Assembly (NCBI GenBank): GCA_963716585.1
Contig: CAVQTN010000004.1
Span: forward strand, 371,993 to 435,992
Length of the DNA stretch: 64,000 bases
Direction: 5' to 3'
Source of the DNA: an uncultured Chloroflexia bacterium
GTDB lineage: Bacteria > Chloroflexota > Limnocylindria > QHBO01
In this document: positions 1 to 64,000 of the stretch, piece by piece
Layout of the letters: the number at the start of each line of letters is the position of its first letter
Position numbering within the stretch: position 1 is the first letter of the stretch
Translations under genes and position numbers: made by a program
The notes under the pieces: model-generated
Told to the model about the DNA's origin: nothing
Database searches by the model: none
What the model saw: only the letters and a program-made list of their open reading frames with translations

Positions 1-1848
1 CCGGGCGCAGCGTGAAACGACGGGAGCGCCGAGATGACGCCCGGATCGTTCTCGAACAGGCCGATGTCGCCGGCGTTGCCCCGCGGACCAACCTGCTCGT
101 TCGTGTTCGGCGGCCGTGCCAGCCTCGCGAGCCGGCGGGCTGATCGACTTGGTCGCCTCGAAGGTCTGCCAGCCGTAGCCGGGGAAGTAGATCTCGGTCC
201 AGGCGTGGGCGTTGCGTTCGCGGTACTGGTAGATGCCCTGCGCCACGCGCTGCCCTGGCGCGAACCCGACCGCGATGCGCGATGGAAGTCCGACGCTGCG
301 CGCCATGACGGCCATCGCCGACGCGAAGAACTCGCAGTAGCCCTGCCGGCCGTTCGGATCGAACAGGAACTGGTCCACGAGGTCGCGGTTCGGGTCCGGC
401 GCGTCGACGCTCGTCGCGTAGCTGAAGTCGGGGCTGGTGCGGAGGTAGTCGGCCAGCGCATCGGCCATGTGGTACGGATCCGTCCGACCGGCGACGATCT
501 GCAGCGCGAGCGCGCGGGTGCGGTCGGTGACGCCGTCGGTCCCGAGATAGAACTGCCTGATCGCGGCCGGGTAGTCGGTGCCCGCCGCCGACAGCTGCGC
601 CTCGGTGGCATTCGAGATCGCGGCGGTCACCTGGTAGCCGTCGCCCTCGGCGATCGTGCTCGCCGACTCGAGACCGCCCAGCAACGGCGCCCCGCCCGAC
701 TCGTAGACCGAGACCGGCAACAGTGCGGTGGTCGGGAAGCCGGGCGTGAACAGGTTGCGGCCGATCTGGCCCTGGACCTGGACGCTGACCGTCTCGACGT
801 CGAACGCCTCCTCGACGGCCGGCCGCTCGGGAGTGGCCGCGGGGAAGATCGGGTCACCGGCCGACACCGGCCGGCTCGACCCCTCGGTCCGGTCCCAACC
901 GTGGCCGGTATAGCGGTCGTAGGTGATCGTCTCCATGTAGTAGCCGTGCTGCGAGCCGACGGTCATCACCGGGGAGTCGTTGCTGACCCAGGTTCCGGAG
1001 ACACGGAACTTGGAGCCGAAGGTGGTGCCGCTGAAGCGCGACTCCGGATTGGTCAGGTTGCCGAAGACGCCGTCGAGGTTGTCCTGAAGGCCGCTCCATA
1101 CGCCGTCGAGGCTGCGCCATGCCCCGGTCAGCGGCGCGGCGACCGCCACGGTGGTCAGCACCCAGGCGAGCGCAATGCTGCCAGCGATGAAGCCGATGCC
1201 GCTGCGCATGATCGAGATCGGCACCTCGGTGTTCTCGTTGACCCGCCGCAGCTGCCAGCCGTCCTCACGGCTGAGCAGCGCCCCGCGCAGCCATAGCAGG
1301 AGCGCCGCGAGCACGAACAGGACGAGGTAGAAGAAGAGGTCGGTGAACGTCGCACTCATGTTCACGATCAGCGCCGCCCCGACAAGGAGGATGGCGTCGA
1401 GGACCCGATGGTGGCGATACATCGTGTAGGCGGCCATGAAGGCGATCGACCACATCAGCACGGCAAGGCCGGCGGCATACGGCGACAGCTGGTTCGGGTA
1501 GGCCTGGTTGAGCAGGCTCCGCACGAAGCCGATGCTGTCGCGGTTGAGCCCCATCAACCGGCCGAGCTGGCCGAGCTCGGTGAAGTACTCGCCGCCGACC
1601 GTCCACAACACGACGCCCGCGCCCAGCAGCGCCCCGACCGGCAGCGTGACGGCGACACTCAACGGCAGCAGCGCAAGGACGGCACCGGCCAGCGCCGCGT
1701 AGAACGCGACCGGCATGAGGAACTCGAGCCGCTCCAGCCAGCCAGCCGCCTGCACCGACCAGGTGAGCGCCAGCAGCATGACCAGCAGGAGCGCCAGGCT
1801 CAGCCAGCCCTCGCGTGGATGCAGGAAGCGGCGCACCGACTCAGGCAC
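1..1848 (-). CDS. Membrane-anchored transglutaminase-like protein (TgpA/DUF3488 type), truncated at the left window edge
   Basis: Translated by hand from GTG 1848, which overlaps the DUF58 stop. Multi-TM N-terminus, then GYCEFFASAMAVMARSVGLPSRIAVGF and AHAWTEIYFPGYGWQTFEAT (Cys/His triad motifs). Absent from the ORF track because it runs off the edge. Confidence 0.9.
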   Translation of the reverse strand, partial: MPESVRRFLHPREGWLSLALLLVMLLALTWSVQAAGWLERLEFLMPVAFYAALAGAVLALLPLSVAVTLPVGALLGAGVVLWTVGGEYFTELGQLGRLMGLNRDSIGFVRSLLNQAYPNQLSPYAAGLAVLMWSIAFMAAYTMYRHHRVLDAILLVGAALIVNMSATFTDLFFYLVLFVLAALLLWLRGALLSREDGWQLRRVNENTEVPISIMRSGIGFIAGSIALAWVLTTVAVAAPLTGAWRSLDGVWSGLQDNLDGVFGNLTNPESRFSGTTFGSKFRVSGTWVSNDSPVMTVGSQHGYYMETITYDRYTGHGWDRTEGSSRPVSAGDPIFPAATPERPAVEEAFDVETVSVQVQGQIGRNLFTPGFPTTALLPVSVYESGGAPLLGGLESASTIAEGDGYQVTAAISNATEAQLSAAGTDYPAAIRQFYLGTDGVTDRTRALALQIVAGRTDPYHMADALADYLRTSPDFSYATSVDAPDPNRDLVDQFLFDPNGRQGYCEFFASAMAVMARSVGLPSRIAVGFAPGQRVAQGIYQYRERNAHAWTEIYFPGYGWQTFEATKSISPPAREAGTAAEHERAGWSAGQRRRHRPVRERSGRHLGAPVVSRCAR

Positions 1849-3073
1849 GCACGCGGCTCCTTGCGCCAAGGGCCTTGGCCAGGCCGTCGCCGGCACGGAC
1901 CAGGTGATGCTCGATGTCGTACTCGTTCAGCGCGTGGCGCACCGCGGCCAGCTCCGCGCGGCTCTCATCGTCATCGTCGCGATTGACGAACGAGGCGCGG
2001 TCGAGAAGGACCACCACCGTCCCCACCCCGCGCCGTCGCAGGCCGGCCAGGGCGCGGACCCAGTCACGCTGGGTCGAGCCGGTGACGATGCACAGCGTCA
2101 TCCCACGGCGCAGCTGCGGAAGCACGCCCAGGATGACCTCCGCGAGTGGCTGCGAGCCGTCCGGCTGGACGTTGGCCAGCAGATGCAGGATCTTCTGCTC
2201 GACGCGCGTGCCGCGGTCCGGCTGGAGCAGATGCAGCCGGCGCGCCGAGGCGGTCAGCCCCACGGCGCGGTTCTCGCTGAGCGTCTGCAACGCGATCGAG
2301 GCGGCCGCGGTGACCGCCGTCTCCACCGACGCGGCGTCGCCGACACCGGCGTGGCTGGCGCGGTCGAGGTCAAGCACCATCCACAGGTCGGCTGCCTGTT
2401 CCAGGTCGAACTCCTTCACCTGCAGCTCGCTGTGCCGCACGCTGGACAGCCAATGGATGCGGTTGATGGCGTCGCCCTGGACATACGGCCGGATGCTGCT
2501 GACCAGTGGGGAAGCAGTCTCGAAGCGCCGACGGGCCGGCCGGCTGCCGTCGACCGGCGACGGGGGCAGGCGCCAGTGCGGGAGTGCCTCGGTCTTGGGA
2601 AAGACGACGATCCCGGTCGGCTGGCCCACGATCATCTCGGAGGTGAACAGCCCGAACGGATCGCCGGTGCGGACTCGCAGCGGTCCCAGGCGGTAGCTGC
2701 CGCGGCGCATGAGGGTGACCTTGGCCAGCCACTGCCGGCTGCCGCGGCCGCGCACCCCGATGACCCGGCCCGGAAGCGTCGCAGGCAGGCTCGACTCGTT
2801 CCACAGCTCGACCCACGGCTTGCTCCAGCCGCTGCCGTTGTCGACGCGGTAGACAGCCTGCAGCACCTCGCCCACATGGGCGCGCGGGTTCATGACGTGG
2901 TAGCCGGCGCGCACCCCGCGCAGTCCGTTGCGCGCGAAGATCCATGATCCGAGCACCAGCGCGCCGAGCAGGTAGACCAGGAAGAACAGGAAGCTGATGC
3001 CGGTGCTGAAGGCGGCGACCACCAGCACCGTGCCGATGAAGATGAAGCGCAGCTGCCGCGCCAGGGCACCCAT
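1841..3073 (-). CDS. DUF58 domain protein (MoxR-associated)
   Basis: RRGSYRLGPLRVRTGDPFGLF, SIRPYVQGDAINRIHWLSS and VKEFD motifs; lies between MoxR and the transglutaminase. Confidence 0.9.
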   Translation of the reverse strand: MGALARQLRFIFIGTVLVVAAFSTGISFLFFLVYLLGALVLGSWIFARNGLRGVRAGYHVMNPRAHVGEVLQAVYRVDNGSGWSKPWVELWNESSLPATLPGRVIGVRGRGSRQWLAKVTLMRRGSYRLGPLRVRTGDPFGLFTSEMIVGQPTGIVVFPKTEALPHWRLPPSPVDGSRPARRRFETASPLVSSIRPYVQGDAINRIHWLSSVRHSELQVKEFDLEQAADLWMVLDLDRASHAGVGDAASVETAVTAAASIALQTLSENRAVGLTASARRLHLLQPDRGTRVEQKILHLLANVQPDGSQPLAEVILGVLPQLRRGMTLCIVTGSTQRDWVRALAGLRRRGVGTVVVLLDRASFVNRDDDDESRAELAAVRHALNEYDIEHHLVRAGDGLAKALGARSRVRA

Positions 3074-3088
3074 GGTGCGACTCCCGTG

Positions 3089-4051
<963 letters not shown>

Positions 4052-4128
4052 GCGTCATCCTTCGTTTCGGGAGGTCGAGGAGCTCGGTCCCCTCGCTCAA
4101 ACAATACCCCAGCAAGTTACGAACTGGT

Positions 4129-5670
4129 TCAGTCGCCCTCGAGCTTGAGCCACTGAGCCATGACCCGGCCGCCGATCGGCGCGGCCAGCCCCGCCCCGCT
4201 ACCGCCTCCCTCGACGAGCACGGCGACCGCGATTTGGGGCGTGGCCTCCGAACCGCCCGGAGCGAAGCCGATGAACCACGAGTGCGGCGCCTGTCCGGCG
4301 CCGCGCTGCGCGGTTCCGGTCTTGCCCGCGGTCATCACCCCACCGGCGCCGTACAGGCTCACGTCGCCCTGGCCGGCGTACAGCCTGCCGAGCTTGCCCT
4401 CGACCGCGTCGACCATCGCCGCACGCACCTCGCCGGCGGTCTGCGAGGAGACCACGCGCGAGCCGCCGCTGCTGCTGTAGCGCTCCAGGATGGTGCCACT
4501 CGGGCCGCTCTGCGGCTCCGCCGCGTGGGCTCGCGCATCACGCACGACGTACGGCTGCGGCATCACGCCATCGTTGCCGATCGCCGCCGCGATGAGCGCC
4601 ATCTGGACCGGCGTGGCCAGCACCTGCGCCTGCCCGAAGGCCGCGGATGCGAGCTCGACGCGATCGCTGAACGCGGCGCAGTCGCCGTCCTGCGCGTGGG
4701 TGACGTACGAAGGATCGACCGGCAGACCATGGCTGCCGCTGCCGATGCGTTGCGGGTCGCAGAAGCCGAAGCGCCGGGCGTACTCCAGGAACGACTCGGC
4801 CCCCAGCTCGAGGCCCACGTGCGCAAAGAAGATGTTGCTCGATACCTGCAGGGCCTCCGAGAGCGGCCACAACGCCGGCTTGACGGGCGACAGGTCGTGC
4901 TCGGTGATCTTGAAGCCGTCGACCACGAACCCATCGGTCTCCTGCCCGGGTTGGTCGGGGAAGGTGGTGTGAACGGTGATCGCCCCCGCGTCCAGCGCTG
5001 CGGCGGCGGTGAAGACCTTGAGTGTCGAGCCCGGCGGATACTTGCCCTGGCGCGCCCGATCGACCAGCGGGTTGTTCTTGCGCGCGACGATCTTCTCCAT
5101 GGCTGCCGCCGCGCTCGCGGGGTCGCCTGAAATCGGCGTCGCGTCGAACGTTGGGGTGGAGGCCATGGCCAGGATCGCGCCGCTGCGCGGGTCGATGGCC
5201 ACCACCGCACCCACATGGTCCCCGAGCTGCTCCGCGGCGAAGTCCTGCAGCCGCTGGTCGATGGTGAGCGTCAGGTCCTTCGGCTGTGGCTTGCGGGCCA
5301 GGATGTCGTTGACCAGGTCACGCAGCGGGTTCGGATCGGAGCGACCGGAGAGGATGTCATCCCACGCGCGTTCCAGCGCCGTCGTCCCGAATCGCAGGCT
5401 GGCATAACCGATGACATGGCTGAAAGCCGGATCCGCGTAGCTGCGCCGCGCCAGGCCGCCGATCAGCTCGGTCGATGCCAGCACCCGCCCCTGTGCGTCG
5501 AAGATCGTGCCGCGTAACGCGCTGCGCCGCGCCTCGACGACCTGCGGGTTGTCGGGACGGGCGGCGAGCGCCTGGGCGTCGACCACCTGCCAGTACGACA
5601 GGCCCCCGCTCACGATCGCGAAGCTGACCAGCAGGTAGACGCCCAGCCGCCGCACATTGGCGACGATCAT
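4129..5670 (-). CDS. pbpA: Class B penicillin-binding protein (PbpA-like transpeptidase)
   Basis: N-terminal TM anchor; SxxK (GSTLK), SxN (SSN) and KTG (AGKTGTAQ) motifs; adjacent to a SEDS gene. Confidence 0.9.
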   Translation of the reverse strand: MIVANVRRLGVYLLVSFAIVSGGLSYWQVVDAQALAARPDNPQVVEARRSALRGTIFDAQGRVLASTELIGGLARRSYADPAFSHVIGYASLRFGTTALERAWDDILSGRSDPNPLRDLVNDILARKPQPKDLTLTIDQRLQDFAAEQLGDHVGAVVAIDPRSGAILAMASTPTFDATPISGDPASAAAAMEKIVARKNNPLVDRARQGKYPPGSTLKVFTAAAALDAGAITVHTTFPDQPGQETDGFVVDGFKITEHDLSPVKPALWPLSEALQVSSNIFFAHVGLELGAESFLEYARRFGFCDPQRIGSGSHGLPVDPSYVTHAQDGDCAAFSDRVELASAAFGQAQVLATPVQMALIAAAIGNDGVMPQPYVVRDARAHAAEPQSGPSGTILERYSSSGGSRVVSSQTAGEVRAAMVDAVEGKLGRLYAGQGDVSLYGAGGVMTAGKTGTAQRGAGQAPHSWFIGFAPGGSEATPQIAVAVLVEGGGSGAGLAAPIGGRVMAQWLKLEGD

Positions 5671-6965
5671 GGCGGCTCGCTCCCGCCCGCTCGCGCCGAG
5701 CGATGGCTGATCGACAGCAGCAGTCCGATCACCAGGAAGCTCGCCAGCAGGCTGGATCCGCCATAGCTGACAAACGGGAACGTCACGCCGGTCAGGGGAA
5801 TCAGCTTGGCGTTGCCTGCGACGATGATCAGGGTCTGCAGCCCCAGGCTGGTGGTCAGGCCCACCGCCAACATGGCGCTGAAGTCGTCGTGGGCCAGCAT
5901 CGCGATGCGCAGGCCGCGGAACACGACCAGCAGCGCGAGCAGCAGCAGCGCAAAGGCGCCGACCAGGCCCAGCTCCTCCGCCGCCGCCGCAAAGATGAAG
6001 TCGGTCTGGATCGCGGGGAAGGACCCACCGACGGCGGGAAGCAGCCCCTGTCCGAGGCCCTCACCGAAGAGGCCTCCGCGGCCGAAGGCGTAGATCGCAT
6101 GGACCGTCTGGTAACCGGCGCCCGAGGGGTCGGCGAAAGGGTTGAGCCAGACGTCGACGCGCAACCGGACGTGGCCGAACAGCTCGTAGGCAACAAACGA
6201 GCCCGCCACGAACATGACCAGGCCCATGAGCACGTAGCTGCGCCGTCCGGTCGCCACGAAGAGCATGGTCAGGAAGATGCCGAAGAAGAGCAGTGCCGTG
6301 CCGAGATCTTTGCTGATGACGACGATCAGCATGACGATGACGAAGATGGCGAGCATCGGCAGCAGGTAGGGCAGAGGCGGGATCGAGATCGGACCGATGC
6401 GGATGCTTGCGCCGATCAGCAGGGCGCGGTTCTCCGCCAGGTAGCCGGCGATGAACACGACGAGCACGATCTTGATGAACTCGCCGGGCTGGAACTGCAC
6501 CGGGCCGAGGTCGATCCACAGCCGCGCTCCGTAGACCTCCTTTCCAAAGACGAAGGTGATCGCCAGCAGCGCTGCACCCGCCGCGGCCCAGGTGTACTTG
6601 TAATGGCGCAGCAGGCCGTCGTCACGAAAGCCGATGGCGACCAGCAGCATGGCCGCCACGCCGACGCCGAACCACAGCAGCTGGGTGGCTGCCATTCCCA
6701 GGTCGATGCCGAGGGCGCTCGTGCCGGCCAGGTCCTGCGGCAGCCGATTGAGCATGATCATGCCGATGCCGCCGATCGTGCCCACCAGCGGCAGCAGCAG
6801 CTGGTCGCCGCCATGGCGGGAAAGAGTCAGCACCAGGTGCGCGGTGAGCATGATCGCGACGTAGCCGGCGGCCAGGCCGAGGGGGCCTGGATCGAGCTTC
6901 TGCACCTCCGCCGCGTGGGTCAGCGCGAAGCCAAGGGGCACGAGGAGCAGCAGCGGCAGCAGCAT
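5667..6965 (-). CDS. rodA: FtsW/RodA/SpoVE (SEDS) peptidoglycan polymerase; the true start may be upstream (CTG 7010)
   Basis: GARLWIDLGPVQFQPGEFIK, DLGTALL, QTDFIFAAAAEELG and FPFVSYGGSS motifs; about 10 TM segments. Confidence 0.92.
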   Translation of the reverse strand: MLLPLLLLVPLGFALTHAAEVQKLDPGPLGLAAGYVAIMLTAHLVLTLSRHGGDQLLLPLVGTIGGIGMIMLNRLPQDLAGTSALGIDLGMAATQLLWFGVGVAAMLLVAIGFRDDGLLRHYKYTWAAAGAALLAITFVFGKEVYGARLWIDLGPVQFQPGEFIKIVLVVFIAGYLAENRALLIGASIRIGPISIPPLPYLLPMLAIFVIVMLIVVISKDLGTALLFFGIFLTMLFVATGRRSYVLMGLVMFVAGSFVAYELFGHVRLRVDVWLNPFADPSGAGYQTVHAIYAFGRGGLFGEGLGQGLLPAVGGSFPAIQTDFIFAAAAEELGLVGAFALLLLALLVVFRGLRIAMLAHDDFSAMLAVGLTTSLGLQTLIIVAGNAKLIPLTGVTFPFVSYGGSSLLASFLVIGLLLSISHRSARAGGSEPP

Positions 6966-7013
6966 CCGCAGCTCTGCCGTCCGCCAGGTGAGGCGCCTTG
7001 GTCCGGCCAGGCC

Positions 7014-7457
7014 TCAGCGCTCCAGGCGCATGCGCACGCGCCCGATCGTCAGCTCATCGCCATAGGAGAGGGCGACGGGACGCTCGATCCGATGCCCGTT
7101 GACGTACGTGCCGTTGGTGCTGCCCTGGTCCTCGATGAACCACGATCGGCCGCGGAAGGTCAGCATGGCGTGGTTCGCGCTGGCGAAGTCGTCTTCGACG
7201 TAGATCGTGTTGTTCACGTTGCGGCCGATGGAGTTGATCGGCCCTAGCGAGATGGGCCGCCCGGCGGGCGGCTCGTCGTCCGGCGACTCGAGCACGGCCA
7301 GCCGCCCGATCCCGGTCCGGGATGCGCGCTGCGCCTGCTCGGCGCTGCGCAGGTCACGCAGGAGCGAGCGGCCGAAGCCCCACAGGACGAGGTAGAGCAG
7401 GCCCAGGAATCCGAGCTGCAGGACCAGCAGCACGATGCGAAGGAGGTCTCCGGTCAC
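7014..7457 (-). CDS. FhaB-like FHA domain protein with N-terminal TM
   Basis: IGRNVNNTIYVEDDFASANHA and DQGSTNGTYVNG FHA motifs; GTG overlaps the upstream stop. Confidence 0.9.
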   Translation of the reverse strand: MTGDLLRIVLLVLQLGFLGLLYLVLWGFGRSLLRDLRSAEQAQRASRTGIGRLAVLESPDDEPPAGRPISLGPINSIGRNVNNTIYVEDDFASANHAMLTFRGRSWFIEDQGSTNGTYVNGHRIERPVALSYGDELTIGRVRMRLER

Positions 7458-8212
7458 CCGCGCACCTGGAACTCGATCTCGGTGTCGCCGATCTGGATCC
7501 GATCTCCGGGGCCCAGCGCGACCTCGCTGACGGGCTGCCCGTTCACATACGAGCCGTTGCGGCTCCCCAGGTCGGCGAAGCTGTACGCGCCGTGCTGCAG
7601 CTTGAGCTGGCAGTGGTGGCGGCTGACCAGCGGATCATCGACGATCACGTCGTTGTCGCTCGCGCGGCCCACGCTGATCAGCGCCCCGCCCAGGTCGAAC
7701 TGGACCGGCGGGCTGCTGTCGGTGCGCACCAGGAGGTAGGCGCGGGTCGCCGACTCGGGCGTCTCCGGCGCGCGCCCCGGCCGGCTGAAGACCATGGTGT
7801 CGGACCCGGATGCCATCGGTCGATCCGGCTGCGGACGGCCGCCCTCTTCGTCGACAACGTTGGCGGCAACGCGAACGTCGCCCCGTGGAATCGACGGGTC
7901 GGCGGTGATGCGCACGCGAGGGCGAGCCACGAGGGAGTAGCGCTCACGTCGGGCACGAGCCAGCAGGTCGTGCGCCAGGTCGTCCTCCAGGGAGCTGCGA
8001 TACGAGGCGAAGGTGGCGAAGTCGGTGGGGTTGAGATGGAGGTCGTAGTGGTTCGGCACCACGATCCCGTCGTTGCGGAACGACTTGTTGGTGTCCATGG
8101 CACGCTCGATGCGCTTCCCGAGACTGACCGGCTGCAGCCGTGCGCCGAGGCGCCCCGCAGGAGCCTCGAAGAGCCGTTCGAGGAAGGCCTCGACTCTCGA
8201 GAGGATGCCCAT
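7454..8212 (-). CDS. FhaA-like protein (DUF3662 plus C-terminal FHA)
   Basis: MGILSRVEAFLERLFE...LQPVSLGKRIERAMD (DUF3662-like) and VGRASDNDVIVDDPLVSRHH...DLGSRNGSYVNG (FHA). Start reset to ATG 8212, with an extended -10 (TGcTAGGAT) 7 nt upstream. Confidence 0.9.
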   Translation of the reverse strand: MGILSRVEAFLERLFEAPAGRLGARLQPVSLGKRIERAMDTNKSFRNDGIVVPNHYDLHLNPTDFATFASYRSSLEDDLAHDLLARARRERYSLVARPRVRITADPSIPRGDVRVAANVVDEEGGRPQPDRPMASGSDTMVFSRPGRAPETPESATRAYLLVRTDSSPPVQFDLGGALISVGRASDNDVIVDDPLVSRHHCQLKLQHGAYSFADLGSRNGSYVNGQPVSEVALGPGDRIQIGDTEIEFQVRG

Positions 8213-8388
8213 GTTGCCGATCCTAGCATGGGCGCTCAGCCGGCCCCGACGCGGCCGGCTGATGCACCAACGGGGTACGAACGCCGCCGCGCGAGGTACC
8301 AATGCGCCGATAGGGTCGCGGGGCCGCGCGTCGGTATACTTTGCGACCCTGAACCGTGTCCTCAAGCGAGGGATCTGCAGCCACGTCA

Positions 8389-9900
8389 ATGCCCGAATCG
8401 CTGACCGAGTCTTTCTGCGAGCGCTGCGGGACGCGCTACGAGTTCGGCGCGCCCGGGACGCTCAATCCGCTGCGCAAGACGCGCGGGCTGGTCACCGGGC
8501 TGCGCAATTACATCATGGGCGAGGACGCCCTCTCCGATGCGCTCGGCGACGCCATGCGTTCCGAGCAGGATTCCCTCGGCGCTCGGCAGCTCGACGCCTT
8601 CCACGCCTCGTTCAACTTCTGCATCGAATGCCGCCAGTACACCTGCCTCAACTGCTGGAATGACGCCGTGGGGCGGTGTCGCACATGCGCGCCCATCGCG
8701 GGCACCGACGACCTGATCGAGCGGATAGCGGCGTCGTTCCAGTCGGGCAATCCCGACGCGGCGGGCGGCGGAGCCGCAACCCTCCAGGCATCGGCCACGC
8801 CGCAGGATCTCGCCGCGTGGCCGACCAGCGACCTCGAGGTCGCGACCAACGGAACACCCGACCTCGACTGGCCAGTCGCGGAGATGGCATCGTTCGGCGA
8901 GCCGATCGTCGAGCCACCGTCGGAGCCAGAGCCGTTCGCGCCCGCCGACGACGAGCCTCCGTTCGTGGACGAGCCCTCGGCGGCGTCGCCACACACCACC
9001 GAGCCGGAGCCGGTGTTCGCATGGGACGCCCCTGCTGCGTCGGAGCCACCGCCGGCCTTCACGCCGGCGCCCGCGGTGGACCCGGAGCCGATGCTTTCGT
9101 GGGAGACCGCACCGGTGGCGGGATCATCGCTGGGGTGGCAGGACGACATTCGCCTCGAGCTCCTGCCCGAGCCGGTCGCCGAGGTCGAATACGAGCTCGA
9201 GCCGGAACCGGAGCTCGAGCCGGAACCGGAGCTCGAGCCGCAAACGGAGCTCGAGCCGGAAACGGTCGGCGCGGCTCCCGTTCCTCCATTTGCCGCCCTC
9301 CCGGCGTCGGAGCCGGTCGTCGCGTCGGTTGCCGAGCCCGAGCCGGTGGCTCAGGTCGAGCCGGTGGTCGAGCCGGAGCCGGCCCTCGAGCCCGAACCGG
9401 TGGCGGCGGTCGAGCTCGTGATCGAGCCGGCCGTTGAGCCCGAACCGGTGGCTGCGGTCGAGCGCGTGATCGAGCCGGAGCCGGCCAGTCCCCAGCCACC
9501 GGTGGCCCCGCGCTCGATCACCTCGATCGGCGACACGATCCTGCAGCTGCCCCGGCGCCAGCCCATCGATGAGAACCGTGTGGCGGCCACGTCGACCGAC
9601 GCCGCCGTCGCGGCGCGTCGCGCACAGCTCGACGGCCTCGGCCTGGGCGACCCCGGCGAGGGCCCGCTGCCGGCGTCTCGTCCCAACGTTGTGCCATATC
9701 GGTCCAGTGGAGCGAGCGGCCGCAGCAGTGCGGCAAAGGCGTCGCAGGTCGCGGGCTCCTTCTGGGACGCATCGGCCAGGGAAGTCGCAGGTGGCCTCGG
9801 ACAGGTCGCGGTGCAGAGCTGCGGCCACTGCGGCCTGTCACTCTCCGCAAGCGCCAGGTTCTGCCGCCGCTGCGGGACCCGGCAGGCCCGGTCGGCCTAG
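8389..9900 (+). CDS. Multi-zinc-ribbon protein with a long acidic Pro/Glu-rich linker
   Basis: CERCG, CIECRQYTCLNCWNDAVGRCRTC and C-terminal CGHCG...FCRRCG clusters; central EPE repeats. Confidence 0.8.
   Translation: MPESLTESFCERCGTRYEFGAPGTLNPLRKTRGLVTGLRNYIMGEDALSDALGDAMRSEQDSLGARQLDAFHASFNFCIECRQYTCLNCWNDAVGRCRTCAPIAGTDDLIERIAASFQSGNPDAAGGGAATLQASATPQDLAAWPTSDLEVATNGTPDLDWPVAEMASFGEPIVEPPSEPEPFAPADDEPPFVDEPSAASPHTTEPEPVFAWDAPAASEPPPAFTPAPAVDPEPMLSWETAPVAGSSLGWQDDIRLELLPEPVAEVEYELEPEPELEPEPELEPQTELEPETVGAAPVPPFAALPASEPVVASVAEPEPVAQVEPVVEPEPALEPEPVAAVELVIEPAVEPEPVAAVERVIEPEPASPQPPVAPRSITSIGDTILQLPRRQPIDENRVAATSTDAAVAARRAQLDGLGLGDPGEGPLPASRPNVVPYRSSGASGRSSAAKASQVAGSFWDASAREVAGGLGQVAVQSCGHCGLSLSASARFCRRCGTRQARSA
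9193..9264 (+). repeat. Four 18-nt in-frame tandem repeats (ELEPEP-type)
   Basis: gagctcgagccggaaccg twice, then gagctcgagccgcaaacg and gagctcgagccggaaacg. Confidence 0.9.
9388..9478 (+). repeat. About two 48-nt in-frame tandem repeats (EPEPVAAVE.VIEP)
   Basis: gagcccgaaccggtggc.gcggtcgagc.cgtgatcgagccgg at 9388 and 9436. Confidence 0.85.
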
Positions 9901-10313
9901 CCCTCCTTCGCGCCGCTCGACTTCGCGGTGCTGGGCCTCGAGCCTGGATCCTTCGAACCGGTCGTCGCCGAACCGCTCGCGTCGGAGCCCTTCTGCGTGG
10001 TCGTCGGCGCGGCTCCGGCATCGGCTGTGCCCGATCCAGCCTTCCCTGCGCCCTCGGGCACAGTTGTGCTCGATGCGCCGGGGATACCGTCGGGCGCTGC
10101 GCCGGACTTGCCATCGCTTCGGTTGGCCGATGAGCCGCTGCGCGAATCGGTCTTGTAGAAGCCCGATCCCTTGAAGATGATCCCAGCCGGAAAGAGGACC
10201 CGGCGAAGCGGGCCGCCGCACCGCTCGCAGGCGGTTGGGCCGTTCTCGGACATGGGGTGAATAACTTCGACGGTGTGGCCGCACAGTCGGCATTGGTAGT
10301 CGTAGGTCGGCAT
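9897..10313 (-). CDS. FmdB family zinc-ribbon protein
   Basis: MPTYDYQCRLCGH...CERCGGPLRRV...GIIFKGSGFYKTD, followed by a low-complexity tail. Confidence 0.9.
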   Translation of the reverse strand: MPTYDYQCRLCGHTVEVIHPMSENGPTACERCGGPLRRVLFPAGIIFKGSGFYKTDSRSGSSANRSDGKSGAAPDGIPGASSTTVPEGAGKAGSGTADAGAAPTTTQKGSDASGSATTGSKDPGSRPSTAKSSGAKEG

Positions 10314-10436
10314 GGGGCTCGTGATCAGCAGAACGGGCCGCAGAGCAGGCCCGGTCTCGCATGATGCCAGTCGCGGCCCTCCCGCGCAACGCGAAGGCGC
10401 AGGTCCCCCGCGGTCATTCGAGCGCAGGTGGTCGGA

Positions 10437-11636
10437 TCAGGCGTTCGACGCGCGGGAAGCGAAGGGCAGCCGCCATCGGCGTGCCGGGGCCGGGGATTCC
10501 ATCGCCGCCTGGCGCGTCACCAGCCGAGCGATGTTGTGCAGGTCCGTGCTGATCCGATCCTTCGGGAACTTGGTGATCAGCGGGCGTCCCTCGTTGGCCG
10601 CGATCACGGCCTTGGGGCCGTTCGACACGACCGTCGCCGAGATGGGAAGGCCCAGCGACTGCGACATGTCATGCAGGGACACGCCATGGTTCGCGCGGTT
10701 CACGATCACGCGCACGACGTCGCCGAGACCGACCTGCCGAGCCAGCTCGAGGAACTGTGACGAGTTTCGGATTGGGCCGACCTCCGGTGTGACCACCAGA
10801 AAGATCTCGTTCGCCACGGTCAGCATGGCCATCGTCCGATCGTCGTAGCCGGGGTGGTTGTCGATGATGACGTAGGCGTGGTGCGAACGTCCCCATTTCA
10901 ACGCGGCGAGCAGCAGATCAACCCCGACCTTCTCCGAGTCTCCCGGCTCGTTGCCCCACGTCAGCACCCGCAGACCGCTGCCCTGATGGGTCGCGGTGAG
11001 GTGCTCGAAGGCCGCATCGTTCCACTCCGACCGGTCACTGTCGGCAAGATCGACGAGGCCCATGCTGCTCGGAACCTGGAGCACTGAGGTCACGTTGCCG
11101 ACCCCGACGTCGGCATCGAGCAGCAGGACGCGCTCCCGCGTCTGCTCACGCAGCGCGACCGCCAGGTTGACCGCGATCGTCGTCTTCCCGACGCCGCCCT
11201 TTGGAGCGAAGACGCTGATGGCCCGACCCTCGCCGATCGGCCCGGCCGCGTCGTCCACCGGCGTGGCGGACGGATCCGCGGGCATCTCGTGTCCCGCACG
11301 AATCAGCAGAGCCTGCAGCCGATACACAAGAGCGTCGGCCTGCAGTGGCTTGAGGGCGAGTTCGTCGGTGGCGCCCCATTGCTCGGTGAAGTCGGGCGAC
11401 TCGTCGCCGAAGAGCAGTAGCGTGGGGGTCGCGCGCTCGCTGTGGAGAAGATCGTGGAGCTGGCGGACGGTCCCCGGATCGGCGTCGCAGTCGAGGACCG
11501 CGAGATCAAACGTCGCGCCCTCCGACAGCGCCTCGCCGATCTTCTCGTGTACGACGGCGAAGCCGGCTCGATCGAGCGCGCTGACGTACTCGTCGGCATC
11601 TCCGGCGAGCGCCAGGAGGACGGTGGGTCGCTCCAT
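10437..11636 (-). CDS. Receiver-like domain plus MinD/ParA-type ATPase (CpaE/TadZ-like)
   Basis: N-terminal REC-like segment (FDLAVLD...LALKP), deviant Walker A APKGGVGKTT, LLDAD; RBS-like GAAGG before ATG 11636. Confidence 0.85.
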   Translation of the reverse strand: MERPTVLLALAGDADEYVSALDRAGFAVVHEKIGEALSEGATFDLAVLDCDADPGTVRQLHDLLHSERATPTLLLFGDESPDFTEQWGATDELALKPLQADALVYRLQALLIRAGHEMPADPSATPVDDAAGPIGEGRAISVFAPKGGVGKTTIAVNLAVALREQTRERVLLLDADVGVGNVTSVLQVPSSMGLVDLADSDRSEWNDAAFEHLTATHQGSGLRVLTWGNEPGDSEKVGVDLLLAALKWGRSHHAYVIIDNHPGYDDRTMAMLTVANEIFLVVTPEVGPIRNSSQFLELARQVGLGDVVRVIVNRANHGVSLHDMSQSLGLPISATVVSNGPKAVIAANEGRPLITKFPKDRISTDLHNIARLVTRQAAMESPAPARRWRLPFASRASNA

Positions 11637-11745
11637 TCGAATCCTTCCCGGTGGGGGTACGGTGACTGACCGCACCAGTGTCGGACCGACCGAACCGGAC
11701 GACAATGGGACCGGGGGCCAATGGCCGCCGCAGAAGGTACTAGCG

Positions 11746-12477
11746 CTACGCCCCGCGCAGCATGCGCATGCCGCACTTCGGACAGTAGAACGCGGCGGCA
11801 CTCCCCGCCTCGAACCCGCAATGGGCACAGGTCAGCCCTGACCGGGCGCCGAGGGTCGGCAGCCGTGCCTGATCGGCGGCGCCGAGGCTGTAGCCGGAGG
11901 CCACCACCTGCTGGTAGAGGCTGGAGAGCAGCTTCTGGCCGACGCGTTCGGTGTCGCCGCGCAGCCCCTTGCCGCCCCAGCCGACGACGGCGCGCACGAT
12001 CAGCTCGCCCGAGAGCTCGTCCCAGTGGCTCGCCAGACCGCCGACCACGGCGTTGTAGCTCGGGTAGCCGCTGGTATCGGTCTCCCCGTAGAGGAGCCCG
12101 CAGACGAACGTGTCGACCGTCATGTCGAGGGCGTCGGTCAGCTCGAGCACATACAGCCCGTGGCGCCCGATCGGTCCGAGCTCGCGCCGCGCCAGGACCC
12201 ATTGTTGCATCTCGTTGAAACGCTCCAGCGTGGGGGCCGCGTCGCTGTACTCCAATGGCAGCGGCTCGATCACCTCGGGCGGGGTCTGGCTCAGCGGCTC
12301 GACGATGCCAGGCAGCATCGCGACCACGCCCGCGTCGGCCTGCATCCGCAGCCCGTCGCTGCTGCGCGCCACGAAATTGAGCTTGAGCGCGTACTGCTGC
12401 GCAGACACATCCTCCTGCACCGGCGTCGGCGGCCCAGGCTGGTCCTCGTCCTTCTTCCTGTGTCTCAGAAACGACAT
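11746..12477 (-). CDS. Hypothetical protein with C-terminal zinc ribbon
   Basis: RBS GAGGAG, coding-like codon bias, C-terminal CAHCG...YCPKCG. Confidence 0.8.
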   Translation of the reverse strand: MSFLRHRKKDEDQPGPPTPVQEDVSAQQYALKLNFVARSSDGLRMQADAGVVAMLPGIVEPLSQTPPEVIEPLPLEYSDAAPTLERFNEMQQWVLARRELGPIGRHGLYVLELTDALDMTVDTFVCGLLYGETDTSGYPSYNAVVGGLASHWDELSGELIVRAVVGWGGKGLRGDTERVGQKLLSSLYQQVVASGYSLGAADQARLPTLGARSGLTCAHCGFEAGSAAAFYCPKCGMRMLRGA

Positions 12478-12580
12478 GCGCGCGAGCTCCTCGTTGTCCG
12501 ATGGGCGCGGCCGATTCTAACAGGCGTTCCAGGCCGACCGGCTATAGCCCGATGGGCGGGTCGCCAGGCCGACGGGCGGC

Positions 12581-15247
12581 CTACCCAAGCTGGCGGAGCT
12601 GGGCCTCCAGCTCCACGAGCCGCGCCCGCTCCCTGCCGACAACCTCGGCCGGCGCGCGCTCGACGAAGGACCGGTTGCCGAGCAGCCCGCGCAGCCGATC
12701 GATAGCTGCCTGCAGCTCGGCCACCTGGCGGGTGCGGCGCTCTGCGGCGGCGTGCTCTTCGCCGGAATCCGTCGTGAGCCACGCCGCGCCGAGAGGCGTC
12801 GCGGCCACCGCGGCCGGCCGTTCGGCGCCGGTCACCACGACGAGCGGCCGAGCCCGGGTCATCGGCCCCAGGTAGGCCATACCGCGCTCGATCGCCCCCC
12901 GCTGCGCGTCCCCCGGCGGCGCGATGCTGAGCGGCATCCATGCGCCCGCCGCGACGCCGGCGGCCGTTCGCAGGTTGCGCACCTCGCGAATCGTGGCGGT
13001 CAGCTGGTCCATCTCGCCCTCGATCCCGACCTCGCGCGCGCCCGCCACCGGCCACGCCGCGACCATGAGCAGCGCGGCGCCACCGGTGACCTCCGGCGCG
13101 GCGATGTTCAGCGCCGACCAGATCTCCTCGGTCACGAACGGCATCAGCGGATGCAATACGCGCAGCAGGTCGGCGAGGCCTGCTGCCAGGCTGTGCCAGA
13201 CCCGCGCGCGGTCGCCCGGACCGGCGTCCTCGCGGCGCAGCTCCAGCTTCGTCATCTCCACGAACCAGTCCGCGTAGTCGCTCCAGGCGAGCTCGTGCGC
13301 CGTGGCTGCGTAGCCGGCGAGGTCGAGGGCGTCCAGCTGGGCCGTGGCGCGCTCGACGCCGCCCGCGATCCGCGACCGCATCCAGGTCTCGGCCAGCGAC
13401 GGTTCGCCCTCGGCCTCGGCCGCCTCGGCGGGGCGCGCGCCGAGGACAAACCGGGCGACGTTCCAGAGTTTGTTCGTGAAGTTGCGCGCGCCCTCGATCT
13501 TGGCGTCGGTCAGCACCTGGTCATGGCCCGGTGACGTGCCGGCGACCAGGGCGAAGCGCAGGGCATCGGCCCCCACCTCGTCGACCAGCTGCAGCGGATC
13601 GATCACGTTGCCCTTGGTCTTGCTCATCTTCACGCCGCCGGCGGCGCGCACCAGGCCATGCAGGTAGACGGTGCGGAACGGCTCGGTATCGGTGCAGAAC
13701 AGCCCGAGCATCATCATCCGGGCGACCCAGAAGAAGAGGATGTCGTAGCCGGTCTCCATGACGGTGGTCGGATAGAAGCGGGCCAGGTCCGTCGTCGCTT
13801 CCGGCCAGCCGAGCGTCGAGAAGGGCCACAGGCCCGAGCTGAACCAGGTGTCGAAGATGTCGGTCTCCTGCGTCAGTTCGGCGACCGGCCGGCCGCACTC
13901 GGCGCAGGCATCCGGCCCGGCCTCGGCGTCGGACACCGTGACGTGGCCGTCCGGGCAGAACCAGGCCGGAATGCGATGGCCCCACCACAGCTGCCGGCCC
14001 ACCGCCCAGTCGTGGATGTTCTCCATCCAGTGCACGTAGACCTTCGTGAGGTGCGTCGGCGTGATCTCGGTCCGTCCTTCTCTGACCGATGCCAGCGCGC
14101 GTTCGGCGAGCGGCTGCACGCGGATGAACCACTGCACGGAGAGGCGCGGCTCGACGACGGTGCCACACCGCTCGCAGTGGCCCACCGCCATCTCATGTGG
14201 CACCTCCGCCTCGAGGTCACCGGCGGCCCGCAGCCGCTCGACGATCTCCTGGCGCGCCGCATACCGATCGAGGCCCGCGAACTCGCCTCCCTGCTCGTTG
14301 ACCCGAGCCTGTTCGTCGAAGATGCTGATCGCCGGCAGGCCGTGCCGCTTGCCGAGCTCGTAGTCGTTGGCATCGTGTGCCGGAGTGATCTTCACCGCGC
14401 CCGTGCCGAACTCGCGGTCGACCGCCTCGTCGGCGACGATGGGCAGCCGGCGACCCACGAACGGAAGGACTGCGTTGCGGCCAACCAGCGGCCGGTAGCG
14501 CTCATCGTCGGGATGGACCGCCACCGCCGTGTCGCCGAGCATCGTCTCGGGGCGAGTGGTGGCCACGCTGATCCACGCGTCGGGATCCGGCGTGCCGTCG
14601 TCGCGCTCGAGGTGGTAGCGAATCGTCCACAACCCGCCGGTCTCGTCGCGGTGGACAGTCTCGAGGTCGCTGATGGTCGTCAGGCAACGCGGGCACCAGG
14701 TCACCAGGGCCTCGCCACGGTATGCCAGCCCGGCGTCCCACAGCCGCTTGAAGGCGGTGCGCACTGCCCTCGCGCTGACCTCGTCCATCGTGAACCGCTC
14801 GCGACTCCAGTCGAGGCTGCAGCCCATCCGGGCCAGCTGCTCGCGGATAACCGGTCGCGTCGCGTTGATGAACCGCCACATGCGCTCGAGGTAGCGTTCC
14901 CGGCCGAGCGACACCCTGCTCTCCCCCTCGCCAGCGAGGATCCGGTCGAGCACCAGCTGTGCGGCGATGCTGGCATGGTCAAGGCCGGGCACCCACAGCG
15001 TGTCGTCGCCGCGCATGCGGTGGTAGCGGATCATCATGTCCTCGACGCTGAACGTCAGCGCGTGACCGATATGCAGCGCCCCCGTGACGTTCGGCGGAGG
15101 TTGGGTGATGACGAAGCGCTCGGCCCCGGGTCGCGGCTCGTCGCTGGGGCGGAACGCGCCGCTCGCCTGCCAGCGGTCGTAGATCGCGCGCTCGACGGCC
15201 GCCGGCTCGTAGCGCGGCGCCAACTCGGCGGTTGTCTGCGTTGTCAT
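12581..15247 (-). CDS. valS: Valine--tRNA ligase
   Basis: PPPNVTGALHIGH, WCPRC..TISDLE, VATTRPETMLGD, KMSKT motifs; C-terminal coiled coil. Confidence 0.98.
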   Translation of the reverse strand: MTTQTTAELAPRYEPAAVERAIYDRWQASGAFRPSDEPRPGAERFVITQPPPNVTGALHIGHALTFSVEDMMIRYHRMRGDDTLWVPGLDHASIAAQLVLDRILAGEGESRVSLGRERYLERMWRFINATRPVIREQLARMGCSLDWSRERFTMDEVSARAVRTAFKRLWDAGLAYRGEALVTWCPRCLTTISDLETVHRDETGGLWTIRYHLERDDGTPDPDAWISVATTRPETMLGDTAVAVHPDDERYRPLVGRNAVLPFVGRRLPIVADEAVDREFGTGAVKITPAHDANDYELGKRHGLPAISIFDEQARVNEQGGEFAGLDRYAARQEIVERLRAAGDLEAEVPHEMAVGHCERCGTVVEPRLSVQWFIRVQPLAERALASVREGRTEITPTHLTKVYVHWMENIHDWAVGRQLWWGHRIPAWFCPDGHVTVSDAEAGPDACAECGRPVAELTQETDIFDTWFSSGLWPFSTLGWPEATTDLARFYPTTVMETGYDILFFWVARMMMLGLFCTDTEPFRTVYLHGLVRAAGGVKMSKTKGNVIDPLQLVDEVGADALRFALVAGTSPGHDQVLTDAKIEGARNFTNKLWNVARFVLGARPAEAAEAEGEPSLAETWMRSRIAGGVERATAQLDALDLAGYAATAHELAWSDYADWFVEMTKLELRREDAGPGDRARVWHSLAAGLADLLRVLHPLMPFVTEEIWSALNIAAPEVTGGAALLMVAAWPVAGAREVGIEGEMDQLTATIREVRNLRTAAGVAAGAWMPLSIAPPGDAQRGAIERGMAYLGPMTRARPLVVVTGAERPAAVAATPLGAAWLTTDSGEEHAAAERRTRQVAELQAAIDRLRGLLGNRSFVERAPAEVVGRERARLVELEAQLRQLG

Positions 15248-15273
15248 TTCATGGCCTCAATTGCGCCGCATGC

Positions 15274-15486
15274 AGAAACCCGCTCGTCGAAGGACGAGCG
15301 GGTCGTCGTGGTACCACCTTCGTTCGCACCGGTCCAGGAGGGCCCGGCGCCTCGATCCCGCGCTAACGGGCGGACCCCGGCCGGCTCGCGTGCGACGTTC
15401 GCTCTCTCGTGCCGGGGCGGGCTTGCAGCCGGTGGCCCGCCGTCTCTAGCGGCCGTCGAAGAGGTACTCCTCACGGTCAATGCCGT
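15274..15486 (-). ncRNA. T-box riboswitch leader of valS
   Basis: T-box AAGGUGGUACCACG (15320-15307) can pair with CGUCCUU (antiterminator). It overlaps an 11-bp terminator stem (15303-15278) followed by UUUCU. Stem I has AGAGA/GGCUG motifs, a candidate GUC (Val) specifier sits at 15396-15394, and a TAGACT -10 at 15498-15493. Confidence 0.88.
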
Positions 15487-15516
15487 GCGGCGAGTCTAGC
15501 ACTCCGTGTCGAGAGG

Positions 15517-16767
15517 TCAGCGCGAGCGGTTGACCGTGACCCGCAGGGTCCCGTCCGACTGGCGTTCCATCTCGGCGTTGCCGTTCTCCATCCCGCTGAT
15601 CACCGCCGCGACGTCGAAGTCGGCGTCATGCGTGGCGCGGTACACGAACTCTCCGGTCGGTCCCAGGCTCAGGCTGACCGAGCGAATGCCCACGACCTTC
15701 TCGAGCGACTGCTTGAACGAGGTGATCGCGCCGAAGCTGCCGAGGCCCTTGACCACGATCCCGGTCGCGACCTCACCGTTCGCGTCCTGCGCTGGCACTG
15801 CCGCCGCACCGCCCTCAGCGGCCGGCTGAAGCTGGCGGTCGAGCTCGGCCAGGCGCTCCTCGAGGCTCGGCTCGGGCGAAGGCGCCTCGACAGGCGCGGC
15901 GGTCCCGTTCGCCGAGACCGCGGGCGCGCCCTGCTCCTTATCGATACCAAGCATCGTCAGGCGCGAAGCGAGCGACTCGTCCGCTCGGGGCGCAGGAGGG
16001 GGACTCTGCGTCACGGCGGCAGCCTCCAGCGACGGCGCGGCGGGCATCCGCTTTGCCGCGGTGACGAATGCCGCGGGATCCTTGATCTCGGCGAGCTGCG
16101 TGAAGAATGCACCCAGCTGGCGCTCGTGGTCGGCCAGGCGAGCGCGCATCGCAGCAACGTCCCGCTCGGTACTCTCGGAATGCCCGTGAAGCTGCTCTTC
16201 GAGCTGCTGGCGTCGCGCTGCGACCTTGCCCTCCGCTTCGGCGCGGATGCGCTCCTGCTCATCGCGCTCCCAGTCGCCAAACCCCTTGATGTCCAGCTCG
16301 GATCGGCGACGCAGATCCTCTGCGCGCTCCGCGCCACGCTCGCCGACCTGCTCGACGCGCTTCTCGACCAGGGCCCGAAGCTCGGACAGGCTCCTGTCAC
16401 GCGCCTCCTCGGCCACCTTGCGCATGGCGTCGACCAGGTCCTGCAGGAACGGATCGGCCGGCCCACTCGTTGCCGCCGGAGCATCCGGCGCCTCGATTGC
16501 CCCCGGAGCCGCGTCCGCGGCCGCTGGCGAGGAAGCCGCCGACGCGGGCATCTCGGCTGCGCTCGGCTGCAGCGGAGACGTCGCGCCCGGCGCGCCGGCG
16601 ACGGGGGCGTGGTCGGTTGCGGCCATCGCCGGTGTCGGCTCCGCGCCGGACGGCTCGCCTGCCGTCGCGGGCGCGCCGGGCTGCGCATCCGGCGCAGCGT
16701 CGGTCGGCTGCTCGGCATCCGCGCTCCAGGGGAGGCGGAAGCCCGGACGCCGTGGGGTTGAATTCAT
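15517..16767 (-). CDS. Hypothetical protein: disordered Ala/Pro N-region, coiled coil, small C-terminal alpha/beta domain
   Basis: 416-aa ORF with strong GC3 bias; heptad-rich E/R/A stretch; no family recognised. Confidence 0.75.
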   Translation of the reverse strand: MNSTPRRPGFRLPWSADAEQPTDAAPDAQPGAPATAGEPSGAEPTPAMAATDHAPVAGAPGATSPLQPSAAEMPASAASSPAAADAAPGAIEAPDAPAATSGPADPFLQDLVDAMRKVAEEARDRSLSELRALVEKRVEQVGERGAERAEDLRRRSELDIKGFGDWERDEQERIRAEAEGKVAARRQQLEEQLHGHSESTERDVAAMRARLADHERQLGAFFTQLAEIKDPAAFVTAAKRMPAAPSLEAAAVTQSPPPAPRADESLASRLTMLGIDKEQGAPAVSANGTAAPVEAPSPEPSLEERLAELDRQLQPAAEGGAAAVPAQDANGEVATGIVVKGLGSFGAITSFKQSLEKVVGIRSVSLSLGPTGEFVYRATHDADFDVAAVISGMENGNAEMERQSDGTLRVTVNRSR

Positions 16768-16907
16768 CGAGTGTCACCTGTGCGTTGAGATGCCCATCGG
16801 TGGGCTGCGGTCATCCTAGCCCGTTGACGTGGTGCACCCCGAGCGTTCGAAAGTACCGGCCGGATGACCCGGTCGTACGGCCCCGCATGATTGCTACCAT
16901 CGCCGCG

Positions 16908-17806
16908 ATGACGATCTTCGGTTCCGAGGTTCATCTCGCGTCGTGGGCCGCCCAGCTGCTGGCGCTGGCCGCCATCGGCCTGGTGGCCCTGATTGCCTAC
17001 GTCGGGCTGCGCACCACGACCCGCCTGGCCGTCCGCCACCTGCTGGAGCGACGCGCCACGCAGGACGCGGGTGACGCGTTCCCGGCCGTCGAACTGGAGC
17101 GCCGGGTTCGCACCCTCGAGCGCCTGGCGCTGCGCGTCGCCGCACTGCTGATCCTGGTGATCGCGACGCTCATGGGGCTCTCGACGTTCAGCGTCGACAT
17201 CGGTCCGGCGGTGGCAGGGCTGGGCGTGGTGGGGATTGCCGTTGGGCTTGGCGCGCAAACGCTCATCAAGGATTGGCTGGCAGGCGTATTCGTGGTGCTC
17301 GAGAACCAGTACAGCCAGGGAGACGTCGTCCACATTGCCGGCGTCGAGGGCGTGGTCGAGGACTTCAGCCTGCGACGCACCGTGCTGCGCGATCTGAACG
17401 GCACGGTCCACTCGGTCCCCAACGGCCAGATCATGGTCGCGTCGAACCTCACGCGCGTCTGGGCGCGGGTCAACCTGGACGTCAGTGTGGGCTACGGGAC
17501 CGATATGCAGACGGCAACCGACCTGATCGACGGCATCGGCCGGGAGCTGCAGGCCGATCCCGAGTGGGGGACGCGCATGCTCGAGGCGCCGGCGGTCGTG
17601 CGGGTCCAAGCACTCGGCGAGAACGGCGTGACGCTGAAGGTGCTCGGGCAGGTCCGTGCCGCCGAGCAGTGGGCCGTCGCCGGGGAGCTGCGGAAGCGGA
17701 TCCTGGCGGCGTTCGCCGAGCATGGCATCGAGATCCCATTCCCGCACCGGGTGATGGTCTCGCCACCGACCGGCCCGGCCGACGGAGCCGCCGCCGACGC
17801 GCCGGA

Positions 17807-17810
<4 letters not shown>
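16908..17810 (+). CDS. mscS: Small-conductance mechanosensitive channel (MscS/YbiO-like)
   Basis: [57 protein letters not shown]; start set by TACCAT-7nt-ATG. Confidence 0.92.
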
Positions 17811-19102
<1,292 letters not shown>

Positions 19103-19171
19103 TTGACCGGCAGGATAGCACGGCACCTTGAGTACTCCCCTGCCGGCCGATGGTCGTGGGATGCTTGCGCG

Positions 19172-19669
19172 GTGCCTGACCGCATCACTATTTCATCGGT
19201 CGAGACCAAACTGGGACCGATGCTGCTGGCGACCTCTGCGCGCGGCATCCTGGCCGTCGGTCACGGGACCGATGCGACCGGGCTGCTGAGCGCGCTGAAG
19301 CGGCGGCTCCCCCACGCGGAGGTCGTGTCGGGGTCGAGCAACCGCGCCGCCTGGCTGGAGCTGTGGGCCGCCGGCGAGCGAATTGCGGCGCCGCCGGTCG
19401 ACCTGCGCGGCCTGTCGACATTTGATGTCGACGTCTACCGGGCCGTCCGCCGCGTGGGCTGGGGGCAGACTGCCAGCTACGGCGAGGTCGCGGCCGCCAT
19501 CGGGCGCCCCGGCGCCGCGCGGGCCGTCGGCGGCGCCATGAGCCGCTGCCCGCTCTTCCCGGCGGTGCCGTGCCATCGCGTCGTGCGTGCCGCAGACGGC
19601 TGGAGTGGGTGGGGACGCGACGACGGCCTGAAGCGCGGGCTGCTCGCCCGGGAGCAGGCGACCACCTGA
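19172..19669 (+). CDS. ogt: Methylated-DNA--protein-cysteine methyltransferase
   Basis: [10 protein letters not shown]...[10 protein letters not shown] and PCHRVV active-site motif; the GTG 19172 start is inferred. Confidence 0.9.
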
Positions 19670-19703
19670 CGCGGCATGTCCGCCCAGGCAGGCGCCTGGC
19701 GAC

Positions 19704-20390
19704 CTACTTCTTGGGCTTCGGCTCCGGTGACGCCGCCGCATCCGCCGCGGCCGCAGCCTTGGCATCGGGGACCTGTCCGCGCGCCGCCTGCGTCATGCTG
19801 ATCAGCGACTCGGTGTTGCCGACAAAGACCTCGTCGATGAGGCCGTAGGCCTTGGCCTCCTCGGCGCTCATGAAGTAGTCGCGCTCGGAGTCCTTCTTCA
19901 CCTTGTCGAACTCCTGGCCGGTGTGCTTCGCCAGGATGTGCATCAGCCGGTCGGTCAGATGCATCATCTCGCGCATCTGGATCTCGACGTCGGGGGTATT
20001 GCCGCGGAAGCCGCCGGACCCCTGGTGGATCATGATCCTGCTGTTCGGCAGCGCGAAGCGCTTGGCGGTGGCGCCGGCCGCCAACAGGACCGCGCCCATC
20101 GAGGCAGCCTGGCCGATGCAGATCGTGCTCACCGGTGCCTTGAGGTATTGCATCGTGTCGTAGATCGCCAGCCCGCTGGTCACCACGCCGCCGGGCGAGT
20201 TGACGTACAGCATGATGTCCTTCTCGGAGTCCTCGCTCTCGAGGAAGAGCATCTGGGCGATGATCAGGTTGGCAATGTGGTCCTCGATCGCGTCGCCGAG
20301 GAAGATGATCCGCTCCTTGAGGAGCCGTGAGTAGATGTCGAAGGCACGCTCGCCGCGAGCGCTGCTCTCGATGACCATCGGGACGAGCAT
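19704..20390 (-). CDS. clpP: ATP-dependent Clp protease proteolytic subunit
   Basis: MLVPMVIE...[45 protein letters not shown]. Confidence 0.98.
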
Positions 20391-20393
20391 GAA

Positions 20394-21731
20394 TCACTCC
20401 GTTCCGGGGGAGGCGGGCTGAAGTTCGGGCGTTTCGCCGCCCGGACCGACCGCGCGGTCGATCAGGGCATCCACGAGTTTACGGTTGCGCATCGTCATGC
20501 GCAGGTACGAACGACCGCGGCGCGAGGCCCAGTATTCGGCGAGCTTGGGATCCGGTGTCGGGCCGAGCTGTTCGGCGAGCTCGGCGTCGATCTCGGTGTC
20601 CACGACGTCGATGCCCTCCTTCTCGGCGATCGCCGAGAGTACGAGCAGCGTCTTGACCCGGCGCTGAGCGGGCTCGCGGAGATCGCGTGCCAGCTCCTCG
20701 GGCGACTGCTTGGCCAGCTCCAGGTACTGCTCCATGCCGATGCGCTGCTGGGCCAGGCGGGAGCCAAGCTCGTCGCGCATGATCTCGATCTCATTGGCGA
20801 CCATCACCTCCGGCAGCTCGACCGTCGCGTTGGTCGCCGCGAAGTCGATGATCCGATCGGCGTAGGCGTGCCGTCCCTCTGCCTCGGCTCGCGTGCCGAG
20901 CGCATCGCGGATCTCGGTGCGCAGCTGGTCCATGGTCTGCGCCTCGCCCACCGACTTCGCGAACTCGTCGTCGGGCTCGGGAAGAACGCGCTCGCGCAGG
21001 TCGAGCAGCGTCGCCTCGAAGCGCGCCGGCTTGCCCCGCAGCTGCTCCACGCGGTAGTCCTCGGGGAAGGTGATGTCGAAGCCCTTCGTCTCGTCGATGC
21101 GCATGCCGACCAGGTTGTCCTCCCAGCCGGTGATCATGCGGTCTTCGCCGACGATCAGCGGCATGCGATCGGCACTGCCGCCCTCGAACGGCTCACCATC
21201 GATGGTGCCGACGAACTTGACCGCGACCACGTCGCCCTTCTCCGTCCCGCGATCGTCGACCGGGCGCAGTGAGCCCTGCTGCTCGCGCAGCTCGGTGATC
21301 ACCTGCTCGACCTGCTCATCGGTCACTTCCGGGATCTCCAGCCCAAAGGGGTAGTCGACGTACGCCCCGAGCTGGACCTCGGGCCGGACCGAGACGGTCG
21401 CCGTGAAGCTCACCGGGCTGCCCTCGCTCAGCGTCGCAGGATCCAGGTCGACCTTGGGCTGGTCGATCGGCACGATGTCGATCTGGTCGAGCGCCGCGTC
21501 GTAGCTGGCAGTCACGAGGTGTTCCATGGCCTCGGCAAGCACCGATGCGCGACCGACGAAACGATCGATGACATGCCGCGGCGCCTTGCCCGGGCGGAAA
21601 CCGGGAACGCGCGTCCGCTCCGCCACGTGGCGATAGGCCGTCGCGAAATGGCGATCGACCTCCGTCGGCGGGACGTCGATCTCGAGGACCATCCGCGAGC
21701 CGGTCTCGGGACGGGTGGAAACGGTGACCAA
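20394..21731 (-). CDS. tig: Trigger factor
   Basis: VPGFRPGKAP ribosome-binding motif and FKBP-like domain; TTG 21731 preceded by AGGAG; tRNA-Leu-tig-clpP synteny. Confidence 0.95.
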   Translation of the reverse strand: MVTVSTRPETGSRMVLEIDVPPTEVDRHFATAYRHVAERTRVPGFRPGKAPRHVIDRFVGRASVLAEAMEHLVTASYDAALDQIDIVPIDQPKVDLDPATLSEGSPVSFTATVSVRPEVQLGAYVDYPFGLEIPEVTDEQVEQVITELREQQGSLRPVDDRGTEKGDVVAVKFVGTIDGEPFEGGSADRMPLIVGEDRMITGWEDNLVGMRIDETKGFDITFPEDYRVEQLRGKPARFEATLLDLRERVLPEPDDEFAKSVGEAQTMDQLRTEIRDALGTRAEAEGRHAYADRIIDFAATNATVELPEVMVANEIEIMRDELGSRLAQQRIGMEQYLELAKQSPEELARDLREPAQRRVKTLLVLSAIAEKEGIDVVDTEIDAELAEQLGPTPDPKLAEYWASRRGRSYLRMTMRNRKLVDALIDRAVGPGGETPELQPASPGTE

Positions 21732-21748
21732 GGTTGCTCCTGTCATGG

Positions 21749-21832
21749 TGGTGGGCGAGGCGAGACTCGAACTCGCACGTCTTGCGACACCAGCTCCTAA
21801 AGCTGGCGCGTCTGCCGTTCCGCCACTCGCCC
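21749..21832 (-). tRNA. tRNA-Leu (anticodon TAG)
   Basis: GGGCGAGTGGCGGAACGGCAGACGCGCCAGCTTTAGGAGCTGG...GTTCGAGTCTCGCCTCGCCCACCA: acceptor stem, long variable arm, encoded CCA. Confidence 0.96.
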
Positions 21833-21883
21833 CGCTGCTCCGGGCGAGTCTAGCAAACCTCTCTAGCCTCGCTCGCCGCACGC

Positions 21884-22570
21884 TCAGGGCCGGCTTGGGC
21901 CTTCCCGGCTCTTGGAGGACATCGAGGAGTAGTCGTCCAGCTGCCTGCGCGTGCGCGCGATCTCGACTGGCGCATCGGCCCCGACGGCGGCGTTCGGGCG
22001 TCGGTCATCCGGGGTCTTGCCACCGATTCCCGTGGATCCCGGCGCGGCCTCGCCGGACAGGAAGCGCTCGACCGCTCGGCGTGCCAGCGCCGCCGAAACG
22101 ATCGCCGCGGCCGCCTCGAACGCCTTCCAGCCGGCGCGTCCGGGCCCCGGCGGACCTTCAACCATCTGCTTGGCGAGGGCCTGGCGGGCCTTCTTGTTCT
22201 TGAGGGGCTCCTGGCGCCACCTCACCAGCTCGCCGGCGAGTGCCTCGCGAGCCTGCTCGGCCTTCGGCCCGACGCTGCCGGCCAGGGTGTCGACCCAGGA
22301 CTGCATTGGCCGCGGCAGGCCGTCATACGCCTTCTCGGGCGCGCTGCGCATCAGCCGTCGCCGCGCGAAGCGGGCGGCGCGCATCGGTCCGCCGGCAAGC
22401 AGGAAGACGGCACCCGCACCGATCCCGATGAACAGCGCCGGGTTTTCCTTGAATTTGGCCTTGACATCCACGGTGCGCTTGACGCGCGCCTTCAGGCGGT
22501 CCGCAGTTCGCTGCAGCTGCACGCGCCGCGCTTCAAGCTCTACTCGCGTCTGATCAAGCGTTTCGCCCAC
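21884..22570 (-). CDS. DUF3618/YqjK-like membrane-associated protein
   Basis: N-terminal QTRVELEARRVQLQRTADRLK, one hydrophobic segment; directly follows a holin-X family gene. Confidence 0.65.
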   Translation of the reverse strand: MGETLDQTRVELEARRVQLQRTADRLKARVKRTVDVKAKFKENPALFIGIGAGAVFLLAGGPMRAARFARRRLMRSAPEKAYDGLPRPMQSWVDTLAGSVGPKAEQAREALAGELVRWRQEPLKNKKARQALAKQMVEGPPGPGRAGWKAFEAAAAIVSAALARRAVERFLSGEAAPGSTGIGGKTPDDRRPNAAVGADAPVEIARTRRQLDDYSSMSSKSREGPSRP

Positions 22571-22950
22571 GCGATGTCCTCCTTGACCGATGCGATCGTC
22601 TCATCCGGCTTGGCCTTGACCTGGCGGATCTTGGCGTAGCCCCGCCAGCCGAAGAGGCCGGCCAGCAGGCCGAGCACGACGAACACGATGAGGGCCCACA
22701 GCCACCCTGGCCAGCCGGTCAGCGCGCCGAGCCCGAGGATGATGAAGATCAGCAGCGTGATGAGCGCCAGAATCGCAAGGCCTGCCGCGACACCGAAGTT
22801 GATGGCGCTGCCCTTGACATGACCCAGCGACTGGCCCATCTCCTGGCGTCCGTGCTGCAGCTCCAGCCGGGCCAGCCCGACCATGCCGCCGACGAGCTCG
22901 CGGGCGAGTCCCAGGATGCTCTCCGTGCGCGGCTCGTCGCGATTCGTCAT
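22540..22950 (-). CDS. Holin-X / YqjE-like (phage holin family) membrane protein
   Basis: LARELVGGMVGLARLELQHGRQEM, two TM helices, PDETIASVKEDIAWAK; RBS GGAGG before ATG 22950. Confidence 0.85.
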   Translation of the reverse strand: MTNRDEPRTESILGLARELVGGMVGLARLELQHGRQEMGQSLGHVKGSAINFGVAAGLAILALITLLIFIILGLGALTGWPGWLWALIVFVVLGLLAGLFGWRGYAKIRQVKAKPDETIASVKEDIAWAKRLIRRE

Positions 22951-23044
22951 TCCACCTCCGCATGCGTCGCCGGCGGCAGCGCCACGGCTCGCCGATTCTA
23001 GCAAGGTGCACATCGAGTGCCACCTTCGGTATGCTTCGGCATCC

Positions 23045-23707
23045 ATGACCAAACGCAGAACCTCCGGCGTGCAGCGCCGGTCCCGGGCCAGCGAGGCGGC
23101 GATGAATCGCCGCCTCGGCACGTCAGGCGCCTCTGTTGACCTGCGGATCGTGGGGATCATCGGATTCCTGGTGGTCGGCGCGCTGGTGGTCGGCTTCGCG
23201 CTGCTCTCGATCGGGCCGAAGTGCAGCCAGTACTGCGGCGTTCGGCAGGCGGAGGAGGGCCGCGGGCACGTCGCCGACGGCACGCCCAACATGACCTACA
23301 ACTCGGTGCCGGCCACCTCCGGACCGCACTGGGTGACGCCGGCCGGCTGGGGAATCTACGGCGCGGACCAGGGTGGCCAATACGCCGCTCCACTACCGGA
23401 GGCGCAGTCGGTTCACAACCTCGAGCACGGCGGCACGATCATCTGGTACCAACCCAGCAAGATCGATCCCGCGGACCTGCAGAAGCTGACCGACTTCGTT
23501 CGCGGTCAGCTCGGGGGCCCGCGTTTCAAGATCATCCTGGCGCCGTGGACGGGGACGGACTTCGGCCATCCCATCGCGGTGGTCGCCTGGGATTGGCGCC
23601 TCTACCTCGACCAGGCGAACACCGATGCCCTCAAGGAGTTCATCGCCGGGCACTACCAGCAGTCGCCCGAGCCGAACGGAGGGCCGGACCGTCCGGCGGT
23701 GCAATAG
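23045..23707 (+). CDS. DUF3105 domain protein (single TM)
   Basis: YNSVPATSGPHW and VHNLEHGGTIIWY motifs; start uncertain (23045 or 23102). Confidence 0.88.
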   Translation: MTKRRTSGVQRRSRASEAAMNRRLGTSGASVDLRIVGIIGFLVVGALVVGFALLSIGPKCSQYCGVRQAEEGRGHVADGTPNMTYNSVPATSGPHWVTPAGWGIYGADQGGQYAAPLPEAQSVHNLEHGGTIIWYQPSKIDPADLQKLTDFVRGQLGGPRFKIILAPWTGTDFGHPIAVVAWDWRLYLDQANTDALKEFIAGHYQQSPEPNGGPDRPAVQ

Positions 23708-23714
23708 TCGTCGG

Positions 23715-23744
23715 TTGACGCCCTTCGTCGGGCTGCGTCATGAT
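23715..23744 (+). promoter_or_regulatory. Putative sigma70-type promoter of tRNA-Lys
   Basis: TTGACG (23715-20), 18 nt, CATGAT (23739-44), 8 nt before the tRNA. Confidence 0.55.
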
Positions 23745-23752
23745 CTGTCCAC

Positions 23753-23827
23753 GGGCGGCTAGCTCAACGGCAGAGCAAGTGACTCTTAATCACTAGGTTC
23801 AGGGTTCGAATCCCTGGCCGCTCACCA
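23753..23827 (+). tRNA. tRNA-Lys (anticodon CTT)
   Basis: GGGCGGCTAGCTCAACGGCAGAGCAAGTGACTCTTAATCACTAGGTTCAGGGTTCGAATCCCTGGCCGCTCACCA cloverleaf. Confidence 0.97.
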
Positions 23828-23899
23828 CCTAGTTCTCGCGCGCCAACGTCGACGATCCGCGGCGCGGACCCCCCTCGGCCCTGATCGAAGGAGCGGCGG

Positions 23900-25252
23900 T
23901 TGCCCCACGTAGCCATCGAGCGCCATCGCCTCGCCAATGGGCTGCGCGTCGTGCTGGCGCGCGACGAGACGACGCCCATCGTGGCGGTCAACCTGTGGTA
24001 CGACGTCGGCAGCAAGCACGAGGAGCAGGGCAAGACGGGCTTTGCGCATCTCTTCGAGCACATGATGTTCCAGGGCTCGGCCAACGTCGCCAAGGGCGAG
24101 CATTTCGCGCAGGTGCAGGCCGCCGGCGGCACGCTGAACGCCACCACCTGGCTGGACCGCACCAACTACTTCGAGACGCTGCCCTCGCACGAGCTCGAGC
24201 TCGCCCTGTGGCTGGAGGCCGATCGGATGGGCCAGCTGCTGCCGGCGATGACCCAAGAGAAGCTTGACAACCAGCGTGACGTGGTCAAGAACGAGCGCCG
24301 CTGGTCGGTCGACAACCAGCCATACGGCACCTGGGACGAGAAGCTGCAGGCACTGGCCTACCCGGACGAGCACCCGTATCACCATCCGACGATCGGCTCG
24401 ATGGAAGATCTGTCGGCAGCATCGCTCGACGACGTGCGTCGTTTCTTCGCCACCTGGTATGCCCCCAACAACGCGGTCCTGACCGTGGCCGGCGACTTCG
24501 AACCTGAGGCCGCGCTGGCGGCAATCGAACGGCAGTTCGGCCCGATTCCGCCCAATGCCGGCCTCCCGCCGGGGCCGGTCATGGACGTGCCGCCGCGCAT
24601 CGGCGCGGAGGTTCGCGAGATCGTGCATGACCGCGTTCCGCTGCCCCGGGTGTACGTCGTCTACCGCATGCCCACCTTCGGGACCGATGCCTGGGACGCG
24701 CTGGAGGTCGCCGCCGACCTGCTCGCGTCCGGCCGTGCCTCGCGTCTGTACCGGACCCTCGTCCGCGAGCGGCAGCTGGCCCAGGACGTCACCGTCTTCG
24801 CCTTTCCGATGGTTGGCGGCGCATCGATGTTCGCGCTGTGGGCGACGGCGCGGCCCGGTGTCGCGCAGGACGACCTCGAGGCTGCCCTGTTCGGCGAGAT
24901 CGAGCGATTGAAGACCGATGGACCGAGCGCCGACGAGCTCGAGCGCGTTCGCAACCTGCACGCGGCGGGCGTCGAGTCCGGCCTCGAGCGGCTCGCCGAG
25001 CGTGCCGACCGGCTGAGCATGTACACCGTGCTGTTCGACGCCCCCCAGATGCTCAACTCCGAGGTAAGCCGCTACGTCGCGGTCGACGCCGAGCGCGTGC
25101 GAGCCGCGATGACCGAGACGCTGCGCGTGGACAACCGGGTGGTGCTCACCTATCTGCCGGCCGAGCTCGCGGAGCCGCAGGCCGAGGCGGAGGCCGCCGA
25201 GGCCGTCGAAGTCGAGGCGGCAGGTGCGGCCGCCTCCGGGGAGAAGGCGTGA
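23900..25252 (+). CDS. M16 (pitrilysin) family peptidase, catalytic subunit
   Basis: WYDVGSKHE...GFAHLFEHMMF (HxxEH), NATTWLDRTNYFE; RBS GAAGGAG and TTG start. Confidence 0.93.
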   Translation: MPHVAIERHRLANGLRVVLARDETTPIVAVNLWYDVGSKHEEQGKTGFAHLFEHMMFQGSANVAKGEHFAQVQAAGGTLNATTWLDRTNYFETLPSHELELALWLEADRMGQLLPAMTQEKLDNQRDVVKNERRWSVDNQPYGTWDEKLQALAYPDEHPYHHPTIGSMEDLSAASLDDVRRFFATWYAPNNAVLTVAGDFEPEAALAAIERQFGPIPPNAGLPPGPVMDVPPRIGAEVREIVHDRVPLPRVYVVYRMPTFGTDAWDALEVAADLLASGRASRLYRTLVRERQLAQDVTVFAFPMVGGASMFALWATARPGVAQDDLEAALFGEIERLKTDGPSADELERVRNLHAAGVESGLERLAERADRLSMYTVLFDAPQMLNSEVSRYVAVDAERVRAAMTETLRVDNRVVLTYLPAELAEPQAEAEAAEAVEVEAAGAAASGEKA

Positions 25253-26604
25253 CCGTCGCCAACCCGCACCGTCCGGTCGCCACCGCCCCACGCCCGTATC
25301 ACTTCCCAGGCTTCGAGCGGCAGCGCCTGCCAAATGGCCTGACCATCTGGCTGGTGGCGCTCCCCGACAGCGGCATGACCAACGTGCACCTGCTCTTCGA
25401 TGCGGGAGCGGCCGCCGAGGACGATACGCACGGCGGTGTCGCGGCGCTGGCGGCCCAGCTGCTCGTCACCGGCACCGCTCGGCTGGACGCGTCCGCGTTC
25501 GCCGAGGCCACCGAACGGTTGGGCATCGAGGTCAGCAGCGAATCCAGCTGGGACAGCGCGCGAGCCGCCTTCCAGTCACTGCCCGAGCACGTTGACGAGG
25601 GGCTCGGCCTGCTCTCCGAGATGGTCCGCGGTCCGCGCTTCGACGCCGCCGAGTTTGAGCGGCTGAAGGCCGAGCGCCTGGCCGACATCCTCCAGGCGCG
25701 TGCGGATCCAGGGCGTCTCGCCGACGAGATGTTCCTCCGGCATCTGTACCCCGCGGAAGTTCCCTACCGACGTGCCTCCGCAGGGACGCCGGAGACGGTC
25801 GGCGACCTGGCACGCGACGACGTGGCAGGCTTCCACGCCACGCACTACGGTCCGGACCGCGCACACCTCATCGTCGCCGGCAAGTTCGACCGGGTGTCGG
25901 TGCTCGACGGCGCCGAACGGCATCTCGGCGACTGGAGCGGCGTGACCCCGGGACATCGGTCCATCACGCCACGCGCCGCGGGTGCGCGGCGCGTGGTCCT
26001 CGTCGATCGACCGGGATCGGTGCAGAGCGAGCTGCGCGTCGGTCAGGTAGGCATCGACCGATACGACCCGCGCTACTTCCAGGCGTCGGTGATGGCCGCC
26101 CTGCTGGGCGGCGTCTTCGGGTCGCGGCTCAACCTGCGGCTCCGCGAGGAGCTTGGCTACACCTACGGCGCTCACGCCGGCTTCGACCCGCGACGCGCCG
26201 CCGGTCCCTTCGTGGCCCGGGCCGCGGTGCAGACCGAGGTCACCGTGCCGGCCATTCGCGAGCTCCTCGACCAGCTCGACCGCATCCGCGCCGACGCGCC
26301 GGCGAGCAGCGAGCTGCGCGAGGTCAAGGACTACCTCATCGGGGTGTTTCCGCTGCGCTTCGAGACGACCGGCGGCGTGGCTGCCGCCATCGAGCCGCTT
26401 GCCGTCTACGGGCTCGACGACGACTACTGGCAGACGTACCGCGGCAGGATCGAGGCGGTGACCCCGGCGGAGACCCACGCCGTGGCGAGGGAGCTCATCG
26501 ACCCTGATGCGCTGCTGATCCTGTTGTCCGGCGACGCGAGCACGCTGCAGGCGGAGCTGGATGAGGCGGCCTTCGGACCGATGCAGGTCGTTCCCGCCGA
26601 ATAG
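25249..26604 (+). CDS. M16 family peptidase, non-catalytic partner subunit
   Basis: GTG overlaps the upstream TGA; lacks HxxEH; C-terminal LGGVFGSRLNLRLREELGYTYG. Confidence 0.9.
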   Translation: MTVANPHRPVATAPRPYHFPGFERQRLPNGLTIWLVALPDSGMTNVHLLFDAGAAAEDDTHGGVAALAAQLLVTGTARLDASAFAEATERLGIEVSSESSWDSARAAFQSLPEHVDEGLGLLSEMVRGPRFDAAEFERLKAERLADILQARADPGRLADEMFLRHLYPAEVPYRRASAGTPETVGDLARDDVAGFHATHYGPDRAHLIVAGKFDRVSVLDGAERHLGDWSGVTPGHRSITPRAAGARRVVLVDRPGSVQSELRVGQVGIDRYDPRYFQASVMAALLGGVFGSRLNLRLREELGYTYGAHAGFDPRRAAGPFVARAAVQTEVTVPAIRELLDQLDRIRADAPASSELREVKDYLIGVFPLRFETTGGVAAAIEPLAVYGLDDDYWQTYRGRIEAVTPAETHAVARELIDPDALLILLSGDASTLQAELDEAAFGPMQVVPAE

Positions 26605-26610
26605 GGTCGG

Positions 26611-28086
26611 TCAGGCGCCGTCCGCGGAGGCTCGCACCGCGGCGCGGCGCCAGCGGAGCGTGAAGATGGCGCCCGGGCGGCGCTGCTCAAGCTCGACGGT
26701 CCCGCCCTGGGCCTGCATCAGGGCGTGCACCAGGTAGAGGCCCAGCCCGAGCCCGCGCCCCGCGCTGAGCCGATCGCGGAACAGATGCTGCGCCACCTCG
26801 TCCGAGATGCCCGGCCCACCGTCGACGATCCGCACTGCCACCGGGTCGCCCGCGGCGACCTCGACGCGGATGGGGGTGCCAGGATTCGAGTAGCGATCCG
26901 CATTGATCAGCAGGTTGGTGATCGCCTGCTCGGCGAAGTGACGATCACCAATGACGGTCGGGTGTCCACGCATCTGGAAGGTGACCTGCCGCTCGCTGCC
27001 GCGCGCCCGTAGCCGCTCAAGCGCCGATTCGAGTGCCGCCGCCAGCTCGAAGGGCTCGCGGCGCGCCTGGACCTGCCCCGCGTCGGCGCGAGAGAAAAGC
27101 TCCAGGCGCTCCAGGATGCCGATCGCCGCGTCGACTGACTCGAGCGCGCGGCGGGAGTGAGTCCCGCTGCTCGGCAAGCTCGGATCGCGCTGCGACAGCT
27201 CGATGCGTGCCTTGGCCACGGCCAGCGGGTTGCGCAGCTCGTGTGCCACGAAGCTGGCGAAACGTGACAGGCGGCGGCGCTCGTCCTCCTCCTTGCCCAC
27301 GTCGCGCAGCAGAAGGACGCAGCCGCCCCCGGGGATGGGGGTGCCCTCCACGTCGACGATCAGGTCGCGACCCGACATTGGCAGCCGGACCGTGATCCGT
27401 CGTCGCAGCGGCTCGGCCTGGGCACGCAGCTGCGGCAGCTCGTCGCGGGCGAGACGGTTGCCGCCCTCGTCACGAGGTTCCGCCGCCGCGGCCCAGTCGT
27501 CGAGGGAGCGTTCGAAGAAGCTGCGCCCGAAGGTGCGCAGCGCCGCCCTGTTGCCGTAGGTGCCGCGGCCCTCCGAGTCGTAGACCATCAGGGGCTCGGG
27601 GATCGCCTCGGCGACCTCCTGGAGGCGGGCTCGCTCACGTTCGGCGGCGCGAAGCGCCACGTCCAGGTCACGCCGCGCATGCTCAGCAGCCGCACGCTCG
27701 CCATGGGCGCGTTGCTCGGCCGCGGCGCTCGCGTCGCGCGCCCGGGCGGTGGCGCCGATCTCGCGGTCCGCACGAAGCGCCATGAGGACCACCAGGGGCG
27801 AGCCGAGGATGAACGAGAGCAGCCGGATGGCGTCGCCGACGCCGATCGACGCGCGGTCATGTGGCAACAGGGTCAGCACGATGACGATCAGCCCCGCGGC
27901 GCCGTAGGCGTACGCCGCCGCGGCAGCGCCCAGCCCGAGGCCGACGAGCGCGACCATCAGGATCAGCAGCCCGGTGAACGGTGCGAGCTCGGTGAGGAAT
28001 CCGGCCAATAGCACCGCCACGAGGGCGCTGCCCGCACCGACCAGGGCGCCCAGGATGGCATTCCGCCCGGGGCGCAGGAGACTCAT
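26611..28086 (-). CDS. Membrane sensor histidine kinase (TM region, PAS-like, HisKA, HATPase)
   Basis: FVAHELRNPL H-box, NLLINADRYS N-box, DGGPGI and GLGLGL G-boxes. Confidence 0.9.
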   Translation of the reverse strand: MSLLRPGRNAILGALVGAGSALVAVLLAGFLTELAPFTGLLILMVALVGLGLGAAAAAYAYGAAGLIVIVLTLLPHDRASIGVGDAIRLLSFILGSPLVVLMALRADREIGATARARDASAAAEQRAHGERAAAEHARRDLDVALRAAERERARLQEVAEAIPEPLMVYDSEGRGTYGNRAALRTFGRSFFERSLDDWAAAAEPRDEGGNRLARDELPQLRAQAEPLRRRITVRLPMSGRDLIVDVEGTPIPGGGCVLLLRDVGKEEDERRRLSRFASFVAHELRNPLAVAKARIELSQRDPSLPSSGTHSRRALESVDAAIGILERLELFSRADAGQVQARREPFELAAALESALERLRARGSERQVTFQMRGHPTVIGDRHFAEQAITNLLINADRYSNPGTPIRVEVAAGDPVAVRIVDGGPGISDEVAQHLFRDRLSAGRGLGLGLYLVHALMQAQGGTVELEQRRPGAIFTLRWRRAAVRASADGA

Positions 28087-29277
28087 TCAGTCATCGCTCC
28101 GCTGCAGAGGCGCCGAGCCTAGCATCCGGTTGCGACGGCGGTCGCCCGCGGTCCCCCGCGCTCGCGCGCGCCCGAGGCGCTGGCGCGCGGCCGCGATGCG
28201 GCGCACCGGATCTCCGCCGATGCGACGCCGATCGAGCGCCTCGGGGTGCTCACCGCGCGCGATTGCCGCCAGCAGCTGCGAGGCGCGATCCAGCTGGCCT
28301 GCCTCGGTGAGCAGCTGGACGAGGCTGAACCAGCGGCCGGCCAGGGTCGGTGGCTCGCTCGCCACCCGCTCGAGCAGCTCCGCCGCGCGCGCGTCGTGCC
28401 CGGCCCGACGGTGCGCGGCAATCGCGGCGCGCACATCCGAGAAGGCGGGTGGCATGTCGAGCGCCTCCAGGTAGTTCAGCAGCAGCTCGGCGTTCTCCGC
28501 GCGATCGGCCACCGGACCGCGACGCACGTGGGCATCCCGAAAATCGGCGAGCAGGCCGCGCAGCTCGCGCTCCAGCCAGCGACGCGCCCCGGAGCCGCGC
28601 TCGTAGCGATCCACCAGGGAGCGCATGAACGCAGCACCGCGCAGCCGCTGGCCTGTGACCGCATACGCCTCGCGCAACGACGCATGGACCAACGTGTCGT
28701 GGCTGGCATCCAGCAGCACCAGGCGCTCCAGTGCTCCGAGCCAATCGTCGAGCCGCCCATGCTCGCGGTAGTAGGCCGTTGCGTAGCGCAGCCAGTAGCG
28801 CTCACTGTGCTCCCGCCAATCCTCACCGGTGATGTGATGCTCAACGATCCAGCGCTCCTGCGCCGCCGGGCCGGCCAGGAACACCTCCGCCGGCACCCGA
28901 AATCCGGCGACACTGCGCCACTGCGGCTGGTGCCAGCGGCTGGTGCGCTCCGCGGCCGGGCGGCGCAAGCGCGGCGCTGCCGGTTGCTCGTGCTCCTCGA
29001 GCGGCCAGTCGAGAGTGATCGCCGTGCCGTTCTCGAGGCCGTGGTCGTAGTGCAGTCGGCGCAGCGGATCGCGTAGTTCCGCCCAGGCGCGGTTGAGGAG
29101 CGACGTCCGTCGAGTGGAGAGCTCTGATGACGCGCTGCGGTCGGGGTGATGGCGCAGGACCGCCTCGCGGAAGGCGGCGCGCAGCTCGGCGGTGGTCGCG
29201 GACGGATCGGCGCCGAGGACCTCGTAGAAGTCCCGGCTCTCGACGCGCAGTCCATCGGCAACCGTTTCGAACACCAT
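28087..29277 (-). CDS. J-domain protein with helical (TPR-like) C-terminus
   Basis: DFYEVLGADPSAT...HHPDRS...LNRAWAELRDPLRRLHYD J-domain with an intact HPD motif. Confidence 0.85.
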   Translation of the reverse strand: MVFETVADGLRVESRDFYEVLGADPSATTAELRAAFREAVLRHHPDRSASSELSTRRTSLLNRAWAELRDPLRRLHYDHGLENGTAITLDWPLEEHEQPAAPRLRRPAAERTSRWHQPQWRSVAGFRVPAEVFLAGPAAQERWIVEHHITGEDWREHSERYWLRYATAYYREHGRLDDWLGALERLVLLDASHDTLVHASLREAYAVTGQRLRGAAFMRSLVDRYERGSGARRWLERELRGLLADFRDAHVRRGPVADRAENAELLLNYLEALDMPPAFSDVRAAIAAHRRAGHDARAAELLERVASEPPTLAGRWFSLVQLLTEAGQLDRASQLLAAIARGEHPEALDRRRIGGDPVRRIAAARQRLGRARARGTAGDRRRNRMLGSAPLQRSDD

Positions 29278-29333
29278 CCGGCTGAGTCTAGCGTCGGTCC
29301 TGAACGCCCGGAAAAGTCGGTATGCTGCGCGGC

Positions 29334-30317
29334 ATGGTCGCCACCCCCAGCCACGCCGGGCATCTGCTCATGATCGGCGGCGCCGAGGACAAGCTTCGTC
29401 AGCGGCAGATCCTGTCCCGCTTCGTCTCGCTGGCCGGCGCCAGCGACGGGCAGATCGTCATCGTTTCGACGGCTTCGTCCCTCGGCGACGAGGCCACCGA
29501 ACTGTACGTCGCCCTGTTCCGCGCGATGGGCGTCCCGGAAGTTCGCGGGCTGCGCCCGCTGAGCCGTGACGAGGCCGATGACGCGGCCGTGGTCGCGACG
29601 CTCGACGAGGCGACTGGCATCTTCATGACCGGCGGCAACCAGCTCCGCCTGTCGAGCGTCATCGCCGGCACGCGGCTGGGTCACGCCATCACCGCGCGGC
29701 ATCGGGCCGGGGCCATTGTGGCCGGGACGAGCGCCGGTGCCTCCGCCCTGGGCAGCCACATGGTCGCCTTCGGGACGAGCGGCACGACGCCAAAGCAGCG
29801 CATGACACAGATGAGTGCCGGGCTGGGGATGCTCCCCGGTGTATTGATCGACCAGCATTTCGAGCAGCGAAACCGCATCGGTCGACTGCTGGCGCTGGTC
29901 GCGCAGTCGCCCGCCTTGCTCGGCATCGGGCTGGACGAGGACACCGCCGGGCTGGTCAGCCCGGGCGGCATCATGGAGGTGCTGGGCAAGGGATCGGTCA
30001 CCATCCTTGACCCCGCACGGCTCCAGACTGACGCATACGAGGTGAAGCGCCATCGGCCGATCATGGTCAGCGGCGTCATCCTGCATTCGCTTCCGTCGGG
30101 CTACCGATTCGACCTGCGGCGCCGCAGCCTGCTTGCGCCGCTGCGCCCGGTCAGCGCGAGCGAGCGCGACCTGCGGCTGGTGCGCACGGCGGGCGACCGA
30201 ACGCGACGGCTGATCCGGCGCATCGCCGCGGAGGGCGCCGACGACGCGGCGCCCGAGCGATCGCGCCGCCGCGCGCTGCGCGCGCGCCGCGATCGCGATG
30301 AGGATGCGAGCGAGTGA
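29334..30317 (+). CDS. cphB: Cyanophycinase
   Basis: LMIGGAEDK, FMTGGNQLRL, GTSAGA nucleophile, IDQHFEQRNRIGRL, GLDEDT; start set by TATGCT-7nt-ATG. Confidence 0.95.
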   Translation: MVATPSHAGHLLMIGGAEDKLRQRQILSRFVSLAGASDGQIVIVSTASSLGDEATELYVALFRAMGVPEVRGLRPLSRDEADDAAVVATLDEATGIFMTGGNQLRLSSVIAGTRLGHAITARHRAGAIVAGTSAGASALGSHMVAFGTSGTTPKQRMTQMSAGLGMLPGVLIDQHFEQRNRIGRLLALVAQSPALLGIGLDEDTAGLVSPGGIMEVLGKGSVTILDPARLQTDAYEVKRHRPIMVSGVILHSLPSGYRFDLRRRSLLAPLRPVSASERDLRLVRTAGDRTRRLIRRIAAEGADDAAPERSRRRALRARRDRDEDASE

Positions 30318-33157
30318 CCCGCGAGACGAAGCGAGCCGTGCCGGCCGCGAAGACGGCCGCCGTGGCCAAGCCGGTCACGCGGAACAGGGTCGCATCCCGC
30401 AATGGTCCCGCGCTCCTCCCCGCCCCGAGCCTGCGCATCGTCGAGACGCGCGTCTACCGCGGACCGAGCTACTGGAGCTACGAGCCCGCGATCAAGTTGA
30501 TCGTCGACCTCGGCGTGCTCGAGGAGTTCCCGTCGAACACGATCCGCGGGTTCGTCGAGGGCCTGCTGGACCTGCTCCCGGCAGTCGGCCGGCACAGCTG
30601 CTCAACCGGCAAGGCCGGGGGCTTCGAGAAGCGGCTGCGAGACGGCACGTGGGCCGGTCACGTCGCCGAGCACATCGCGCTGCAGCTGCAGCGCGAAGCC
30701 GGCACCGAGGTCGGACGCGGCAAGACACGCGGCACCGGCGAACCGGGCCGCTACCACGTGGTGTACGCCTACGCCGAGGAGAGCGTCGGGGTCGCCGCCG
30801 GTCGGCTGGCGGTGCGCCTGGTCAACCACCTGGTCGAGGCCGATCCCGCCTTCGACTTCGGCGCCGAGCTCGAGAAGCTGATCCTTCTCGCCGAGAAGGC
30901 CGCCTTCGGACCGTCCACTCAGGCGATCCTCGACGAGGCCGCCATGCGCGACATCCCGGCCATCCGGCTCAACGAGCAGTCGCTGGTGCAGCTGGGCCAC
31001 GGCGTCCACCAGAAGCGGATCCGCGCCACCATGACCTCGCTGACGTCCTCGCTGGGGGTGGACATCGCCAGCGACAAGAAGCTCACCAATCGGCTGCTGG
31101 CCGGGACCGGCGTCCCGGTGCCGCGCTCGGAGGTGGTCCGCGACGAGGAGGAGGCGGTCAAGGCCGCAGCGGTCATTGGTCACCCGGTGGCGGTCAAGCC
31201 ACTCGACGGCAACCATGGCCGCGGCGTGATGTTGAACCTGGCCGACGAGACGGCGGTGCGCGGCGGCTACGCCGTCGCGCGCTCGCAGTCACGCCACGGC
31301 TCCGTGGTGGTCGAGAGCTACCTGGCCGGCAACGACTACCGCTGCCTGGTGATCGGCGGCGTGCTGCGCGCCGTCGCACAGCGTCTCCCGGCGCATGTCG
31401 AGGGTGACGGCAGGCACCCCCTGGCCGAGCTGGTCGAAGCGACCAACGCCGACCCGCGGCGCGGGATCGGTCACGAAAAGGTGCTCACCCGCATCAAGAT
31501 CGATGACGAGTCGGTGCTCTACGCCCGCGAGCAGGGCTTCGAGCTGAGCGACGTACCCCCGCGCGGCACGCGCGTCTACCTCAAGCGCACCGGCAACATG
31601 AGCACCGGCGGCATCAGCATCGACCGGACCGACGAGATCCATCCCGACAACGCCGAGATCGTCGAGCTCGCCGCGCGCGTGGTCGGGCTCGACATCGCCG
31701 GCATCGACCTCGTCTGCCCGGACGTGTCGCTGCCCATTCGCGAGACGGGGGGTGGGATCGTGGAGGTCAACGCCGCGCCCGGCTTCCGGATGCACACCCA
31801 TCCGACCGAGGGCGAGGCGCAATACGTCGCCAAGCCGGTCATTGACCTGCTCTTCCCGCCGGGCAGCGACTCGCGCATCCCGATCGTGGCGGTCACCGGC
31901 ACGAACGGCAAGACCACCACAGCCCGCATGATCACCCACATCATGAAGGGCCTCGGCCACAAGGTCGGCATGACCTCCACCGACGGGATCTTCGTCGACG
32001 GTCGCGTGGTCCGTCGCGGCGACATGAGCGGCCCACGCTCGGCATCCACCGTGCTGCAGAACCCCACGGTCGATTTCGCCGTGTTCGAGGTGGCCCGCGG
32101 AGGCATCCTGCGCGAGGGGCTCGGCTACCAACGTAACGACGTGGCCGTCGTCCTGAACGTCAGCGGCGACCACCTCGGGCTGGGCGGCATCACCTCGCTC
32201 AAGCAGCTCGCCGGCGTCAAGCAGGTCGTCGTGGAGGCGGTGCCACGCGACGGTGTGGCAGTGCTCAACGCCGAGGACCCGCTGGTTGCCGCCATGGCCC
32301 GCCACTGCTCCGGATCGGTCATCTACTTCTCGATGGACCCCAGCAACGAGCTGATCCGCCGCCAGTCGTCGCGCGGCCGGCGCGCCGTCACCCTGGAGCC
32401 CGGCACGAACGGCGAGATGATCGTCCTGCGCCAGGGACGCAAGTCGATGCCGATGGCCTGGACGCATCTGCTGCCTGCCACATTCGAGGGTCGAGCCCGC
32501 ATGAACGTGCAGAACGCCCTGGCCGCGACGGCCGCGGCGTGGGCCGCCGGCGCGCACCTGCACGACATCCGCCAGGGACTGCGAACCTTCACGACCTCGT
32601 ACTTCATGGCACCTGGCCGGCTGAACATGTTCGAGCTGGACGGCTACCGCGTCATCGTCGACTACGCGCACAACCCGGCTGCCGTGCAGGCCCTCGGCGA
32701 GTTCGTGGATGCGCTCGCGGAGCCGACCCCAGGCGGACGCCTGCCGCTGGTCAGTGGCAGGCGCATCGCTGTCGCCGCCACCGCCGGCGACCGGCGCGAC
32801 GAGGACATTCGCGAGATCGGTGCAGTTGCCGCCCGATATTTCGACGCGATCATCGTTCGCGAGGACGTGAACCCGCGCGGCCGCCAGCCTGGCCAGACGG
32901 CGGCGCTCATCGAGGAGGGCGTCCGCGACGCGATGGCGGCCGGTGCGCGTTGCCGGTCCGTCGAGATCGAGCTCGATGAGATCGAGGCGACCCGCCGCGC
33001 ACTCGACATGGGGGCCGCGGGCGATGTGGTGGTCGTCTGCGTCGATCGCGCGAACGACGTGTGGAAGGAGCTGCAGCGCCGCCAGCATGGCGCGTCGAGC
33101 GCCATCGCCGGCCCGATACTGGGAGTCGGCGACGACGATGCGACCCTCGTCGGCTAG
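30314..33157 (+). CDS. cphA: Cyanophycin synthetase CphA1
   Basis: N domain with Cx19HxxEH, ATP-grasp (KPLDGNHGRGV, EVNAAPGFRMH), Mur-ligase-like M domain (VTGTNGKTTT, EVARGG, VDYAHN). Confidence 0.96.
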   Translation: MTRETKRAVPAAKTAAVAKPVTRNRVASRNGPALLPAPSLRIVETRVYRGPSYWSYEPAIKLIVDLGVLEEFPSNTIRGFVEGLLDLLPAVGRHSCSTGKAGGFEKRLRDGTWAGHVAEHIALQLQREAGTEVGRGKTRGTGEPGRYHVVYAYAEESVGVAAGRLAVRLVNHLVEADPAFDFGAELEKLILLAEKAAFGPSTQAILDEAAMRDIPAIRLNEQSLVQLGHGVHQKRIRATMTSLTSSLGVDIASDKKLTNRLLAGTGVPVPRSEVVRDEEEAVKAAAVIGHPVAVKPLDGNHGRGVMLNLADETAVRGGYAVARSQSRHGSVVVESYLAGNDYRCLVIGGVLRAVAQRLPAHVEGDGRHPLAELVEATNADPRRGIGHEKVLTRIKIDDESVLYAREQGFELSDVPPRGTRVYLKRTGNMSTGGISIDRTDEIHPDNAEIVELAARVVGLDIAGIDLVCPDVSLPIRETGGGIVEVNAAPGFRMHTHPTEGEAQYVAKPVIDLLFPPGSDSRIPIVAVTGTNGKTTTARMITHIMKGLGHKVGMTSTDGIFVDGRVVRRGDMSGPRSASTVLQNPTVDFAVFEVARGGILREGLGYQRNDVAVVLNVSGDHLGLGGITSLKQLAGVKQVVVEAVPRDGVAVLNAEDPLVAAMARHCSGSVIYFSMDPSNELIRRQSSRGRRAVTLEPGTNGEMIVLRQGRKSMPMAWTHLLPATFEGRARMNVQNALAATAAAWAAGAHLHDIRQGLRTFTTSYFMAPGRLNMFELDGYRVIVDYAHNPAAVQALGEFVDALAEPTPGGRLPLVSGRRIAVAATAGDRRDEDIREIGAVAARYFDAIIVREDVNPRGRQPGQTAALIEEGVRDAMAAGARCRSVEIELDEIEATRRALDMGAAGDVVVVCVDRANDVWKELQRRQHGASSAIAGPILGVGDDDATLVG

Positions 33158-34732
33158 GCGATCCTGAACGGGACATAGCCGGCGCCGGTCAGCCAGTCGA
33201 ATACCTCGCCTCGCTCGGCGTGCGTCATGACGGCGACCACGTCGCCAGCGTCCGCGCGCGATGCCAGCTCGGCCAGGGCAGCCACTTCCGACGGATAGCT
33301 GTCCACCTCGCGGTCGAAGCCACCCTCGCGCAGGCCGGAACGCAGCAGCTCGTTCATGGCTGGCAGGTCGCGCCCACGCAGGTAGTGCCGCTTCTCGGCG
33401 ATCACGACCTCATCAGCCCCGCCGCCCGCGATGGCGCCGAGCGAGCGAAGCACCTCGTCGCTGCGATCGCCGGCCGTGCCCAGGGCGAGCAACACTCGGC
33501 CGGCGGCCACGCCGCGGGCGACCTCCAGCAGGCCCCTCAGGCCGGCCTCGTTGTGCGCGAAGTCGACCAGCACACGAACGCCGTCGCGCTCGAACAGGTT
33601 GAGCCGGCCGGGATTGGCCGACGCATCAGGCGTGAAGCTGCGCAGCGCGTCGCCGATCGCGCCGGCGGCGAACCCGAGCGCATCGCACGCGGCGGTGGCA
33701 GCCAGTGCATTGGCGAGGTTATGCCGCGACAGGCCGGCGAGCGTGATCGGGATCTCTTCGGCGCGCACCACGCGCGAAGACGGGCCGTCGGCGCGACGGA
33801 TCACCACCCATCCGCGATCGAGGACGCAGGCGCGTCCACCGGCCTCCAGGGCAACGTCGACCGCCGGCGCGCCCGGATCGAGGCTGAAGACGTACCAGCG
33901 CGCGCGCGTCTCGCGGCGCATCGCCCACACCAGCGGATCTTCGCCGTTGAGCACGGCCCAGCCATCGCGCCGCGTGATGCGCACCACGGTGGCTTTGACC
34001 TCGGCCAGCTCGTCGAGCGTGTCAATTCCCTGCAGCCCGAGATGGTCCGGGCTGACGTTGGTGACCACGCCGACGTCGTTGGCGGCATAGCCGATGCCGC
34101 GCAGCAGGATGCCGCCGCGCGCCGTCTCGAGCACCGCGAGGTCGAGCCCTGGCTCGCCAAGAACCCGGCCGGCGCCGCCGAACCCGGTCCAGTCTCCTGC
34201 CTCGACCTGCCGGCCGCGCAGCTCGATTCCGTCGGAGTTGGTCATGCCCACCGCCAGGCCGACGGCGCTGGCCACGTGGGCGATCAGCCGCGTGGTGGTG
34301 CTCTTACCGTTCGTGCCCGTGACGGCCACGATCGGCATGCGCTGACGGGCCAGCCGCGGGCAGCGAGCCGAGTGCCGTGGCCTGCAATGCTCGCAGCTCG
34401 CGCGTTTCGTCCGTGCGACCGAGCGCCAGGCGCGCCGCCGCGCTGCCGATCACCTGCGAGACGGTGCGGCGACGCCACGGGTAGGCGACCAGCGCGCGCA
34501 GGCCGTCGACGGATCGACGAGAGGTGATGCGCGGCGCCGGCATGCCAAGGGCCACGTGCAGCCGTCGGACCGCCAGCGCTGCCGATGCGGCGACCTCGGC
34601 AGCGGCTCCCGCCTCGTCGCCGACGAACTCGAGCTTCACCGCGGGACGGGTGAAAAAGCGGTTCGGCCCATCGAGCACCCGCAGCTCCAGCAGCTCGACG
34701 CCGTTGCCCGGAGCCTGCGCGTCGTGCGGCAT
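33154..34732 (-). CDS. CphA paralogue: short N-like segment plus Mur-ligase (M) domain, no ATP-grasp; one apparent 1-nt frameshift near 34359
   Basis: ELLELRVLDGPNRF resembles the CphA start (LRIVETRVYRGPSYW). Removing one base from the GGG at 34358-60 joins it to MPIVAVTGTNGKSTTT...LETARGGILLRG...DHLG...VDFAHN, giving about 525 aa. Confidence 0.82.
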
Positions 34733-34739
34733 GACGGTG

Positions 34740-34747
34740 AGTATACT
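34740..34747. promoter_or_regulatory. Palindromic AGTATACT giving a TATACT -10 on both strands
   Basis: Sits in a 25-bp divergent intergenic gap: 7 nt to ATG 34732 (-) and 10 nt to GTG 34758 (+). Confidence 0.65.
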
Positions 34748-34757
34748 TTCGCCTCCC

Positions 34758-36012
34758 GTGACTTCCGCGCCGTCGCCAACCGAGCTCCAGCGCCTCGCCG
34801 CCGCGCGTCAGGATGCCTTCCTCGACGAGCTGCGCGGGCTGGTCGGCATCGACTGCGGCTCGTACACGCGCGACCGGCGTCGAACCAGGTCGCCGACTTC
34901 TGCGCCGATGCGCTGCGCGGGCTCGGCGCGACGGTCGAGCGCATCCCGCACCGGCGCGACGAGGCGCCGCTGGGCGACCTGGTGATCGGCCGCCTCGACG
35001 GCGACGGGCCGCACTGCTGCTGATCGGCCACATGGACACCGTCTTCGAGCCAGGGACGGCGGCTGCGCGCCCGTTCCGGATTGGCGGGTCACCGGGCGTT
35101 CGGGCCGGGCGTCACCGACATGAAGGGCGGCCTGCTGGCCGGCTTCCACGCCCTGGCGGCCTCCAGGCTGCCGGGGCACGACCGACGGTGACCTACGTCT
35201 GCAACCCGGACGAGGAGATCGGCTCGCCGTTCAGCACGCTGCACATCCGCGAGCTCGGTCGCCAGCAGCACGACGCTGGCGTTCGTTCTCGAGTGCGCCC
35301 GCGCCAACGGCGACATCGTCAGCGCGCGCAAGGGCGATCGCCGACTTCCAGATCGACGGTCACCGGCCGCGCGGCGCACGCCGGCGTCGAGCCGGAGAAG
35401 GGACGCAGCGCGATCCTCGAGGCGGCGCACAAGGTGGTGGCGCTGCACGAGCTCAACGGCCGCTGGCCGAGCGTCACGCGTCAATGCCGGCGTGATCGAG
35501 GGCGGGACACGCCCCAACGTGGTGGCGGAGCGCTGCGATCGTGAAGGTCGACCTGCGCGCGGCCACCGTCGCCGAGTTCGACACCGCGGTCGAGACCCTC
35601 CAGCGGGTCGTCGCACAGGCAAGCGTCCCGGGACGACCGGCGAAGCGCTGCGCGTCTCGGGCCACGCGCCAATGGAGAAGTCGCCGGCCACCGCGCGCCT
35701 CGTGGCGCTGGCGCAGGACGTCGCCGCACGAGCATGGGCTTCGACCTTTCCGACGCTGCGACCGGAGGGGCAAGCGACGCCAACACCACCTCCGGCATGC
35801 GGGCTGCCGACCCTCGACGGGCTGGGACCGATCGGCGGCGACGATCACTCCGCCGACGAGTGGCTCGACGCTCCAGCGTCGTGCCGCGTGTGGCGCTGCT
35901 CGCCGGGCTCATCGCCCGCGCGTCGGAGGGGGTCGCACCGTCGGCGAGCGACCTTGCCGGTGAGCGCCGGGAGGTGCTCCGAGTCCGACCCTGTAGAATC
36001 GGGATTCCGTGA
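34758..36012 (+). CDS. M20 family metallopeptidase (carboxypeptidase G2-like), split by several indels; 3' end approximate
   Basis: LLIGHMDTVF, GPGVTDMKGG, NPDEEIGSP, GRAAHAGVEPEKG, GTRPNVV, DGLGPIGGDDHSADEW recovered across frames. Confidence 0.85.
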
Positions 36013-36465
36013 CCGACGAGTTTCGCCACCGCACGCGGCTCGAAGTGCGCTTCCGGGATGTCGACGCCTTCGGCCACGTCAACAACGCGGTCTTTCTGTC
36101 CTACATCGAGCAGGGGCGCATCAGCTACCTGGCGCAAGCGCTGCAGCTGCCCGATCGACCCTGACCGAGTGGAGGAGCTGCCCTTGATCCTGGCGCGAAT
36201 CGAGGTCGACTACCGGGCGCCGATCTTCTTCGGCCAGCCGCTGGAGGTCGGGACCCGCATCGACTGGATCGGTCGCAGCAGCTTCAGCATGTCGCACCGG
36301 ATGACGGCCGGTGACGACGGCCATATTGTTGCCGAGGCATCGAGCGTGCTCGTCAGCTATGACTACGCCGCCGCGAGACCCATGCCCGTGCCGGACCCGT
36401 GGCGCGCCCGCTTCGAGACGGCCGAAGGTCGCTCGCTACGCCGCACAGCACAGGGAGTCGCATGA
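36009..36465 (+). CDS. Acyl-CoA thioesterase (4HBT/YbgC family), one indel near 36150
   Basis: VRFRDVDAFGHVNNAVFLSYIEQGR, then IEVDYRAPI...IGRSSF in the next frame. Confidence 0.88.
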
Positions 36466-37883
36466 CCGATCCGCAGCGCTTCGACCTGCTCATCCTCGGC
36501 GGCGGGATGAGCTATGTCGGCGCCATCCGCGCCGCGCAGCTCGGCCTGAAGGTCGCCATCGTCGAGCGCGACCGGCTCGGCGGCACGTGCCTGAACCGCG
36601 GTTGCATCCCGTCGAAGGCCTTGCTCGAGACCGCAGACCTGCTGCATCGGGTCACCGCCCAGGGTGCCGAGTTCGGCCTGACCCAGGGAGAGCAGGTGGG
36701 CCTCGACTACCCGATGCTCGGCAAACGACGCGATGCGGTTGTCGACAAGCACGTCAAGGGCGTCGAGTTCCTCATGAAGAAGAACGGCATCAGCGTGCTG
36801 CGCGGCAACGGCACGCTGACCGCGCCGACCAGCGTGCACGTCAACGGCGGCGAGGCCGGCGAGCTGGATGCCGGCGCCACCGACCTGATACTGGCCACCG
36901 GATCGGCGCCGCGCAGCCTGCCGGGGCTCGAGATCGACGGCGAGCGGATCATCACCTCGGACGAGGCGCTACGCGCAACGACGTGCCCAGGCGGGTGACG
37001 ATCGTGGGCAGCGGTGCCATCGGGGTCGAGTGGGCCAGCATGTACCGAGACTTCGGCAGCGAGGTCCACCTCGTCGAATTCCTGGACCGCGTCGTCCCGC
37101 TCGAGGAGCCGGACGTCAGCAAGGAGCTCAATCGCGTCTTCAAGCGGCGCGGGATCACCATCTACACCGCCTCGACCATCGCCACCGACAGCATCGAGCG
37201 CACCGAGGGCGGACTGAAGTTCGCGGTCACGCCCAATGAAGGTGACGGGCGCACCGAGGTCGAGACGGACGTGATCCTGGTGGCGGTCGGCCGACGGCCG
37301 CTGACCGACGGCATCGGCCTGGAGAACATCCCGGGCGTGGAGCTGGAGCGCGGCTACGTCAAGGTCGACGAGTACATGCGCACCGGCGTCGAGCACCTGT
37401 ACGCCATCGGCGACATCGTCCCCGGCTTTCAGCTGGCGCACGTCGCCAGCCACGAGGCCGTCGTGGCCGTCGAGAAGATCGCCGGCCACGATCCCGAGCC
37501 GGTGCGCATGGATCTCGATGCCGCGCGTCACGTTCTGCCGGCCGCAGATCGCCAGCGTCGGAATCGGCGAGCAGCAGGCACGGGAGCAGGGCCGCGAAGT
37601 CAAGGTCGGTTCGTTCCCGTTCCGCGCCCTGGGCAAGGCGACGATCGTCGGCGAGAGTCGACGGCTTCGCCAAGATGATCGCCGATGCGCGAGACCGGCG
37701 TGCTGCTCGGCGCGCATATCATCGGTCCGCACGCCGGCGACCTCCTCGCCGAGCCGACCCTGGCGCTGCTGGTGGAGGGGACCGTCGGGCGAGATCGCCA
37801 TGTCGGTGCACGCACACCCGACCCTGACCGAAGTGCTCGCCGAGGCCGCCCTGGCGGTCGACGGCGCAGCGATCCACGTCTGA
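36462..37883 (+). CDS. lpdA: Dihydrolipoyl dehydrogenase (E3), frameshifted in this sequence
   Basis: GGTCLNRGCIPSK redox disulfide, GSGAIGVE, YAIGDIV, HAHPTLTEV. Confidence 0.93.
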
Positions 37884-37897
37884 GAGGATGAAGCACG

Positions 37898-38966
37898 ATG
37901 AGCAGCTCGAAGACGGCGACCAGGCCGCGGCACGCGGAACTCGGCCTCAGCGACGACGAGGTGCTGGCGATGTACCGCGAGATGCTGCTGGCACGTGCCG
38001 TCGACGAGCGCATGTGGCTGATGCAGCGAGCCGGCAAGATCGCCTTCATCATCTCCGGCCAGGGCCACGAGGGTGCGCAGGTGGGCATCACCTGGCCGAT
38101 GCGCAAGGGCGTGGACTGGATGGCGCCGTTACTACCGCTCCATCGCGGCCAGCCTGACGTTCGGCATGAGCGCCGCAGGACATCGTCACGGCGCACCTTG
38201 CCAAGGGCGATGACGTGTCGTCCGGCGGACGCCAGATGCCCGGGCACTACGGGGGCGCGCCGTACAACATCGTCAGCGTCAGCTCGCCGGTCGGCACCCA
38301 GGTGCTCCACGCGGTGGGGCATGGCGATGGGTGCCTGGGTCAAGGGCGAGGACAGTGGTGGCGATCACCTATTTCGGCGAGGGGACCGGCCAACCAGGGC
38401 GAGGTGCACGAAGCGATGAACTTCGCCGGTGTGCACAAACTGCCGGTCATCTTCGTCTGCGAGAACAACGGCTATGCCATCAGCGTGCCGCTCGCCCAGC
38501 AGGTCGCCGGCCTGTAGCGTCGCCGCCCGCGGCGCAGGGCTACGGCATGCCGGGGATCACCGTCGACGGCGGCGACGTGCTGGGCTGCTACGCCGCGGGG
38601 CGGGATGCCCACGAGCGGGCGCGGCGCGGCGACGGGCCGACCCTGATCGAGGCCAAGGTCGTGCGCATGACCTAGCCACTCCTCGGACGACGACCAGCGG
38701 CGCTACCGAGACCCGGCCGAGGTGGACGCGCTCAAGGAGCAGGATCCGATCCTCATCTTCGCCCGCAGCTGCGCGAGGGTGGCGTCCTGACCGACGAGAT
38801 CGACGAGCGCCTGCGCAGCCGAGGTCAAGGCCGAGGTCAACGAGGCCTCCAAGCGCGCCGAGGCGCGGCCCGGGCCCGACGTGACCACCGCCGAGCGCTT
38901 CGTGTATGCGGACCCTGATCACAGCGCGCCGGGAGCGTCCGACCCGCCGACCTGGAGGCGCGCTGA
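37898..38966 (+). CDS. bkdA1: Branched-chain 2-oxoacid dehydrogenase E1 alpha, frameshifted
   Basis: FIISGQGHEGAQVG, SGGRQMPGHYG, EAMNFAGVHKLPVIFVCENNGYAISVP; same order as the Bacillus bkd operon. Confidence 0.85.
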
Positions 38967-38967
38967 G

Positions 38968-39956
38968 ATGGCGGAGCTGAACATCCTCGAGGCGATCCGC
39001 CAGGGATGGACGAGGAGATGGAGCGCGACTCGAACGTGATGGTCCTCGGCGAGGATGTCGGCAAGAAGGGCGGCGTCTTCGGCGCCACCGACGGGCTGTG
39101 GGCCAAGTACGGCGGCAAGCGCGTGCTCGACACGCCGCTCAGCGAAGGGATGATCGCGGGCGCCGCTGCCGGCGCTGCCACTCTACGGCCTGCGGCCGAT
39201 CGCGGAGATGCAGTTCGCCGACTTCGTCTATCCCGCCTTCAACCAGATCGTCTCCGAGATCAGCCGCATGCGCTATCGGTCGAACGGAACCTTCGGCCTG
39301 CCGATGGTGATCCGCATGCCGTACGGTGGCGGCGTCCACGGCGCGCTGTACCACTCCAGTAGAACGAGGCCTATTTCACCTCGACGGTGGGCCTCAAGGT
39401 GGTCGCACCGGGCACGCCGGCCGATGCCAAGGGGCTGCTCAAGGCCGCCGTGCGCGACCCGGACCCGGTGATGTTCTTCGAGCACAAGAAGACGTACCGC
39501 CTGTTCAAGGCGGAGGTGCCCGACGGCGACACGATCGTTCCCATCGGCAAGGCCGAGGTCGCCCGCGAGGGCAAGCCACCTGTCGATCTTCTGCTACGGC
39601 TACATGCGCATCTGCGCGCTCGAGGCGGCCGAGACGCTCGCCCGCGAGGACGGGTCGAGGCCGAGGTGGTCGACCTGCGCACGCTGCGTCCGCTCGACAC
39701 GCGCCGCGATCCTGGCGTCGGTGGCGAAGACCGGAAAGGCGCTGGTCGTGCACGAGGCGAATCGCTTCGGCGGCTTCGGCGGCCGAGATCGCCGCGATGA
39801 TCGCCGAGGAGGCGTTCGAGCAGCTCGACGGCGCCGGTCACCCGCCTCGCCGGCCCGGACGTGCCGGGCGTGCCATACCACCACAACCTCGAAGAGTGGT
39901 TCATGCTCAACCCTGCCAAGATCGTCGAGGCCGCCCGCAAGCTCGCCGCGTACTAG
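38968..39956 (+). CDS. bkdA2: 2-oxoacid dehydrogenase E1 beta, frameshifted
   Basis: [56 protein letters not shown]. Confidence 0.88.
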
Positions 39957-39981
39957 GAACCCGAAGGAGCGACCCTGACCG

Positions 39982-41488
39982 ATGCCAACCACGATCAAGA
40001 TGCCGCAGCTCGGCGAGTCGGTCACCGAGGGCACGATCGAGCGCTGGCTGGTCAAGGAGGGCGACAAGGTCGAGCAGTACGACCCGCTCTTCGAGGTCGT
40101 GACCGACAAGGTCAACGCCGAGGTCCCGGCCGAGGTCGCCGGCAAGGTCACCAAGATCATCGTCGGCGACGGCGAGACGGTGAAGGTCGGCACGCCGTTG
40201 GCCGAGATCGAGACCGATGGCGCCGGCGCAGAGTCGCCGGCAGCCGAGGCCGCGGCGCCTGCCGCGACCGCACCGCCTGCCGAGGCCGCCCCGCGCTGAC
40301 GCCGAGCCTCAGCCGGCCGCAGCCGGAGATGCCCCAGGCGGCCGGCGCGCAGCCGCCCCCGAGGCGGCAGACGGCACCAAGCGGCGGCGCGACCGGGCGT
40401 GGCAACCGACGAAGCGGCGACGCAGACCGGCGAGCCACAGAACGGCACGACCGGCCGCGCCGCCGACCGACAGCTCGCGTGCGCATGACACCTGCCGTCC
40501 GACGCCTCGTCCGCGAGCACGACCTCGATGTCAGCCAGCTGACCGGCAGCGGTGCCGGCGGACGCGTCACCCGCGAAGACGTGCTGAGCTTCATCAACCA
40601 GGCCGGTCAAGGACCAGCGGCAGCGGCAGCTCCTGCGGCTTCAGCCGCGCAGCCCGCGCCTGAGGCGGCCGTCGCACAGGCGCCAGCCGCTCCCCCGCCA
40701 CCACCGGCTCCCGCCGGGACGGCGCCCGCGCCCGCGCCGATCTATCAGCCGACACCGGTTCCCACGCCCTCAGGTGGCGACACTGAGCTGCCACTGACCC
40801 AGATGCGCAAGGGCATCGCGCGAAAGATGACCCAGGTCAAGCAGACCGTTCCGCACGCTTACACCGTGGTCGAGGTCGACATGACCGATGTCGTCCGCTG
40901 GCGCGAGGCCAACACAGGGCGCCTACAAGGCCCGCGAAGGCATCGGCATCAGCTACGTCGCGGTGCGTGGTCAAGGCGGTCACCGAGACGCTGCGCATGC
41001 ACCCGATGCTCAACAGCCAGTTCGCCGAGGACAAGGATCATCCTCAAGCAGGCGATGAACATCGGCATCGCGGTGGCGGTCGACAACGGTCTGCATGGTG
41101 CCGGTCATCCCAACGCCGACCAGCTCTCGATCAGCGGCGTGAACCGCCAGGTCCAGGACCTCGCCGCTCGCGCCCGCAGCCAACAAGCTCAAGCTCGACG
41201 AGATCCAGGGCGGCACCTTCACCGTCAACAACACGGGCTGGTTCGGATCCGTGTCGTCGATGCCGATCATCAACGCGCCGGAGGTCGCCATCCTGTCGAT
41301 GGAGGCCATCGTCAAGCGGCCATTCGTGATCGAGGCCGATGGTCGAGGACGTGATCGCCATTCGCTCGATCATGAACATGACCTGCAGCTTCGACCATCG
41401 CGTTCTCGACGGCGCGCAGGTCGGCTCATTCCTGGCCGACGTGCGCAAGCGCCTGGAGTCGTGGGACCCGAACACGCCGCTGGGCTGA
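39982..41488 (+). CDS. bkdB: Dihydrolipoamide acyltransferase (E2), frameshifted
   Basis: Lipoyl domain MPQLGESVTEGT...VTDKVNAEVP, E3-binding TPAVRRL...GSGAGGRVTRED, catalytic PIINAPEVAIL...FDHRVLDG. Confidence 0.9.
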
Positions 41489-41596
41489 CCCGCCTCGACC
41501 GGAGGGCTGCTCGAACTCGTCGCGTCAGCTAGAGCTTCGCCTGCTCAGCGGGCTCTTGGCGTCACCTGGGCGCGATGTCGAACCTCGACAAGGCCT

Positions 41597-42628
41597 TCAC
41601 CCCCGAACGATAGCCGCGCGACGTCGCTCGTCCCCCCGCAACCGTCGCGCGGCAGGCAGCCAGATGACGCCCGCGCCGAGCTGCAGCGCCACCCACAGGA
41701 GCACGAGCAGGCCCGGACCGCCCAACACGGCCGCCGGCACGAACCACAGCTGCGACAGGTCGAGTCCGTTCAGGATCTGGACGTCGAGCGAGTCCTTGCT
41801 TCCAGCGTCATGCGTCCGCAGGCCGAGACCGCCCGGACCGATGGCGACCTGCGCCCCACCGCTGTCCTCCGATGGAGCTCGTCCAGCCGGCGCAACGGGC
41901 TGCACATCCGGAGACTGCGACGGCTCGCCGAGGGAGCGCTTCGGCGCAGGGGTCGTTGGCGGTGCTGACGAGGGCAGCAAGGCGACGACGGCAGGGCTGG
42001 CTGCCGGTTCCGAGGTCCGCGTCGCTGGAGGAGACGGCGTTGGCACCGGCCGTGGCGTCGCGGTTGGCCGCTGAGTCGGCTTGGGGGTGGCGCTCGGCTC
42101 GGGGCTCGGGGACGCTGTCGGGGTCGGACTCGGCGTCACGGGAGCGCCGGTGACAAGGACGACCGGCGGAACACCGAGCAACGAGCTCGAGCCACCGCAA
42201 TCCTTCTGCTCGTAGGCATGTGACGTCCAGGTGAGATTGCCGGCGCTGCGCGCTCGAGCCGTGATCCAGAACCGCACGGACTCGCCGAGTAGCTCCAATC
42301 GGCCTCCTCCGGAGTCAGTGAAGACCCGAACGCGGTTCCCGCTCTGCGATGCTCGCCAGGTCTTGCCGTTCGACGCCGTTCCGACCGATGCGCCCAGGAC
42401 ATCGAAGTTCACCGGCACATCGACGATGATGCATTCGATCCGACCGCCGAGCAGATCGCCGTTTGTGGCATCAAGCGTGAACTGCGTCGAAACGCCCGTC
42501 GAGACCGCCGTCGGCGATGCGACCAGGCTCCACAGCAGCGCGACGTTGGCTGCTCTGACCGGCATCGCCAGGAGCAGAGCCGGGACCAGCAGCGCCGCGG
42601 CGCCGGCGGCGCACCAGTGGCGCATCAT
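41597..42628 (-). CDS. Secreted/surface protein: signal peptide, beta-rich domain, Pro/Thr linker, C-terminal membrane anchor
   Basis: Hydrophobic N-terminus ending ...PVRA, a TPSPTPTASPSPEP linker, and WFVPAAVLGGPGLLVLLWVALQLGAGVIWLPAARRLRG; TGATG overlap with the upstream gene. Confidence 0.78.
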   Translation of the reverse strand: MMRHWCAAGAAALLVPALLLAMPVRAANVALLWSLVASPTAVSTGVSTQFTLDATNGDLLGGRIECIIVDVPVNFDVLGASVGTASNGKTWRASQSGNRVRVFTDSGGGRLELLGESVRFWITARARSAGNLTWTSHAYEQKDCGGSSSLLGVPPVVLVTGAPVTPSPTPTASPSPEPSATPKPTQRPTATPRPVPTPSPPATRTSEPAASPAVVALLPSSAPPTTPAPKRSLGEPSQSPDVQPVAPAGRAPSEDSGGAQVAIGPGGLGLRTHDAGSKDSLDVQILNGLDLSQLWFVPAAVLGGPGLLVLLWVALQLGAGVIWLPAARRLRGDERRRAAIVRG

Positions 42629-44466
42629 CAGGCCACCTTCGCGGCCGGGTGCCAGATCAGGTTGGACGGCTCGCCGGGCATCGGCGCATCCGCCGCCGTC
42701 TCGATGCCGGTGATGAAGGTCGCAACCAGCTCCTCCTGGAGCTGGCTCCCCGCGGCATCGCCGAGGCGCTTGAGCGCCTCCTCGACGGGGAGCGCCTTGC
42801 GGTACGGGCGGGTGGTGGTCATGGCGCTGAATGCGTCAGCCACCGCCATGATGCGGCCGACGAGGGGGATCGCCTCGCCCTCCAGGCCCTCGAGATAGCC
42901 GTGACCGTCCCAGCGCTCGTGGTGGTGGCGGATGCCGGCGCGCACCATCTCGAGGTTCGGCACGTCGCGCACGATGGAGTCGCCCAAGGCGACGTGCTGC
43001 TTGAAGACGTCGAACTCCTGGGCGGTCAGCTTGCTCGGCTTGCGCAGCAGCGTGTCGGGGATGCCGATCTTGCCGATGTCGTGCAGCAGGCCGGACAGTC
43101 GGATCGTCCCGAGCGTCTCCTCGTCGAGCCCCAATCGCTGGGCGAGAAAGACCGCATAGCGCGCCACATCCTCGGAGTGTCGCCTGGTGTATCGGTCCTT
43201 GGTGTCGACGGCGATCACCAGGCCCTGGAGGACGTCGAAGCTGCGCGACGCCGTTCGCTCCTCGGCGCGTTGTGCGACGCGCACGCCGTCTCCGCCACTT
43301 GCCTTGGCTTCCTGGAGCGCCACGGCCGCAGCCGCCAGCAGCTCGGTGACGGATGCCGCATGTGCCGGATAACCGGCAATGCCGATGCTGACGCTGACCG
43401 GCAGGCTCTCGGACTCGCCAAAGCGCACGGCGACGTCGGCCAGGCGTTCACGAATGGCGATGAGCGCGGCCTCTGCTTCGGCCACGCCCGCTTCCCGCCA
43501 GATGAGGAGGAACTCGTCCGGGCCGTAGCGTGCCGCCTCGGCGACGTCCTGGCCCGCCAGGATGTCGGCGACGCACAGGAGGACGTCGTCACCAGCCAGA
43601 TGGCCGTGGGTGTCGTTGAGCAGCCTGAAATTGTCGATGTCGAGCAGCGCGATCGCCAGCGGGTCGTCGGCCTCGCGCGTCCGGTCGACCGCGGTCGCGA
43701 GGCTCGACACGATGGCGCCGTGGTTCAGCATCCCGGTCAGCGCATCGCGCCGGGTCGCCTCGACCAGCTGCACCTGCTGGCGTCCGATGCGCACGTGCGC
43801 CGCGCGGAAGATCAGGAAGAGCAACGCGGCGAGGACGGTGGCCGCACCCAGCACCACGATGACGACGTCGCGCTGTGCCTGCTCGACTCGGGCCAGCAGT
43901 GGGGTCGCGTCGCGCCACACCGCCATCACGGCGCGCGTCGCGTGCGCTTCGTCGACGATCGGCAGGTATTCGCGAAGCACCGAGTTGGCGGCCAGCGGCG
44001 GGCCGGCGACGTCATCGTTCGCCGTGTCGGAGAGCAGCGCAGTGGGCAGCTGCTGATCCACGGCCCGGTGCATCTCGCCCGAAACAGACTGCTCCGCGCC
44101 GACGGCCCCTGGTTCGCTGGCGAACAGGACCACACCGGCCGGAGAACGCACTTCGACCCGCAGGATCGCATCCTGGCGCGTCAGGGCTGCCAGCTTCGAG
44201 CCGAGCTCGGCCGTGCGCGCCGCGCCCGGGCCGGGCGCTCCCAGGTCGTCGCTCCTGAGGTTGCCGTTCACGAACAGCTCGACGAGTGAGGCGTCGCGCT
44301 CCACGCTGGCGTTCACCGTCGTTTCGGTGAGATGCGAGGACGTGACCGCGACGAGTGCACTTGCGGTGATCCCAATCAGGACCAGGAAGACGCCGAACAC
44401 GAGTACCAGCAGCATGGGGCGCCGGCCGCGAGAGGTCGCATCGGTCTTGCCGTTCGGGCGTCGCAT
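42628..44466 (-). CDS. Membrane-bound GGDEF (degenerate GPDEF) plus HD-GYP protein
   Basis: Two TM helices with an extracytoplasmic loop; RRDALTGMLNHG, LDIDNFRLLNDTHGHLAGD, RYGPDEF; HDIGKIG, HHERWDGHGYL, ADAFSAMTTTRPYR. Confidence 0.92.
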   Translation of the reverse strand: MRRPNGKTDATSRGRRPMLLVLVFGVFLVLIGITASALVAVTSSHLTETTVNASVERDASLVELFVNGNLRSDDLGAPGPGAARTAELGSKLAALTRQDAILRVEVRSPAGVVLFASEPGAVGAEQSVSGEMHRAVDQQLPTALLSDTANDDVAGPPLAANSVLREYLPIVDEAHATRAVMAVWRDATPLLARVEQAQRDVVIVVLGAATVLAALLFLIFRAAHVRIGRQQVQLVEATRRDALTGMLNHGAIVSSLATAVDRTREADDPLAIALLDIDNFRLLNDTHGHLAGDDVLLCVADILAGQDVAEAARYGPDEFLLIWREAGVAEAEAALIAIRERLADVAVRFGESESLPVSVSIGIAGYPAHAASVTELLAAAAVALQEAKASGGDGVRVAQRAEERTASRSFDVLQGLVIAVDTKDRYTRRHSEDVARYAVFLAQRLGLDEETLGTIRLSGLLHDIGKIGIPDTLLRKPSKLTAQEFDVFKQHVALGDSIVRDVPNLEMVRAGIRHHHERWDGHGYLEGLEGEAIPLVGRIMAVADAFSAMTTTRPYRKALPVEEALKRLGDAAGSQLQEELVATFITGIETAADAPMPGEPSNLIWHPAAKVA

Positions 44467-44674
44467 GGTCCGTGCAGGCTAGGCGGGCGATCATGGTGGG
44501 TCGATAGGAGAAACGACTGGCATCGCACGTCCTCGTCACCGGATTCCATGCAAATTGGCGCGAGGGCGGTGGAGTGCAGTACTGCCAGCGTACCGATGGC
44601 TGGCCGGAGTCGAGGACGCATTGCCCAGGCGGCGTCCGAGGACCACCACGCCGGCCTCCGCTAGACTTGCGTGC

Positions 44675-45721
44675 ATGTCGCAGCCCGATTTCTCCGGCCT
44701 TGGCGAGCTGAGCGTCGTCCAGCCAGCCGCCGGGCATCACGGCGGGCCGTCGGACGTGATGTACCCAGGCGGTCCACAGACCGATGGCGGCCTGCTCGCC
44801 CCCGGCGACCCGCTTCCGGAGAACGCCGGGCCGGGCGGGCGGCGTCCGGAGTGGCTGAAGGTTCGCATCGGGGCAGGATCGACCTATGCCGGGCTGAAGC
44901 ACCTCATGCGCGACGAGGGCCTGAACACCGTCTGCGAGGAGGCGCGCTGCCCGAACATCGGTGAATGCTGGACCCTCGGCACCGCGACCTTCATGGTCCT
45001 CGGCAGCGTCTGCACCCGGAACTGCGGCTTCTGCGCCATCGCCACCGGGCGGCCGCCGACCACCGACTGGGACGAGCCGCGCCGCGTGGCCGAGGCGACG
45101 CGGCGAATGGGTCTGCAGCACGTGGTGATCACCATGGTCGCACGCGACGACCTGCCCGACGGCGGCGCCGGCATCATCGCCGAGACGATCCGCCAGATCC
45201 GGCTCGAGAACCCCGCCACCAGCATCGAGGTGCTGATCAGCGACCTGAACGGCCACGAGGCGGACATCCGTACCGTGGTCGAGGCCCAGCCCGAGATCCT
45301 CAACCACAACGTCGAGACGGTGCCGCGCCTGCAGAAGCCGGTCCGCCGCCGCGCGCGCTGGGACCGCAGCGTGGGCGTGCTGACCACCGGTCGCGCCATC
45401 GCCGACGAGATCGGCTTCGACTCGATGGTCACCAAGACGGGCATGATGCTCGGCCTGGGAGAGACCTGGGACGAGGTCACCGATGCGATGCAGCTGCTCG
45501 TCGAGGCCGGCGTGAACGTGCTGACCATCGGCCAGTACCTGCGGCCCTCGCGCCAGCATCTGCCGCTGGTGAAGTACTACACCCCGGCCGAGTTCATGGC
45601 ACTCCGCCGCATCGGGCTCGAGCTGGGCTTCGCCCACGTCCAGTCCGGGCCGCTCGTGCGCTCCTCGTACCACGCAGCGGAGCAGGTCCCCGGAGCGTCG
45701 ACGGCTGCCGCCGCGAGCTAA
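44675..45721 (+). CDS. lipA: Lipoyl synthase
   Basis: CEEARCPNIGEC auxiliary cluster motif, CTRNCGFC radical-SAM motif, NHNVETV, RSSYHA; TAGACT-7nt-ATG start. Confidence 0.96.
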   Translation: MSQPDFSGLGELSVVQPAAGHHGGPSDVMYPGGPQTDGGLLAPGDPLPENAGPGGRRPEWLKVRIGAGSTYAGLKHLMRDEGLNTVCEEARCPNIGECWTLGTATFMVLGSVCTRNCGFCAIATGRPPTTDWDEPRRVAEATRRMGLQHVVITMVARDDLPDGGAGIIAETIRQIRLENPATSIEVLISDLNGHEADIRTVVEAQPEILNHNVETVPRLQKPVRRRARWDRSVGVLTTGRAIADEIGFDSMVTKTGMMLGLGETWDEVTDAMQLLVEAGVNVLTIGQYLRPSRQHLPLVKYYTPAEFMALRRIGLELGFAHVQSGPLVRSSYHAAEQVPGASTAAAAS

Positions 45722-45728
45722 CGGACCG

Positions 45729-46560
45729 ATGCGCACCTCGGCCGCCACCTCGCCGATGCGCGACATCAGCATTGCGCCGTCGGAAACCGAAACGGCCGCT
45801 CTACGCCGGCCGCGCCGCGACCTGCCGTATCGCCCGGCGAGCGAGGAGCATCCGCTCCTCGCCGCGCACGGTGGGATGCTGACCGTTGAGCGGCTGGGCA
45901 CCGTCCCCTACGAGCCGACCTGGGAGCTGCAGGACGAGCTCGCCGATCAGCGTCGCGGGCGGCGTATCGGTGACCGGCTGCTCCTTCTCGAGCACTTCCC
46001 GGTCTACACCATCGGCCGCGGAGGCGATCAGGCGAACCTGCTGGCGACGCCCGAGCGCCTGCGCGAGCTGGGCGCCGAGTTCGTGCGCATCGATCGCGGC
46101 GGCGACATCACCTTCCATGGGCCGGGGCAACTGGTCGCCTACCCGATCGTCGAGCTGAAGGAGGCGCTCAACCTGCGGCGCTACGTCCGCTCCCTGGAGG
46201 AGGCGGTCATCGCCACCGCGGCCAGCGTTCGACGTCGAAGCGGGACGCGTCGACGGGCTGACCGGCGTCTGGGTCGACGACTCGCGCAAGCTGGCGGCGA
46301 TCGGCGTCCGCGTGCGGCGTGGGGTGACGACCCACGGGCTGGCCATCAACGTCAACACCAACCTGCGCTGGTTCGACGAGATGGTGCCCTGCGGCATCCG
46401 CGACAAGGGCGTGACCTCGCTGACGGCGGAGCTCGGCCACCCGGTCGAGATGGAGGCGGTGGAATCGGCTCTGGCCGAGGAGCTTGCGGCGGCGTTCGGC
46501 CTGCGGCTGGCCGATGGGCTGCCCGGTATCCTCGGTCCTGCCGGCGCGATCGAACAATGA
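45729..46560 (+). CDS. lipB: Octanoyltransferase LipB, one extra base near 46224
   Basis: LLLLEHFPVYTIG, DRGGDITFHGPGQLVAYPI, then TGVWV...KLAAIGV...THGLAINV...VPCGI in the shifted frame; start uncertain. Confidence 0.92.
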
Positions 46561-47255
46561 GCGAGCCGGTCATCGAGCGGGCGCGCGCATCGGCCGATCC
46601 AGCCCATGCGGTTCGCCTCGAGCTCGGCGTCTTCGGGCCCTGGGAGACGAACGCCTACCTCGTCTGGGACGGCCGGTCGACCGAGGCACTGGTCCTGGAT
46701 CCGGGCATGGGGGCCGCCGAGCCGCTCATGCAACGCGTGCGCGGCGCCGGCCTGCGGGTGCACCTGATCGCCGATTCGCACGGCCACATTGACCATGTCT
46801 TCGACAACGCCCCGCTGAAGCGAGCATCCGGCGCCCCGCTGGCCATTCATCCGGACGACGAGTACAGGTTGAGCGGCTCAAATAGCTATGGGTTCGAAGT
46901 CGAGCCTTCCACAGCCGATCGCCACCTGCGCGAGGGCGAGCAGCTGCACATCGGCGACCTCGTCTTCGACGTGCTCCACACCCCGGGCCACACCGAGGGC
47001 TCGGTCTGCCTCTACGAGGAGCGGCTGGCACTGCTGCTCAGCGGCGACACGCTCTTCCCCCGCGGCTGGGGCCGCACCGACCTCCCCGGCGGCAGCGATG
47101 AGCAGATGGTCGCATCGCTGGCGCGGTTGGCCCGCGACATCGCGCCCGGCGCCCGAGTGCTGCCGGGCCATGGGGCGGAGACGACGATCGAGCGCGAGCT
47201 GGCGTGGATGCGGCGCGTCGCCGAGACGGGTCGCCTGATCCTGCCCGGCGCCTAA
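46557..47255 (+). CDS. MBL-fold metallo-hydrolase (glyoxalase II/YcbL-like)
   Basis: SHGHIDH, HTPGHTEGS, SGDTLF...GRTDLPGG, LPGHG; ATGA overlap with lipB. Confidence 0.92.
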   Translation: MSEPVIERARASADPAHAVRLELGVFGPWETNAYLVWDGRSTEALVLDPGMGAAEPLMQRVRGAGLRVHLIADSHGHIDHVFDNAPLKRASGAPLAIHPDDEYRLSGSNSYGFEVEPSTADRHLREGEQLHIGDLVFDVLHTPGHTEGSVCLYEERLALLLSGDTLFPRGWGRTDLPGGSDEQMVASLARLARDIAPGARVLPGHGAETTIERELAWMRRVAETGRLILPGA

Positions 47256-47521
47256 GTCGTGGTGCGTCGCCTGCGGCCGCGCGCCGTGCCGGGCGGGGGG
47301 CCGCGACCGTGTCCGATGTCTACCGCGGCTTGCGTCGCCGGCCCAGCCGAGTTCGGTCACGCGCGCCACCAGCAGCCGCCGCGTCCCAAAGACGCTGGTC
47401 TCTAGCAGCAGCCCTGTCGGCCTCATGTCGGTCCGGAGCTTGAGCAACTCCCGCAACCGCGCACGGAAGATCCGTCAACAACGTGTCTCGGAACTAGTGC
47501 TAGGTCAGCGTTGGCCTTGGT

Positions 47522-47969
47522 TCACGGCACATACGAGGTGAAGTCGACGTCGGCAAAGTACCAACTGTCGCCGTCGCGTGTGGTAACGACAAGAAGATTG
47601 CGATATTTCGGACTGGCAGGACCAAGCCCAAGGGGCGTATAAGCAGGAATCTCACAGATGTCTCCCTTGAAGGCCGCGGCAACCAGCGGGCCATCATGTA
47701 GCGGGCCATGGGCATCCATGATTTCCGGCGTGATGCCAAGCGCCGGGAAGTGTTTGAATATGCTCGCGCCGTCTGGTAGGTCCAGAACGGTGAAAGCTTG
47801 GGCCGGGAGACCCGAGCACGACGTGAAGCCAAAACCCGCATCGGTGGGAGCCGCCGCGGCGGTTGCTTCCGACGCCCCGCAACGAGCCCGCAACGACCAG
47901 CACCAGGAGCGCGAGCCTGAGCCTGTGCCAACTCACCGTAGGCGGCTTTTCACGTCGTCTTTCTACCAC
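47522..47969 (-). pseudogene. Possible frameshifted exported protein or lipoprotein with atypical low-GC codon usage
   Basis: A hydrophobic LALLVLVVAGS segment in one frame can join CGASEATAAAAPT...DFTSYVP in the adjacent frame near 47880; many A/T third positions. Confidence 0.35.
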
Positions 47970-48553
47970 GACGTGCCTCGGTCGGCTACATGTTGGGACG
48001 GATTTGAAGACCTGCTAGTCGTATTGCGCGTCGCGGCTCGATCTACTGGAACGGCGTCGCACCGGGCGGCGGGGTAACGAGGGCCATGTCCGGGCGGATC
48101 GAGCCATCAGCCAGCCGGAACAGGTTGAGGAAGGCGTGTGAACTCGTCCGGAAGCTGACGACCGCGGTCGTGATCTCCGCGTGCCGTCCGGAACCGCGAT
48201 GCTCCCGCAGGGCATGGTGTGGAACGGCGCCCAGATGCACATCGCGTCAAGCCGGAACTTGATGCGAGTGGCGGGATGACCGACCGAGAGCCAGGGCATC
48301 GAGGACGGCCAGCGTCTCACTCACGCAACTGGTGGCCGCGCCCCCGCACCTGACCATCGGAGATTGCTGCGTCCCGTGGAAGGCCCAGTCGGTCAGGACG
48401 GCGCTCTCCGTCTGCGACTCGTCCTGCCGGAGAGCGCAGAACCCGCGCTCCAGCATCGGCGAGCCGATCATCGGGAGCAGCTCGACCGGGTCGCGCGTCA
48501 CCGCGCCATCAAGCGGGACGTGCGCCTGAATGGCTCCAGTTCATACACAGGGC

Positions 48554-49084
48554 CTAAGCGCCGAGCTGCAGGACCGACTCGGTGACGATGTGACCGATCA
48601 GGAATGCGGCGAGCACCATGGCGACCATCCCCACGATCACGTTCGCCGGCAGCGCGCGAACGCGCAGCGCGAGCATCGGTCCATCAACACCACGCTCAAC
48701 GCGCGCATCCAGCAGTGGTAGTGCTGCGAGAACGAATGCTGCCACCGGGGCAAGCACCAGGCCCAGGTCGACGATCCGCGGTCCGGTGAGCCACGTCACG
48801 CCAAAGCCGGCGGCCGACAGCACAACAAAGACAAGCGTCGGCGCCAGGATGACGAGCGCCAGGACGGCAAACGCGAGCGGATGCCGATGGGCGGGTTCAA
48901 AGCGCATGGGCGCACCTCCATTCAGGTGCCGGCGAATCGCACCGGCGGCGAGATCGACGGCGTCGGGCAGGCCCGAATCACCGTCATCGACGAGTGCGTG
49001 CAGCTCTGGCTCGTAACGCACGCGCCACGCCAGTGGGTAGGCGCGAATGGCCCGATGCGCCAGCGCCCGGCCGATACGGCTCAC
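48554..49084 (-). CDS. PadR-associated membrane protein
   Basis: RAYPLAWRVRYEPEL N-terminus typical of PadR partner genes, then 3 TM helices; overlaps the padR stop. Confidence 0.75.
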   Translation of the reverse strand: MSRIGRALAHRAIRAYPLAWRVRYEPELHALVDDGDSGLPDAVDLAAGAIRRHLNGGAPMRFEPAHRHPLAFAVLALVILAPTLVFVVLSAAGFGVTWLTGPRIVDLGLVLAPVAAFVLAALPLLDARVERGVDGPMLALRVRALPANVIVGMVAMVLAAFLIGHIVTESVLQLGA

Positions 49085-49386
49085 GATCGAACCGCCACGC
49101 GCTGCAGGCCGGTGCGAAGCGTCTGCGCCAGGCCGTCAAGGCGACTCGCCAGCAGCGAGCGGCCGCCGTCGGTGAGCCGATACGGACGCCGGCGTCCGGT
49201 CATCGGCAGCGCTTCGACGAGCCCATCGGCCTCAAGGCGCTCGATCGCGCCGTACAGTGTGCCAGGGCCGAGCCGAACGCCGGCGAAGCCCTGGACGTCC
49301 AGCAGGATGGCATGACCGTGGCGCGGTCCGGAAGCGAGGCTCACCAGCACCAGCAGGCCTGGATCATTGGTTCCGAGCTTGGTCAC
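49081..49386 (-). CDS. PadR family transcriptional regulator
   Basis: LASGPRHGHAI...LGPGTLYGAIERLEADGLV...RRPYRLTDGG. Confidence 0.92.
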   Translation of the reverse strand: MTKLGTNDPGLLVLVSLASGPRHGHAILLDVQGFAGVRLGPGTLYGAIERLEADGLVEALPMTGRRRPYRLTDGGRSLLASRLDGLAQTLRTGLQRVAVRS

Positions 49387-49406
49387 CGCTCATCGGTCTC
49401 CGTGCG

Positions 49407-49425
49407 TACTACGTCCCACGTAGTA
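49407..49425. promoter_or_regulatory. Perfect 8-3-8 inverted repeat, candidate PadR operator
   Basis: TACTACGT-ccc-ACGTAGTA, 20 bp upstream of padR, between divergent genes. Confidence 0.6.
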
Positions 49426-49498
49426 TCGTGGCTCTGTCAAGTCCGCCAGCTGCGACTAGCATCCAGGCAATCCGACGAACGACCGAGGAGGCAGCGAC

Positions 49499-50206
49499 GT
49501 GGCAAACCTGCAGATCACCTGGCTGGGACACGGGGGCGTGCTGTATCGGTCTCCGGGTGAGAAGTGGCTGTGGGTCGACCGATGGACCGGCGCTCCAACC
49601 TACGCCGAGGCCTACCGGACTCCCGAGCGGGTCGACATCATCGCGCCGACGCACGGCCACTTCGATCACGTCGGTGAGAACTGCAAGGACGTCGTCGAGC
49701 TGGCGGAGGCCGGCGGCCAGGTGGTGTGCAGCCACGAGATGAGCCTCTATCTCGCTGTCAATGGCATCGAGGCGGTCGGTATGAACAAGGGCGGCAGCTT
49801 CGAGGCGGCCGGGATCAAGCTGACGATGCTGCACGCCGACCACACCGGCGGCATCACGATCACCGGCGGCGAGGCGGAGGCGACGCGCGAAGTTGGCTGC
49901 TGGGGCTGGCTCATCGAGTTCGAGGACGGCAGCCGCGTTTACCACTCCGGCGACACCGACCTGTTCGGCGACATGGCCCTGGTGCGCGAGCGCTGGCAGC
50001 CGTCCATTGCCGTCCTGCCCATCGGCGGGCACTACACCATGGGACCGGCCGACGCGGCGCGCGCGCTGAAGCTGATCGGCGCGCAGACGGTGCTGCCGGT
50101 TCACTGGGGCACGTTCCCCATGCTGGCCGGCCGTCCGGACGATCTGGCCTCACAGACCGATGCCACCGTGCTGCGCCTGCAGCCCGGGGAGACCTGGCAA
50201 GCCTGA
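49499..50206 (+). CDS. Metal-dependent hydrolase (UPF0173, MBL fold)
   Basis: ITWLGHGG, THGHFDH, YHSGDTDLFGDM, LPIGGHYTMGP, PVHWGTFP; RBS GAGGAGG. Confidence 0.92.
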   Translation: MANLQITWLGHGGVLYRSPGEKWLWVDRWTGAPTYAEAYRTPERVDIIAPTHGHFDHVGENCKDVVELAEAGGQVVCSHEMSLYLAVNGIEAVGMNKGGSFEAAGIKLTMLHADHTGGITITGGEAEATREVGCWGWLIEFEDGSRVYHSGDTDLFGDMALVRERWQPSIAVLPIGGHYTMGPADAARALKLIGAQTVLPVHWGTFPMLAGRPDDLASQTDATVLRLQPGETWQA

Positions 50207-50217
50207 TCGCCGCGCGA

Positions 50218-51099
50218 TCAGCGCCGCAGGTACGACAGGTCGAGCGGACGCGGCTTGACGCCGAAGGCGCGTTCGAACGCGTCGAGATCGGTGTAGTTCG
50301 GGCGACCCAGGGACGCGATCTGGTCGTGGCTGACCGGGAAGATGGGCAGCACCTTATCCGTGACGCTGGTCAGGGCACCGATGAGCGGGATGGGCATGCC
50401 AACCTTCAGGCGCCGCATCCGGGTTGCGGACATCACGGCGTCCACGATCTGGCGATAGCTCAGCCAGTCCGGGCCGCCGAGCTCGTAGAGGGAGCCGGAT
50501 CGGTCCGCATCGGTCAATGAATGCTCGACCGCCATGACGAGATCGTCCACGGATAGCGGCTGGAAGCGCGCGTCACCGCGGCCTGGAATGACCACGACGC
50601 CCGGCGACCACCAGCGCAGCGTGGTTCGGACCAGGTTGAAGAAGCCGTCGCCGGTGCCGAACAGCAGTGACGGCCGCAGCACGACCCAGTCCAGCGAGCT
50701 GTTGCGCACCGCCTGCTCGCCGCGCCACTTGGAGTGCAGGTAGGCGAGCTTCGGATCGTCCGCCACGCCGAGGACGGACAGGTGCACCAGCCGCCTCAGC
50801 CCAATGCGCTCGGCGGCCGCGACCACGCGCTGCACGCCCTGCACGTTGACCTCGTCGAAGCGACGGCCGCCGGTTTCGCGCGGGATGGCCACGAGGTGCA
50901 CCGCCGCATCGGCGCCGGCCAGGGCGCTCGCCACGTCGTCGCGGGTGACGTCCGCCGCGCGCGCCTCGACCGCATCGGACCAGTCAGCCGGGCGGCCTCC
51001 GCCGCGCGAGATGGCGATGACCGCGTGGCCGCGCGCGACCAGGTGCGGCACCAGATGGCTGCCCACGAACCCGGTGGCGCCGATGACCGCGACCTTCAT
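50218..51099 (-). CDS. NAD(P)-binding SDR / complex I NDUFA9-like protein
   Basis: VIGATGFVG Rossmann motif, YLHSKWRGE, VLRPSLLFG, FQPLSVDD. Confidence 0.9.
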   Translation of the reverse strand: MKVAVIGATGFVGSHLVPHLVARGHAVIAISRGGGRPADWSDAVEARAADVTRDDVASALAGADAAVHLVAIPRETGGRRFDEVNVQGVQRVVAAAERIGLRRLVHLSVLGVADDPKLAYLHSKWRGEQAVRNSSLDWVVLRPSLLFGTGDGFFNLVRTTLRWWSPGVVVIPGRGDARFQPLSVDDLVMAVEHSLTDADRSGSLYELGGPDWLSYRQIVDAVMSATRMRRLKVGMPIPLIGALTSVTDKVLPIFPVSHDQIASLGRPNYTDLDAFERAFGVKPRPLDLSYLRR

Positions 51100-51105
51100 G
51101 CCACG

Positions 51106-51134
51106 ATGCTGCGCCCATTACGTGCTACTGTCAA
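51106..51134 (-). promoter_or_regulatory. Sigma70-type promoter of the SDR gene (leaderless)
   Basis: TTGACA, 17 nt, CAGCAT, 6 nt, ATG 51099. Confidence 0.6.
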
Positions 51135-51143
51135 GGCGCTCGT

Positions 51144-51836
51144 TTATGGGCCTCGGTCGGGCGAACCCATGAGGGGGTCCCTGTCCTCCATCTCCCAGGC
51201 GTGATCGAGTGCATGGAAGGCGATATGCCGGATCAGGAATGGCATCGTCCAGCTGCTGCGGCCGGCCAGCTTGCCCTCGGCGTTGTGTTCGCGGATGGCG
51301 GTGAGGAATTGCGCTCGGAATGCTTGGCGGCCGGCGAGCGTGAGCAGCTCCTCCGTAGGGGCGGAGGCGCCGAGCCGCCTGGCGAAGTCGCTCCCCTCGT
51401 TGGCGAGAACGTGGCGAATGATCTCGTCGCGGTCACGGCCTCCACCGCGCGCGCCCTTCTCCAATTCGGAGGTGACCGCCGCGGCGACCCCATCGAAGAA
51501 CCTCCACGCCGCCTGGAGCAGCGCGAGCTTGCGTTCCAGCTCGTCCTCCGGCATCCGGCCCTTTTCGAACGACGATGCGGCGAAGGAGATGCCCCAGAAG
51601 TCGGTGGATCCGACGCCGACGTGATCCTCGACGATTTCGACGTCCCCGGCCGCGTCGAATTCCGATTCGAGCCCCGCCATGCGGGCGACGGGCCGATAGC
51701 GGTCCCGGTACGCCTCGAAGGTTTCGAGCGCTGCCTGCGGCGTCTTGGCGCCGCGGCTCCAGCCCGGCCAGTCGATCGCGAAGGCGGCGGTCTTCTTGTC
51801 TTTGGGTCCGTGCTGGATGACGGTGCGGATGGCCAT
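51144..51836 (-). CDS. Conserved hypothetical protein (DinB-like C-terminus possible)
   Basis: AFAIDWPGWSRGAKT...RHVLANE...RHIAFHALDHAWEMEDR; TATCCT-6nt-ATG 51836. Confidence 0.75.
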   Translation of the reverse strand: MAIRTVIQHGPKDKKTAAFAIDWPGWSRGAKTPQAALETFEAYRDRYRPVARMAGLESEFDAAGDVEIVEDHVGVGSTDFWGISFAASSFEKGRMPEDELERKLALLQAAWRFFDGVAAAVTSELEKGARGGGRDRDEIIRHVLANEGSDFARRLGASAPTEELLTLAGRQAFRAQFLTAIREHNAEGKLAGRSSWTMPFLIRHIAFHALDHAWEMEDRDPLMGSPDRGP

Positions 51837-51939
51837 GCGGTCAGGATAATCGGTCAAACCTGACACTCACCGGCAGGATTGCGAGCCGGCGTCGGCCGAT
51901 GAGAAATCGCGGTCGCATCGGTCTAGAATGGCGAGCCCC

Positions 51940-52872
51940 ATGAGCAGCAGCCCCTCCCTCGTCCATGCCCGCGACCTGACGAAGCGCTTCGACGCGTTCA
52001 CCGCCGTCGATGCGATCAGCTTCGACGTGCAGCCGGCAGAGTCCTTTGGCTTCCTGGGTCCGAACGGGGCCGGCAAGACGAGCACCATGCGCATGATTGC
52101 CTGCTCCTCGCCGGTCAGCGACGGAGAGCTGAGCGTCATCGGCATGAACCCACGGACGCAGGCACGCGAGATCAAGGCCCGCCTGGGCGTGGTGCCGCAG
52201 ATCGACAACCTGGACACCGAGCTCACGGTGCGCGAGAACCTCGAGATGTACGCACGCTACTTCGACATCCCGCGCGACGTGGCACGCAAGCGTGCCGACG
52301 AGCTCCTCGAGTTCGTCCAGCTCGACGAACGTGCAACCGACAAGGTCGAGCCTCTCTCCGGCGGCATGAAACGGCGATTGACGATCGCCCGGGCACTCAT
52401 CAACGAACCCGACCTGGTCATCTTCGACGAGCCGACGACCGGCCTGGATCCCCAGGCGCGCCATCTGCTCTGGGATCGCCTCTACCGGCTGAAGCAGCGC
52501 GGCGCAACGCTGATCATCACCACGCATTACATGGACGAGGCCGAGCAGCTCTGCGATCGGCTCGTCGTCATGGACAAGGCGCACATCGTGGCCGAGGGAT
52601 CACCGCGCCAGCTGATCGACCAGCACAGCTCGCGAGAGGTGCTCGAGCTGCGGCTGGCGGACGGCGTGCGTGCCTCGCTGAACGGCAAGCTGGACGGGCT
52701 CGCCGAGCGGGTCGAGGACCTGCCGGACCGGGTCCTGATCTACACAGACGACGGCGAGCGGACGCTTGAGGAGATCAACCGGCGCCACATCCCGGTCGAG
52801 GGAACGCTGGTGCGCCGCTCGTCGCTGGAGGATGTCTTCCTGCGTCTGACCGGCCGCTCGCTGGTGGAGTGA
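51940..52872 (+). CDS. ABC transporter ATP-binding protein (NodI/DrrA-like)
   Basis: [36 protein letters not shown]; start at 51940 (or 51928). Confidence 0.95.
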   Translation: MSSSPSLVHARDLTKRFDAFTAVDAISFDVQPAESFGFLGPNGAGKTSTMRMIACSSPVSDGELSVIGMNPRTQAREIKARLGVVPQIDNLDTELTVRENLEMYARYFDIPRDVARKRADELLEFVQLDERATDKVEPLSGGMKRRLTIARALINEPDLVIFDEPTTGLDPQARHLLWDRLYRLKQRGATLIITTHYMDEAEQLCDRLVVMDKAHIVAEGSPRQLIDQHSSREVLELRLADGVRASLNGKLDGLAERVEDLPDRVLIYTDDGERTLEEINRRHIPVEGTLVRRSSLEDVFLRLTGRSLVE

Positions 52873-52876
52873 AGCG

Positions 52877-53650
52877 GTGAGCCTGGCGCCCGCGTCGCGC
52901 GTCTTCGTCCGCAACTGGCTTGTCTACAAGCGCATATGGCATCGCAGCATCTTCTTCGGCTTCCTGCAGCCGTTCATGTTCCTGTCGGCGATGGGGATCG
53001 GCATGGGCTCGCTGCTGGCCAACAACCCGCGCGCCTTCGGCGGCCTGACCTACCTCCAGTTCCTTGGCCCCGGCCTGCTGGCCGCGAGCGCCATGCAGCT
53101 GGCGACCTTCGAATCCACCTACCCGATCATGAACAAGATCATGTGGGGGCGGAACTACGAGGCCATGCTGTCGACGCCGCTCGGCACGCGCCACATCCTG
53201 CTGGGCGAGATTGGCTGGATCAGCTTCCGGCTGGCGACCATCGCCACGGTGTTCATGATCGTGCTGTGGCTGATGGGCGTGACGGCGACGCCACTGGCGG
53301 TGCTGGCCATCCCGGTGGCGGTGCTGTGCGGGCTGGGCTTCTCGTCGGCGCTGATCGCGTTCACCACGACCCAGCAGAACGACCTGGGCTTCAGCTGGAT
53401 CTTCCGCTTCGTGATCAACCCGCTGTTCCTGTTCAGTGGCACGTTCTTCCCGCTGACACAGATGCCGCAGGCAGTCCTGGTGGTGGCGTGGGCTACCCCG
53501 CTGTTCCATGCCGTGGAGCTCATCCGCGGTCTGACGCTCAACCGCCTCGACCCGGTGACCGCCCCACTGCACCTTGCCTACCTGCTCGCGTTCGCGGGGA
53601 TCTGCATCTGGCTGGCCGATGCCGGGCTGGCCCGCCGGATGGCCAGGTAA
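52877..53650 (+). CDS. ABC-2 type permease (NodJ-like)
   Basis: Six TM helices, FLGPGLLAASAM, PLFLFSGTFFPL. Confidence 0.92.
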   Translation: MSLAPASRVFVRNWLVYKRIWHRSIFFGFLQPFMFLSAMGIGMGSLLANNPRAFGGLTYLQFLGPGLLAASAMQLATFESTYPIMNKIMWGRNYEAMLSTPLGTRHILLGEIGWISFRLATIATVFMIVLWLMGVTATPLAVLAIPVAVLCGLGFSSALIAFTTTQQNDLGFSWIFRFVINPLFLFSGTFFPLTQMPQAVLVVAWATPLFHAVELIRGLTLNRLDPVTAPLHLAYLLAFAGICIWLADAGLARRMAR

Positions 53651-53654
53651 GCCG

Positions 53655-54479
53655 GTGACCACCGACCTCAGGGGCGCCACACAGCGCGGCCTCTTCTCGG
53701 TGGCGGGTGCCCGCATCTGGCGCTCGCGCCGCCTCGTCGAGCGCAACGTGATGGTCTACCGGCATCAGTGGATCGTGATCCTGTCGGGGGTCATGGAGCC
53801 GGTCTTCTACCTGTTCGGCATCGGGCTCGGGCTGGGCGGCCTGATCCAGGGCGTGCCGCTGCCCGACGGGCGCGAGATCAGCTACGCGGCCTACGTCGCG
53901 CCCGCACTGCTGGCCACCGCGGCCATGAACGGGGCGGTCTTCGAGACCATCTTCAACGTCTTCTTCCGGCTCAACTACGCCAAGACATACGACGGCATCC
54001 TGGCCACGCCCATGGGGATCTCGGAGATCGCCCTCGGCGAGATGATGTGGGCGCTCATGCGCTCGCTGCTGTACAGCGTGAGCATGCTGCTGATCATGTG
54101 GGGCATGGGGCTGATCCTGTCGCCCTGGGCGCTGCTCGCCTTCCCGGCGGCGCTGCTGATCTCCGCCGCCTTCGCGGCGGCCGGCCTGGCGGGCACCTCG
54201 TTCCTGCGCACCGTGCAGGACTTCGACATCCCGATGGGCCTCATCGTCCAGCCGATGTTCCTGTTCAGCGGCACCTTCTTCCCGATCACCGTCTATCCCC
54301 TGCCGATCCAGGTGTTCATGGAGCTGACCCCGCTGTACCACTCGATCAACCTGGTGCGCGGCCTGACCATCGGCGCGCTGAGCGTCAACCAGCTGTGGGA
54401 TCTCGCCTACCTGCTCGTCTTCTTCGCGGCGATGATGTGGATCGCCATGAACCGCATGGAGAAGCGGCTCATCAAGTAG
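53655..54479 (+). CDS. ABC-2 type permease (NodJ-like)
   Basis: YAAYVAPALLATAAM, PMFLFSGTFFPI; GTG 53655. Confidence 0.92.
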   Translation: MTTDLRGATQRGLFSVAGARIWRSRRLVERNVMVYRHQWIVILSGVMEPVFYLFGIGLGLGGLIQGVPLPDGREISYAAYVAPALLATAAMNGAVFETIFNVFFRLNYAKTYDGILATPMGISEIALGEMMWALMRSLLYSVSMLLIMWGMGLILSPWALLAFPAALLISAAFAAAGLAGTSFLRTVQDFDIPMGLIVQPMFLFSGTFFPITVYPLPIQVFMELTPLYHSINLVRGLTIGALSVNQLWDLAYLLVFFAAMMWIAMNRMEKRLIK

Positions 54480-54487
54480 CAGTCTTT

Positions 54488-55084
54488 TCAGTGACGACCG
54501 GTCAGGATCGGAAGCGCCCCGCGCAGGTAGTCCCCGGCCGATGCCAGGGTCAGCAGCAGGGCGACCACCATCAGCCAGAACCCGATGGCGTGCAGCGCCG
54601 CACCCATGCCCAGCGCCGATATCGGTCCGCCGGTCCGCGCATCGAAGGCAAGCAGCAGGACGGCCATGGCCGACAGCGTCGCGAGCGTCTTGGCCTTACC
54701 CAGCGCCCTTGCCGCGATGACCACGTCGGCCGAGGCCGCCAGCTGACGAACCCCTGCAATCACCAGCTCACGGATGAGGATGGTGGCCACGATCCAGGTC
54801 GGCAGCAGCGAGGTCTCGACCATGGCCACCAGCACGCCCACGACCAGCACCTTATCGGCGGTGAGATCCATGAACACGCCGAGCGGCGACACCTGGCCGC
54901 GCGCCCGCGCGATGCGCCCGTCGAGCGAGTCGGTGGTGGCCGCCAGGGCGAAGATGGCAAAGGCGATCAAGCCGGCGCCCGGAAACGGCAGCAGCAGCAG
55001 CGCGATGACGACCGGCGTCAGGGCGATGCGCAGGACGCCCAGCAGGTTGGGCAGCGAGGTCAGGTGCGCTCCGGCGTTGCTCAT
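54488..55084 (-). CDS. pgsA: CDP-diacylglycerol--glycerol-3-phosphate 3-phosphatidyltransferase
   Basis: LPNLLGVLRI, DSLDGRIARARGQVSPLGVFMDLTADK (CDP-alcohol motif), LGKAKT. Confidence 0.92.
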   Translation of the reverse strand: MSNAGAHLTSLPNLLGVLRIALTPVVIALLLLPFPGAGLIAFAIFALAATTDSLDGRIARARGQVSPLGVFMDLTADKVLVVGVLVAMVETSLLPTWIVATILIRELVIAGVRQLAASADVVIAARALGKAKTLATLSAMAVLLLAFDARTGGPISALGMGAALHAIGFWLMVVALLLTLASAGDYLRGALPILTGRH

Positions 55085-55719
55085 CCGCCAGCTTCCCGCC
55101 GGCCGAGCCTGCGTTCGGTACCGGCTCGCAGCCGCCGGATGTTGTCGGCGTGTGCCCAGAGCACGAGTGCGCCGGCCCCAACGGCGTAGCCAATGGCTGC
55201 CGGCGTCGCAGCGCCCAGGACCAGGAGGACCGCGACCACCAGTGGGCCGGTCACGGCCGCGCTCACCGACCCGAGGGAGACGTAGCGCCAGCGCCAGACG
55301 ATGAGCGCAACCATCGGGGCCAGCACGAGCAGCGACCATGGCGCCATGCCGAGCAGCCCGCCGGTCGAGGTCGCCACGCCGCGCCCGCCGGCAAAGCCGA
55401 TGAAGACCGACCAGATGTGCCCCACGACGGCACCCACTCCCGCGAGCGCGGCGACCCACTCGGTCCAGCCCGTGTCGCCCGCCCACAGCCAGCGCGCCAG
55501 CAGCACCGCGGCAAGGCCCTTCGCGAGGTCGAGCACGAAGACCAGTGCCGCCCCGCCCAGGCCGAGCGTGCGTAGGGCGTTCGTCGTTCCGGTGCGCCCC
55601 GAGCCGGCGGACCGCGGGTCGACGCCTCCGTAGAGCCGCGCCACGATCACGCCGACCGGCAGCGCACCCAGCGCGTACCCGACCACCCCCCAGCCGAGCG
55701 CCGCAAGCGGTCCATCCAC
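55081..55719 (-). CDS. plsY: Glycerol-3-phosphate acyltransferase PlsY
   Basis: GYALGALP, GSGRTGTTNALR, DLAKG, GHIWSVF..FAGGRGVAT, HADNIRRLRAGTE. Confidence 0.93.
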   Translation of the reverse strand: MDGPLAALGWGVVGYALGALPVGVIVARLYGGVDPRSAGSGRTGTTNALRTLGLGGAALVFVLDLAKGLAAVLLARWLWAGDTGWTEWVAALAGVGAVVGHIWSVFIGFAGGRGVATSTGGLLGMAPWSLLVLAPMVALIVWRWRYVSLGSVSAAVTGPLVVAVLLVLGAATPAAIGYAVGAGALVLWAHADNIRRLRAGTERRLGRREAGG

Positions 55720-55729
55720 CTGCCGCTGG

Positions 55730-56056
55730 TCAGTGAGCGGCCGAGCGTCGCTGCATGAGCCGCAGGCCCACCGCCAGGGCGACCCATACCAGCGCCACGA
55801 TGACGCCCACGACGCTGGCCGCCAGCGGACCGTTGGACCACTCCAGCGAGAAGGCCATCAACCCGACCAGCAGCGCTCCGACCACGCTGACCAGGATGTA
55901 GCGCGACGTGAATGACAGGTCGCGGTTGGCGCGCGCCTCGGCGCGCCTGGCGCGCACCTTCTCCATCCGCACGCGCTGCGCGGGCGCGACCGGCAGGGCG
56001 TACTTGTCCTGGTTCTTGTTCATGCGCTGGTAGGCGCGACGCTCGGCACGTGACAT
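55730..56056 (-). CDS. Small hypothetical membrane protein (basic N-terminus, 2 TM)
   Basis: MSRAERRAY... followed by two hydrophobic helices; TAGACT upstream; same strand as plsY-pgsA. Confidence 0.75.
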   Translation of the reverse strand: MSRAERRAYQRMNKNQDKYALPVAPAQRVRMEKVRARRAEARANRDLSFTSRYILVSVVGALLVGLMAFSLEWSNGPLAASVVGVIVALVWVALAVGLRLMQRRSAAH

Positions 56057-56069
56057 GGGTCAGCAGAGT

Positions 56070-57452
56070 CTAGCCGCTGTGCTCGTCGTCGCGAACCGGC
56101 GGCCGTCGTCGCCCCGTCGAGCCCAGCGCGCTGTGAACATCCTCGACCTTGAGCTGGACCGGATCGGCACCGAACAGGGCCGTCAGCGCCCAGTCGATGG
56201 CGACGCGCACCTTGCGGTTGAAGCCCGGCACGCGCGACCAGTAGTAGCCGCGCCACATGAACCAGGCGAGCCAGCCGCGCACCTTGATGCCGAAGACGAC
56301 GCCGACGCCGGTGTGCGCGCCGATCGACGCCAGGGTGCCGATCGTCTCGTAGCGGAATGAGCGCAGCTCGCCGCCGTCGATGCGGGCCACGATGTTGTCG
56401 GCCAGCTGCTTCGCCTCGCGGACCGCGTTCTGGGCGGTCGGCCCGTACGCGCGCTGGCCGGGATCGTTGGGCTTGGGGATCCAGGCGCAGTCGCCGATGG
56501 CGAAGACGCCGGGCTCGCTGGTCTGCATGGTGACCTGCGTCACGGCACGGCCGCCCCTGTCGACCTCGACGCCGGATTCGCGGACGAGGGGCGCCGGCTT
56601 GACGCCCCCCGTCCAGATGACCGTGCGCGCCGGGATCACCTCTCCCTCGCCGACCACCACGTGGTCCTCTGCCACCTCCTTGATGGCCGTGTCGAGCATG
56701 ACCCGGTAGCCGCGCCGCACCAGGCGCTGGCGCGCGTACTCCCCCATCTCAGCCGGCATCTCGGGCAGCAGCCGCTCCTTGAGCTCGACCAGGCAGGCGC
56801 GCATCTCGCCCTCGGCGATCTTGGGGTAGTAGCGCTTCCTGACCCGATGGATGAAGTCCTCAATCTCGCCGGCGGTCTCGACGCCCGAGAAGCCGCCGCC
56901 GCCGACCACGAAGGTCAGCTGCGCCTGGCGCTCGGCCGGGTCGTCCTCGAGCTCGGCACGCTCGAGCATCTCGATGACTCGGTTGCGCAGGCTGAACGCA
57001 TCGGCCAGTGTCTTCATGCCGACCGCGTGCTCCTGCAGGCCCTTGATGCCGAACGTCGCGGTCTCGCCACCCAGCGCCAGCACCAGGGTGTCGTACCTGA
57101 GCCGATGCAGGTCGCCGTCGCCGCCCAGCACGCTGACCAGCCGCTCGCCCAGTTCGATCTTCTGAACCTCGGCCGTGATCGCCCACGAGCTGGGCCGATG
57201 CAGCATGGCGCGCAGCGGCATGACCACGTGCCGCGGCTCCAGGACGCCCGAACAGACTTCCGGCAGCAGCGGCGTGAAGAGCATGAAATTCTCGCGGCTG
57301 ACGACCCAGATCTCGACATCGGTGCGCCGCCGCAGCCGCTTCTCGAGCACCTGCGCGGTCTGGATCCCGGCGAAGCCGCCGCCCAGGATCAGCACACGAT
57401 GCGGCGCCGCTCGACCGGGAAGCGGGGCTGGAGCGGAGATCGGGGTCGCCAT
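56070..57452 (-). CDS. ndh: Type II NADH dehydrogenase-like FAD oxidoreductase
   Basis: ILGGGFAG, FTPLLPEV, VVGGGFSGVE, FAIGDCA, PTAQNAVR; RBS GGAGG before ATG 57452. Confidence 0.92.
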   Translation of the reverse strand: MATPISAPAPLPGRAAPHRVLILGGGFAGIQTAQVLEKRLRRRTDVEIWVVSRENFMLFTPLLPEVCSGVLEPRHVVMPLRAMLHRPSSWAITAEVQKIELGERLVSVLGGDGDLHRLRYDTLVLALGGETATFGIKGLQEHAVGMKTLADAFSLRNRVIEMLERAELEDDPAERQAQLTFVVGGGGFSGVETAGEIEDFIHRVRKRYYPKIAEGEMRACLVELKERLLPEMPAEMGEYARQRLVRRGYRVMLDTAIKEVAEDHVVVGEGEVIPARTVIWTGGVKPAPLVRESGVEVDRGGRAVTQVTMQTSEPGVFAIGDCAWIPKPNDPGQRAYGPTAQNAVREAKQLADNIVARIDGGELRSFRYETIGTLASIGAHTGVGVVFGIKVRGWLAWFMWRGYYWSRVPGFNRKVRVAIDWALTALFGADPVQLKVEDVHSALGSTGRRRPPVRDDEHSG

Positions 57453-57546
57453 CGGTCCTCCACGATACCCGTTTCCGGCCCTCGGGCCATCCGCCGCCGG
57501 CTGACCGCGCGGCGCCCGATCGCATCGGTCTGTACCATGAGGGCCA

Positions 57547-60251
57547 ATGGCCACCCCGATGCATGACGTCTTCGACCAGTTCAAGCAGCAGCTGCCCGAC
57601 ATCGACCCGACCGAGACCCAGGAATGGATCGACTCGCTCGATGCGATTGTTCAGCAGGCAGGGCCGGATCGGGCCCGATACATCATCTACAAGCTGCTCA
57701 AGCGCGCGCGACAGCTGCAGGTCGGTTTGCCGCCGCTGACCCAGACGCGCTACATCAATACGATCTCGCCCGAGCAGGAGCCCTACTTCCCGGGCGACGA
57801 GGCGATGGAGCTGCGCATCCGGCGCATGATCCGCTGGAACGCCCTCGCCATGGTGCTGCGCGCCAACACGAAGTACGACGGCATCGGCGGGCACCTGTCC
57901 ACGTACGCCAGCGCGGCCAGCCTGTACGAGGTCGGCTTCAACCACTTCTTCCGCGGACCGGACGCGCCCGGCGGCGGCGACCAGGTCTACTTCCAGGGCC
58001 ACGCGGCCCCCGGCTTCTACGCGCGGGCATTCCTGGAGGGACGCCTCACCGAGGAGAACCTCGACCACTTCCGTCGCGAGGCGCTGACCCCCGACCTGGG
58101 CCTCAGCTCCTATCCGCACCCACGGCTGATGCCGAACTTCTGGCAGTTCCCAACGGTGAGCATGGGCATCGGCCCGATCAACGCCATCTACCAGGCGCGC
58201 TTCAGCCGCTACCTCGCCGCCCGCGGCTTTGCCGACACGTCGGATCAACGCATCTGGGGCTTCCTTGGCGACGGCGAGATGGACGAGCCGGAGTCGGTCG
58301 CCGGGTTGAGCCTGGCGGCGCGCGAGGGGCTCGACAACCTGATCTTCGTCGTCAACTGCAACCTGCAGCGGCTGGACGGGCCGGTGCGTGGCAACGGCAA
58401 GATCATCCAGGAGCTTGAGTCGATCTTCCGCGGCGCGGGCTGGAACGTGATCAAGGTCATCTGGGCGCGCGAGTGGGACGACCTGCTGGCCCGCGACAAG
58501 GACGGCGTGCTGCTGGCCAAGATGAACGAGACGCTCGACGGCGATTACCAGAAGCTGTCCGTGGCCGATGGCGCCTACATCCGCGAGCACTTCTTCGGCC
58601 CGGATCCGCGCCTCAAGGCGATGGTCGAGCACCTCTCCGACGACGACCTGCGCAAGCTGCGCCGTGGCGGCCACGACTACCGCAAGGTGTACGCCGCCTA
58701 CGCCGCCGCCGTGGCGCACACGGGCTCGCCGACGGTGATCCTGGCCAAGACAGTCAAGGGCTGGACGCTCGGCCCAGGTGTCGAGGGACGCAACGTCACG
58801 CACCAGGCCAAGAAGCTGACCCTGGACGAGCTGAAGATCTTCCGCGACCGCCTGGAGCTGCCGATTCCCGACGAGCAGCTCAAGGAGGCGCCGTACTACC
58901 GCCCCGGTCCGGACTCGCCCGAGATCCAGTACATGCTCGAGCGCCGTCGCCAGCTGGGCGGTTCGCTGCCACAGCGCGTGGTGCGCCCCAAGCCACTCCC
59001 GAACGCCGGCGACGCGGCGTACGACGAGCTCTTCGCAGGATCGGACCGGCCGGCCAGCACGACCATGGCCTTCAGCAGGCTGATCCGCAACCTGACCCGC
59101 GACAAGCAGATCGGATCGCGCATCGTCCCCATCATTCCCGATGAGGCGCGGACCTTCGGCATGGATGCCCTCTTCAAGGAGATCGGCATCTACAACCCGC
59201 TCGGCCAGCAGTACACCGCGGTCGACAAGGAGCTGTTGCTGTCGTACGTCGAGAAGACCGACGGCCAGATCATGGAGGAGGGCATCACCGAGGCCGGCGC
59301 CATGGCCAGCTTCACCGCCGCGGCGACGAGCTATGCCGTGCACGGTGAGCCGATGATCCCGTTCTTCATCTACTACTCGATGTTCGGCTTCCAGCGCATC
59401 GGCGACCTGATCTGGGCCGCCGGCGACGCGCGGGCACGCGGCTTCCTGCTGGGCGCCACCGCCGGACGCACCACGCTGACCGGTGAGGGGCTGCAGCACG
59501 ACGACGGACATAGCCATGTGCTGCTGAGCGTGGTGCCGAACGTTCTGGCCTACGACCCGGCCTTCGCCTATGAGCTGGCGATCGTGGTGCGCGAGGGCAT
59601 CCGGCGGATGTACGGCGAGCAGCCCGAGGACGTCTTCTACTACATCACCCTCTACAACGAGAACCTGGCCATGCCGGCCAAGCCGGAGGGGGTCGAGGAC
59701 GGCGTGCTGCGTGGCCTGTACCGGTTCAAGCCGGCCGAGAAGGGACCCGCAAGGTGCAGCTGGTGGGCTCGGGACCGATCCTGCACCAGGCGCTCGTCGC
59801 GCAGCAGATCCTGGCCGACAAGTTCGACATCGCGGCCGACGTGTGGAGCGCGCCGTCGTTCCAGCAGCTGCGCGACGACGCTCTGGCGGTCGAACGCTGG
59901 AACCGGCTGCATCCGGCGGCCGAGGCGCGCGTACCGTACGTGGTCCAGCAGCTCGGCTCGGCACCCGGACCGATCATCGCCGCCACCGACTATATGAAGA
60001 CCGTGCCCGACATGGTCGGCCGCTGGCTGGACCGTCCGGATCGCCCCTACACCGTCCTCGGAACCGATGGCTACGGCCGCAGTGACACGCGCGAGGCCTT
60101 GCGGACCTTCTTCGAGGTGAACGCAGAGCAGATCGCCTACGCCGCACTCCACGGACTATGCCTCACCGGCGAGGCAGGACGCGAGGAGCTCGAGCGAGCG
60201 ATCGGCGAGCTCGGGATCGATCCGGAGAAGCCGAACCCGACGCACGCCTAG
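57547..60251 (+). CDS. aceE: Pyruvate dehydrogenase E1, homodimeric AceE type; one missing base near 59748
   Basis: [53 protein letters not shown]; continues as [11 protein letters not shown]...[12 protein letters not shown] in the next frame. Confidence 0.95.
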
Positions 60252-60308
60252 GGCGCCGCGAGGGATGGCCGAGCGGAGGGTGGCCGACAGCCACGCGCTC
60301 GGGGGAGA

Positions 60309-60791
60309 TCAGCGCGATGCGGCGGAGGCGGTCAGCAGCTGGCGGCCGCAGATCGGGCAATAGCTGTCGTTCGAGCTGATCACGCTGCGGCAGCTGGCAC
60401 ATCGCGCGGGGGCCAGCGCGGCCGCGGCGACCCTCACGCCGATCCAGGCGGCGCGGGCGTTCCGCAACAGCGGTGAGCTGATCGCCGGCGCATCGGGCTG
60501 CGTCGGCACTCGCCGGACAGCCCGATAGCCCCGATACGACTGCGAGGCCAGGAAGCGCATCCGCGCGATGTCGTACTCGGCGCGGGTGAGCGGATCGGTC
60601 AGCAGGCCACGCACCGCGTTGACCACCTGCATCTCCTCGGTGGCGCGCGGCGAGCCGTTGAAATCGGGGTGGAACGTCCGCGCGAGCCGGCGGCAGGCTG
60701 CGATGATCTCGGCGCTCGTGGAGCGCGGATCGATCTGCAGTAGCCGGTAGACGTCTCGCTCGGGTGAGTACGGCAGCAGGCGGAGTTCCAT
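60309..60791 (-). CDS. J-domain protein with C-terminal zinc ribbon
   Basis: DVYRLLQIDP...FHPDFN...LTDPLTRAEYD, plus CASCR...YCPICG. Confidence 0.85.
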   Translation of the reverse strand: MELRLLPYSPERDVYRLLQIDPRSTSAEIIAACRRLARTFHPDFNGSPRATEEMQVVNAVRGLLTDPLTRAEYDIARMRFLASQSYRGYRAVRRVPTQPDAPAISSPLLRNARAAWIGVRVAAAALAPARCASCRSVISSNDSYCPICGRQLLTASAASR

Positions 60792-60931
60792 CGGTCCGGG
60801 CGCGATGGTACCTCACCGCCGTCGAGGCATGTGCGGTGTCAGTGCGCACCGGCCGGTCGTCGCAAAGCTCCGTCATGCAGCTGACCTTCGCCAGATTAGC
60901 AAGGTGGAATGCCGAAATGTGGATATTGGGT

Positions 60932-60960
60932 TTGACAATCCGAAACTCGCCACCTATCCT
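60932..60960 (+). promoter_or_regulatory. Near-consensus sigma70 promoter
   Basis: TTGACA (60932-37), 17 nt, TATCCT (60955-60). Confidence 0.8.
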
Positions 60961-61019
60961 GCGAAAGTCATGTACCGCATCGGAAGCTGTGGTTCAAGAA
61001 ACCTGAGGAGATACTGAAC

Positions 61020-61178
61020 ATGTTGGACTATCACATGCGCTTCGCGCAGTTGGTGACGGAGGATCATCTGCGGGACGCCGACCGCCGACGGAGTCAGGCA
61101 CGCCCTCGCGACGGCCAAGCGCGCCTCGTTCGGCTGGTCAAGGACCGCCCCGCAGGGCGCGAGCAGGACCGCCGCTAG
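61020..61178 (+). CDS. 52-aa small protein (not in the ORF track)
   Basis: RBS GAGGAG at about 61006-11; MLDYHMRFAQLVTEDHLRDADRRRSQARPRDGQARLVRLVKDRPAGREQDRR; its TAG abuts ATG 61179. Confidence 0.65.
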   Translation: MLDYHMRFAQLVTEDHLRDADRRRSQARPRDGQARLVRLVKDRPAGREQDRR

Positions 61179-61595
61179 ATGGCACGCGACGTCATCGCCA
61201 CCTGCCCTGTCTGCCAGGACGAGCTGGCCATCACCCGGCTGCACTGTCGAACCTGCGGGACGACGCTCGAGGGCGAGTTCAGCGTGGGGCGATTCGGTCA
61301 CCTGGGCCGCGAGCAGATGACCATCCTGGAGAGCTTCCTGCGCTCGCGCGGCAATCTGAAAGACATGGAGCGCGACCTCGGCATCTCCTACCCCACCGTT
61401 CGTGGCCGACTGGATGCGCTGGTGCGCGCCCTCGGCCTGGCGGACGGCGACGGGACCCATGAGCCGGGAGAGCCGACGGAGGCCAACGACGCACCGCTGA
61501 CCGACCGGCGCGCGATCCTCGAACGCCTGGCGAAGCGCGAGATCTCGGCCGAGGAGGCCGCCGCAGCCCTGCGGAAGCTGGGCGCGGACGCCTGA
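61179..61595 (+). CDS. DUF2089 family protein (zinc ribbon, HTH, SHOCT-like tail)
   Basis: CPVC..ELAITRLHCRTCGT.LEGEF, FLRSRGNLKDMERDLGISYPTVRGRLD, ILERLAKREISAEEA. Confidence 0.92.
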   Translation: MARDVIATCPVCQDELAITRLHCRTCGTTLEGEFSVGRFGHLGREQMTILESFLRSRGNLKDMERDLGISYPTVRGRLDALVRALGLADGDGTHEPGEPTEANDAPLTDRRAILERLAKREISAEEAAAALRKLGADA

Positions 61596-62572
61596 TGTCG
61601 ACCTTCATGCGGACCCAGTCGATCGAGCACGCCATCGGCGCGAGCGGCCGACTGGCAATCAGGGTCACCAGCTCCGATACGCGCATCCGCGCGATCGATG
61701 GCGGTACGGCACACGTGCGCGGCAGCTACCAGATCGGCGCCGCCTCCGAGGCCGATGCGGACCGCGTATTCCAGCAGCTCCAGCTGCGGGTCGCTGCCGG
61801 CGACGGCGTCCTGGAGGTCGAGGAGCCGAAGGGCCTGTCGCGAGCGCTTGGCAGCGCCCTGTCACGCATGTTCGGTGGCGAGGGACAACCCATGCTCGAG
61901 CTCGACGTCGAGCTGCCTCGCGGCGCCGAGCTGCGCTTCGAAGGTGTGAGCGCCGACGTGCAGGCGAGCGGGCTGCACGGTCAGCAGCGCTACCAGACGG
62001 TGTCCGGCGATCTGCTGCTGCAGGAGGCGGGAGGCTCGCTGCGCATCGAGGGCGTGTCGAGCGACATCACCGTCCGGGCCGATGCGCCCGTGGCGCTGCA
62101 GACGAACGACGTCTCGGGCGACCTGTCGGTCGTGACTCCCCTCTTCGCGTCACTCCGCGCCACCTCGGTGAGCGGCGACGTGGAGCTCGAGGGCGCCTTC
62201 GCGCGAGGTGGCGACCATCGCATCGAGACGGTGAGCGGCGACGCGGCCATCGGCCTGGTCGGCGGCGCGACCTTCGACGTGCGCGGCCTCTCGACCGACG
62301 TCTCGTGCCGGCTGCCGAACGAGATGCAGGGGCACGGCGACCAACGACGGGTCGTGGTCGGCGACGGTGTCCCTCGAATCCGCTTCAGCTCGATGTCCGG
62401 CGACCTGTCGATCGCAGCCCCGCGGCGCATGACCGCCGCCGTGCCTCCGGCCGAGGCGCCCACGACGGCCGACTCGCGCGATCAGCTGGAGATCCTGCGC
62501 GCCCTGGAACGCGGCGAGATCGACGTCGAGGAGGCAACCCGGCGTCTGACCGGCGTGGACGATGATGGGTGA
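61595..62572 (+). CDS. DUF4097 beta-strand repeat protein with SHOCT-like C-terminus
   Basis: Repeated TVSGD/GVSSD/DVSGD/SVSGD/SMSGD turns; LEILRALERGEIDVEEA. Confidence 0.9.
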   Translation: MSTFMRTQSIEHAIGASGRLAIRVTSSDTRIRAIDGGTAHVRGSYQIGAASEADADRVFQQLQLRVAAGDGVLEVEEPKGLSRALGSALSRMFGGEGQPMLELDVELPRGAELRFEGVSADVQASGLHGQQRYQTVSGDLLLQEAGGSLRIEGVSSDITVRADAPVALQTNDVSGDLSVVTPLFASLRATSVSGDVELEGAFARGGDHRIETVSGDAAIGLVGGATFDVRGLSTDVSCRLPNEMQGHGDQRRVVVGDGVPRIRFSSMSGDLSIAAPRRMTAAVPPAEAPTTADSRDQLEILRALERGEIDVEEATRRLTGVDDDG

Positions 62573-62924
62573 GCTCGAGACGATCCTGCGCCTCGTGGCC
62601 GAGGGGCACCTGACCCCCGACGAGGCGGCGCCGATCATCGAAGCGCTGGACGCTGGCGCTCCTCCACCGCCGGCCGTGACGACGGCGTCGCCGTCGTCCA
62701 GCGGCAAGGATCGCCACATCCGCATCAAGGTCAGCGAGCATGGCCGTCAGGTCGTCAACCTGCGCATTCCGATGGCATTCGCCGACATGGCGGCACGGAT
62801 GGTGCCCGGCATCTCCGGTGAGCAGGCCAATCGGATCCGCGCCGCCATCGACGCCGGCAGCATCGGTCCGATCATCGACGTCGAAGACCGCGATGGGGAC
62901 GCCGTCCTCATCAGCATGGAATGA
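62562..62924 (+). CDS. SHOCT-like domain protein
   Basis: [18 protein letters not shown]...IRIKVSE...VNLRIPM...[17 protein letters not shown]. Confidence 0.85.
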
Positions 62925-63790
62925 GCCACGTGATGCCGTCCGATCCGACTGTTGCGAGGGGCGCGCATGACGAGCGAGGCATGCCCGCGCCCGCCATCGA
63001 GGCCACCGGCCTCACCAAGGAGTTCGAGAAGGGACGCCGAACCATCTGGCAGCGGCTGCGCCGCGAGCCGGAGCAGCGCGAGCGGTTCCGCGCCGTGGAC
63101 GGCGTCGACCTTCGCGTCGAGCGCGGCGAGATCTTCGGCCTGCTGGGACCCAATGGCGCCGGCAAGACGACCACGATGCGGATGCTGGCAACCTTGCTTG
63201 AGCCGACCTCCGGCAGCGCGCGGGTGCTCGGCCTGGACGTCGTCCGTGAGGCGCGCGATATTCGGCGAAGGATGGGCGCCGTCCTCTCGGACGGCCGGAG
63301 CGTCTACTGGAAACTGACCGCCCGCGAGAACCTCGAGTACTTCGCCGCCCTGTACCACGTGCCGCCGCGCGAGCAGCGCGAGCGGATCCAGCGCGTGCTC
63401 GAGCAGGTCAACCTGACCGACCGCGCGGATGACTACGTGGAGCGCTACTCGACCGGCATGCGGCAGCGCCTGGTGCTGGCCCGCGCATTGCTTCCTGATC
63501 CCGAGCTGCTCCTTCTGGACGAGCCCACGGTCGGGTTGGACCCGCAATCGTCACGCGACCTGCGGGAGCGCGTCCAGGAGCTGCGTGCGCAGGGGCGCAG
63601 CGTGCTCCTCACGACGCATTACATGGAGGAGGCGGACCAGCTCTGCGATCGCGTCGCGATCGTCGACCACGGGCGCATCGTGGCGCTCGACACGCCGTCC
63701 GAGCTCAAGCGCAGCATCGCCCGCAATGGCGAGGTCGTGACGCTCGAGGACGTGTTCATCGCTCTCACCGGACGGGCACTGCGCGAATGA
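62921..63790 (+). CDS. ABC transporter ATP-binding protein
   Basis: [37 protein letters not shown]. Confidence 0.95.
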
Positions 63791-64000
63791 CCACCCGGCG
63801 GCTCGCCGCGGCGCTCGCGGACGTGCGCGCCTTCGGCGCGGCGGGGCGCAAGGAATGGCGCCTGCTGCGCCGCTACCCGTCGATGTTCCTCGGCTTCCTG
63901 TTCTGGCCCATCGTGCTGCCGCTTGCCTACGTGCTGCAGGCGCGCGGCTACGCCGGCGACAGCCAGGCGGCGCTGGATGCTTTCGCACGGCATGCCGGCA
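63787..64000 (+). CDS. ABC-2 type permease, truncated at the right edge
   Basis: ATGA overlap; RKEWRLLRRYPSMFLGFLFWPIVLPLAY. Confidence 0.8.
   Translation, partial: MTTRRLAAALADVRAFGAAGRKEWRLLRRYPSMFLGFLFWPIVLPLAYVLQARGYAGDSQAALDAFARHAG

Follow-up and report, generated by a model that had tools for sequence, protein, structure and literature searches.

A complete cphB-cphA pair in the window (the whole stretch of 64,000 nucleotides analysed) is adjoined by a convergent gene for a CphA-type protein that consists of an N domain and an M domain and has no G domain. The protein retains the catalytic residues of the CphA1 M domain, and it belongs to a conserved family whose genes are linked to cphA and cphB. 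In the literature a single enzyme of three domains, CphA1, makes cyanophycin, and CphA2 is a recycling variant that works through the G domain only. An N-M enzyme with its M site intact, encoded next to cphA in soil phyla that have not been cultivated, would fill the place of the missing reciprocal to CphA2. The family is conserved and widespread, seems to be undescribed, and points to the building or editing of cyanophycin, a nitrogen-storage polymer, by two enzymes in some soil bacteria. We predict, with about even confidence, an active beta-aspartyl side-chain ligase that acts in trans, together with CphA1.

The cphB-cphA locus and the convergent gene

The preliminary description placed the gene next to a complete cphB-cphA pair, and the profile searches agreed with this. 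The cphB product scored 250.8 bits against TIGR02069 (NCBIfam cutoff 126.6) and the cphA product 1143 bits against TIGR02068 (cutoff 850); in Pfam the latter matched Cyanophycin_syn, ATP-grasp families, Mur_ligase_M and Mur_ligase_C. The end of cphB overlaps the start of cphA by 4 nt. The neighbouring CphA carries the Cx19HxxEH site in its N domain (HSCS...GHVAEH, read off the translation), its G domain is an ATP-grasp domain, and the catalytic residues of its M domain are all intact in the alignment. The N-M gene lies tail-to-tail with this pair. Since the TAG stop of cphA (33155-33157) and the stop of the N-M gene (33154-33156, minus strand) share the palindrome CTAG, the 4-nt overlap between the two genes that had been described is correct. 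The features of the locus are as follows.

29322..30317, plus strand: cphB, cyanophycinase, 331 aa (TIGR02069 and Peptidase_S51)
30314..33157, plus strand: cphA, complete cyanophycin synthetase 1, 947 aa (TIGR02068 and Pfam)
33154..34732, minus strand: gene for the G-less CphA-type N-M ligase, 525 aa without the extra base (joined ORFs)
33157..33630, minus strand: Mlid, residues ~368-525, with PGRLN, DFAHNEAG, TAGDR and EKRHYLRGR (Pfam Mur_ligase_C)
33631..34347, minus strand: Mcore, residues ~129-367 (Pfam Mur_ligase_M)
34047-34042, minus strand: catalytic Asp-His in Mcore (alignment to CphA1)
34317-34297, minus strand: P-loop GTNGKST in Mcore
34356..34356, minus strand: single extra base (frameshift) relative to an intact near-identical homologue (blastn, L082 against the window)
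34358..34732, minus strand: N domain, residues 1-125, CphA-type N fold without Cx19HxxEH (hhalign, AF2 and Foldseek)
34776..35931, plus strand: divergent M20 (CPG2-like) peptidase gene with several frameshifts in the window (tblastn, L083 orthologue)

In the window the N-M gene is split between two ORFs in different frames, one for the N part (34732-34304, minus strand, 142 aa) and one of 394 aa that contains Mur_ligase_M and Mur_ligase_C (34338-33154, minus strand). The two were fused into one gene by comparison with the Logan contig L082 (SRR28059527) and its product P0001. This contig is 99.89% identical to positions 32054-34817 of the window, and blastn detected two synonymous changes and one indel at 34356, the sole gap, where the minus strand reads cccgCggctgg in the window and cccgggctgg in the contig. 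P0001, which shares 99% identity with the window protein, is encoded intact in L082 and has 525 aa, so the earlier figure of about 525 aa proved to be exact. The break had been ascribed to one homopolymer indel; the indel is single, but it does not lie strictly within a homopolymer run.

The extra base raises the question of whether the window copy, as a pseudogene or an assembly artefact, lacks a full-length product, a reading that concerns this copy and not the family. The base sits at the margin of a stretch rich in indels (34.4-37.9 kb), and the many frame changes across the adjacent M20, 4HBT thioesterase and E3 genes (34.8-37.9 kb) point the same way. However, the near-identical contig is intact and otherwise differs only synonymously, and the bunching of the indels in one stretch, with the genes at 26.6-33.2 kb clean of frame changes, indicates a local assembly error. 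We therefore regard loss of the protein in this copy as highly improbable. The preliminary description had named a read-confirmed frameshift together with decayed homologues as a refuting outcome; the homologues are intact, and a near-identical strain is without the frameshift. For the family as a whole a decayed remnant was rejected, given its intact full-length clusters and kept catalytic residues.

Domain composition and ancestry

The N domain aligned with a CphA N-domain profile over 121 columns (hhalign probability 94.8%, E = 5e-8). Its AF2 model had a pLDDT of 87.8, and the top 14 matches of this model in a Foldseek search of the PDB were all N domains of CphA1 or CphA2 (TMq 0.50-0.66). 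The N-terminal likeness to CphA recorded in the preliminary description (ELRVLDGPNRF and ETRVYRGPSYW, BLASTP E = 0.004) thus belongs to a homologous domain. As had also been reported, the Cx19HxxEH site is missing: the N part, read off the sequence, has no Cys and no HxxEH, and Pfam PF18921 gave no match in the N-M protein. The domain is a short form in which, according to a gap in the hhalign alignment, ~35 residues of CphA1 are missing, and the missing stretch in CphA1 comprises the polymer-tethering helix and the Cys loop.

The M domain matched PF08245 (Mur_ligase_M) with 75.3 bits (cutoff 24) and PF02875 (Mur_ligase_C) with 52.4 bits (cutoff 28.4). All the motifs quoted earlier (TGTNGKSTTT, ETARGGILLRG, DHLG, GRLN, VDFAHN and GDR) were found, and the predicted Mg-ligand Glu of Mcore lies within LETARGG. 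No ATP-grasp or RimK Pfam family matched the N-M protein at E <= 0.1, in agreement with the claim that the whole ATP-grasp domain is missing; the N domain leads straight into the P-loop of the M domain, and the protein has 525 aa versus 870-950 aa for CphA1. Among 40 aligned family members, the equivalents of CphA1 K499, T500, T522, E558, D585 and H586 are conserved in 36-40, and those of R731 and H748 are invariant. In TeCphA1 K499, T500, T522, E558, R731 and H748 are ATP or Mg ligands (PMC9427784), and mutation of D585/H586 kills the M domain of SuCphA1 (PMC9262961). Judged by these retained residues, the protein is probably a catalytically competent stand-alone M module.

The N fold and the full Mcore and Mlid are thus common to the N-M protein and to CphA1 of Synechocystis sp. 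UTEX2470 (7LG5) and Trichodesmium (7WAC), as are the P-loop, the Mg ligands, the Asp-His pair and the PGRxN, AHN, GDR and RGR motifs. The M domains of the N-M family and CphA1 are 36-43% identical, and the genes occur in the same cphA/cphB cluster. In contrast to the N-M protein, CphA1 has the ATP-grasp G domain, which elongates the backbone.

Sequence profiles, structure comparison and phylogeny all placed the M domain with CphA rather than with Mur or FolC ligases, as the preliminary description had proposed, and an ordinary Mur or FolC ligase was rejected on these grounds. Against TIGR02068 the N-M protein scored 384.6 bits, below the cutoff of 850 and over model positions 475-849 only, while the best peptidoglycan Mur match, murE TIGR01085, reached 107 bits (cutoff 257). 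Its M domain is 43% identical to that of the neighbouring CphA. A profile search of the PDB gave 318 bits for CphA1 versus 75-82 bits for MurE. When the AF2 model of the whole protein (pLDDT 82, pTM 0.82) was used in Foldseek, the best matches were CphA1 (7wae, 7lgj and 7lg5, E = 1e-35 to 1e-33), with MurE at 1e-20. MurC-F, the pseudomurein pMur ligases, FolC and MurT share with the N-M protein the Mur_ligase_M and Mur_ligase_C folds and ATP-dependent acyl-phosphate chemistry, but Mur ligases score far lower on it (75-107 bits versus 318-385 for CphA). They also have a UDP-binding N-terminal domain and belong to the dcw cluster, whereas the N-M protein has the CphA N fold and a cyanophycin context.

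A neighbour-joining (NJ) tree of M domains was built with E. coli K-12 MurC-F as the outgroup; a search for Mur-ligase outgroups among the fetched loci found none. In this tree the N-M family, which includes the window protein, was sister to the whole set of CphA1 M domains sampled, and E. coli MurC-F fell outside the combined group as a distant outgroup. None of 200 NJ bootstrap trees joined the N-M family to the neighbouring CphA clade, and on this result we rejected the idea that the neighbouring cphA was recently duplicated and the copy then lost its G domain. The subclades of the N-M family mirror those of the adjacent CphA, a sign that the two have had a long history in common. From its position as sister to all CphA1 M domains we tentatively consider an old, independent N-M lineage, which might either resemble the ancestor before fusion, with the G domain inserted later, or carry out a distinct chemistry (primer synthesis or addition of a residue other than Arg). 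If this were true, the abundant Chloroflexota and Actinomycetota of soil would have a two-enzyme system with a product or control step not known from cyanobacteria.

Distribution and gene neighbourhood of the family

More than 120 intact full-length clusters of 520-550 aa (65-99% identity) were detected, and more than 120 further clusters belong to a Thermomicrobiales subfamily, which brings the intact full-length clusters to more than 240 in all. The hosts are Chloroflexota and Actinomycetota metagenome assemblies. Family members have ~520-600 aa and are recognised by an N-terminal RxLxGPN hairpin, by the lack of HxxEH in the N domain, and by a CphA-type M domain with the DFAHNEAG and xHYLRGR motifs; the window protein fits this signature. 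When the 125-aa N fragment was run with phmmer against 1.84 billion representative proteins, 63 clusters were returned, mostly contig fragments, a figure that is a poor measure of family size. The family has no curated model, and its members are named "Mur ligase family protein" or, wrongly, "cyanophycin synthetase" (JGI); the latter label would inflate gene-based surveys of cyanophycin producers. The preliminary description knew of no characterised protein with this architecture, and no description of it was found in the literature searched, where "CphA3" retrieves only Aeromonas beta-lactamase papers.

Conserved neighbours were identified by targeted tblastn and from contig gene calls. In 37 of the 39 genome loci cphA adjoins the N-M gene, mostly in convergent orientation and 0-150 nt apart, and protein look-ups found cphA-cphB adjacent in six of nine cases. 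The same cluster appeared in the gene calls of L083, L084, L087, L088 and L089. Overall, cphA-cphB is adjacent in ~90% of the loci examined, and the linkage spans subclades down to ~36% identity and two gene orders; at two loci the ligase gene, cphB and cphA follow one another in this order and in the same direction. Linkage of the homologues to cphA, as anticipated in the preliminary description, is therefore borne out. No cphA was detected within the available flank of L009 and L015, and no cphBA within 7 kb of the ligase gene at L085, L086 and L090, three of the six sampled Thermomicrobiales-type loci. At these three an Rce1-like gene lies upstream, followed by the ligase gene.

The upstream partner of the N-M gene varies by clade, being either an M20 peptidase or an Rce1-like membrane protease. 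An M20 gene lies upstream in 23 of the 39 genome loci; the Actinomycetota and Thermomicrobiales subclades lack it. The intact L083 orthologue matches the M20 gene of the window in three frames (tblastn), and the orthologue is intact and divergent in both L083 and L084. Against the glutamate carboxypeptidase model NF004788 the M20 protein scored 315 bits, below the cutoff of 349. At L085 an M14 peptidase adjoins the ligase gene and matches the classical Peptidase_M14 Pfam family. CphZ is an AstE/aspartoacylase-like M14 enzyme (CphZ paper), and from membership of the classical Pfam family alone the L085 peptidase is not counted as CphZ.

Proposed function and alternative readings

In the reading that we favour, a CphA-type N domain that has lost the endopeptidase site would be packed onto a full Mcore and Mlid. 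Like the CphA1 M domain, the enzyme would bind ATP-Mg and activate the beta-carboxylate of an Asp in a cyanophycin-type substrate by phosphorylation; an isopeptide bond would then join this Asp to an incoming amino acid. The likeliest acceptor would be an Asp-terminated or under-decorated cyanophycin chain from the neighbouring CphA1, and the likeliest donor Arg or a related residue, with the N-M enzyme acting in trans and the complete CphA1, whose gene lies tail-to-tail with its own, as its partner. The structural rationale is that the site-forming elements are still present in the N-M protein. None of the three refuting outcomes named in the preliminary description was observed; of the interpretation offered there, the CphA-type N-M architecture, the ancestry, the linkage and the intactness of the family all stood, while the function is kept here as a prediction. 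If active, the enzyme would be a natural uncoupling of backbone synthesis from side-chain decoration, of use for tailored cyanophycins and poly-Asp derivatives; it could explain cyanophycin initiation or quality control, and it would offer a handle on the evolutionary assembly of the three-domain synthetase. Against this reading stand the three Thermomicrobiales-type loci without nearby cphBA, the two loci without cphA in the available flank and the frameshift in the window copy. A second Arg-adding activity, moreover, looks redundant because the M domain of the adjacent CphA1 is intact.

Several family-specific residues hint at a different donor or acceptor. Su537 is a near-invariant aromatic residue (W/Y/F) and Su750 a near-invariant Glu in the N-M family, both positions being differently conserved in CphA1; the CphA1-conserved Arg at Su778 is replaced by P/T/S, and the CphA1-conserved acidic residue at Su801 by T/K/L. 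In addition, one residue is inserted ahead of RGR (xHYLRGR), in the motif aligned with the DNPR of MurE. In Mur ligases DNPR contributes to the choice of the amino acid to be added.

One alternative, which we consider unlikely, is a primer or dipeptide synthase whose acceptor for Arg would be free Asp or a very short peptide ending in Asp, so that beta-Asp-Arg or minimal primers would speed the slow de novo initiation by CphA1. The bulky aromatic at Su537 and the other pocket changes are consistent with it, as are the separation of the enzyme from the polymerase and a short N domain without the segment of the tethering helix and Cys loop. The first ligations (Asp + Arg to beta-Asp-Arg) have been proposed to be very slow in all CphA1s (PMC9262961). 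However, the neighbouring CphA1 carries Cx19HxxEH, a primer-generating peptidase site, and primer supply is thereby already covered once polymer exists; every family member also retains the N domain, as would be expected if the enzyme still binds a substrate of polymer size.

The changes at Su801, Su778 and Su750 and the insertion in the DNPR-aligned motif could point to a ligase that places a residue other than Arg (e.g. Lys, Orn, citrulline or Glu) on Asp beta-carboxylates and so yields a mixed cyanophycin. The conserved divergent M20 hydrolase (ArgE/DapE/CPG2-like) could supply or remove such a residue. This too we think doubtful: RGR and most of the Mlid residues shared with CphA1 are retained, the role of Su801 and Su778 in Arg recognition is no more than a putative one, read from conservation patterns, and the M20 neighbour is missing from two subclades.

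A substrate unrelated to cyanophycin, i.e. another carboxylate-bearing peptide or polymer, with adjacency to cphA merely historical, would suit the three loci that keep the Rce1-like and ligase genes without nearby cphBA, and the clade-dependent upstream partners. The persistence of cphA-cphB at most loci, across distant subclades and in two gene orders, and the specifically CphA-type character of both domains make it quite improbable. A mainly non-catalytic partner that forms a hetero-oligomer with CphA1 through Mcore/N surfaces and regulates or scaffolds the synthetase would fit the co-diversification with the adjacent CphA and the inter-protomer contacts made by Mcore in CphA1 tetramers (PMC9427784), but we give it very little credence because every ATP, Mg and catalytic residue is conserved among members only 36-45% identical, which is unexpected for a purely structural role, whereas the inactive M domain of CphA2 is truncated (PMC10273328).

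Like CphA2 (7TA5 and 8FXH), the predicted side-chain ligase is a reduced relative of CphA whose N domain is non-catalytic and which is encoded together with CphA1; each of the two would carry out only one of the ligation reactions. CphA2 keeps its G domain and has lost M activity (PMC10273328), whereas the N-M protein has no G domain and a full M domain with its catalytic residues, and the phrase "mirror image of CphA2" is thus accurate as a statement of architecture. Another G-less CphA relative, a 377-aa ORF, was seen in one instance, between cphA and cphB in a Gemmatimonadaceae metagenome-assembled genome (L074, 10938-12071). Its pattern is opposite to that of the N-M protein: Cx19HxxEH is kept in the N domain, whereas the P-loop of the M-like part is degenerate and DHLG is missing.

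Gene order and the interrupted ligase gene

The region has a G+C content of approximately 70%. The cyanophycin genes and their neighbours are arranged as follows, the last three features being frame-broken when compared with their intact orthologues in L083, a public locus carrying a homologue of the ligase gene.

29322-30317, plus strand: cphB (TIGR02069 cyanophycinase equivalog, 251 bits)
30314-33157, plus strand: cphA, complete, 947 aa (TIGR02068 cyanophycin synthetase equivalog, 1143 bits)
34338-33154, minus strand: M part of the ligase gene, 394-aa ORF starting MPIVAVTGTNGKSTTT, tail-to-tail with cphA
34732-34304, minus strand: N part of the ligase gene, 142-aa ORF, in a different frame from the 394-aa ORF
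~34776-35931, plus strand: M20 peptidase
~36009-36459: 4HBT thioesterase
~36462-37880: E3 lipoamide dehydrogenase

The cphB gene overlaps the start of cphA by 4 nt. The encoded CphA matched Pfam Cyanophycin_syn, ATP-grasp, Mur_ligase_M and Mur_ligase_C, and the translation of its N domain contains Cx19HxxEH, the primer-generating peptidase motif of CphA (PMC9262961). The stop codons of cphA and the ligase gene share the palindrome CTAG (33154-33157), and the same tail-to-tail overlap, of 4-6 nt, was observed in L083 and L084. Since the stop codons overlap, there is no space for a terminator between the two genes and an antisense overlap of their transcripts is expected. A gene for a DnaJ-domain protein (28087-29277, minus strand) flanks cphB, together with a PAS/HisKA histidine kinase gene (26611-28086, minus strand). 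The pair recurs beside cphB in several Limnocylindria-type loci as well as in L083 and L084, and the two proteins may be regulators of the cyanophycin cluster.

The best database relative of the window ligase, P0001 (525 aa), is continuous across the frame junction as ...LGSLPGLARQRMPIVAV.... It is encoded on L082, a contig from the Logan assembly of SRR28059527, which matches window 32054-34817 at 99.89% identity and differs only by two synonymous substitutions and one gap. A single extra base at window 34356 is absent from L082. This base sits at the edge of an indel-dense stretch (~34.4-37.9 kb), where the M20 peptidase, thioesterase and E3 genes each contain one to several frame switches and which is probably a low-quality part of the assembly. 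Because the frame changes are clustered there, while no gene between 26.6 and 33.2 kb is disrupted, the extra base is more likely a local assembly error than a real mutation. Whichever its origin, the family of N-M ligases is intact elsewhere.

Relationship of the two domains to cyanophycin synthetase

The C-terminal 397 residues of the ligase make up a complete M domain of the Mur-ligase-like type (PF08245, 75 bits; PF02875, 52 bits). It matched positions 475-849 of TIGR02068 with 385 bits, compared with 107 bits for murE, and is 43% identical to the M domain of the neighbouring CphA. When the family profile was compared with structures, CphA1 scored 318 bits and MurE 75-82. The AlphaFold2 model (pLDDT 82, pTM 0.82) gave the CphA1 structures 7wae, 7lgj and 7lg5 as best matches (E = 1e-35 to 1e-33), with MurE behind (1e-20). 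The M domain is thus specifically of the cyanophycin-synthetase kind, and a Pfam search of the ligase detected no ATP-grasp domain.

Pfam detected nothing in the N-terminal 125 residues, and BLASTP aligned just a short piece of them with the CphA N-terminus (E = 0.004). Profile-profile comparison of 34 family N parts with CphA N domains gave a probability of 94.8% (E = 5e-8, 121 columns). For a model of the N part only (pLDDT 87.8), the 14 best PDB matches were N domains of CphA1 or CphA2 (TMq 0.50-0.66), followed by unrelated folds (TMq ~0.3). The N part is a real domain match to the CphA N domain. It contains neither cysteine nor HxxEH, so the peptidase site is absent. In the short form, ~35 residues that would separate strand 2 from the counterpart of the CphA active-site helix are missing. 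The preliminary description had proposed a CphA-type rather than ordinary Mur M domain, no ATP-grasp, and a start resembling the CphA N-terminus without Cx19HxxEH, and these results bear it out on each point.

Distribution, gene neighbours and phylogeny

At least 120 clusters with members of 512-556 aa were retrieved from a collection of 5.8 billion proteins (95-100% query coverage, 65-99% identity), named only 'Mur ligase family protein' at NCBI and 'cyanophycin synthetase' at JGI. With a Thermomicrobiales member as query, over 120 additional full-length clusters (~545 aa) were obtained. The homologues, whose possible decay had been raised earlier, are therefore intact; all clusters came from metagenomes or MAGs. 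Scanning one genome per GTDB species identified 39 loci with the N-M architecture, in Chloroflexota (Limnocylindria, Thermomicrobiales and other Chloroflexia) and Actinomycetota, as well as in MAGs labelled Methylomirabilota, Thermohalobaculum, Sulfotelmatobacter or Verrucomicrobiia.

The linkage to cphA noted in the window recurred: a complete or contig-truncated cphA adjoins the ligase gene in 37 of the 39 loci, usually with cphB next, and was not found in the short flanks of L009 and L015. The ligase gene and cphA converge in almost every case and are 0-150 nt apart; L036 and L070 have the order ligase gene, cphB, cphA on one strand. Gene calls with Pfam labels placed the same cluster in L083, L084, L087, L088 and L089. 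The Thermomicrobiales-type loci L085, L086 and L090 keep the ligase gene with other genes instead of cphBA. In L028, L056 and L070, tblastn on the MAG contigs found the adjacent cphA split in two frames or pieces, which could be assembly error or decay.

The upstream partner varies with clade. An M20 (CPG2-like) peptidase gene, fragmented in the window, lies upstream in 23 of the 39 loci and in L083 (6817-7977) and L084 (6812-7978), divergent from the ligase gene and ~25-80 nt away. The peptidase came closest to the model NF004788 (glutamate carboxypeptidase), scoring 315 bits against a cutoff of 349. It is a candidate new member of the cyanophycin cluster and might be a hydrolase that acts on beta-Asp-Arg or trims C-termini. 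The Thermomicrobiales subfamily has instead a gene for an Rce1-like (CPBP, PF02517) membrane protease directly upstream, retained even in the three loci without cphBA, and a ParB gene upstream of both:

L085 6027-6974, same strand as the ligase gene: Rce1-like gene
L086 6013-6978, same strand as the ligase gene: Rce1-like gene
L087-L090, L031 and L033, same strand as the ligase gene: Rce1-like gene

A neighbour-joining tree was built from 40 family M domains, E. coli MurC-F and 73 CphA M domains (Chloroflexota, Actinomycetota, Bacteroidota, Firmicutes, Gemmatimonadota and cyanobacterial SuCphA1). The family formed one clade, sister to all CphA1 M domains sampled, with the Mur ligases far outside, in line with the affinity proposed earlier; the method is crude and the root position provisional pending maximum likelihood. 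Bootstrapping of a 64-taxon subset (200 replicates) recovered the CphA1 M domains as monophyletic in 89.5% of replicates, compared with 70% for the family. In no replicate (0/200) did the family fall inside the clade of neighbouring CphAs, which rules out its origin by recent duplication of the adjacent gene. The subdivision of the family parallels that of the adjacent CphA, a pattern that indicates long co-inheritance.

Active-site conservation and possible functions

In TeCphA1, ATP-Mg is bound by K499, T500, T522, E558, R731 and H748, and an aromatic residue at position 692 stacks on the adenine (PMC9427784). Mutation of the Asp-His pair D585/H586 inactivates the M domain of SuCphA1 (PMC9262961). 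The equivalent residues are kept in 36-40 of the 40 aligned family members, including sequences that share just 36-45% identity with the window protein, and such conservation is a signature of selection for catalysis. In contrast, the M domain of CphA2 is truncated and inactive (PMC10273328). The N-M ligase, which lacks G, is the reciprocal of CphA2, and the name 'mirror image' in the preliminary description was apt.

The best-supported reading, to which we give about an even chance, is that the N-M protein is a free-standing and active M ligase of the cyanophycin type, which would use ATP to activate the Asp beta-carboxylate, attach an amino acid to it and act in trans with the CphA1 encoded next door. 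We do not go further because the M domain of that CphA1 is itself fully intact, which makes plain redundancy an unsatisfying explanation, and because family-specific substitutions suggest an altered acceptor or donor. At Su537 (SuCphA1 numbering) the family has W/Y/F against M/T/N/C in CphA1; at Su750, Glu against P/V/A; at Su778, P/T/S against Arg; and at Su801, T/K/L against Asp or Glu, one of which CphA1 always has. A one-residue insertion gives xHYLRGR in the motif aligned with MurE DNPR. Attachment of a residue other than Arg, a primer or dipeptide synthase, and a substrate unrelated to cyanophycin are all live alternatives. A mainly structural partner is the least likely, since the active site is conserved.

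No description of an N-M cyanophycin synthetase relative was found in the full text of journals open without subscription, as the preliminary description had supposed, and an earlier mention may exist in subscription journals. Targeted checks of the 2022-2023 CphA1, CphA2 and bioinformatics papers likewise turned up neither such a relative nor an M20 peptidase in cyanophycin clusters, and the family is not represented by any NCBIfam model. Another CphA relative without a G domain was observed in a Gemmatimonadaceae MAG (L074, DASTYE010000010.1), where cphA and cphB are separated by a 377-aa ORF (10938-12071, plus strand). Its CphA N domain keeps Cx19HxxEH intact, and the M-core-like region behind it carries a degenerate P-loop (ITGGGPRHET) and lacks DHLG, so that its pattern of live and dead sites is opposite to that of the N-M ligase.
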